The position numbers were made by a program, and so were the translations under genes. This document shows positions 1-31,924 of a DNA stretch of 31,924 nucleotides, one piece after another. The stretch comes from a virus, in IMG/VR virus record IMGVR_UViG_3300031949_000126, positions 1 to 31,924 of that record; one strand, given 5' to 3'. How positions within the stretch are numbered: position 1 is the stretch's first letter; every line of letters begins with the position of its first letter. The notes under the pieces were generated by a model, which saw only the letters and a program-made list of their open reading frames with translations, had not been told where the DNA came from and searched no databases.

Positions 1-127
1 GGCCTGGAACAAGAGGTTAAGTTCTGGTACAAGCATTCGACCGGAAAATTCCGCCTGACATGGATAGCAAATGCCACGTCTAGTTTTACGCTTCCGAACA
101 CGTCGCGGGTGGAGCATGAGTTCACGC
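1..127. repeat. Terminal overlap: 1-127 is identical to 31798-31924, so the contig closes on itself (unit genome 31,797 bp)
   Basis: Both ends were compared base by base (ggcctggaacaagaggttaag...gagcatgagttcacgc). An ORF stays in frame across the junction. Confidence 0.95.
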
Positions 128-1221
128 TTGCGGACGTTTATAGCGCGATCCGGGTTGAATTCAGCGATGACCAGAACCTTAACCGCGCCGTAAAAACATA
201 TTCATGGCATCAGGCCGCCGCCGCGAGTGGCAACAGCCCCGACCATTATACGAGTATATCAGAACATGGCTCAGGGTATGAATTTTTTGCTGAATTTAAA
301 GCATTCCATGATACTGCAGGAGACGGCGGGATGGAATTTACCTGCGATGGTAAGACAGACACTAAATTAGGGATGTGTTTCACGCATGACCCGACCGGGC
401 AGTGCATTTTCGGTGACTACTATTTCGGGACCGGTACGACACCACCTGCTATAGTTCTCGACAAAATTAATTTGAAGGTGAATAATTATCGAGCAATCGA
501 CGGCGGTACTTGGCAGTCTTATTGCAATTCTACCAAGACATGGGTGCTCCGGGTTTACGGCTGTGACGATTACAATACGACATCGGCAGCCACGCGAAAC
601 GCGAGTACATGGGTTGATCTCGGTTTTTCTATGGAAGGAACACCGGCTGCCGAGGGTTCATGGGTCGCAGGTGAAGCCCTTGCCTTTGCAAAGCGTCGCG
701 TCAATGCAATCCGCATCGCATGGGATTTTATGGCGGGGCCAAAAGAAAATGACAGTTATTATGGTGTAATCCACAATATCGAAATCTTGGGCAACCTGAT
801 TAAATATGCTCGTTGCCAGCTATCGAATGATGATGTTGATAATGTCGGTAAACCTGAAAAATTAATCGCGGTTTCCAGTTACGAAAAGATGCGGGGTGGC
901 GTGAAGGCGTCAACCGGCGTGCCGGGTTGCCAGCGGGTAAAGAGTGTCAAACTCGGCGCCGCGTCCGGCCCGGCTGCGCAAAGCATGGCGCGAATCCTCT
1001 TGCTGACTTATTTGCGGATGTCCGAGATGCGCCGGTATAGTTATCAGGGCGTGCTGCCCGGTACACCGGAGCTTGGGATCACTATCTCATGCGACGAAGA
1101 TAACGACGGGGCGGTCGATTACGTCGGGGTGCTCCGGGAGTATTCGTTCGCAATCGGCCCGGCGGGGATATCGGAAGCGACAGGCGTTATCCTTTCGACC
1201 GTACAGGCGGTGATCGATTAA
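1..1221 (+). CDS. C-terminal part of the large tail protein that starts at 30634 (Tal/baseplate-hub-like, about 794 aa in total)
   Basis: Frame 1 is open from base 1. The GTG at 109 used by the ORF track is a window-edge artefact. Position 31906 equals 109 and is in the same frame as the ATG at 30634. The segment TWVDLGF...VNAIRIAWDF...IHNIEILG loosely resembles a discoidin/CBM-like sugar-binding domain. Confidence 0.7.
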   Translation, partial: GLEQEVKFWYKHSTGKFRLTWIANATSSFTLPNTSRVEHEFTLADVYSAIRVEFSDDQNLNRAVKTYSWHQAAAASGNSPDHYTSISEHGSGYEFFAEFKAFHDTAGDGGMEFTCDGKTDTKLGMCFTHDPTGQCIFGDYYFGTGTTPPAIVLDKINLKVNNYRAIDGGTWQSYCNSTKTWVLRVYGCDDYNTTSAATRNASTWVDLGFSMEGTPAAEGSWVAGEALAFAKRRVNAIRIAWDFMAGPKENDSYYGVIHNIEILGNLIKYARCQLSNDDVDNVGKPEKLIAVSSYEKMRGGVKASTGVPGCQRVKSVKLGAASGPAAQSMARILLLTYLRMSEMRRYSYQGVLPGTPELGITISCDEDNDGAVDYVGVLREYSFAIGPAGISEATGVILSTVQAVID

Positions 1222-1874
1222 TGCCGTGGGACTCAGTAGATAACCGCCTTACGCGAAACCGGACACTCGCCGACGAAATTCAGGCGCAAATCAGACGGGC
1301 GATCAATCACAGGCCAGCCAAACCGTCCACAATAGGCGTGGGGATGCTTAAATACGGCGACACTACACCGGGAAGCGGACAGCGGGATGTCGCCTTCGTA
1401 GACCTCACGGACACGCCAAATACTTATACCACCGCTCTTAGTCTTCACCGAATAAATGCTGGTAAAACGGGATTAGAAGAAGTCGCCCCGTCCGAGCTTG
1501 GCCTTGTATCCGTCCAATCATTGGCTGCCGGTTTTGCGGTGGCCACTGTGACGGCAGGCAGTTTTTCATCGACAACCAATTATGTAATAACTGCCGCAGG
1601 TACAATTGATTGGATCGGCATTTACATATCCACGTGGATGCCGGATATTGGCAATATAGATACAATTACAGTCACGCTTTATATTAACGGTGGGGCGACG
1701 GATTCATTTACGAATACGGACGGGACTGCTGGGGTAAAGAGCGGCACAGTTTCGGAAGCCGTTGCGGTGGGCGCTATTGTTGAAGTCAAGGTGAAGGTCA
1801 CGACACAGCGGTCGGCGCTTGACGTGATTCAGTTCAATGCCTGGAGCGCAAGATTTAACGGAGCGATTGTATGA
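1221..1874 (+). CDS. Tail fibre / receptor-binding-like protein (217 aa)
   Basis: TAATG overlap with the upstream tail gene. The motif FVDLTDTPNTY...INAGKTGLEE resembles the F-x-L-x-D-T-P-x-x-Y motif I recall from many phage fibre proteins. Confidence 0.5.
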   Translation: MPWDSVDNRLTRNRTLADEIQAQIRRAINHRPAKPSTIGVGMLKYGDTTPGSGQRDVAFVDLTDTPNTYTTALSLHRINAGKTGLEEVAPSELGLVSVQSLAAGFAVATVTAGSFSSTTNYVITAAGTIDWIGIYISTWMPDIGNIDTITVTLYINGGATDSFTNTDGTAGVKSGTVSEAVAVGAIVEVKVKVTTQRSALDVIQFNAWSARFNGAIV

Positions 1875-2015
1875 CAGGAATAAATCTACCATTCGCGATT
1901 AAACCGCACTTCAAGGTGAAGATAACCAGGCGGAATCCTTATTGGAAGTTGCCTTATTTGTACAGAGTATGGCTACATTGGCGGGGATTAGCCCCGTATC
2001 AAAGGAGCAAATAAC

Positions 2016-2405
2016 ATGGCCGCTGGAAACGCGCAAAAGTTTACGACAGTATTTTTAGAACTGGTCAACGACATGTGTACGGGCGATGGGTCGGCACCCG
2101 CGACGTATTATGTCCACATGGGTACGAATGGAGAGCTCGCCGTTCCCGGTGATATCGCACTTGCGGCACCGTCCGCAGAGGCACGCGCCGCATGTACGGA
2201 GAGTCAGCCGACTACGGTGACATGGCAAGAGGCCGGGGCGAACATCACGAGCCTGAGTGACCAGACCATCGCGGAGCTTGGAATATTCACGAGCCTTGCC
2301 AGTACGATACTGGTGGCGCGCCGGAGTTATGCGACGGGGTTCCCGATTCTGACGAACGACTTGGTTCAGATCACGTTCGTGGGTACAACCGCACAGGCTG
2401 CGTAA
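2016..2405 (+). CDS. Hypothetical tail-associated protein (129 aa), possibly tail-collar-fibre-like
   Basis: SD aaaggag lies 8 nt upstream of the ATG. It sits in the distal tail module. The ELGIF...LVARRSY...VQITF pattern is weakly reminiscent of fibre N-terminal domains. Confidence 0.5.
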   Translation: MAAGNAQKFTTVFLELVNDMCTGDGSAPATYYVHMGTNGELAVPGDIALAAPSAEARAACTESQPTTVTWQEAGANITSLSDQTIAELGIFTSLASTILVARRSYATGFPILTNDLVQITFVGTTAQAA

Positions 2406-2422
2406 GACGGGAGCATTAACCA

Positions 2423-3457
2423 ATGGCTCAATACGCCCGACCCGATGCCGACGTCAGCGCGGGTAGCTGGACACCATATCCGGCCTCTCCGGCCACGCTG
2501 TACGATAAAATCAGTGAGACATCGCACGACGATGCGACTACCTATATCACGACGACGGCGGCAGCTACGACGTGCGAAGTGGGATTATCGAATGTTACTG
2601 ACCCGGTATCATCGACCGGACACATCCTGTACTTTTGGGCGACGGCGACGGGTTCGGGCGGCGGTGAAAAGATTACGATGCTGCTCTTTGAGAGCACTAC
2701 TCAGAGGGCGACATCGGGCGCGAAGACGATTACCCGCACAACGTGGAATGAGTATACATATACGTTGTCGGCTGCGGAAGCCGATGCGATTACCAATTAC
2801 TCAAACCTGACTATCAAGCTCACATCCGCACAGACAGCGGGGGAGACCTTAAAAGTTACGCAGGCATATCTGGAAGTGCCCACAGCCGTGACGACCTACA
2901 GCGTGACCATCGCCGTTAGCATGGCACTCGCTCCGGCACTTACTCGCGTGGTGACATTCAAGCGAAGTATAGCGGTATCGACAGCCCTGAGTTCTGCAAT
3001 CAATCGCCTGATTACATTTCATCCGACGATTGCAGTCTCTCTTGCACTCTTGCGGAGTCTGGAAAGAGTTGTGACTTTCAAACGTGGAATAGCGGTTAGT
3101 CTTGGATTGTCACCGGCTCTTGGTAGAGTGATAACGCGGGTGAAGTCATTCGGAGCATCGCTAGCTTTGAGTCCATCCATTACTCGCACGGTGACATTCG
3201 TGCGCGGTATCGCCGCCAGTCTTGCGCTAGTTCCATCGATTGTTTACGAACTCACACAGGCTGGCGGGGGGACACTCTATAACGTGACCATTGCCGTGAG
3301 TCTGGCTCTGTCACCTGCGTTTTCTTTCGTTCATTCGCTTTCCGGGCTTTACGCCCGCGCCGTGTCCCTTGCCGTCGCTGCTAAAACTCTGGTAAAATCG
3401 ATCACCGCGAAGACCGTCACGGAATCTATCGCAGACAAGGACATCGAGGTGGACTAA
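2423..3457 (+). CDS. Tail-module protein with an N-terminal globular domain and seven C-terminal repeats of about 20 aa
   Basis: 344-aa ORF with SD gggag. The N-terminus ARPDADVSAGSWTP...LYDKISE..HDDATTYI looks like a recurrent phage domain of unknown function. Repeats of IAVSLALSPxLxRVVTFKRG occupy aa 161-310. Confidence 0.65.
   Translation: MAQYARPDADVSAGSWTPYPASPATLYDKISETSHDDATTYITTTAAATTCEVGLSNVTDPVSSTGHILYFWATATGSGGGEKITMLLFESTTQRATSGAKTITRTTWNEYTYTLSAAEADAITNYSNLTIKLTSAQTAGETLKVTQAYLEVPTAVTTYSVTIAVSMALAPALTRVVTFKRSIAVSTALSSAINRLITFHPTIAVSLALLRSLERVVTFKRGIAVSLGLSPALGRVITRVKSFGASLALSPSITRTVTFVRGIAASLALVPSIVYELTQAGGGTLYNVTIAVSLALSPAFSFVHSLSGLYARAVSLAVAAKTLVKSITAKTVTESIADKDIEVD
2903..3352 (+). 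repeat. Seven diverged in-frame repeats of 54-66 nt (18-22 aa) inside CDS 2423..3457
   Basis: Protein-level periodicity: TIAVSMALAPALTRVVTFKRS / IAVSTALSSAINRLITFHPT / IAVSLALLRSLERVVTFKRG / IAVSLGLSPALGRVITRVKSFG / ASLALSPSITRTVTFVRG / IAASLALVPSIVYE... / IAVSLALSPAFSFVHS. The DNA copies have diverged. Confidence 0.8.
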
Positions 3458-3458
3458 T

Positions 3459-3809
3459 ATGAGCACACTGGAATTACGGGAAGGCAGCCGGGAGCCGATT
3501 ACGATAACCCTGACTCGCGGCGGCGTCGCCTACGACCTCGGAGCGAAAGCCGTCCGTATGCGGCGCAAAAACGGCAAATCGGAGCCGACCTATGATACCT
3601 TCGCGACAACCGATACCCCGGCTCTGCTGGTCGTTACAACGGCAGCTAGCGGCATCCTGACGTTTACACCGGCTGCCACGACATGGAAGGGCGCGGAGGT
3701 GAATTATAAGTATGAGTTCTACATCGAGGTTGAAGTTTCGACCGGCGTGTGGTACGCATGGAAGGAGGCCGAAAACGAGAAGGTGAAGATCGAACCCGCT
3801 TTCGGATAA
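3459..3809 (+). CDS. Hypothetical tail-module protein (116 aa), probably a beta-sandwich domain
   Basis: The ATG lies 2 nt after the upstream stop, with SD gaggtgga. The sequence is Thr/Val-rich with alternating polarity. Confidence 0.55.
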   Translation: MSTLELREGSREPITITLTRGGVAYDLGAKAVRMRRKNGKSEPTYDTFATTDTPALLVVTTAASGILTFTPAATTWKGAEVNYKYEFYIEVEVSTGVWYAWKEAENEKVKIEPAFG

Positions 3810-3818
3810 GGTGACGCG

Positions 3819-4067
3819 ATGGATAATAACGAATTCGAATTAATGGAATTCTATCGCAATCTCGATGAACCCATTACAGCACTCACGAATGAGATTGAAC
3901 GCATCGCCCTTGAAAAAGAAAAGACGGTAATCAGGGGCGCGATCCGGGAACTATTCGAGGATGTTATCGAGGAAATATTCGACAGTAACTTCCTTGAAAA
4001 TAAGGGGCGCAAATTCTCCAAGTGGGGCAAGCGCACCTGGAAGAAATTAAAGAAGGTATTCAGTTAA
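3819..4067 (+). CDS. Hypothetical small protein (82 aa) with a basic C-terminus, in an AT-rich segment
   Basis: ORF with SD aaggtga. Base composition is visibly AT-richer than the flanking tail genes. Confidence 0.5.
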   Translation: MDNNEFELMEFYRNLDEPITALTNEIERIALEKEKTVIRGAIRELFEDVIEEIFDSNFLENKGRKFSKWGKRTWKKLKKVFS

Positions 4068-4321
4068 TGGATAATCCGATCATAGATGAATTCCTAAAGT
4101 ACATTAATTCCGGTTCAATGGCCGGCGTATTTTTCTCTATTTGGTACTGGATGAAATATATCTGGCCTGTCCAGCGAAAGCAGCGCGATGATGATATACT
4201 GGCGCGTCAGGACGACAACAAATTAAAGCGCACGGAAATGCGGGTATTGGTATGTTTTCTCGAACATCTGAAAAAGGAAGGTTACGAAATCGATGTTCCC
4301 GATCTCACGAAAGAAATCTAA
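4067..4321 (+). CDS. Small membrane protein (84 aa), holin-like candidate
   Basis: TAATG overlap start at 4067 (the track's upstream GTG start at 4022 overlaps the previous gene). It has one hydrophobic segment (MAGVFFSIWYWMKYIWPV) followed by a charged tail, and it is the last gene of the late operon. Confidence 0.4.
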   Translation: MDNPIIDEFLKYINSGSMAGVFFSIWYWMKYIWPVQRKQRDDDILARQDDNKLKRTEMRVLVCFLEHLKKEGYEIDVPDLTKEI

Positions 4322-4432
4322 ACCGACGGTTTTAGAGTTACAGACGGAACGCACTGAATTAAACCGGATGCGGAGGAAAATCCTGTTGTCATTCAGCGAA
4401 ACGGATTGTGAAGCTACGGAGAAACCGCCTAA

Positions 4433-4460
4433 GAAAAACGGCTCCATAGCCGGGGAGCCG
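4433..4460 (-). terminator. Intrinsic terminator of the leftward early operon
   Basis: Minus-sense reads CGGCTCC-ccggctat-GGAGCCG-TTTTTCTT: a 7-bp GC stem, an 8-nt loop and a T5 run. It lies about 80 nt downstream of the stop of CDS 4539..4826, at the convergence point of the two operons. Confidence 0.7.
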
Positions 4461-4538
4461 ATGCTGGCTGAAAAATAATACGGAGAGCGTGGGGATACTC
4501 CTTTCTACCTTCCCTCAACCAATCCGATACCTCCCGCT

Positions 4539-4826
4539 TCACACATCTTCTCCTGTCCCGCGCTCTCCCACTCTCTCGTAAACCCGCCCCGCGCTGTCCA
4601 TGCCGTGCTCCCGGATGAAAGCCTTGCCCTTATCGGTGATGCGGAGACTACGGCACCGATGCTCTGGATTTATGAGGTAACCTTTGCGAATCATCGCGTT
4701 TAAATGGCCTTTGACATTAGTGTCAGCAATCCCTAGAAGGTCTCCAAGCTCGCGGTAACTCGCGCTAGGATGCGTCGCTATCAGGATCAGGACTTGTGCC
4801 TGCCGTGGTGTCAGTTTATCTTTCAT
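4539..4826 (-). CDS. Winged-helix DNA-binding protein resembling the LexA N-terminal domain (95 aa, no peptidase domain)
   Basis: LTPRQAQVLILIATHP..SYRELGDLLGI.DTNVKGHLNAMIRKGYL...RSLRITDKG parallels the LexA pattern LTxRQxEVxxxI....E.a..LG..S.n.v..HL.aL..KG.i. Confidence 0.6.
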   Translation of the reverse strand: MKDKLTPRQAQVLILIATHPSASYRELGDLLGIADTNVKGHLNAMIRKGYLINPEHRCRSLRITDKGKAFIREHGMDSAGRVYERVGERGTGEDV

Positions 4827-4829
4827 GGT

Positions 4830-5516
4830 TCACCCCCGCCCCCCGCCGTCGAATAGCTTGGTCTGCGCGTACTCACGGTCTATCCGCTCACAGGCGATGT
4901 CGAAGTACTTTGGCTCGCACTCCACACCTATGAACTTGCGCCCCAGCCTCGCACACGCCACGCCCGTCGTGCCACTGCCCATGAACGGGTCGAGGATGGT
5001 GCCTTTCGTGAAGCCGATGCACCACTGCATGAGCTTTAACGGTTTCTGTGTTGGATGCCAGTGTTCGCCTTGCTCACTATCTCGCAACATTCCCATCCAC
5101 ATGTGTTGAAAAACTCGCGCTGGAATATCAAGATCAGACCATGCGAGTTCACAGTCTCCGAAATCATTTACCTGACCATTTATGCGCTTATACCAGACAA
5201 GCCATGCCCTAGACGGTGGTAGTTTATCCGCAATGTAATTCCCCCCCCAGATTATGTGACTATCGCCAATGGCAAGTATTGGAGTCGGGTCAATGGGTTT
5301 ATTATCATGCGCAAATGCTTCATAAATCGGATTAATCTGTCCTTGCCATCTTTTCACGTCTCGACTTGTACCGCCCATTTTGCCGTCAGGTCGTAGGATA
5401 TTAATCCCATACGGCGGGTCGGTCACAACCGCATCCACGCCCGTCAGCGTCGGCAGGATGTCTCTGCAATCTGCGTTGTACAACGTGGCGTTCCCAATCC
5501 TCACAGGCTCATTCAT
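4830..5516 (-). CDS. DNA methyltransferase, beta-class N6_N4 type, most likely N6-adenine (228 aa)
   Basis: Motif IV (VVTDPPYG) is near the N-terminus. Motif I (DPFMGSGTTGVACARLGRKFIGVE) is near the C-terminus. Confidence 0.85.
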   Translation of the reverse strand: MNEPVRIGNATLYNADCRDILPTLTGVDAVVTDPPYGINILRPDGKMGGTSRDVKRWQGQINPIYEAFAHDNKPIDPTPILAIGDSHIIWGGNYIADKLPPSRAWLVWYKRINGQVNDFGDCELAWSDLDIPARVFQHMWMGMLRDSEQGEHWHPTQKPLKLMQWCIGFTKGTILDPFMGSGTTGVACARLGRKFIGVECEPKYFDIACERIDREYAQTKLFDGGGRG

Positions 5517-5533
5517 CCGTCACCGCCCCGCGT

Positions 5534-5572
5534 GGTCGTCGGCGCAGACCCCGCGCCTGGTCGCCCACGACC
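5534..5572 (-). other. Nested GC-rich stem-loop in the 75-nt spacer between the PAPS-reductase-like gene and the methyltransferase gene
   Basis: Plus strand reads GGTCGT-c-GGCGC-agacccc-GCGCC-tggtcgccc-ACGACC. This is one of the few non-overlapping gene junctions in the operon. Confidence 0.3.
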
Positions 5573-5591
5573 GTGCCGATTGATAGTTCGC

Positions 5592-6368
5592 TCATGTGAA
5601 TAGTCCATCCTCTTGACTTGGTAAGGGATCATTCGACATCCACCATTCAAAGCACTCATCCGCATCCTTCCATCGCTTACTCATGCTGTCATTCCCTTTT
5701 GCCTTACGATTATCCCAGAGCTTATGAAACGCTCGTCTGAATTGCTTCTCGAATCCAGGCCAGCGTTCCCGATCCCGCCTCTTCTGCCATGCCGATTGCA
5801 TCGGACAGAAAATGCAGCCTAACCGTTTAAAACCTTCATCATACAGGGAGCAGTAGGGGACGTTCTCTTGCCGGATAAAATCCCAAACGTCGGATTCCGT
5901 CCAGTCGATAATGACGTGGAGATAATCTTTTTTACTAGCAGTATAGCAGACCTCGACCATTTTCCGATTACTGCGTTTTTTGGATTCTGCCCATCGAATA
6001 CCAGTCAACACGCGCCGACCAGAGCCGCCTTTTTCTTTATAACGTTCACAGCACCAACGTTTCATTCGAGCCGGAAAACCCTTATCTGGCAAAAGCATTA
6101 GCAGGGGTTTTTCAGCCCTGACCCATTCGACATCGGGATGATATTCTTTTATGAACCGCACAAGCTCCGGTGGATCAATTGTCGTGACTGCATAATGAGC
6201 ATCGTGTTTTACTCCCGCCATATCTGCCAGTCGCTTGATTACGCATGAATCCTTACCGCCTGAGAATGCGAGATAGTACCCGTCCGCAGGCTCGAATGCT
6301 TTCAAGCGTTCAATCGCCGTCTTGACGCGGTCGATGGGTCCGAAAAGTGTATGCTCGATTAATGCCAT
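5592..6368 (-). CDS. PAPS-reductase-fold PP-loop ATPase family protein (DndC/CysH/IbrA-like), 258 aa
   Basis: PP-loop motif YYLAFSGGKDSCV. A Cys-rich C-terminal part reads RWCCERYKE ... CSLYDEGFKRLGCIFCPMQ. I chose the start at MALIEH (6368) rather than the track's 6413, because a small upstream ORF overlaps the longer version. Confidence 0.75.
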   Translation of the reverse strand: MALIEHTLFGPIDRVKTAIERLKAFEPADGYYLAFSGGKDSCVIKRLADMAGVKHDAHYAVTTIDPPELVRFIKEYHPDVEWVRAEKPLLMLLPDKGFPARMKRWCCERYKEKGGSGRRVLTGIRWAESKKRSNRKMVEVCYTASKKDYLHVIIDWTESDVWDFIRQENVPYCSLYDEGFKRLGCIFCPMQSAWQKRRDRERWPGFEKQFRRAFHKLWDNRKAKGNDSMSKRWKDADECFEWWMSNDPLPSQEDGLFT

Positions 6369-6469
6369 AATTTTGATATAACCATTCCTACCAGCGTGCC
6401 GATGACCGCGCACACCATAGCCACGCTAAGGCAGCCGGGGTGCGATAGGATGGTTAGGTCGATTATCAT
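6359..6469 (-). CDS. Candidate 36-aa hydrophobic micro-protein (MIIDLTILSHPGCLSVAMVCAVIGTLVGMVISKLWH)
   Basis: Hand-translated ORF below the track's length cutoff. SD agaggaa lies 7 nt upstream. It has one predicted TM helix, and its stop overlaps the start of the PAPS-reductase-like gene. Confidence 0.35.
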   Translation of the reverse strand: MIIDLTILSHPGCLSVAMVCAVIGTLVGMVISKLWH

Positions 6470-6487
6470 TGTGGTTCCTCTTGTCAG

Positions 6488-6697
6488 TCATACCGGGTTC
6501 TCCTCTTGCCACTGCCGCAGGGCGTTGGCTTCGTCCTTAAATCCTTCTACGAACATAAATGGGAGAAAAATAACCATGAGTTTTTTGTATGACAATTGAT
6601 GCCGGGCTGTGCATTTTTCATATCGATACGTCAGCCCGTTCGCCCGCGCCCACGCCTTGACTTCCTTGAGCGTGGTCATTGGTTTGTAGTATGTCAC
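6488..6697 (-). CDS. Hypothetical protein (69 aa)
   Basis: ORF in the operon orientation whose start overlaps the stop of the upstream gene (ATGA). Confidence 0.5.
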   Translation of the reverse strand: MTYYKPMTTLKEVKAWARANGLTYRYEKCTARHQLSYKKLMVIFLPFMFVEGFKDEANALRQWQEENPV

Positions 6698-6948
6698 GAT
6701 TTAGCCACCTCCGGCATCTCTTGCGTCTTTAAGAATTTCGCGAGCGGACCATCGGGCGGTAGATTATTCCAATTCAGTTCTCCACTCTCTTGTCGCCCCT
6801 TACATGGGTCACACATATAAAGGGTTTCGGATGATTGAATCCCATTTATATGAACCATGTTTAACTCAACCATTTGCCCTTCCATTTCGAGACATAAAAT
6901 ATCTACGATGGTCGGATATCCACAAATGACACAGTGATTGGCAATCAT
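6694..6948 (-). CDS. Hypothetical Cys-containing protein (84 aa), possible zinc ribbon
   Basis: CVICGYP ... CDPCKG pairs. ATGA-type coupling at both ends. Confidence 0.5.
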   Translation of the reverse strand: MIANHCVICGYPTIVDILCLEMEGQMVELNMVHINGIQSSETLYMCDPCKGRQESGELNWNNLPPDGPLAKFLKTQEMPEVAKS

Positions 6949-7085
6949 TCAGGCACCTCTCTGTCGGCGATGCGGGTCAGGCGACGGATTATTTCTTCTT
7001 GAATGGTTGTATAATAATCATCCGACATTCCCCATGTTTCGAGTGCTTTAAGTAATTCCTCATTCGTCAGTTCTGTCAGATTCAT
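6945..7085 (-). CDS. Hypothetical small protein (46 aa: MNLTELTNEELLKALETWGMSDDYYTTIQEEIIRRLTRIADREVPE)
   Basis: Hand-translated ORF below the track cutoff. SD ggatgggaag is upstream, and the stop overlaps the next ATG (ATGA). Confidence 0.45.
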   Translation of the reverse strand: MNLTELTNEELLKALETWGMSDDYYTTIQEEIIRRLTRIADREVPE

Positions 7086-7089
7086 GGTG

Positions 7090-7266
7090 TCACTTCCCAT
7101 CCTTTATTCTCAGTCCTGTAACGTCGGGATGTTCATCGGTTGTAATGAGAATCCCGTCAAACTTATCGAGGTCAGGTGGATCCGAAAATATTCGGCAGAT
7201 AGCCGTTTTCACTTCCGGGAAATCCTTCGGTTCGACATATATATGTTTTACGCGTAAATTTTTCAT
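7090..7266 (-). CDS. Hypothetical small protein (58 aa: MKNLRVKHIYVEPKDFPEV...DEHPDVTGLRIKDGK)
   Basis: Hand-translated ORF below the track cutoff. SD-like ggaag lies about 11 nt upstream (ggaagtgacacaaccATG). It fills the gap between 7274 and 7085. Confidence 0.45.
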   Translation of the reverse strand: MKNLRVKHIYVEPKDFPEVKTAICRIFSDPPDLDKFDGILITTDEHPDVTGLRIKDGK

Positions 7267-7273
7267 GGTTGTG

Positions 7274-7726
7274 TCACTTCCAGGTTGTCGGGTTCTTTAA
7301 CTCCGCATGGACGTGTTCGGGATTGGTCGCGCCCTTATGATAGACCCGGAAGCCCAGCCCTTCCAGCACCTTAACTATCTGCTTTTTGTCACGCTTGTTT
7401 CGTGTCGTGAGATAAATCGCGCCGGGTCCGTAGAAGCCTTCAATGTCGATCCCGTAGCTCCCGGTTGTCCCGTCAGGCCATGCCTTGAAGTCGGGGAATG
7501 TCCCGTCGCTGTGCCGGGAAGTCTTATCTACCTTCCGCATCTTGCGGTTATTCCGAATCCCCCGCGTCGCAATTTTCGTGTAGCCGTTCGCGTCAAGCCA
7601 CTGACAGAGCTTCTCCATCAGCGGGGCGAACTTCGGGTTCACCTTTCGAGCATTTGCTGACAGCACCTTGCCGCGAAAAACTTTGATCTCGATTCCGTGG
7701 TCATTGAATTGGATTGGTCCGTTCAT
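7274..7726 (-). CDS. Putative zinc peptidase of the LAS/M15 type (150 aa); endolysin candidate
   Basis: TSRHSDGT ... YGIDIEG ... PEHVHAEL near the C-terminus resembles the S-x-H-x-x-G / x-D / H-x-H ligand pattern of M15 cell-wall peptidases. Assigned by eye only. Confidence 0.35.
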   Translation of the reverse strand: MNGPIQFNDHGIEIKVFRGKVLSANARKVNPKFAPLMEKLCQWLDANGYTKIATRGIRNNRKMRKVDKTSRHSDGTFPDFKAWPDGTTGSYGIDIEGFYGPGAIYLTTRNKRDKKQIVKVLEGLGFRVYHKGATNPEHVHAELKNPTTWK

Positions 7727-8093
7727 CGCCGTTGTCTCCCGTGTTTTGTTTAATGAATTTTTCCGTTATCGAATATAAATCCCCTGCCGCCATTAATAGC
7801 CGGTGAGCCGTATCCTGCAAATGCTTCACGGCATTCGCCGCGTCCCGGTACAACCGTGTCTCCGGGATGATGTACTCAATGTTTGCCTCAATGCACATTA
7901 CCCCGTACTGCCACTGATGATGAATATTCAGTAGCCTCACGACCCGCCCCGACTTGATTTCAGGTCGCACGTCGAATATTCCCATCGTGAAACTACAAAG
8001 TTCGTCGGCAGTATGCCGTTCCTCGCGCTGCGGTTCGTGGATAAACCAAACCGCGTCTCCGATCTGGAATGGTTTGAATTGATTGTCTTTCAT
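7701..8093 (-). CDS. Hypothetical protein (130 aa)
   Basis: The start was moved to MKDNQF (8093), giving an ATGA overlap with the upstream stop and SD gaggagac. Confidence 0.5.
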   Translation of the reverse strand: MKDNQFKPFQIGDAVWFIHEPQREERHTADELCSFTMGIFDVRPEIKSGRVVRLLNIHHQWQYGVMCIEANIEYIIPETRLYRDAANAVKHLQDTAHRLLMAAGDLYSITEKFIKQNTGDNGDERTNPIQ

Positions 8094-8653
8094 GTCGTTG
8101 TCTCCTCGTTGTCGATTGCCTTCCACAGATGCACATCGTCCATGCGCTTAACCTCAAACGACCGCTTGCACTGCCGGCATTTCAAAACCTTCCGGAGAGT
8201 GAAGACCGCTTTATCATGGACATCGCTACCGCCACAGTCGAAGGGGCAGTAAATCCGGACGAAATCCTGCTTATTAATAACGTCCTGGCAGAGGACATCG
8301 GCAGGATCAACCCTAAGTCCCGTCTGCCAGCCGATTGGTTCCAGCCGGTAGTCTACCCCTGCCGGAGCCGCAATCGTCGCTTGTGGGGCATCCTGGACGC
8401 CGTCCTCGGTCAATAACTGGCCGACAATAGTATTTAAATCTATCTCATCGGCCTCGGAATCATTTGCAGGCATCATCGCGGTTTTCATTTTCCCCGGTGT
8501 ACATATCCATTTGATTTCGATAGAACCGATACCCCCCGTCCAATTTATTTTCCATTCAATTGGTATTAAGGAACCTGATTCAAGAGCGGACAAAATCTCT
8601 TTAAGCCTAATGATGATCTTCTGCGATGGGAAATAAATCTCACGTCGTTTCAT
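8090..8653 (-). CDS. Hypothetical protein (187 aa) with a C-terminal Cys4 zinc-ribbon-like motif
   Basis: The start was moved to MKRREIY (8653), with an ATGA overlap and SD gggagg. Cys motif: CPFDCGG ... CRQCKRSF. Confidence 0.5.
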   Translation of the reverse strand: MKRREIYFPSQKIIIRLKEILSALESGSLIPIEWKINWTGGIGSIEIKWICTPGKMKTAMMPANDSEADEIDLNTIVGQLLTEDGVQDAPQATIAAPAGVDYRLEPIGWQTGLRVDPADVLCQDVINKQDFVRIYCPFDCGGSDVHDKAVFTLRKVLKCRQCKRSFEVKRMDDVHLWKAIDNEETTT

Positions 8654-8841
8654 AACGTCGCCTCCCGTCTGGTGTTCAGCGCATCGCAGATTTCCCATGC
8701 GTCATCCTCGTCCGTTACTTCGCAGATGACCGAATAGTATTGACCGTCCCTAAAGCCAACCTCTATACATTCCTCCCGTTCCCTAATCAAATAATTAGGC
8801 AGTTTCCCGTCTTTCGTCTTGCGGTGAATTTCACCTTTCAT
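8650..8841 (-). CDS. Hypothetical protein (63 aa)
   Basis: ATGA-coupled at both ends; SD ggagg. Confidence 0.5.
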   Translation of the reverse strand: MKGEIHRKTKDGKLPNYLIREREECIEVGFRDGQYYSVICEVTDEDDAWEICDALNTRREATL

Positions 8842-9329
8842 AATGTCGCCTCCAGGTATTTGTGCATCCCGTAAAGAGCCAGTCCGAGCGCGTCGCCCTG
8901 ATGGTCATCGGGCTTTTCGGGTTTGACTTTACTGAGATAGGTGGACTTTAAAAGAAAATCGATTGAAAACTTCTTGGCATCAGCCCGGTTCATAAAGCCT
9001 GCGCCCTGATACCAGATAAGATTCCGCCATTCCGCAGCCGATGCCGTAAAGAATTTAGCCTCGCGCCAGAATTCATTTGTAACCGCTTCACACCATCCCG
9101 ATGTCCTGATAGTTTGAAAGGCCGATTGGATATTTTTTCCGACGTATCCCCATTCGGCACAAACGACTGCGGGATTAATAATCATCGCAAGCATCCATAC
9201 TTTCATATTGCCATAATCCGACGTCTCCACGGTTGTAGCCTTGATGAATTCCCATTTAAACTTCTTGTCGAATTCAATTAGGCACATGCCCGTCTTGGTC
9301 GTGCTCTGGTCTACTCCGAGGCTAATCAA
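8838..9329 (-). CDS. RuvC-like Holliday junction resolvase (163 aa)
   Basis: The N-terminal MISLGVDQSTTKTGMCL places Asp at position 7, as in RuvC ILGIDPG. There is a central acidic CAEWGY and a C-terminal DDHQGDALGLALYG (D-x-x-D-A motif). Confidence 0.65.
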   Translation of the reverse strand: MISLGVDQSTTKTGMCLIEFDKKFKWEFIKATTVETSDYGNMKVWMLAMIINPAVVCAEWGYVGKNIQSAFQTIRTSGWCEAVTNEFWREAKFFTASAAEWRNLIWYQGAGFMNRADAKKFSIDFLLKSTYLSKVKPEKPDDHQGDALGLALYGMHKYLEATL

Positions 9330-9565
9330 GGTCGATCACCTCTGTCCTCGATAAATTTCATAACGTCGCTCAACCGGAACCGCCGCCTGTTGCTTTGCGG
9401 ACTGGCTCCCAAAGTTAGCGTGCATTTCAGCTTCCCGGAGTTTGCATACCGCCGGACAGTCGCATTGCACACGTCGAGCAGGATCGCGGCGTCCCGGAGG
9501 CTGATAATCGGATCATTCAGGATCGTCCATAGCTTGTCGCGTTTGGCGGTGTCCAGTGGCATCAT
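9326..9565 (-). CDS. Excisionase/MerR-type helix-turn-helix DNA-binding protein (about 79 aa)
   Basis: ISLRDAAILLDVCNATVRRYANSGKL fits an HTH_17-like pattern. The start was set at the ATGA overlap (9565). Confidence 0.5.
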   Translation of the reverse strand: MMPLDTAKRDKLWTILNDPIISLRDAAILLDVCNATVRRYANSGKLKCTLTLGASPQSNRRRFRLSDVMKFIEDRGDRP

Positions 9566-9780
9566 TTCCACCCCTTCCATTTCTTGATTGCGATAGCCAA
9601 CTTGTGCATCAGCGTCGAGCCTTTGTCGGCCCAGACTTCCAGCGCGGGAGCCTGAATAAACGTTGCCGATTGTTCCTCGCTAAGGTCGATAACAATCGGC
9701 AGGATCGGCTCGAAAACCTGAGCGGTCAAGCTCTTATCGTCGAGTTGGAAGATTTCAATCGTGGCGATTTTCGTTCTCAT
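9562..9780 (-). CDS. Hypothetical protein (72 aa)
   Basis: ORF coupled at both ends by ATGA overlaps. Confidence 0.5.
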   Translation of the reverse strand: MRTKIATIEIFQLDDKSLTAQVFEPILPIVIDLSEEQSATFIQAPALEVWADKGSTLMHKLAIAIKKWKGWK

Positions 9781-10058
9781 CGTGTTCCTCCTTGTAATTG
9801 ATCGAGTAATGTATTCATTTTCCTTGCCTGCTTATCTACCGCCCTAAAAACTCGTACTTGAATCTTGGGATCAAACTCGCATCCGCAATCCGGGCATTTC
9901 ACCGTATGCGTCCGCTTCGCTTTTTCGATAAGCGCGGTAACGGGATACTTTTTCTTTTCCAGAATCTTTAACCGCTTAGCCTTTTGGATTTGCGGACGAT
10001 CCTGAAAATGCTCGGAGCCGGGAATTTCAGGAAAGTTTTCGGGTAGTGTCAGTGTCAT
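9777..10058 (-). CDS. Hypothetical protein (93 aa) with a CPDCGC motif
   Basis: The start was moved to MTLTLPENF (10058) because of a perfect SD (ccggaggttcacgATG). The longer track ORF overlaps the upstream gene extensively. Confidence 0.5.
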   Translation of the reverse strand: MTLTLPENFPEIPGSEHFQDRPQIQKAKRLKILEKKKYPVTALIEKAKRTHTVKCPDCGCEFDPKIQVRVFRAVDKQARKMNTLLDQLQGGTR

Positions 10059-10314
10059 CGTGAACCTCCGGTGTGTATTTAGTTGAGTCAAACCTTTTAT
10101 TGAAAGGCCCGTCATAATAACGTTCTGTGTGCCCATTGCATACATGTATCCAATTATCATCGTCACCATATGAATCTAATACAGAAGCTACACCCCAACA
10201 CGGTTCTTGCTCTGTTGAATTATCTAAGTAGATGCAATCTCCACCGCAAGAACAAGGCTGATATGAATCGCTGACTGTTACTTCGTCTTCCAAAAGCCCT
10301 TCTATAATTTTCAT
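10027..10314 (-). CDS. Hypothetical Cys/Asp-rich protein (95 aa), in an AT-rich segment
   Basis: ORF in the operon orientation. Contains CSCGGDC ... CWG ... VCNGH. Confidence 0.45.
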   Translation of the reverse strand: MKIIEGLLEDEVTVSDSYQPCSCGGDCIYLDNSTEQEPCWGVASVLDSYGDDDNWIHVCNGHTERYYDGPFNKRFDSTKYTPEVHDDTDTTRKLS

Positions 10315-10329
10315 TTTAGATTCTCCGGT

Positions 10330-10689
10330 TCAAACATCGTGTTCCTCCGGTTCAAGAAACTTCAGATTTTCTTTCGGGTCAAACCATCGGTTTTTAATGA
10401 TATGACCGATTGCATATACTTTATTGCTATCCTGCTTTACCCGAACATTTTTACCTTTCAAATCTGACCATTTCATCACACCGATGACTTCTAAAATCTG
10501 CCGGATATATTCGCAGCCCCATGCTGTCCCGACGCGCTTATTCTGGGTCTTGTCGAATTGATCGAAACAAAACCCGCCAAAGCCCTGTCCCGCCCCATCG
10601 TAATCCAGATCAATCCACGCGGTTAAAAAAGCACCGTCATAATCCAACTGGATTTCGGCATTCTTAATCGTTGCATTAATTATTTCCAT
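10330..10689 (-). CDS. Hypothetical protein (119 aa)
   Basis: Start set at MEIINATI (10689), with SD ggaggg 5 nt upstream. Confidence 0.5.
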   Translation of the reverse strand: MEIINATIKNAEIQLDYDGAFLTAWIDLDYDGAGQGFGGFCFDQFDKTQNKRVGTAWGCEYIRQILEVIGVMKWSDLKGKNVRVKQDSNKVYAIGHIIKNRWFDPKENLKFLEPEEHDV

Positions 10690-10713
10690 CGTATCCCTCC
10701 GGTTCAAAGTTGG

Positions 10714-10761
10714 GGGCTGGCCGGATGTCAGAAAGGGGTGACGTGAATTTCCGACCAGCCC
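10714..10761 (-). other. Long-loop GC hairpin between the annealing-protein candidate and the next gene
   Basis: Minus-sense GGGCTGGTCGG ... (26 nt) ... CCGGCCAGCCC pairs at 10 of 11 positions. There is no U-run, so it is not called as a terminator. Confidence 0.25.
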
Positions 10762-10778
10762 TGGAGTGCAAAATCTGG

Positions 10779-11474
10779 TTATCCTTCCGGTGTCGCTTCG
10801 AGTGATTTCAGATGTGCGATGACCGCTTGCCCTTCATCGTAGGTAAGTTCTGCCGGGTCCGCAGTTCGGCCTTTTGTGTACTCGCTTATCCACTCACCAA
10901 AATCCCGGCTGATTACCTTTTCGGCGATTGCGTAAATCATCTTTACCTGCTTTTCGGTCGGGTGTCCACCGTTTGTCGGCTTGGGTGTTGGCTTGGTTAC
11001 TTTCGCACGCCCCGGTACAGGCTCCCCGTCCTCACTCATTTCGTCAGCGGATACTTCACCGCCCGCTATGAGATCAGATATCGCCCGGTTAGTCGCCCGC
11101 GTTTGAGCCGTCGCGATGATGTCCTGATCCTTATTGAACCGGCGTTCAAATTTGTCAGCACCCCCCCATCCGTCAGAGAACGCACCATTAGGATGCGAAG
11201 CCCGTACAATGAACCATGCGCTTGCTACACGCCCGTCAGCATCACGCTCTACGGCATGAGATAGGATAGCCGTGGAAAGCGTGAAGGCACGCGCCAGACG
11301 CCTCCAGCCGCTTTTCTTTACGAATTCCTTCCCGGCAATCTTCTGGATATCCTCCGGTCGGATAAGCTGCCGTTTGGCAAGGTCGAATTGTAGCATCGCC
11401 TCGGCAACCTGGGTAAGGTTTGCCGGACGGACGATCATGTCTTTCGGTTCCTGTGTGATTTTGTCATCTGTCAT
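10779..11474 (-). CDS. Possible single-strand annealing / recombination protein (231 aa)
   Basis: It lies in an early operon that also contains a resolvase. IIATAQTRATNRAISDLIAGGEVSADE resembles the helix-hairpin segment of Rad52/Sak-like annealing proteins. This is a recollection only. Confidence 0.35.
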   Translation of the reverse strand: MTDDKITQEPKDMIVRPANLTQVAEAMLQFDLAKRQLIRPEDIQKIAGKEFVKKSGWRRLARAFTLSTAILSHAVERDADGRVASAWFIVRASHPNGAFSDGWGGADKFERRFNKDQDIIATAQTRATNRAISDLIAGGEVSADEMSEDGEPVPGRAKVTKPTPKPTNGGHPTEKQVKMIYAIAEKVISRDFGEWISEYTKGRTADPAELTYDEGQAVIAHLKSLEATPEG

Positions 11475-11735
11475 TTATCGTTCGCTCCCGTAACCTAAGA
11501 ATTTGAAATGTGTCGCGGCATCAATGTCGACGCCTTCTAACAGGAAGTATACCCGCGCACCAAAATAACTGTTCTCTCCGACTGACTTGTCAGCAGAGCG
11601 GATGAACGCCCGGCAGATCGCACATCGGGGAATCTTGACGGGTATCTGTCGAACACATAGCTCCCGCCAGTTCGCCGGGATGTGTTTAACCGGATAATTT
11701 GGGGAAGGGCAACTAGATTCAGTTCCTTTGTGCAT
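11475..11735 (-). CDS. Hypothetical protein (86 aa) with a CAIC motif
   Basis: SD gggagcgtgacagATG. The stop abuts the next ATG. Preferred over the overlapping ORF 11537..11779, which lacks coupling and looks Arg/Ser-biased. Confidence 0.5.
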   Translation of the reverse strand: MHKGTESSCPSPNYPVKHIPANWRELCVRQIPVKIPRCAICRAFIRSADKSVGENSYFGARVYFLLEGVDIDAATHFKFLGYGSER

Positions 11736-11880
11736 CTGTCACGCTCCCGATTTTGCAGAGTCGATCCGGTCGTGGACAACCGCCGTCACCGGCGTCGGCG
11801 AAACACTGCCAGTACTCAGGACAGCCGGTGCACGGGCAGGCTTCATCGGATGAGGTTAAGGGGATTAGTCGTGTCGGCAT
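11719..11880 (-). CDS. Candidate 53-aa Cys-rich micro-protein (MPTRLIPLTSSDEACPCTGCPEYWQCFADAGDGGCPRPDRLCKIGSVTDAQRN)
   Basis: Hand-translated ORF. TAATG overlap with the stop of 11880..12482. A strong SD (ggaggag) is supplied by the conserved 3' end of the upstream gene. Seven Cys. Confidence 0.35.
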   Translation of the reverse strand: MPTRLIPLTSSDEACPCTGCPEYWQCFADAGDGGCPRPDRLCKIGSVTDAQRN

Positions 11881-12482
11881 TACTTCTCCTCCCCGTCGAG
11901 CAGGGTCAGGACGCGGTCAACAAAATGCTTCTTCTGCCAGTCACGCTCGGCGGCATAGGCGGCAGAGGCACAGGTACCGGCAGAGGCACAGGCATAGGTA
12001 CCGGCATAGGCGGCATCGGCACAGGCAGAGGCACAGGCATAGGCACAGGCACAGGCGGCATCGGCATAGGTACCGGCATAGGCACAGGCATAGGCACAGG
12101 CACAGGCGGCATCGGCATAGGTATCGGCATAGGCGGCAGAGGCACAGACATAGGTGGCCAGTCTTACTTCCTCAATTGTCGCTTCACCTAGCAACCATTT
12201 CCGCGTTGTCTCGATTGCCGTTCGAGGTCTTTTATCATCAGGATACTTGGCCTCGAAAATTGGCAATACTCTGTCCGCAAAATCGCAGGCGAGTTCAACG
12301 CACATGCGGCGTCCCGCCTCCCCGCCTGTTTTTGCAAGCAGCCAGAACGCCCATGATAATTCCCCGCCCTTTTCGATTACATCGACTGGAGTACCTTCGG
12401 TCAGGCCGATAGACTCCGCCCACGCGATAGCCTCAGAGCAGGCATTGAGTTCTTTGGCTTGTTGAATTGTTGTTTTTAACAT
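11880..12482 (-). CDS. Repeat protein A (200 aa): helical N-domain plus an Ala-X dipeptide array, ending in DRVLTLLDGEEK
   Basis: SD ggag lies 9 nt upstream. The N-domain (AKELNACSEAIAWA ... LPIFEAKYPDDKRPRTAIETTRKWLLGEATIEEV) is followed by ATYVCASAAYADTYADAACACAYACAYAGTYADAACACAYACASACADAAYAGTYACASAGTCASAAYAA. From memory, the N-domain resembles a widespread uncharacterised bacterial/phage family that carries Ala-rich C-terminal repeats. Confidence 0.7.
   Translation of the reverse strand: MLKTTIQQAKELNACSEAIAWAESIGLTEGTPVDVIEKGGELSWAFWLLAKTGGEAGRRMCVELACDFADRVLPIFEAKYPDDKRPRTAIETTRKWLLGEATIEEVRLATYVCASAAYADTYADAACACAYACAYAGTYADAACACAYACASACADAAYAGTYACASAGTCASAAYAAERDWQKKHFVDRVLTLLDGEEK
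11951..12157. repeat. Hexanucleotide-periodic array (GGCAYA/GGCRSM units) containing a 51-bp tandem duplication (12031-12081 and 12082-12132, 1 mismatch)
   Basis: Read directly: gcacaggcataggcacaggcacaggcggcatcggcataggtaccggcatag is followed by the same 51 nt with c to t at 12124. Long spurious ORFs appear in four frames. Confidence 0.9.
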
Positions 12483-12485
12483 GGC

Positions 12486-12800
12486 CTATATCTCCTCCCC
12501 GTCGAGCAGGGTCAGGACGCGGTCAAATGCTCCACAAGCTGCCATGTGTGCAGCCGCCTCCGTTTGGGTGCAATGTCCACGTTCCCAGGCGGTGGCACGT
12601 TCCTTTCGCCACCGCTCGACCTCGGCGCGGAGCCGGGCGCGCTCGGCATAGAGTGTCTTAAGATCACCCAGCGTAATCCAGTGTTTCAACGTACACCACT
12701 TCCCATCATTGTCGATAAACTCAAACATGTTGGGTTCGACCGGATGTATATCGACCCTTACCGCTTTCTCGAACCCTTCAAAAATTGATTCATGTGTCAT
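12486..12800 (-). CDS. Protein B (104 aa), hypothetical, ending in FDRVLTLLDGEEI
   Basis: Start chosen at MTHESIF (12800), with ggag 9 nt upstream. An alternative in-frame ATG lies 15 nt further upstream at 12815; the track's own start at 12842 is a non-ATG codon further up. The last 36 nt are identical to the 3' end of gene A. Confidence 0.6.
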   Translation of the reverse strand: MTHESIFEGFEKAVRVDIHPVEPNMFEFIDNDGKWCTLKHWITLGDLKTLYAERARLRAEVERWRKERATAWERGHCTQTEAAAHMAACGAFDRVLTLLDGEEI

Positions 12801-12804
12801 GTGT

Positions 12805-12865
12805 TCACGCTCCATTCTCAGAATCCCCCCGACCCGCCGCACATCGACGGGCAGGGGAGTAGTTA
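12805..12865 (-). promoter_or_regulatory. Leader cassette copy 1: TAACTACTCCCCTGCCCGTC ... GC hairpin ... CGGGTCGGGGGGATTCTGAGAATGGAGCGTGA
   Basis: 12805-12836 is identical to 13233-13264 (32 nt), and 12846-12865 matches 13404-13423 at 19 of 20 positions. It contains the 11-bp palindrome ATTCTCAGAAT next to the SD. Confidence 0.6.
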
Positions 12866-13228
12866 TTTGATCTGTAATGCCGAGTATAATGCAGAGGCTG
12901 TCGCTTCCTCATAGGCCTTCAATGCAGAGGCTGTCGCTTCCTCATAGACCTTCCATGCAGGGGCTGTCGCTTCCTCATAGACCTTCCATGCAGAGGCTGT
13001 CGCTTCCTCATAGACCTTCCATGCAGGGGCTGTCGCTTCCTCATAGACCTTCCATGCAGGGGCTTTCAGGAAGTTAATCGCAAACCAATCCAGATCGAGT
13101 TTTAATTCAACCGCTCTGTACAAAACATCCAATCTTATCTCAACACCTTCAGGCCACTCAGCCTTGAAGATGTCCACCTGACTCTGACAGGCGTTTTTTT
13201 CGGTTAGCATTTCTTGTGTAATTTTCAT
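12863..13228 (-). CDS. Repeat protein C (121 aa): N-domain with LTEKNACQSQV..WPEG, then AWKVYEEATA(P/S) 11-residue repeats
   Basis: Start chosen at MKITQEM (13228), with ggag upstream; an alternative ATG lies 15 nt upstream. The C-terminal half is APAWKVYEEATAPAWKVYEEATASAWKVYEEATAPAWKVYEEATASALKAYEEATASALYSAL. Confidence 0.65.
   Translation of the reverse strand: MKITQEMLTEKNACQSQVDIFKAEWPEGVEIRLDVLYRAVELKLDLDWFAINFLKAPAWKVYEEATAPAWKVYEEATASAWKVYEEATAPAWKVYEEATASALKAYEEATASALYSALQIK
12891..13064. repeat. About 5.3 tandem copies of a 33-bp unit, with a perfect 66-bp higher-order duplication (12924-12989 equals 12990-13055)
   Basis: Read directly: gcagaggctgtcgcttcctcatagaccttccat alternates with gcaggggctgtcgcttcctcatagaccttccat. 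Confidence 0.9.
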
Positions 13229-13232
13229 CGTG

Positions 13233-13423
13233 TCACGCTCCATTCTCAGAATCCCCCCGACCCGTTTGGCAATTCAGTGAAACCCCTCGCGCCGCTCATT
13301 TTTTCGTTAATCCGGGTGGTTCAATTTCACACCGATTGGCACGGATTCGTCAGGGGCTTCACTCAATTGTCAATGTTCAATCCCCCCGCCCCGCCCCACT
13401 TGGGACGGGTAGGGGAGTAGTTA
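13233..13423 (-). promoter_or_regulatory. Leader cassette copy 2: the same two end blocks as copy 1, split by about 140 nt of extra non-coding sequence
   Basis: 13233-13264 equals 12805-12836, and 13404-13423 matches 12846-12865. The interior holds TTGACA-like hexamers and GC hairpins (CCCGTCCC-aagt-GGGGCGGG). Confidence 0.5.
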
Positions 13424-13430
13424 AGGCTGA

Positions 13431-13646
13431 TTAACAAATCGCTTCACTTATCAAAGTCTCAATGAATCCCTTAAATTCGCTCTGGGTAGTTTCCGCCCAG
13501 TCCTTGCCTCGCCCGTTTTCAACTTCCTGAATCATTTCATCGAACCATCTCCAATCCTCTTTGACCGATCCGGCCTTTGAGTTTCGGAGATGTTCAATAA
13601 AAGCATCTGTCATTCCGTCTGTGATAATAATTGTTACTTTGTCCAT
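13431..13646 (-). CDS. Hypothetical protein (71 aa), first gene of the leftward early operon
   Basis: Start at MDKVTII (13646) with SD ggggag. The track's upstream ATG lies immediately after the predicted -10 box, so it is unlikely to be transcribed. Confidence 0.5.
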   Translation of the reverse strand: MDKVTIIITDGMTDAFIEHLRNSKAGSVKEDWRWFDEMIQEVENGRGKDWAETTQSEFKGFIETLISEAIC

Positions 13647-13688
13647 TTTGCGCTCCCCGGATAAGGTCGGTGCCTTTAAGATGAGCAT

Positions 13689-13717
13689 AGCTTAACAGAT
13701 GGTGTACCCTTTGTCAA
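13689..13717 (-). promoter_or_regulatory. Sigma70-type promoter of the leftward early operon
   Basis: Minus-sense TTGACA - 17 nt - TAAGCT, with the extended context GCTTGACAAAG shared with the repressor promoter. It starts 2 nt after the repressor gene stop. Confidence 0.55.
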
Positions 13718-13718
13718 G

Positions 13719-13925
13719 CTAAATAATCCCTTTTCGTAAATTATTTACGGAAATTTCCATGAGGTGCAGCGTACTCGGACTCGCCTTGCGCTTGCCAGAT
13801 ATCACGTCCTCGACAGTCCGTCGGGATAGCTGGGTCTCCGCTATCAATGCGCTATTGCTGATTCCGTAAGCCTTCATTAACCGTTTGATTTTGTCCAGTT
13901 TGAGGTCGTAAATTTTCTTAGCCAT
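13719..13925 (-). CDS. XRE/Cro-CI-type helix-turn-helix transcriptional regulator (68 aa)
   Basis: KIKRLMKAYGISNSALIAETQLSRRTVEDVISGKRKASPSTL is a typical HTH_3 pattern. The gene faces away from the replication block, with promoters in between. Confidence 0.75.
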   Translation of the reverse strand: MAKKIYDLKLDKIKRLMKAYGISNSALIAETQLSRRTVEDVISGKRKASPSTLHLMEISVNNLRKGII

Positions 13926-13931
13926 GAAAAT

Positions 13932-13960
13932 AAAATATCATAAGGGGTATACTTTGTCAA
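13932..13960 (-). promoter_or_regulatory. Promoter of the XRE regulator gene; predicts a leaderless mRNA
   Basis: Minus-sense TTGACA - 17 nt - TATTTT preceded by TGA (extended -10). Only 6 nt separate the -10 from the ATG, and there is no SD. Confidence 0.5.
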
Positions 13961-13976
13961 GCCGAAATCTTGACAA
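13954..13976. promoter_or_regulatory. Inverted repeat TTGTCAAG-N7-CTTGACAA spanning both divergent -35 boxes (operator candidate)
   Basis: Read directly. These are perfect 8-bp arms centred at 13965. Confidence 0.5.
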
Positions 13977-13998
13977 GCTGGAAATTATCGGGTAGAAT
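13970..13998 (+). promoter_or_regulatory. Rightward promoter P1
   Basis: TTGACA (13970-13975) - 17 nt - TAGAAT (13993-13998). Confidence 0.6.
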
Positions 13999-14004
13999 CC
14001 AGGC

Positions 14005-14086
14005 GATGATTTTTTGCAGCCCACAAGTCTCATCCTCCTCTTTGAGAAGCCCCGGTCGACATGGAGGTTGGCCGGGGTACTTTTTT
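14005..14086 (+). ncRNA. Candidate short transcript (about 80 nt) running from P1 to terminator T1
   Basis: A consensus-like promoter is followed after about 45 nt by a GC hairpin plus a T6 run. An ATG lies 7 nt after the -10 box and opens a 34-codon frame that reads through the hairpin. Confidence 0.3.
14050..14086 (+). terminator. Intrinsic terminator T1
   Basis: CCCCGGTC-gacatggaggtt-GGCCGGGG followed by tacTTTTTT. Confidence 0.6.
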
Positions 14087-14087
14087 C

Positions 14088-14116
14088 TTGACAAGCCGGA
14101 TCGCCTGTGATAAGAT
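14088..14116 (+). promoter_or_regulatory. Rightward promoter P2 (replication block)
   Basis: TTGACA (14088-14093) - 17 nt - TAAGAT preceded by TGA (extended -10). It shares the context TCTTGACAAGCYGGA with P1. Confidence 0.55.
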
Positions 14117-14129
14117 TCCCGGTAGCGTT

Positions 14130-14182
14130 CTGCTAGGCCGCTCGAAATATTACGAAGCCCCGACCTAGCAGCGGGGTTTTTC
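14130..14182 (+). promoter_or_regulatory. Leader with competing structures: an 8-bp stem (CTGCTAGG/CCTAGCAG) versus a terminator-like hairpin (CCCCG-acctagcag-CGGGG-TTTTTCTTT)
   Basis: The 3' arm of the first stem (14164-14171) lies inside the loop of the terminator-like hairpin (14158-14176), so the two folds should interfere with each other. Confidence 0.35.
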
Positions 14183-14187
14183 TTTAC

Positions 14188-14222
14188 GGGAGCGGGGCCG
14201 CTCTAACCCCGGCTCCGCTCCC
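14188..14222 (+). other. GC-rich imperfect hairpin immediately upstream of the initiator gene SD
   Basis: GGGAGCGG ... CCGCTCCC are the outer arms, with the alternative inner pairing GAGCGGGG/CCCCGGCTC. It ends 1 nt before the SD-like agaggg, which lies 8 nt upstream of ATG 14236. Confidence 0.35.
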
Positions 14223-14235
14223 AGAGGGTTAGAAA

Positions 14236-15075
14236 ATGACTCGACAAGGAACAGTAATAAGACACACGCTACTTGACTCCGACACTTACGCCGCCGCCCC
14301 GGATAACGTGAGGTCGGTTTTTTTATGTTTGATCCTCGCGTCCGATGACTGGGGGAAACTACCGGACAATCCCTTGAAGCTCGCTCGGATGATTGCCGTC
14401 TGCTGCAAGCTCCCGGACGAGATCGCTATTTGCATTGAGTGGCTTATCCGGGACGGCTGCATGGAAAGATACAGAGTCGGCACTGAATCATATTTGCGCT
14501 GGACGAAATGGGACGAACATCAGGAGCGCTTAAAGAGCCGGGATAAGGCCATGTATCCTTCACCGGACGGTACGTTTGAGGCTTCAACAAATCCTCGTGC
14601 GATAGCAAAACAGTCACCGCCCGGTGTACCGCATGGTGCACCGCACGGTATACCGGACGGTTCACCGCACGGAGCCCTAAAGGAAAGGAAAGGAAAGGAA
14701 AGGAAATTAGGAGAAAGGAAAAGAAAAGAAAAGAAGGAATATCCCCCGGAATTTCACGATATGGTAACGTCCTACTTCAACGGTACCCTTTCAGAGCGGG
14801 AACAAGAAGCTCAACTGGAAGCCTTAGACGGACTGATACGCCTTGATGGTTTTGACCAGGACAAGATTTTCGCCGTCCTGCAGGCTGTCAAACAGGGCGA
14901 TCTGGATGATGCTAACTTCGAATGGTCCGCACAGATTAAATCATTCTGTGGACTCCGGGAGTTTAAAAAAGGCCGCCACGCAAACAAGATGCACAACCTG
15001 ATGGGTGCCTATGACCGCCTGCAGGAAATAACACAATCTCAGAAACCACGCCGTGCTTTCGGGGGTGAATCGTGA
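14236..15075 (+). CDS. Replication initiator / replisome-organizer-like protein (279 aa)
   Basis: It lies immediately upstream of DnaB and is translationally coupled to it. The N-domain pattern (FLCLILASDDWGKLPDNPLKLARMI...) resembles DUF1376 / phage replisome-organizer N-domains. A low-complexity linker follows, then a C-domain. Confidence 0.55.
   Translation: MTRQGTVIRHTLLDSDTYAAAPDNVRSVFLCLILASDDWGKLPDNPLKLARMIAVCCKLPDEIAICIEWLIRDGCMERYRVGTESYLRWTKWDEHQERLKSRDKAMYPSPDGTFEASTNPRAIAKQSPPGVPHGAPHGIPDGSPHGALKERKGKERKLGERKRKEKKEYPPEFHDMVTSYFNGTLSEREQEAQLEALDGLIRLDGFDQDKIFAVLQAVKQGDLDDANFEWSAQIKSFCGLREFKKGRHANKMHNLMGAYDRLQEITQSQKPRRAFGGES
14614..14673. repeat. Five tandem 12-bp iterons (consensus nnACCGCACGGT) inside the initiator gene
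   Basis: TCACCGCCCGGT GTACCGCATGGT GCACCGCACGGT ATACCGGACGGT TCACCGCACGGA, read directly. They encode SPPGVPHGAPHGIPDGSPHG. Confidence 0.8.
14679..14739. repeat. 61-nt polypurine tract, (AAGGA)x5 plus A-rich purines, interrupted only by TT
   Basis: aaaggaaaggaaaggaaaggaaaggaaa-tt-aggagaaaggaaaagaaaagaaaagaaggaa, immediately after the iterons. Confidence 0.85.
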
Positions 15076-16424
15076 CCGACCTCATTCCCCCGCACAATCT
15101 GGAAGCCGAAAGATGCGTCCTCGGTTGCTGCCTCTTGGACAAGGCCGCCCGGATAACCGTGCTTTCGATGATCCGTGAGGACGACTTTTTTCAGCCCCCG
15201 CACCGGCTGATTTACAACGTCATCGAGGCGATCTCAAACTCCGGACGGATCCCCGACTTCGTGACCGTCTCAAACGCGCTCATGGAATCCGGGAATCTGG
15301 AAGCGGTAGGCGGCGGGGAATACGTCGCGGGACTCACGAATACCGTGCCGTCCGTCCGGAACGCTGAATTTTACGGCGATATTGTCCGGGAAGCGTCCGG
15401 AAGGCGGCGGATGATCCGACTCGGAAGCGAACTCATGGCGGCGGCTTACGGTAAGAACTGTCCCTCTTGCGACGAACTCCAGAACACAGTCCTTTCACAA
15501 CTCATGGAAATCGGGCGCAACCGCGCCAACGAAAAGGCTCAAAATCTTTACACGACATATCTGGAATCGATACAATATGCTTACGACGTGACTTCCGGGA
15601 AGCGGCAGGGTCCGCTTAAAATGGGATATCCTGATCTCGACCGGAAATTTGCGCTTGAGCCCGGCGACATGGCCGCGATAGGCGGATACACGTCAACCGG
15701 TAAAACAACGCTCGCGGTGAACTTCGCCCGGAATGTCGCCTATGCAGGTGGTAAAGTCCTGTTCTTATCGCTGGAAATGACGCGCCGCCAGATCGACCAT
15801 AAGTTTGCAGCCGCGATAAACAACCTGCCGGGGCATCTTTTTAAGTACGGGAAGTTCTACCAGGACTCGGAATACGGTTCAGACGCTACCAGGTACACGG
15901 AGACGCTCAAAAAGATGGGTAACCGCATCTGGATTAAGCATTGCCCCGGCGCGACTTTGGGGGCTCTCAGGCGGACGGTAAAACAGGAAATGATCGAGCA
16001 TCCGGGTATCTGTCTGGTGCTCATAGACTACCTGCAGTTAATCCGCCTGGACACGACCCGGTATGTGCCCGCGACTGAGAAAATGACTATCGTATCGGGT
16101 ACGGTACAAGTCATGGCGATGGAATGCGAAGTACCAATAATCGCGATGTCGCAATTCAATCGCAAGGACAAAAGCCAGGTTAATCGACCGCCCGCGCTTG
16201 AAAGTTTCCGCGAGTCCGGGAGTATCGAACAGGACTCCGGTTACTGCCTGCTCTTAAACTTGCTCGAAGACCAGACGGACGGCAAGCATTGGAATCTGCC
16301 AGTCTGGGAGATCGAGCTTATAATCGCGAAAGGACGCACGGAAGGCACCAGCACAACGGTCATGCAGTTAACCCGGAACACCGGAGTTTTTGAGGAAATC
16401 TTAGAACCGACAACGAGGAAATAA
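15072..16424 (+). CDS. dnaB: Replicative DNA helicase, DnaB family (450 aa)
   Basis: The N-terminus PPHNLEAERCVLGCCLLD is the classic DnaB start. Walker A is GGYTSTGKTTLAVNFA; also present are LVLIDYLQLI and SQFNRK motifs. The GTG start overlaps the upstream stop (GTGA). Confidence 0.9.
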   Translation: MTDLIPPHNLEAERCVLGCCLLDKAARITVLSMIREDDFFQPPHRLIYNVIEAISNSGRIPDFVTVSNALMESGNLEAVGGGEYVAGLTNTVPSVRNAEFYGDIVREASGRRRMIRLGSELMAAAYGKNCPSCDELQNTVLSQLMEIGRNRANEKAQNLYTTYLESIQYAYDVTSGKRQGPLKMGYPDLDRKFALEPGDMAAIGGYTSTGKTTLAVNFARNVAYAGGKVLFLSLEMTRRQIDHKFAAAINNLPGHLFKYGKFYQDSEYGSDATRYTETLKKMGNRIWIKHCPGATLGALRRTVKQEMIEHPGICLVLIDYLQLIRLDTTRYVPATEKMTIVSGTVQVMAMECEVPIIAMSQFNRKDKSQVNRPPALESFRESGSIEQDSGYCLLLNLLEDQTDGKHWNLPVWEIELIIAKGRTEGTSTTVMQLTRNTGVFEEILEPTTRK

Positions 16425-16425
16425 C

Positions 16426-16602
16426 ATGAACCCAGAACTCGAATATCTCAACGCCAAACAACGCTTCCAGGACTTGCTTGCCTGCATCGGCGGCAGCGAC
16501 GACCCCGCCAAGGCCGCCCTCATCCTCGCGATCATGGCCGCCCGGAAGGAATTGGACGACACCTATACCCGGATTTTCCATCGGCAGGCGGTTAAGGTTT
16601 GA
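16426..16602 (+). CDS. Hypothetical small protein (58 aa: MNPELEYLNAKQRFQDLLACIGGSDDPAKAALILAIMAARKELDDTYTRIFHRQAVKV)
   Basis: Hand-translated ORF. SD gaggaa lies upstream, and the ATG is 2 nt after the DnaB stop. The listed antisense ORF 16360..16605 is the mirror image. Confidence 0.5.
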   Translation: MNPELEYLNAKQRFQDLLACIGGSDDPAKAALILAIMAARKELDDTYTRIFHRQAVKV

Positions 16603-16626
16603 CATCCTGACTAATGTGTTATAATA
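16599..16626 (+). promoter_or_regulatory. Promoter at the head of the late operon, with an extended -10
   Basis: TTGACA (16599-16604), 15-nt spacer, TGtTATAAT (16617-16625). The 14-mer AATGTGTTATAATA recurs at 29138. Confidence 0.55.
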
Positions 16627-16712
16627 ATTGCCAGGGGAGGCGGACGGGGTATGGGTAGGCCGGAGTATTTAGTTAACCCGTAAGTGCAACCGCGATTCAA
16701 CGTTACTTGACA

Positions 16713-17321
16713 ATGCCAGACTCAACTGAAATCAGACGCCGCGAAATTGCAAGGCTTGACTTCGAGTCCGCTTTCACCATGAGCGGAGCGCAACACGCCG
16801 CCACATACGACGTGTCGCAGTCCCAGATAAGCCAGGACAGGCGAACCGACGTTTACGCGGACGAACTATCAAAGTGCGACGGCGGGCGCCTTAATCGCGT
16901 TAACACGAAGTCATGGGTCTTCATCGAGGCTGCTATCGACATGGGGATTGAATACATGACTGCCGACAAAATCTCGCTTGCCCCCAAAGGCGTCCTGTAC
17001 CGGGCGATGGACTGCATCCGGCTTGCGCTTGAGCACACTGGCGAAATAAAACCACCCGGCGATGAATCCGGCTCATCTCTACTCGACCGCTTATTCATGC
17101 CCGCGTCCGTGCTCGAAAAAGAGAACGCGGAGTTAAAGCGTCGCATCGCATCCATCGAGGCGCGGCTGTCGCGGCTGAACGGCATCGGCGAGGACGTGCT
17201 CCGGGACATTCCCACAGATAGCACGACCTACACCGCGCCGGATGAATCAGTCTGGGAGAGCAGGCAGGCATACGAGGAACATACAGGCCGCAAGGCACCG
17301 GAGGCTACCCCAGATGTGTAA
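16713..17321 (+). CDS. Putative terminase small subunit / DNA-binding packaging protein (202 aa)
   Basis: It is the first gene of the late operon, upstream of TerL. It has an HTH-like segment (MSGAQHAATYDVSQSQISQDRR) and a coiled-coil segment (ENAELKRRIASIEARLSRL). The call rests on position and these features only. Confidence 0.35.
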   Translation: MPDSTEIRRREIARLDFESAFTMSGAQHAATYDVSQSQISQDRRTDVYADELSKCDGGRLNRVNTKSWVFIEAAIDMGIEYMTADKISLAPKGVLYRAMDCIRLALEHTGEIKPPGDESGSSLLDRLFMPASVLEKENAELKRRIASIEARLSRLNGIGEDVLRDIPTDSTTYTAPDESVWESRQAYEEHTGRKAPEATPDV

Positions 17322-17469
17322 AGAAGACGAGGGCAAGCGCCCTTCATACGCGCACTTCTGGCCGGGTGGGAAACTGCCCGCGCCCGTTGATAAAGAACCT
17401 AAAGAAAAAGACTCACAGGAGACACAACCATGTGGACATTCACAGACATCTTGCAATGGATCGTCCTGA
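17314..17469 (+). CDS. Possible 51-aa ORF (MCKEDEGKRPSYAHFWPGG...); doubtful
   Basis: ggagg lies 8 nt upstream of the ATG, but the ORF overlaps the next gene by 40 nt and is low-complexity. Confidence 0.2.
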   Translation: MCKEDEGKRPSYAHFWPGGKLPAPVDKEPKEKDSQETQPCGHSQTSCNGSS

Positions 17470-17669
17470 TAGGCGTTGCTATCGCCTGCGGTGACGTGCG
17501 GACGCGGTTCGCTGAATACGTTGAGAAACACAAGAATGACATTAACTACGTCCATGCTGTCAAATTTTCGGATATGCTTGAGGACATGGGTGTTCTGCAA
17601 GGTGGCAGGCAAGCAATAAAGCAACTTGCCGATGAGATTAAGGCGCATGGTAAGCATCTGGATGAATGA
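17430..17669 (+). CDS. Small membrane-anchored protein (79 aa)
   Basis: SD aggagacacaaccATG. It has an N-terminal hydrophobic helix (ILQWIVLIGVAIACG) and an ATGA overlap with TerL. Confidence 0.55.
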   Translation: MWTFTDILQWIVLIGVAIACGDVRTRFAEYVEKHKNDINYVHAVKFSDMLEDMGVLQGGRQAIKQLADEIKAHGKHLDE

Positions 17670-19024
17670 GATACCCCGTCACAATAGAGACCGTCAATCG
17701 CCTCATGCGAATTATCCCTGACCAGAAAACCGAATCAGGTTATCTTGAATGGCGCGGTGAATGGCAGCGCGAGATGCTGGACGCGCTTGTTAATTACCCC
17801 GAAGTCGTAATTCAGGCATCGCGACAGGTAGCAGGGAAAACCTTCACCGTCGGCATGTTTGAGGCCGCCCGCATTATCGCCGGAAACACGGTCACAATCG
17901 GCTACCCCACATTGGCGCAGTCATCGCGCTTACTCGGTGAACGTATCACCGGGAACGTCAACACGATTAACAAACTACTCAGTGACGCGACGGGACACAA
18001 GTTATTCCGGCAGCCCCGCGAGCAAGTGGCGTATCAGCGTTGGCAACTCATGGATGACCCGACGCATGAGGGCAAGCTGTATTCGCTTTCGGCAAACGAG
18101 ATCGCCGTCCATAAGCCGGAAGGATACACGACGGACGATCTTGACCTTGACGAAGCGCATCGGCAAACTGAGAAGACCCTCGGAATCTTCGAGCCGTTCA
18201 CCGACATCGCGCTGGAGCAGGGAAATGCCCGGATCGTTTACATCGGTATCGGCGGTCACAAGACAAGCCTAATTGAGCAGAAAAAGCTCAAACCTGGCGT
18301 CAAGGTCGTGCGCTGGCCTGCGTCGCGGATCATGTCCGTAACATCGAAATGGGACAAGGTATTTGAGCAGCGTCGCGCATCGATGTCCGACTGGCAATGG
18401 CGGCAGCACTACGAATGCTTGCAGTCAACCGAAGGTATGCGCTTGATGTACCCGGAGGGTATTCCCGGCGTAATCGACGTACAGGAAATTCTCAGGCACG
18501 GACTTGCCCCTATTTTATATTTCGGTATCGATGTGGGCAAGATCGTTGATTACACGGTCGTTAAAGTAATCAGCGTTATTACCGGGCTTGTTGGGCAGGA
18601 AGTCAAGAAGATCATTAACGAGGTTGATACGCTATTAGTCCCGCAAATCGACTATACCGAGCAGGCGATAATTATCAAAAACTGGATTGATAAGCGGTAC
18701 TATTGGAAAGGTGAGCGGATCGTTGTGGAGTTGAACGGTCCGGGGCAGGTATTCTATGACGTGCTCGGAAAGGTATTCGGGAGACGCATTCGAGGGATCA
18801 CGTCAACTGCCGAACTGAAAGAACAGTTCTGGCATGAAACCACAACGGCGATCCGTGACGGACGTTACGGTTGCGTGCAAGAAGAAAGTAGGTTACACTA
18901 TGAGGGCATGACGTACGAGTACAAACAGGGCAAGGCAGGTTTTAAGATGGAGTTTGAGCACAGCGATCATTGGATGGCTTTGTGCATGGCCTGGCTCGCG
19001 ATGCAGACCGTGGAGGTATTATAA
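17666..19024 (+). CDS. terL: Terminase large subunit (452 aa)
   Basis: The Walker A-like motif QASRQVAGKT matches the terminase SRQxGKT/S signature. Walker B is DLDLDEAH. It has a C-terminal nuclease-sized domain and the expected position in the packaging/head module. Confidence 0.85.
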   Translation: MRYPVTIETVNRLMRIIPDQKTESGYLEWRGEWQREMLDALVNYPEVVIQASRQVAGKTFTVGMFEAARIIAGNTVTIGYPTLAQSSRLLGERITGNVNTINKLLSDATGHKLFRQPREQVAYQRWQLMDDPTHEGKLYSLSANEIAVHKPEGYTTDDLDLDEAHRQTEKTLGIFEPFTDIALEQGNARIVYIGIGGHKTSLIEQKKLKPGVKVVRWPASRIMSVTSKWDKVFEQRRASMSDWQWRQHYECLQSTEGMRLMYPEGIPGVIDVQEILRHGLAPILYFGIDVGKIVDYTVVKVISVITGLVGQEVKKIINEVDTLLVPQIDYTEQAIIIKNWIDKRYYWKGERIVVELNGPGQVFYDVLGKVFGRRIRGITSTAELKEQFWHETTTAIRDGRYGCVQEESRLHYEGMTYEYKQGKAGFKMEFEHSDHWMALCMAWLAMQTVEVL

Positions 19025-19326
19025 TGCCGATGCGACAGTGGGCAGTCAACGATAAGGCGGTCCCCCCGACACTTAACCGCGCCATGAACGCATGTAGACA
19101 TTGCCAGCGTGAATTTAAAGTGACAGAAAACGTGAACGCCGTATGCTCATACCATGCGGAGGCTCTCGACAATTACGCCCGCGAGATCGGCGCCCCTCCC
19201 CCGGATTTGAAGCGTACCGCCCTGCGCTTGCACTATACCGCATACTTGGATGACGACGCGCCAAGCCAGGATTTCGGTCTCTTGAAAGACAAACAGGAAG
19301 CCCGGCTGAATGGAGGAAAACTTTAA
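19024..19326 (+). CDS. Hypothetical protein (100 aa)
   Basis: TAATG overlap start at 19024 (the track's longer version overlaps TerL). Contains CRHC ... C..H. Confidence 0.45.
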   Translation: MPMRQWAVNDKAVPPTLNRAMNACRHCQREFKVTENVNAVCSYHAEALDNYAREIGAPPPDLKRTALRLHYTAYLDDDAPSQDFGLLKDKQEARLNGGKL

Positions 19327-20381
19327 TGCCAGAATCAATCGGCATCGCCGACACCATCGCGACACCCGCCTGGAAAGAGTCTGATTTCAAGATCGTGAAA
19401 GGCCGCGAGATATACGAGGAAGTGAGCCTCACCGGAATCAACCGCGCCGTGATCGACAGCCTGACCGCGTTCATTACAGGCGAAGCCGACATGAAGGAAA
19501 CGGGCAGCCCGGCGTGGCCTGAGATTCCGCCCGACAAGCTCGTGGAATATTTTCTCGTTGACGGCTCGTTCGCGCTCCGACTCATCAGCGAAAAGGAAAT
19601 GAAAGCGAATGAAAAGCTGGATGACCCCTTCGAGTTTCTAACCGACCTGATAGAGGTTCATCGCCGGTTGGTCACGCAGCAATTACGCGATCCGGACGAT
19701 AAGCTCACGGACGTTACCCGCGTATGGCAGCAGCAGACTAGCAGCTGGCTTGTGCGCGATGTAAAGAATTATGGGCTGGAGGGTGAGCAGATAGAGGCGA
19801 CAAACCATTACCCGCTTAACGCGTTCATGCCATATCCGAACGGGCAGGGGCTTTTGTACTGGAATCAATTCACTTACCGCCGGATCGAGGAAATCGAGCA
19901 GAGCATCAGGCAGCAGACGGGCAAGGCCGCACTGTCACTGATACTGACCGGCTACATGGGAGACATTAAGCAGGCGCAACAGGCATTTGCTACCGGCAGC
20001 GAGATTGTCCACATCCCCGGCAACCCGACGGTTACAAGAGTGGCTTCGACATCGACCGCTGATCAGCTCATGCGGAGCGGGGATAAGTTGATGCTGTTGT
20101 TCCTGAAGAACACGCATCAGGTTGAAATCAGCGAGACGGCGACCTTATCGGGCGTGGCGCGTCGGTTGGCAATGACTCCGATGCTGCATTTCATCCGCAT
20201 GATTCAGCGGCAGATCACAGCCATATACGCAACGCTTGGATACGAACTATCCTTGCGCGGCCTGAATATTATGACGCCGGAAGAGCGGTCAGCGGAGCTT
20301 GACTTCCTGAAGCGCGGTCGTGACGAAGGCCACTTGGACGAGCAGGAGTACCGCACGGCGGCAAAGGCATTATATAATTGA
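19326..20381 (+). CDS. Portal protein candidate (351 aa)
   Basis: The call rests on position only (after TerL, before scaffold and capsid). It is short for a portal, and I recognised no motif. Confidence 0.4.
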   Translation: MPESIGIADTIATPAWKESDFKIVKGREIYEEVSLTGINRAVIDSLTAFITGEADMKETGSPAWPEIPPDKLVEYFLVDGSFALRLISEKEMKANEKLDDPFEFLTDLIEVHRRLVTQQLRDPDDKLTDVTRVWQQQTSSWLVRDVKNYGLEGEQIEATNHYPLNAFMPYPNGQGLLYWNQFTYRRIEEIEQSIRQQTGKAALSLILTGYMGDIKQAQQAFATGSEIVHIPGNPTVTRVASTSTADQLMRSGDKLMLLFLKNTHQVEISETATLSGVARRLAMTPMLHFIRMIQRQITAIYATLGYELSLRGLNIMTPEERSAELDFLKRGRDEGHLDEQEYRTAAKALYN

Positions 20382-20406
20382 CAACTTATAAAAAGTGTGG
20401 TATACG
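20378..20406 (+). promoter_or_regulatory. Internal promoter candidate in front of the scaffold/capsid genes
   Basis: TTGACA (20378-20383) - 17 nt - TATACG preceded by TGG (extended -10). The ATG at 20413 lies 6 nt after the -10 box and has no SD. Confidence 0.4.
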
Positions 20407-20412
20407 AAAACC

Positions 20413-20934
20413 ATGACAGAAGAGACACCGCAACCTGCACCTCCTGCACCTCCACCCGCGCCTGCCCCTGCCCCCGTTGTGGACGAGGAAGCCCGTAAGC
20501 AGGCCGGGTACTATGCGCGATACCCCGAAAAGTTTGAGGCCGTCTTGGGCGAACTGGAAGCATCCGGGCAGGTCGCAATCCGCGCAGAGGTTAACAACCT
20601 TAAACGCGAGATAACGATCCGCGACGCGATTACCGACCATGGACTGACACGCGCCGATGCTGAATTCATCCGAGGAAACACCCCGGAGGAGATCAACGCA
20701 AGCGCGGCCAAACTTAAAGCAAGGCTGGGAGCAGCCGCGCCTCCACCTGCACCGGCAGCGCCCAACGGCACACCGGCAGCCCCGGCAGTTATATCAGCAC
20801 CGCCCGCGCCCACTCAACCGCCCCCGCTACCTGAGCATCGCGGCGGGCGCACATCGATAGAGCAGGCGGAAGCCGATTTGCTTGAATCCTGTGCCAATAC
20901 AAATTGGACAGAACTGCTCAATCCGAGACGTTAA
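20413..20934 (+). CDS. Capsid scaffolding protein (about 173 aa)
   Basis: Pro/Ala-rich termini flank a helical core (AEVNNLKREITIRDAITDHGLTRADAEFIRGNTPEEINASAAKLKARLG), typical of GP20/DUF4355-type scaffolds. It lies directly upstream of the capsid gene. Confidence 0.55.
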   Translation: MTEETPQPAPPAPPPAPAPAPVVDEEARKQAGYYARYPEKFEAVLGELEASGQVAIRAEVNNLKREITIRDAITDHGLTRADAEFIRGNTPEEINASAAKLKARLGAAAPPPAPAAPNGTPAAPAVISAPPAPTQPPPLPEHRGGRTSIEQAEADLLESCANTNWTELLNPRR

Positions 20935-21064
20935 ACGCTGCCGACTTGCGATAACAGTCGAGACCACGCTTCCCTGGGCAATGGCAGGAGACCTCTACCG
21001 GCACCACGCCGAGACGACCCCCGTAATCGCGGGAGAAAAATAATCCCCTAAGAGGTCAAATATC

Positions 21065-21925
21065 ATGGCATTCGCAATGCCCATCGCTTATAGCCGATTG
21101 ACGCATCAGAAAATCATCGGCTCAAAAGGATTCGTGAATTCATTCGCGAACAACGTTATAGTCCCCGACGGACCGCATACGGGCAATGTGACTTGTACAG
21201 TCCTGAGCGCCGCGACACCGACGACAATCGCCGAGGGTACAGGTGTCACCAATGCAGCCGTCACGGTTGCAACCGCTCTCACGTTCGTTGACGGACAGGT
21301 GACGATGACCCTGAAGCCTTCGGAGTCCAAATCGTTTTTTACAAAGCCGGAGAACATCGTGCGGATCTCGGAAAATCATGCCGATGCTTTCGTATATGGC
21401 GCGACTGGCAGCATGATCGCCGACATGTACGCCGCGACACCGGGCCTGTCAAAAACACTCCCGGACGGACAGGGTAACTTTTACGCCGACGGCACCGCAG
21501 CCGAGGCACATCTAAACTGGCAGGCGTTCATGGCTTTGGTTGCATACTGCATGAGCCTGCAGCAGACCGCCCAGGCCGAGGACTTCGGAATCATCGCCCA
21601 CTATCTGACTTTCGGTAATATGATTACCCTGCGGTCGGATTCATACAAGGCTATCTATGATAGCTCAACAAGTATCTGGCGGTTCCTCGGAATCCCGATC
21701 TATTCGACTGCCTACTCGACAAACTTCGGCGCAGCCTCCAGGCCTGCCGCCTTCGTCTATCACAAGGACGCTGGCGCTCTTGTTTGGGATGAGCCGCAGT
21801 TAATGGGCGACGGCCCGATGTGGCATTGGGATGCCTGCTTAAAGTGGACAACCATTTGTCCTTACGGTCATGCGCTCCATAACGGCGCGTTGCTTGGCGA
21901 ACTTCTCAACCTCGCCGCGCTCTAA
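21065..21925 (+). CDS. Major capsid protein candidate (286 aa)
   Basis: It follows the scaffold gene, has SD aagagg, and is followed by a strong hairpin. The size fits an HK97-fold coat protein without a delta domain. Confidence 0.55.
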   Translation: MAFAMPIAYSRLTHQKIIGSKGFVNSFANNVIVPDGPHTGNVTCTVLSAATPTTIAEGTGVTNAAVTVATALTFVDGQVTMTLKPSESKSFFTKPENIVRISENHADAFVYGATGSMIADMYAATPGLSKTLPDGQGNFYADGTAAEAHLNWQAFMALVAYCMSLQQTAQAEDFGIIAHYLTFGNMITLRSDSYKAIYDSSTSIWRFLGIPIYSTAYSTNFGAASRPAAFVYHKDAGALVWDEPQLMGDGPMWHWDACLKWTTICPYGHALHNGALLGELLNLAAL

Positions 21926-21965
21926 ACGACGGGTTAAAGTGTTCATGTCTCCTGTACATAACGCA

Positions 21966-21995
21966 GGGGGAGAGGGTAATCATAACCTCTCCCCC
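21966..21995 (+). terminator. Perfect 10-bp GC hairpin downstream of the capsid gene (attenuator or RNA-stability element)
   Basis: GGGGGAGAGG-gtaatcataa-CCTCTCCCCC. Only a weak T-run (aggTTTcg) follows. Confidence 0.4.
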
Positions 21996-22006
21996 AGGTT
22001 TCGAAT

Positions 22007-22861
22007 ATGACCGACTACCCGCGCATTGTTAGAGGCTTTTATTACATGGCGGACATGCACCCCGGCCTGTATGTGATCGAGACCGGCGGTCGCGGCACGG
22101 CTGGCGATGGTGACGTGATCCGCGAGGCAGACGGCAGGCCAAAGTTTATGTGCCTGGAGGACGCACAGAAACATCTCAAGGGAGAGCAGGCATCCGTAAA
22201 GCAAGCTCTGCCCACCGATATTTTTCGCCATCTTGACGAACTGGCGCTCACGGATCGTATTCAGATCGTGGCTCCGGGCATTAACGGTAAAAATCACTAC
22301 GACCATCTCGACCCTGAGTGCTTTACCATCATCGTAAACAAGGCATGTGAAATCCCCGGCATACGTCGGGACTTATGGATGGTGGCAGACCCGACGCCGT
22401 ATCACGCGCTCGTGCGCGGATACATTGACTGGTTTGCGGAGGGGCTTAAAACGTGTGAATCAATCGGGTGCTTTAACAGCTTGACCATGCTGGAATATTT
22501 CGACAAAGTTAAGTATACGCATGAGTGGGCGGGGGAAATATTCGATGAATTTATTGAGCCGATGAAAAACCACATACGGGGCGGCCTCACGATAAGCGGC
22601 ATGGCCGTGCAAATGGCGTACTGGCTCGGTGCAAAAGATATCGTGCTTTGCGGCGTTGACTTATCGGGCATGTATTATTTCGACGGAAGCGAACGGGGCA
22701 CGGCGGCTCAACACCACACAGCATGGGTACGCATACTGCCCTTATTCCAGCAGCTTGTCGATTGGGTACAGGCGCGAGGCGTTAAAGTTTATTCACTGTC
22801 TGAAACCGCATTAAACGTTGAGAGGATACAAACATGGCAGCAGGAAGTTACACGGTCGTAA
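22007..22861 (+). CDS. Rossmann-type enzyme resembling DUF115 / MptE / Maf-like (glycosyl- or nucleotidyl-transfer) proteins (284 aa)
   Basis: IVAPGINGKNHYDHLDPECFTIIVNKA resembles the GPSL...vN motif. RDLWMVADP resembles the PD..v.lD motif. IRGGLTISGMAVQMAYWLGAKDIVLCGVDLSGMYYFDG resembles G.s....A..lA..lGa..I.L.G.Dl. Assigned by eye only. Confidence 0.4.
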   Translation: MTDYPRIVRGFYYMADMHPGLYVIETGGRGTAGDGDVIREADGRPKFMCLEDAQKHLKGEQASVKQALPTDIFRHLDELALTDRIQIVAPGINGKNHYDHLDPECFTIIVNKACEIPGIRRDLWMVADPTPYHALVRGYIDWFAEGLKTCESIGCFNSLTMLEYFDKVKYTHEWAGEIFDEFIEPMKNHIRGGLTISGMAVQMAYWLGAKDIVLCGVDLSGMYYFDGSERGTAAQHHTAWVRILPLFQQLVDWVQARGVKVYSLSETALNVERIQTWQQEVTRS

Positions 22862-23343
22862 CGGTTACGGATCACGTCCGGTTGGCAATCGACATGCGGG
22901 GTACGGACGCATGGCTCACGGACGCCGAAATAAACGGATTTATTTATGAGAACATAACGGCAACGCGAGGGGATTTCAGTTTCCAACTCGTAACATCGGC
23001 TACGACCGGGCCGTCCGGGGTGTATAAATGCTTCCACGGTTATTCTTACGGCCTGTATTTGTGGGGGCCAACTATGAGCGTGGAGGCTGATTGTATCTAT
23101 GTGCTCAACAGCAAGGGGGCTATCACGGTTACGAGCGGGACACCGACGGCAACTGCAATTACAGTCACAGGCGCGGTCGTGGATTTTTCGGCGGTAATGG
23201 TTCAATTACTGCACTGGCTGGCGACGCATCGGTCAAAGGAAATCAGCGCGAGCGCGGGCGGCGGCTCGATAAACTCTCAGGGCATACACGCGCAGTTGCT
23301 TGAAATGGCTGATTACTGGACGGGGATACGACAAATAGCATGA
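22834..23343 (+). CDS. Head-tail adaptor/connector candidate (169 aa)
   Basis: It lies after the capsid region. The N-terminus (VTDHVRLAIDMRGTDAWLTDAEINGFI) resembles gp6-like connector openings. Confidence 0.35.
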   Translation: MAAGSYTVVTVTDHVRLAIDMRGTDAWLTDAEINGFIYENITATRGDFSFQLVTSATTGPSGVYKCFHGYSYGLYLWGPTMSVEADCIYVLNSKGAITVTSGTPTATAITVTGAVVDFSAVMVQLLHWLATHRSKEISASAGGGSINSQGIHAQLLEMADYWTGIRQIA

Positions 23344-23474
23344 TACGGAAAGTAAAAGGCGGATATAAACTTGTCAGCAAAAAGGGCAAATCCCTCGGCA
23401 AGTACAAAACGAAAAAGGCGGCACGAAAACGTGAACGGCAAGTGAATTATTTTAAACACAAAAAGAAACGATAA
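23340..23474 (+). CDS. Small highly basic protein (44 aa: MIRKVKGGYKLVSKKGKSLGKYKTKKAARKRERQVNYFKHKKKR)
   Basis: Hand-translated ORF with an ATGA overlap upstream and a TAATG overlap downstream. Confidence 0.5.
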   Translation: MIRKVKGGYKLVSKKGKSLGKYKTKKAARKRERQVNYFKHKKKR

Positions 23475-24079
23475 TGGCGAAGGAACAGAAAATAGTTGTA
23501 AAGGGCTGGGATCGTCCGCTTACGGTTGACTGGGACTTCCAGACTGGCTTGCTCAGGCTTGAAATTCAGAGGCTTGCACCGGGCCGTGGTACCGGCAACT
23601 TAAAAGAAGCGTTTGAGCATGCCGACACAGCGGTCATAAACGAGGAAGGGAACGTAATCGATATCACCGTCGGCAAACAACACAAGGCATGGCCTTATGC
23701 GGCGATACAGGAGCATGGCGGTACGATTCCGGCATTCGATATCCGGAAAGCGCAACGTGCTTTTAAAAGTACATATCTGGCAATGGTAAGAGGAAGGAAA
23801 ATCAGCGCGGGGCGATATGGCAGATGGTTCCGGCGGTCGTCCGTCGGCGGATACAGGCCGGTCATGGTTGCATGGATTGGCGGGGTGAAAAGATTCTTTA
23901 CGAAGCGCGGCCCGATTGTAATCTTGGGGTCACATTACGTGGAAAACGGCGTTCATAACTGGTGGAGAAAGTTGTGCGGCGCGTCCAGTGGCGTCGGCGG
24001 CGGTGCTCCGGTCGGCGGGGCGATGCGGACTTACTCTTGGTCGAAGGAACATTATAGCCGGGGAATAGATAACAGATGA
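23474..24079 (+). CDS. HK97 gp10-like head-tail joining protein (201 aa)
   Basis: LAPGRGTGNLKEAF ... AWPYAAIQEHGGTIP resembles the gp10-family pattern aP..tG.L ... ya..vEfGT. Confidence 0.45.
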   Translation: MAKEQKIVVKGWDRPLTVDWDFQTGLLRLEIQRLAPGRGTGNLKEAFEHADTAVINEEGNVIDITVGKQHKAWPYAAIQEHGGTIPAFDIRKAQRAFKSTYLAMVRGRKISAGRYGRWFRRSSVGGYRPVMVAWIGGVKRFFTKRGPIVILGSHYVENGVHNWWRKLCGASSGVGGGAPVGGAMRTYSWSKEHYSRGIDNR

Positions 24080-25467
24080 GCAAAGAACTATTGGATAGAA
24101 TTATCGAAGCGATCCAATCCGTTAGGGAAGCCGGCGGAAGCAAGTATGTTATTACCGAATATGGCAAAATAAGAATATCAGACCATCCGCGATTCTTTTA
24201 TGGATTTGCGGAAGCGACTCACGGACATCCCGATTATACTTTTATTGTTTCTAAAAACAACAAAGAATTACTGTCAGATTTTGAGCTAATGGCGGAGGGG
24301 ATTAATGAAGAAATAGAGGGTACTTTTTGGCTAAAGCCAGGGCAAAATCAAGAACGATTAGCGGACGTAATTTCTGATATTGTTTCGACCGGAAAAACAA
24401 AATCTATAGAGAATGTAATAACACTCAATGAATCTACTGCTTTAATTAATAAAACCGTTCTGCCTGCTGAATTGCCTAAATGGAAATTAGATATATTAAT
24501 GCGAGATGAATTACGAGAACAGGCGATAACAAATAGAATTGCATTGGAAAGAGAGCGACTTGCTTTATTTAAGCGAGCGGATGAAGCGGCGGCGAAAGTA
24601 TACAGAGAAACCGTCCAGGCAGGAAAGGGGAAATTGGCGGGTCAGATTGCAGCCAACAGCGAGAGGGCTAGGGTAATAAAGGAAAACTTACCCGTAACTG
24701 CAAGACCTGGTTACGTCTATCGTGGTATCGAGCAGGCAGAACTCGCTGCTCCTATCCCCACCGAACCCGTCACCGGCGTTGTGGAAATAAAGCATGAGGT
24801 GGTCCCGGATTGGCCTGACGCCGCCGATATTGCAGGCGTGGGCAAGCCAGCTATCGGGGAACTGCTACCGCAGGCTCGTGAGGTTGTCGGTAAACTCGAA
24901 AGCCTGATGCTCGAAACCGGCATGACCCGTGAACAGATACGCAGGGCGGTTGCGACCGGCTACGGGAGATTCAACCCGGACACATACGCAAAGCTCGCCA
25001 GCGAAGCCGACAGCCGCCTTGCCAATTTATTCCAGGCGATGACCGAGCGGAGCCGTGGCTTAATCGCGCCGGTCGATACGCAAGAGGATGCTACCAAGCT
25101 CCGACACTTAATTCAGGACTTCGCGCCTGTTGATACTGGCGCACTCCGAGACTCATTCGACGACCCGCGCACGGTCGTTGTACAACCGGACGGGAACGTA
25201 ATGATCGACTTCTCCCTGCCGTATGCCCGCATACAGGACTTGGGCGGCACGATTCATCGGACAAGTAGCACCGGAAAATCATACACGATCCGCATATCGG
25301 CACAGCATTACGTCCAGAAGGCCGTGACCGCGTACAACGCGTCTAGGGACGCGGAGACGGTTCCTTTGCAGGTTGTATCGGAAGGCGGCATAGGTATCGG
25401 CATAGGCAGCCTGATAGCGCGTGGCATGGCTTTTGTGCGGTCGGTGAACCCGGCAGGTGCTACATAA
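24076..25467 (+). CDS. Two-part protein (463 aa): an AT-rich N-terminal domain of unknown function fused to an HK97 gp10-like C-terminal domain
   Basis: The C-terminus (IQDFAPVDTGALRDSF ... SLPYARIQDLGGTI) is gp10-like. The first 500 nt or so are visibly much AT-richer than the rest of the ORF and its neighbours. Confidence 0.55.
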   Translation: MSKELLDRIIEAIQSVREAGGSKYVITEYGKIRISDHPRFFYGFAEATHGHPDYTFIVSKNNKELLSDFELMAEGINEEIEGTFWLKPGQNQERLADVISDIVSTGKTKSIENVITLNESTALINKTVLPAELPKWKLDILMRDELREQAITNRIALERERLALFKRADEAAAKVYRETVQAGKGKLAGQIAANSERARVIKENLPVTARPGYVYRGIEQAELAAPIPTEPVTGVVEIKHEVVPDWPDAADIAGVGKPAIGELLPQAREVVGKLESLMLETGMTREQIRRAVATGYGRFNPDTYAKLASEADSRLANLFQAMTERSRGLIAPVDTQEDATKLRHLIQDFAPVDTGALRDSFDDPRTVVVQPDGNVMIDFSLPYARIQDLGGTIHRTSSTGKSYTIRISAQHYVQKAVTAYNASRDAETVPLQVVSEGGIGIGIGSLIARGMAFVRSVNPAGAT

Positions 25468-25877
25468 TGGCAAGCGTACTATCGGCAATACAAACGCAAC
25501 TCGTAACAGATGTCGAAACCACGTCGATCAATAAATGCTATGTCGGCAAGGCGTCGGATAGCACGGTAGAAACGCCGTGGTGTGAAATGTACATCGTGAG
25601 CGGCAGCCAGTCTTACGACATGACCAGTGTTATTGACCGGAGCATGACAGTCATTCTGGTTATATCAGGAAAGTCGCAAGAGCAGGTTGAGTTAGCAGCC
25701 GAGGAACTTATGAAGCTCTGGAGAAGCGGGACAAAGCTAGCAGTCTTACGCGCCTTGAGCGTCCTGCATATTTATTGCGTGTCAGATTCCCCGGCGATTG
25801 TCTATTCCAATTCAGCGACGCAACAGCCGATCATGGCGGATATTGAATTTGCCATGACCGTTCGGTATACAGCATAA
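25467..25877 (+). CDS. Tail completion / tail terminator-like protein (136 aa)
   Basis: TAATG overlap, and position just before the major tail protein. The opening (LSAIQTQLVTD ... CYVGKA ... PWCEMYIV) is weakly DUF3168-like. Confidence 0.35.
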   Translation: MASVLSAIQTQLVTDVETTSINKCYVGKASDSTVETPWCEMYIVSGSQSYDMTSVIDRSMTVILVISGKSQEQVELAAEELMKLWRSGTKLAVLRALSVLHIYCVSDSPAIVYSNSATQQPIMADIEFAMTVRYTA

Positions 25878-25890
25878 GGAGAAAATTACA

Positions 25891-26805
25891 ATGACAGCAC
25901 CACACGTTGTACAATTATCGGAAATTGGATTCAACAGCAAGACCCGGACGGTTAAGGGCTTGAGCCTCCAGGTGGCGGATGCGATCATGTACGATGATAC
26001 CGCGCAATATCCGCTTAATTCGAGGCAGGCGCCGCAGGCCGGGCCGAAGTTCGCACGGATGAGTTTCATTACGGAATTGAATCCGTCGGGATCGTCGGGC
26101 GGCGCTAAGACACCGCCGGATGCGCTCCTGTTGAAGGCGTGCGGGATCAAGGAAACCGTCGCAACGACCGTCAGCACGACCTATGACCTCGACGGACAGA
26201 TAGCCATAAACCAGACTCCGGTCGCGCTGATTTCAAAGCAGGGCAGCGGCACCGGTTACTACCAGCTTTGCAGTAATGCCGTCGGGAACCTGACCATATC
26301 CGGGAATCCCAATACCCCGCTGATTTGCGCGTGGAATTTCGACGGGACTTACACGGCGCCCACGGAAGCGGACTTGACGGACGCGATAGAAAACGGCGGC
26401 CTTGCCCCGATGTGCATCGGCACGATCACGCTGAATACCGATGCGCTCGTAATGAAGGCGTTTACCATCGCGTTGAATAACGCGAACAATGCGCCAAATC
26501 TGAATATGGCGGGGACGAATGGCCTTAGCAATCCGGTACTCGTTAATCAGGCTCCCATGTTTGAGACTGTCGTGGAGCTTCCGGTCATGTCAACCGCAAA
26601 CTACTGGACTGACCTGACCAGTCACACGTTGACGCCGTTCTCATTCGCTATCGGCACCGGCGCGGGTTATGTGACCACGATCACCGGCAAGGGCTACCTC
26701 ATGGCGGCACAGCAGCTTCAGAGCCTTAACGGCGTCCTCGGAGCGCGTCTCGCGTACCGCATGGATTGGGCGTCGGGTTCGCCTATCAGCATTGCCTTTA
26801 CTTAA
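25891..26805 (+). CDS. Major tail (tube) protein candidate (304 aa)
   Basis: Strong SD aaggag. It lies immediately upstream of the chaperone pair and the tape measure gene. Confidence 0.55.
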   Translation: MTAPHVVQLSEIGFNSKTRTVKGLSLQVADAIMYDDTAQYPLNSRQAPQAGPKFARMSFITELNPSGSSGGAKTPPDALLLKACGIKETVATTVSTTYDLDGQIAINQTPVALISKQGSGTGYYQLCSNAVGNLTISGNPNTPLICAWNFDGTYTAPTEADLTDAIENGGLAPMCIGTITLNTDALVMKAFTIALNNANNAPNLNMAGTNGLSNPVLVNQAPMFETVVELPVMSTANYWTDLTSHTLTPFSFAIGTGAGYVTTITGKGYLMAAQQLQSLNGVLGARLAYRMDWASGSPISIAFT

Positions 26806-26834
26806 ACCAATTTCAGATAAATAGGAGACACACG

Positions 26835-27368
26835 ATGAAAGCATTACCAGTACGATTTCAGAAGCAAGAGCACACGTTTGAGGACGTGCATTACACGATT
26901 CAACCGCTCACGAATCAACTCCGGGCCCACATCCAGACGGAGAATCTCGAACGCATCGGGACGGACGAAAAGGGCTACCCGATACTCGGCACCAACAAGG
27001 GCGGCATCATTTACGACGTGATGGGTTTTTCCCTCGTTGAACTTTCGGGACTTGAAGGACTCGAAATCGAATATGAGGATGTCAATATCGGGAAAAACAT
27101 CTATACACGCGTGAAGGATTACTGCCTCGATTTATTTCCACTGGCCCTGTTCGACGCTATCAAGATTGATGCCACAACCGCCAGCATAATCACTGAGGAG
27201 GAAGCCGAGGAAATGGGTTTTACGCCGGACTCGTCTACGGAGACTTCAACTGTACCGGAGACGAGCGATTCTGTGGATGCAGAACCGGAATTGAAGTCGG
27301 ATTCACCATTACCGACAACGGTTGTCGAAAGCCAACCATTATCAGGGGATGCGTCTGGAAGCGAGTAA
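26835..27368 (+). CDS. Tail assembly chaperone, gpG-like (177 aa)
   Basis: SD aggagacacacgATG. It has an acidic C-terminal half and lies between the tail tube and tape measure genes. It contains an in-frame slippery heptamer. Confidence 0.6.
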   Translation: MKALPVRFQKQEHTFEDVHYTIQPLTNQLRAHIQTENLERIGTDEKGYPILGTNKGGIIYDVMGFSLVELSGLEGLEIEYEDVNIGKNIYTRVKDYCLDLFPLALFDAIKIDATTASIITEEEAEEMGFTPDSSTETSTVPETSDSVDAEPELKSDSPLPTTVVESQPLSGDASGSE

Positions 27369-27538
27369 GTCCGTTTATGCGGTATCTTGCGGAGCTTTAT
27401 CAGGCATACAAGGACGGGCATTTATTGGAGCGGGGGAGTTGGGGCGAACAGCCGGCATGGTACACGGATGCGATGAGCCTGATGAATAGTGAGATGAATT
27501 CAGCGGAAGCAGACAGAATGAAAAGGACAAGCCAGTGA
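26835..27538 (+). CDS. Predicted gpGT-like fusion made by a -1 frameshift at 27215-27221
   Basis: The -1 frame is open from 27197 to the TGA at 27536-27538, which overlaps the GTG start of the tape measure gene. Confidence 0.5.
27215..27221 (+). promoter_or_regulatory. Slippery heptamer G GGT TTT (X XXY YYZ in the zero frame), with a 7-bp stem-loop starting 8 nt downstream
   Basis: The zero-frame codons are atg|ggt|ttt (MGF). The downstream stem is CTCGTCT (27230-27236) paired with AGACGAG (27259-27265). Confidence 0.55.
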
Positions 27539-29133
27539 CATACGGCGATCCGACATTACATACCAAAGTAGTAATTGACGGCACCGAGGAAGTTAACGAA
27601 AAGTTAAAGGGCGTCGAAAAGGCGGGGACGGAAGCCGCCGCTAAAGTTGACGACGCCTTTGAGAAGTCCTCGCAGTCGCTGCTATCTCTTTCGGAAAAAG
27701 CGGGTCGGTTCGGAAGCATCTGGACTCAGAATGTGACCATGCCGATAATCGCGCTGGGCACGGCTGCGATTGCGATGAGTGCGGATGTGTTAAAGGGCGA
27801 GGAGTCGGTTGCCAAACTCACGGACGCATGGAAGGATTTAAAGAGCGATGTGGCGACGGCGATTGTGCCGACGATAAACGCGCTGATTACGGACACGCTG
27901 ATACCGCTGGTAGACACGCTTGGGGATTTGGTAACAAAATGGGGCGAACAAAGTGAGGCGGCGAAAGATGCACAGCTAAAGATATTTGGAATTACAGCGA
28001 TTGTCGGGCCGGTTGTTAAGGGCGCAGCCGATATTGGTACACAAATTGGAATTCTAATGTTAGCTTTTCGCGCATTAAAAATAGAAGCAGCAGCGGCATG
28101 GCTCGCCGTGGCAGGGCCGGTTGGGTTAGCAATCGGTGCAGGTGTTGTTGCAGTTGCCGCCATGGATTGGGGTGCGAAAAATATACCAACATCATCGATT
28201 TGGGAAGGTGATTATCCCACTGATTGGGACATCATAGCGGGTACAGGAGGACCATCCCCAGAAATTGCGGGGACTTGGGGGGCTTTATCGCAATCTGATT
28301 TAGAATTATGGCTAACAGAACCAAATTTACCAGTGCGGACGCGGGCAGAAGCCAAACTTAATGAATATCGCTTATGGCTGGCCGATTTTAACGCGAGAGG
28401 CAGGGGCGGCGGAGGCGGGGGCGGTTTGCCTCCGATGACACTTGAAGAGCAACAGATTGATGAGATGGTCAGAAATTGGGGAGGTGGTGAACAAGTCCGA
28501 GGACTTCCGGGCGGTCCCGCATCCGACTTTGAGCACTGGAAGTTAATAATGGGTTGGGGGGCTGATGAAACTTTCCCTGCGCCACAAAATATAAGCACGG
28601 CACAAACCGGATTCAACGCAGTCCCCTATGGAACGCACTGGCAAGGACGGGCGGGATTAGGCCCCGGCCCTGGAGGACTTTCGGTATATCAGCAATTCCA
28701 GCGCGGGCGCGGGATGATTGGCACGGCACCGTCAGAACCATCCGGCCCGTCCTGGTACGACAACCTGATGTCGAATGAATTTCTGATTAACGCCGGAGCG
28801 ACGATAGCGGGTACTCTCGCAGGCGGCGGGGGAGTTGCGGAAATTGCACAATCTGTTTTACCGATGGCTGGTTGGGCGATTGGCGCACAGATCGGCGCAT
28901 CCGGCGGTCCGATTGGCGCTGCTATCGGCGCGTTGCTTGGCGGCCTGTTCCAAAAGAAACAGCGCGGGGATACGCCGCAAAATCCGGTGCATGTCAAGGT
29001 GATCAATCTCGGCGATCTCGCAACCGCTATGTCGAATGCCGTCAAGTCCCTCGTGGCGCAACTCGGAGCGCAGGGACTGGACAGCCTCGTTAAGCAAGTC
29101 CGCATGCAGGGGCAGCTAAAGGGGTACTCGTAA
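27535..29133 (+). CDS. Tape measure protein (532 aa)
   Basis: It is the longest gene after the chaperones. It has a helical N-part, hydrophobic segments (IVGPVVKGAADIGTQIGILMLAF, AAAWLAVAGPVGLAIGAGVVAVAA) and Gly-rich tracts (GRGGGGGGGLPP). Confidence 0.75.
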   Translation: MTYGDPTLHTKVVIDGTEEVNEKLKGVEKAGTEAAAKVDDAFEKSSQSLLSLSEKAGRFGSIWTQNVTMPIIALGTAAIAMSADVLKGEESVAKLTDAWKDLKSDVATAIVPTINALITDTLIPLVDTLGDLVTKWGEQSEAAKDAQLKIFGITAIVGPVVKGAADIGTQIGILMLAFRALKIEAAAAWLAVAGPVGLAIGAGVVAVAAMDWGAKNIPTSSIWEGDYPTDWDIIAGTGGPSPEIAGTWGALSQSDLELWLTEPNLPVRTRAEAKLNEYRLWLADFNARGRGGGGGGGLPPMTLEEQQIDEMVRNWGGGEQVRGLPGGPASDFEHWKLIMGWGADETFPAPQNISTAQTGFNAVPYGTHWQGRAGLGPGPGGLSVYQQFQRGRGMIGTAPSEPSGPSWYDNLMSNEFLINAGATIAGTLAGGGGVAEIAQSVLPMAGWAIGAQIGASGGPIGAAIGALLGGLFQKKQRGDTPQNPVHVKVINLGDLATAMSNAVKSLVAQLGAQGLDSLVKQVRMQGQLKGYS

Positions 29134-29137
29134 AATA

Positions 29138-29151
29138 AATGTGTTATAATA
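29138..29151 (+). promoter_or_regulatory. Extended -10 promoter candidate inside the tail operon (AATGTGTTATAATA)
   Basis: This 14-mer is identical to the one at 16613-16626, with TGtTATAAT at 29142-29150. There is no good -35 box. Confidence 0.4.
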
Positions 29152-29169
29152 GTCGCAAGGAGACACACC

Positions 29170-29394
29170 ATGCAATCATACACATTACGAGAGTATGCCA
29201 TTTTAACCGAGTATGTTTATGGGGTTGAGCAAAATTTTGAAAAAATATTAAAGGCAATCGGGGATGACCCTAGCAAGCAGGAGAAAGCCGCGAAGGTTAA
29301 AACATTAGCAGCGGAGATGGGAGAGTTTTATAGCGCGGAATACATTCTTGAACTTGAAAACCCAGGAAAATCGACATGGCAATCGGACAGATAA
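29170..29394 (+). CDS. Hypothetical small protein (74 aa), moron-like insert
   Basis: SD aaggagacacaccATG. It has AT-rich composition and its own promoter-like element, and it sits between the tape measure and distal tail genes. Confidence 0.5.
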   Translation: MQSYTLREYAILTEYVYGVEQNFEKILKAIGDDPSKQEKAAKVKTLAAEMGEFYSAEYILELENPGKSTWQSDR

Positions 29395-30494
29395 CACTTA
29401 CGCAATACGATGATAATATAGCTTACTGTCGCATGGCTGATAAGTCCGATGCGCCGGATGAATCGTCAACCTATACGCAACGGGACGCGGAAGCTATCAG
29501 CATTGCCGGGACAGCGTTCGCCTTATGGACTGATTCAAGCGATGTTCTGTACGTCGGGAAATCTACAACCTTCCCATACCTCGGTATCCGATTCGCCTCT
29601 GCCTCCGCCACCTATGGGACTCCGGTACTTTGGTATTCAATTACCAGCACGCAATATACGATTGCTTCCGCGACGGCGGCAACTAACACGATCACAATCA
29701 CCGGGGATGTAAGCGCGAAATTCATGATCGGTTATCAATTCAGAATTCATGGAAGTACGGGCAATGACGGGGCTTGGACATGTAACGCGAATTCCACTTT
29801 TGGCGGTGGCGTTACAAGCATCGTGACTGCCGAGGATTTAACCAATGATACAGACGATGGACACGTTCCGGCTCATTCGATATGGGGGCCGTTGACGGCT
29901 TTATTTAACAATACATCCGCACTTACAGCCAACGGTTATATAGCATGGAGCATACCCGGCGATTGGGGGCTGTCATCGATCACGGACGCGGGCGCGTACG
30001 GCACAGCCGCCACATCTGCATACTGGATTAAGGCGACAGTGCCAACCGCGACGGGCGATCCGTCAACTGTCTATCATCTGCTCCGAAATCTTACATTGAC
30101 AGAGCCGCTTCACGTCCTCGGCCCGGAGTTTGAATACGAAACGGTCTATGCTGATATTAACGGCGCACTGCACAAAAAGGACATGACCTATAAGGGGCCG
30201 TCAAGGTACACCGTGGGCATGACGCAGATCGCCTGTACTATGGCGAATTTCCAGCTTTTGATCGACTGGAAAACATACCAAAACCGCGTCTTCATCGAGA
30301 ACGAGGCAGTCACGACGCCGATAAACATTGCTCTTGACGCCTATTTTAGATCGGGCGAGGGCATGATCGCGTATGTCCCGCTTGAAATGATGGACCCTGG
30401 TAAAATGCCGCTCGAACCGGGCGCGTACTACCCGCTCATATTTAAACTGGACACCGTTGTTACGCAGACGAGCCTGTTAGGGAAAGCATTATGA
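29376..30494 (+). CDS. Distal tail protein (Dit-like) candidate (372 aa)
   Basis: The call rests on position only, downstream of the tape measure gene and upstream of the Tal-like gene. Confidence 0.4.
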   Translation: MAIGQITLTQYDDNIAYCRMADKSDAPDESSTYTQRDAEAISIAGTAFALWTDSSDVLYVGKSTTFPYLGIRFASASATYGTPVLWYSITSTQYTIASATAATNTITITGDVSAKFMIGYQFRIHGSTGNDGAWTCNANSTFGGGVTSIVTAEDLTNDTDDGHVPAHSIWGPLTALFNNTSALTANGYIAWSIPGDWGLSSITDAGAYGTAATSAYWIKATVPTATGDPSTVYHLLRNLTLTEPLHVLGPEFEYETVYADINGALHKKDMTYKGPSRYTVGMTQIACTMANFQLLIDWKTYQNRVFIENEAVTTPINIALDAYFRSGEGMIAYVPLEMMDPGKMPLEPGAYYPLIFKLDTVVTQTSLLGKAL

Positions 30495-30646
30495 GTCGCT
30501 TTAAATGGTTGACAGCTTGGGTTTACTGCCCCGTATGCCAGAAGGAATGGGTAGCGGTCATGCCGATTGATGCCGTAAAAGAACAGATCGAATGCCCATA
30601 CTGCGGGGCGTGTCATGCGAGGCTTTACAGCGAATGCCGCAGATAA
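30491..30646 (+). CDS. Cys4 zinc-ribbon micro-protein (51 aa: MSRFKWLTAWVYCPVCQKEW...IECPYCGACHARLYSECRR)
   Basis: Hand-translated ORF with an ATGA overlap upstream. Its stop overlaps the start region of the next gene. CxxC ... CxxC spacing. Confidence 0.5.
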   Translation: MSRFKWLTAWVYCPVCQKEWVAVMPIDAVKEQIECPYCGACHARLYSECRR

Positions 30647-31924
30647 CAGTCACGTTCAGCAATCCGACTTACAACCTCAATGCCAATCCCGCGCTGGGGA
30701 AAACCGCCACGGACATCCCGGTCGAGACGTTCGCAAAGCAACACGCCTTCGACAGCATCAGCAGCGCGACGCTATATATCCGGACGGATGTACTTTCGAT
30801 TTACAGCCTGGAAACCGCTGACTTGACGAACGCCTGTCAACTTAACAGCACCGTCACGGTTATGGAAGGGGCGGTCTATCATTTCAGAGGTTACGTTTTC
30901 AGCAAGCCCCTTTTTAAAACTTACGAGGACGGGAATTATCTGGTTGTCGAGTGCATGGGTTGGGACGGGATTCTCGGACAGACGCTTTGCGTGGACGCTG
31001 CCGGAAACGACATCTGGACGATGGAATCAAGTAAGTATGCGCTGACAAACATGCCTTTGCAGGCGACGGCGGCTTACGGGACATTCCAGGGTAGCACGTT
31101 GTGGCCTGACCCGGACGATGCGACGGGATTAAAGTGTTATGTCACAGGCGCAAATGATGTTTTGTACACGGACGGAGCAGGCGCGGCGCTATCGGCTGTT
31201 GCCACGACGATTATTCTAACAAGTACAACGAAGGGTTTTATCCCTCGCGGCTGGGTAAAGATTGACTCAGAATGGATATATTTTGACGGATATGACAACT
31301 CAAATGCGGATACAAAATACCGCCTGTATAACTGCGTCCGTGGTCAGTTGGGTACGGCGGCGGCTCCTCATGCGGAGGGCGTCACGGTCTATGAAAAGCT
31401 CGGCAAGCAAATCGCGCCCGCCGCGCTCGACCTCCAAAACGACCCGCTTGGCGGCGTCGCATGGAAAACGGTAAGGCGCGGGGCTGAATTCGACGTCCAC
31501 GACACGCTAGGATGCTTTGTGTTGCGCGATCCGGCGGCAGGCACATACAGAGCCACATACTCGGTTTACGACGAAGACAGCTTACTTGACGTGACGTCAG
31601 TGCCTATATCGTTGAGCGATGTGGTGACGAAGATAATGACAGGCACGGCTGCCAACTTCGGCCCCGGGTTCGCGACTGGTGACCTTGATTTTGATGCAAT
31701 GGCCGTGGGATGGCTAAAAATCAATCGCTACGATTATGATCCGCAACAGAAACAACAATACGCTTTCGACGCAATTCAGGAATTGCTGGCCGCCGTCGGC
31801 CTGGAACAAGAGGTTAAGTTCTGGTACAAGCATTCGACCGGAAAATTCCGCCTGACATGGATAGCAAATGCCACGTCTAGTTTTACGCTTCCGAACACGT
31901 CGCGGGTGGAGCATGAGTTCACGC
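30634..31924 (+). CDS. N-terminal part of the large tail protein (Tal/baseplate-hub-like); it continues across the circular junction to 1221
   Basis: I translated by hand from ATG 30634 to the window end and met no stop. The frame matches 1..1221 through the 127-bp overlap. The ORF track omits it because it has no stop inside the window. Confidence 0.7.
   Translation, partial: MPQITVTFSNPTYNLNANPALGKTATDIPVETFAKQHAFDSISSATLYIRTDVLSIYSLETADLTNACQLNSTVTVMEGAVYHFRGYVFSKPLFKTYEDGNYLVVECMGWDGILGQTLCVDAAGNDIWTMESSKYALTNMPLQATAAYGTFQGSTLWPDPDDATGLKCYVTGANDVLYTDGAGAALSAVATTIILTSTTKGFIPRGWVKIDSEWIYFDGYDNSNADTKYRLYNCVRGQLGTAAAPHAEGVTVYEKLGKQIAPAALDLQNDPLGGVAWKTVRRGAEFDVHDTLGCFVLRDPAAGTYRATYSVYDEDSLLDVTSVPISLSDVVTKIMTGTAANFGPGFATGDLDFDAMAVGWLKINRYDYDPQQKQQYAFDAIQELLAAVGLEQEVKFWYKHSTGKFRLTWIANATSSFTLPNTSRVEHEFT
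31798..31924. repeat. Second copy of the terminal overlap (identical to 1-127)
   Basis: See the first feature. Confidence 0.95.

Follow-up and report, generated by a model that had tools for sequence, protein, structure and literature searches.

Small repeat-protein genes in a variable slot of the leftward early operon of an uncultured phage

The window analysed here is a 31,924-nt stretch of virus DNA (IMG/VR record IMGVR_UViG_3300031949_000126). It comes from an uncultured phage whose assembly closes as a circle of ~31.8 kb via a 127-nt end overlap, and it contains phage genes for an HTH regulator, a replication initiator with iterons, DnaB, a terminase and a tape-measure protein. All features below lie on the minus strand unless stated otherwise. 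A sigma-70-like leftward early promoter (13932-13960; TTGACA, 17-nt spacer, TG-TATTTT) faces two promoter-like sites on the plus strand (13970-13998 and 14088-14116) that lead to the replication genes, the divergent promoters spanning 13932-14116. The leftward operon opens with the gene for the 68-aa HTH regulator (13719-13925), which matches phrog_9103, a transcriptional repressor (E 4e-7).

Some 0.7-2.2 kb downstream of this promoter and regulator gene lies a module of three small genes and a micro-ORF, which a sequence-only reading had placed in the leftward early operon; the placement holds, and a recheck bore out the coordinates of all four. Gene C (12863-13228; 121 aa) encodes an N-domain of ~53 aa followed by hendecad repeats, gene B (12486-12800; 104 aa) is a near-orphan, and gene A (11880-12482; 200 aa) encodes an Imm5_like protein. 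The Cys-rich micro-ORF (11719-11880; 53 aa), whose ATG overlaps the TAA stop of A, is not predicted by the public gene caller. Upstream of C is orf85 (13431-13688), gene-called as 71 aa, the length that a start at the 13646 ATG would give; profile searches including NCBIfam and PADLOC gave it no significant family match, its sole matches being far below cut-off. The next gene downstream of the module is orf86 (11475-11735), whose start, MHKGT, is conserved in relatives. No near-identical phage emerged when the module was compared by megablast with 50,697 phage records.

Gene A is an ordinary member of the Pfam family Imm5_like (PF21805), scoring 55.7 bits (cut-off 25; E 5.9e-15) with residues 55-187 aligned to profile positions 5-126 of 129; against Imm5 proper (PF14423) it scores 17.8 bits, under the cut-off of 25. 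The widespread uncharacterised family to which its N-domain and Ala-rich repeats had been referred thus now has a name. A has 251 homologues. The protein consists of an N-domain, a YPDDKRPR..AIE core, Ala/Tyr/Cys repeats (33 Ala, 10 Tyr and 10 Cys in 70 residues) and a C-terminal helix ending in a tail that it shares with B. Its AlphaFold model is all-alpha (mean pLDDT 83.7; 62-75 in the repeat region), and a Foldseek search of BFVD matched the model to a phage Imm-5-like protein (TM 0.75, E 4.8e-5). With Imm5_like and Imm5 proteins A shares the YPDDKRPR..AIE..R.W..GE.T.EE core, Ala-rich repeats, an ER.WQ C-terminal helix and the all-alpha fold. It differs from them in lying in a phage early operon with no adjoining toxin gene, in having an unusually Cys-rich repeat, and in that its last ~11-12 residues are common to the unrelated gene B.

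Imm5 was computationally predicted to confer immunity to DYW-type deaminase and CdiA-C toxins (PMC3482391). The best non-designed PDB match to the A model is SsdAI (7JTU chain B; Foldseek probability 0.72, TM 0.42-0.44, rmsd 3.9 over 127 columns), not significant at E = 3.0. SsdAI is the immunity protein of SsdA, a T6SS ssDNA deaminase toxin of the DYW family (PMC7901873), and like A it is all-helical, at ~190 residues; the SsdA group (DYW) was linked to Imm5 by Zhang et al. 2012 (PMC3482391). In contrast to these likenesses, no sequence-profile link between SsdAI and A was found and the window contains no deaminase. We treat the modelled resemblance as a lead, not a membership.

Other searches with A and its neighbours were negative. 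PDB sequence searches with A, B, C and two A-family profiles returned low-complexity or insignificant matches only, and tblastn of A against cultured phages gave one weak match only, to Methanosarcina virus MetMV. No toxin family was found in the window ORFs scanned. PADLOC matched neither the module genes A, B and C nor the micro-ORF nor the genes around them, and NCBIfam yielded nothing of use. At two cellular Imm5-like loci, whose ORF translations were read by eye, the genes looked like ordinary chromosomal ones, with no obvious toxin gene among them. A literature search on family names and sequence motifs found no experimental work and no tested Imm5_like member.

Gene C belongs to a large, uncharacterised and unnamed family found only in metagenomes, with 193 homologues at E <= 1e-3 (best E 4.6e-53). 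It has what recognises the family, an N-domain of ~50 aa (A-C..Q...F, W) and at least four tandem 11-aa A.A.KAY.EA units, of which five are in register. In the family N-domain, which C has, L8, A13, C14, Q17, F21 and W48 are near-invariant. After the N-domain come five APAWKVYEEAT units and a degenerate sixth, against a family consensus hendecad of APAWKAYEEAT (A-P-A-W-K-A-Y-x-E-A-T). The AlphaFold model (mean pLDDT 96) runs as one unbroken helix from residue 58 to 120, where no block averages a pLDDT below 94, and the repeat has its maximal hydrophobic moment at 98.2 degrees per residue; this is the 11-residue periodicity of a right-handed hendecad (11/3) coiled coil or amphipathic helix. The most variable repeat positions (4, 8 and 11) lie on one helical face; position 2 varies too. 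Elsewhere C-type repeats are joined to other heads, namely DUF7666 and at least two that were assigned to no family here. Some C-type relatives carry the newer Pfam families PF27195 and PF28068, and precomputed assignments place PF27195 on relatives of both A and C. The PDB fold search with C gave no meaningful match, nor did tblastn of C against the cultured-phage collection give any.

A and C had been said to open with a similar N-terminal signature. Pairwise comparison does not support this (BLASTP E 0.067); comparison of family profiles does (hhalign 95.4%, E 2e-8, 51 columns), and the AlphaFold models of A and C have the same order of elements: strand, helix, helix, strand, helix, helix. 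Gene B found only itself among 5.8 billion clusters. Its single true homologue in a search of 1.84 billion representatives is P0242 (54% identity), the sole slot gene of one of the related phages described below.

Near-identical DNA repeats had been described in both A and C. They occur in C, where a 33-nt unit is repeated 5.3 times at 12889-13064 with 96% matches and no indels, the copy number being that of a short-read assembly; every difference between units changes the amino acid. In A the repeat region (11952-12154; GCC-TAT/TGT/GAT codons) is degenerate, with 84% matches and 8% indels at a period of 51 nt and ~70% matches at a period of 6 or 12 nt. Nor are tandem repeats a novelty of this locus: they are a property of two large families, and here they are just unusually homogeneous, the uniformity of the C units ranking 98 of 100, above 97 of 99 relatives. 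The copy-number variation that would mark fast evolution is seen among near-identical C-type and A-type alleles in other metagenomes. Three alleles of 161, 172 and 183 aa (P0176, P0160 and P0168) are 96-97% identical and differ by whole 11-aa units; a further C-type allelic series has members of 119, 130 and 141 aa (P0205, P0125 and P0202), and A-type allelic series differ in length too. Since near-identical C-type alleles elsewhere differ by whole 11-residue units, repeat number really varies.

Two blocks of DNA each occur twice in the module, as the sequence-only reading had noted. The 3' ends of A and B are identical over 36 nt (11885-11920 and 12491-12526), encoding the common peptide DRVLTLLDGEE, and the leaders of B and C are identical over 32 nt (12805-12836 and 13233-13264). 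Even with up to three mismatches allowed, no third copy of the leader turned up, the expectation from 100 shuffles being zero, and it has no exact match in IMG/VR. No comparable repeat exists elsewhere in the window, the sole exact one of similar size being the 127-nt end overlap of the circular assembly. The body of A sits between the two tail copies and C between the two leader copies. All four copies are placed to serve translation. C and B each have GGAG 9 nt ahead of their ATG, and GGAGGAG lies 9 nt before the ATG of A and 5 nt before that of the micro-ORF; within the tail copy in B, GGGGAGGAG is positioned as a putative ribosome-binding site for A. A hairpin masking the tail ribosome-binding site was ruled out by folding (z ~0 relative to shuffled sequence).

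Both blocks had been taken as signs of local duplication, and comparison with related phages gives each a different origin. The 36-nt tail in A marks the left edge of a stretch that related phages conserve, and this genome has that edge twice; the common 3' end is therefore no evidence for A and B being duplicates. The tail in B is 97% identical to that in one relative (L029). The leader is the native ribosome-binding region of B, represented by the 3' part of its copy, GGAGCGTGA, which has been copied before C. Homology with the leader of the B homologue (B') in the other relative (L028) starts at 12813.

That comparison rests on L028 and L029, the sole related genomes in the collections searched, and it shows that different phages carry different small genes between conserved anchors. 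By blastn the window is homologous to them at 14086-13647 and then again at 11916-11719. The left anchor comprises the HTH regulator gene and a conserved intergenic stretch (13647-13718); 14086-13647 aligns to L029 3335-3775 at 78%, and the intergenic stretch, at the end of the anchor, matches L028 4408-4477 at 80% identity. With both relatives, homology ends at 13647-13651, just 5' of the ATG at 13646. On the other side, 11916-11719, which includes the micro-ORF, aligns to L028 and to L029 4777-4973, at 80% and 83%. Between the anchors is a slot of 1.73 kb (13646 down to 11921), here holding orf85, C, B and A. The gene order in L028 is HTH regulator, B', micro-ORF, with orf85, C and A absent, and L028 is the only relative to match the leader and N-terminus of B. 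The slot of L029 holds four different ORFs, the last ending in YTRVLTLLDGEVTDGTTN directly before the micro-ORF; orf85 is absent there too. Homology between L028 and L029 begins mid-gene, within B'/ORF89 (at 4666/4678). The segment is thus recombining and variable, as had been proposed: aligning related phages revealed common flanks enclosing gene sets that differ. Either insertion of A and C in this phage or their deletion from the relatives through the repeats may account for the difference. We do not claim homology of the B' tail (ADWKSRETAYTRVL) with the Imm5-like C-terminal helix (ERDWQKKHFVDRVL), since the spacing is one residue off and the stretch is short.

The micro-ORF behaves as a coding sequence in this comparison. 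Its homologues in L028 and L029 have 53 aa and keep all 6 Cys, and differences show third-position bias, numbering 9, 9 and 16 by codon position against the window and 2, 1 and 8 between L028 and L029. A protein scan of metagenomes with the micro-ORF found nothing, and an exact 23-nt pattern re-found the L028 phage only.

We favour, with moderate confidence, a joint explanation: a variable accessory-gene slot, recombination joints, repeat slippage, and an inhibitor role for A and probably C. The anchors are the HTH regulator gene with ~70 nt on one side and the 36-nt coding tail with the Cys-rich micro-ORF on the other, and cassettes would be stacked or removed between them by recombination at short shared sequences. 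The identical blocks are probably such joints, which also carry ribosome-binding sites. Because joints of this kind fall inside genes and in frame, chimeric proteins would result. Repeat length would be changed by slippage or unequal recombination.

It is possible, though in our view doubtful, that the operon is stable and that the blocks are kept by selection on expression signals, namely Shine-Dalgarno sequences, coupling of translation from one gene to the next, and RNA hairpins with a role in terminating or stabilising transcripts. Every block has a Shine-Dalgarno at working distance from the next ATG, and across phages the tail DNA is better conserved than its surroundings (97%, as opposed to 80-83% for the adjoining micro-ORF). 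However, a ribosome-binding site requires ~6-9 nt, whereas 32-36 nt are identical here; the tail region folds into no more structure than shuffled sequence; and the gene content of the relatives changes exactly at the blocks. GC-rich hairpins do lie directly 3' of two stop codons, those of orf85 (13382-13417; -31.5 kcal/mol, z = -3.3) and C (12825-12859; -28.7 kcal/mol, z = -2.4), and the 5' arm of the first, TAACTACTCCCCTRCCCGTC, is found again after the C stop codon (repeat family D8). Yet neither has a U-tract, no T-run follows either one and the terminator scan reports neither; the Rfam search gave no family at threshold. Part of the conservation of tail and leader could reflect the ribosome-binding sites that they encode rather than recombination.

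A second alternative concerns function. C, and perhaps the repeat region of A, would be an amphipathic 11/3 helix that binds membranes or surfaces, as in apolipoproteins, alpha-synuclein and LEA proteins, with a role at the cell envelope in host takeover or superinfection exclusion and not as a soluble effector inhibitor. The 55-residue repeat has a moment of 0.31 at 98.2 degrees, above all 2000 shuffles (maximum 0.306), but the moment is modest and exact 11-residue repeats of any kind give such a peak. Despite a proline every 11 residues, the C model is one long helix, and the C-type repeats of relatives weakly match the stalk proteins DivIVA, Scy, ATP synthase b and FliH, at the level of composition. 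Against this, the sequence has no evident transmembrane segment or signal peptide, no structural match supports the idea, and variable positions on one face fit a protein-binding surface as well as a lipid-binding one. We consider a membrane or surface role improbable.

Short-read assembly is very unlikely to have produced the repeats and duplicated blocks as artefacts, by collapse or by chimeric joining of strain variants. The contig does come from a k-mer assembler, the array of 5.3 33-nt units (176 nt) exceeds the k=141 of the contig name and is near a typical short-read length, and the repeat of one related Imm5-like gene (L017) is interrupted by a run of N. But none of the four ORFs is broken or out of frame, each protein fits the full-length architecture of its own family, the joints match boundaries assembled independently in two other phage contigs, and the contig closes on itself with the 127-nt overlap. 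A diversity-generating retroelement or other directed mutator acting on the Ala/Tyr/Cys/Asp repeat of A, of which the many A-to-G differences among repeat codons (TAT to TGT and GAT to GGT) are suggestive, was rejected as barely credible because neither a reverse-transcriptase match in the ORFs scanned nor a template-repeat copy elsewhere in the repeat search was found, and a similar repeat is present in hundreds of homologues.

Returning to the slot with recombination joints, A, and probably C, would be stoichiometric binding proteins of early infection. Their target would be an effector of the host or of a competitor, neutralised in the fashion of toxin immunity, with the repeat helix serving as an evolvable contact surface. 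The link of Imm5 to toxin immunity, itself a computational prediction, makes an arms-race or inhibitor function plausible.

The slot has parallels in known phages. Accessory genes of the lambdoid pL operon include lambda ral, sieB, kil and ea10, and comparisons of HK97 and HK022 by Juhala et al. 2000 and Clark et al. 2001 reportedly describe mosaic 'boundary sequences' between phage genes. The likeness lies in small non-essential genes between an early leftward promoter and a RuvC-like resolvase gene, in gene content that varies among relatives, and in short conserved sequences at module edges. Here, in contrast, some joints are intragenic and give in-frame chimeric proteins, the joint sequences occur twice in one genome, and no homology to lambda genes was found. 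The 'accordion' amplification of T4 tifA (PMC9391042) likewise alters an accessory locus via recombination at short repeats. In that case whole genes were amplified under selection (PMC9391042), whereas here unrelated cassettes are stacked and copy-number change is intragenic, in 11-codon units.

A broader proposal, which we regard as a long shot, is that A-type and C-type proteins form one large phage-borne class of modular, repeat-based counter-defence inhibitors. Each would combine a swappable head (the A/C N-domain, DUF7666 or others) with an Ala-rich helical repeat whose exposed stripe (positions 4, 8 and 11) and unit number shift fast by slippage. Phages would in this way retune binding to host defence or toxin effectors, and would exchange the cassettes via recombination-ready early-operon slots.

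These findings contradict no current ideas on phage mosaicism or accessory genes. The locus is a clean natural example of phages stacking and swapping small early genes, in which short joints with a ribosome-binding site can fall inside genes and yield in-frame chimeras, and the 11-residue repeats, which vary in length by whole units, offer a concrete and testable mark of rapid evolution. Should the inhibitor reading prove true, a role in phage-host conflict would be gained for two very large and almost entirely metagenomic families, one with no label beyond "putative immunity protein" and the other lacking a useful name.

Genes C (12863-13228, 121 aa), B (12486-12800, 104 aa) and A (11880-12482, 200 aa), placed from the ORF list and the strand sequence, lie back to back on the minus strand with a micro-ORF (11719-11880, 53 aa) whose ATG overlaps the TAA of A. 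A repeat search returned two exact duplications among these four genes: a 36-nt block, the tail, at the 3′ ends of A and B (11885-11920 = 12491-12526), which codes for DRVLTLLDGEE, and a 32-nt block, the leader, before B and C (12805-12836 = 13233-13264). Allowing up to three mismatches, only the two copies of the leader were found, where chance expectation is none. The gene layout and the two shared blocks described in the sequence-only reading were thus borne out. Its description of the internal repeats as near-perfect holds for C, whose array is a 33-nt unit in 5.3 copies with 96% matches and no indels (Tandem Repeats Finder), but not for A, whose looser array, read at period 51, has 84% matches with 8% indels and, at period 6 or 12, approximately 70% matches. 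Beyond these, the whole window has just one long exact repeat: its two ends are 100% identical over 127 nt (1-127 and 31798-31924), so the assembly closes into a circle of 31,797 bp (about 31.8 kb). The sequence features of the module are genuine and far exceed chance.

The window, a phage genome, has on its plus strand genes for a replication initiator with internal iterons (14236-15075), a DnaB-like helicase, a large terminase and a tape-measure protein. An HTH regulator gene (13719-13925) lies on the minus strand, where genes for a RuvC-like resolvase, a PAPS-reductase-like protein and a DNA methyltransferase come farther along. The sites at 13932-13960 (minus) and 13970-14116 (plus) are promoter-like and face one another. 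Together with the HTH gene and the gene layout, these sites put the module at the start of the leftward early operon, to which the sequence-only reading had already assigned it. The exact protein A is on record solely on one metagenome contig of 31,938 nt, and no DNA near-identical to the module was found among 50,697 deposited phage records. Within the initiator ORF, a 12-nt iteron, ACCGCACGGTGT, is present in 4.8 copies at 14616-14672 and is followed by AAAGG x12 at 14679-14739, an arrangement that resembles a lambda-O-type origin. A 26-nt motif beginning AATGTGTTATAATA occurs twice, at 16613-16638 and 29138-29163 (85% identity), each copy with an extended -10-like TGTTATAAT and upstream of a plus-strand gene block; this is probably the promoter motif named in the sequence-only reading.

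C belongs to a large, uncharacterised family. Its 193 homologues, nearly all unlabelled by any family, have an N-domain of approximately 53 residues with near-invariant L8, A13, C14, Q17, F21 and W48, and then hendecads, 11-residue units of consensus A-P-A-W-K-A-Y-x-E-A-T, of which 4 to 10 or more stand in tandem. The AlphaFold model of C (mean pLDDT 96) shows a small N-domain and then an unbroken helix over residues 58-120, and had no match in the PDB. Unit positions 1, 3, 5, 7, 9 and 10 are conserved while 2, 4, 8 and 11 are variable; in 11/3 helix geometry one stripe is formed by positions 3, 6, 7 and 10 and the adjacent stripe by 4, 8 and 11, so a conserved Ala/Tyr face adjoins a variable one. 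We infer that the variable face is a candidate binding surface. Elsewhere such repeats are fused to other heads, namely DUF7666 and at least two without family assignment here, and DUF7666 is also fused to Imm5-like bodies. A and C have a common N-domain. Pairwise BLAST between them is not significant (E 0.067); profile-profile comparison of their families aligns 51 N-terminal columns (probability 95.4%, E 2e-8), the two models share the element order strand, helix, helix, strand, helix, helix, and the precomputed Pfam entry PF27195 occurs on relatives of both.

The widespread family that A was likened to in the sequence-only reading exists, and is now named Imm5_like. A scores 55.7 bits against Pfam PF21805 (E 5.9e-15), above the curated cut-off of 25, and under the curated threshold of Imm5 proper; PF21805 is also found on nearly all of its 251 homologues. 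In these, an N-terminal stretch where Ala-Cys and Trp are conserved comes before the core F-E-x-K-Y-P-D-D-K-R-P-R-x-A-I-E, which is followed by Ala-rich AAYAAADAAYAA-type repeats of highly variable length and by a final helix that opens with ER.WQ. By sequence, A adds a member to a known family, one for which no tested function was found in the literature. Its AlphaFold model is all-helical (mean pLDDT 83.7, just 62-75 in the repeat region); in BFVD it matched a phage protein annotated ‘Imm-5-like domain-containing protein’ (TM 0.75). No PDB match was significant; the best natural one, 7JTU chain B (probability 0.72, TM 0.42-0.44, E 3.0), is SsdAI, a helical protein that gives immunity to SsdA, an ssDNA deaminase toxin of the DYW family (PMC7901873). 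Zhang et al. computationally predicted that Imm5 confers immunity against DYW deaminases and CdiA-C toxins (PMC3482391), with which the weak fold match is consistent. Sequence profiles of the A family did not reach SsdAI, and the possible link suggested by the model is a lead only. Relatives of A occur in a very wide range of cellular genomes (Chloroflexota, Acidobacteriota, Thermotogae, Bacteroidota, Patescibacteria and several archaea); at two cellular loci that were inspected visually the gene stands alone, and no toxin gene was obvious beside it.

Residues 109-178 of A (11952-12154), its repeat region, include 10 Cys in 70 residues, where the relatives read mostly carry Ala or Tyr, and many of the differences between units are TAT/TGT or GAT/GGT changes. 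A stretch at 25386-25410 matches the antisense of the A repeat at 24 of 25 nt; it encodes GGIGIGIGS near the C-terminus of a 463-aa ORF (24076-25467), and the match is probably a low-complexity hexanucleotide coincidence. In one acidobacterial metagenome-assembled genome, the Ala-rich repeat of an Imm5-like gene (L017, 5887-6456) is interrupted by a run of N, which stems either from masking in the database or from a gap in the assembly; in the latter case, such repeats break short-read assemblies.

B is far rarer. Among 5.8 billion clusters it matches itself alone, and phmmer, run over all 1.84 billion representatives, gave one true homologue, P0242 or B′ (54% identity, E 2e-14), carried by two short groundwater contigs (L026 and L027) and by the complete relative L028. 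The micro-ORF, missed by the public gene caller, has 53-aa homologues in L028 and in a second relative, L029; all six Cys are kept and differences are skewed to third codon positions. It most likely encodes a genuine protein, small and Cys-rich.

Comparison with these two relatives, L028 (IMG/VR 3300025121_000112, 31.3 kb) and L029 (IMG/VR 3300009285_001314, 36.5 kb), delimits a variable slot between conserved anchors. On the left, blastn aligns the HTH gene and the intergenic DNA after it with L029 (window 14086-13647, L029 3335-3775, 78%), and the intergenic DNA downstream of the HTH gene with L028 (window 13718-13651, L028 4408-4477, 80%). The right anchor, of which the micro-ORF is part, comprises the tail and micro-ORF (window 11916-11719) and aligns with 4777-4973 of L028 and L029 at 80% and 83%. 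Between the anchors the window has a further gene, orf85, then C, B and A (13646-11921); L028 has B′ alone (4478-4776), and L029 has four other small ORFs (3776-4776). The leader and N-terminus of B also align with L028 (window 12813-12663, L028 4472-4624, 77%). The L028 leader reads GGAGCGTGAACGAACATGACAC, so the 3′ part of the 32-nt leader belongs natively to B, as its ribosome-binding region, whereas C has the secondary copy; the comparison also fixes the starts of B (MTHES) and C (MKITQ) where they were first assigned and not at upstream in-frame ATG or GTG codons.

Homology to the relatives starts at, or beside, the first base of the 36-nt block. A RVL.LL.GE tail ends the gene preceding the micro-ORF in all three phages; in L029 this is an 89-aa ORF whose C-terminal end is YTRVLTLLDGEVTDGTTN. 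The tail copy in B is 97% identical to the L029 tail, against just 80-83% for the adjoining micro-ORF. Mutual homology of L028 and L029 sets in at 4666/4678, in mid-B′ and mid-ORF89, so joints are possible inside genes, giving in-frame chimeras; A itself, read from its sequence, is an in-frame chimera whose last 12 residues are common to B. Downstream of the module, a gene for a 231-aa protein with no Pfam match (10779-11474) is another intragenic mosaic joint: only its last 69 residues match the relatives (86-90% identity), the N-terminal part of whose 321- and 324-aa counterparts (L028 5245-6210 and L029 5245-6219) differs. In L029, two small Cys-rich ORFs of 112 and 66 aa (3899-4501) replace orf85 and C, and small Cys-rich proteins, the conserved micro-ORF included, recur in the slot region among the relatives.

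Each block carries a Shine-Dalgarno sequence suitably spaced from the following start codon: the leader GGAG is 9 nt upstream of the ATGs of C and B, and the tail GGAGGAG is 9 nt upstream of the A ATG and 5 nt upstream of the micro-ORF ATG. A cassette joined there would thus bring a ribosome-binding site before the next start. Recombination of tail with tail would precisely remove A, and of leader with leader C; A and C may have been either gained in the window phage or lost in its relatives. Identity over 32-36 bases is more than ribosome binding by itself requires, and the tail region folds no better than shuffled sequence. GC-rich hairpins without U-tracts lie directly 3′ of the orf85 and C stop codons, with a common 5′ arm. 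Between the first hairpin and the C leader is a spacer of approximately 116 nt (13265-13381), flanked by direct repeats of CGGGGGGATT, that resembles a further insertion at the same joint; the junction after C has no equivalent. The spacer includes a TTGACA hexamer, and gave neither a promoter call nor an Rfam match.

Copy-number variation, predicted from the window alone, is real in both repeat families, among alleles from other samples. Mean identity of C-type units is 0.68 within proteins and 0.55 between proteins, and the 0.87 of the window C ranks 98 of 100. Near-identical C-type alleles from different samples differ in length by whole units: P0176, P0160 and P0168 (161, 172 and 183 aa) are 96-97% identical with 11-residue gaps at differing sites and intact ends, and P0205, P0125 and P0202 have 119, 130 and 141 aa. 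Repeat length also varies in A-type allelic series. A diversity-generating retroelement acting on the A repeat is unlikely, the ORFs scanned having given no reverse-transcriptase hit and the repeat search no template copy. An assembly artefact is also unlikely, since the four ORFs are intact and in frame and the joints coincide with boundaries in two independently assembled phage contigs. Two C-type paralogues were also seen on one 42.9-kb phage contig, IMGVR_UViG_3300033480_000007, at separate loci (L008 4992-5696 and L009 844-1350) with 93% identical 5′ ends, unrelated flanks and differing unit numbers.

The proposal of a recombining, fast-changing accessory segment therefore stands with corrections, on the differing slot content of the three phages and the turnover of repeat units. 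Several results speak against too firm a functional reading: no toxin was found near the module in the ORFs scanned, no match to known defence systems and no experimental literature on these families; tblastn of a cultured-phage collection gave one weak match for A and zero for C. We put forward as a hypothesis, on indirect grounds, that the module genes have a conflict-related role, since they are early and sit in an accessory slot that varies among relatives, the A family is named after predicted toxin immunity, the repeats change fast, and the variable residues fall on a single helical face. A live alternative is that the amphipathic 11/3 helix of C binds membrane. The locus itself clearly illustrates the phage mosaic hot-spot, a kind of region already known.
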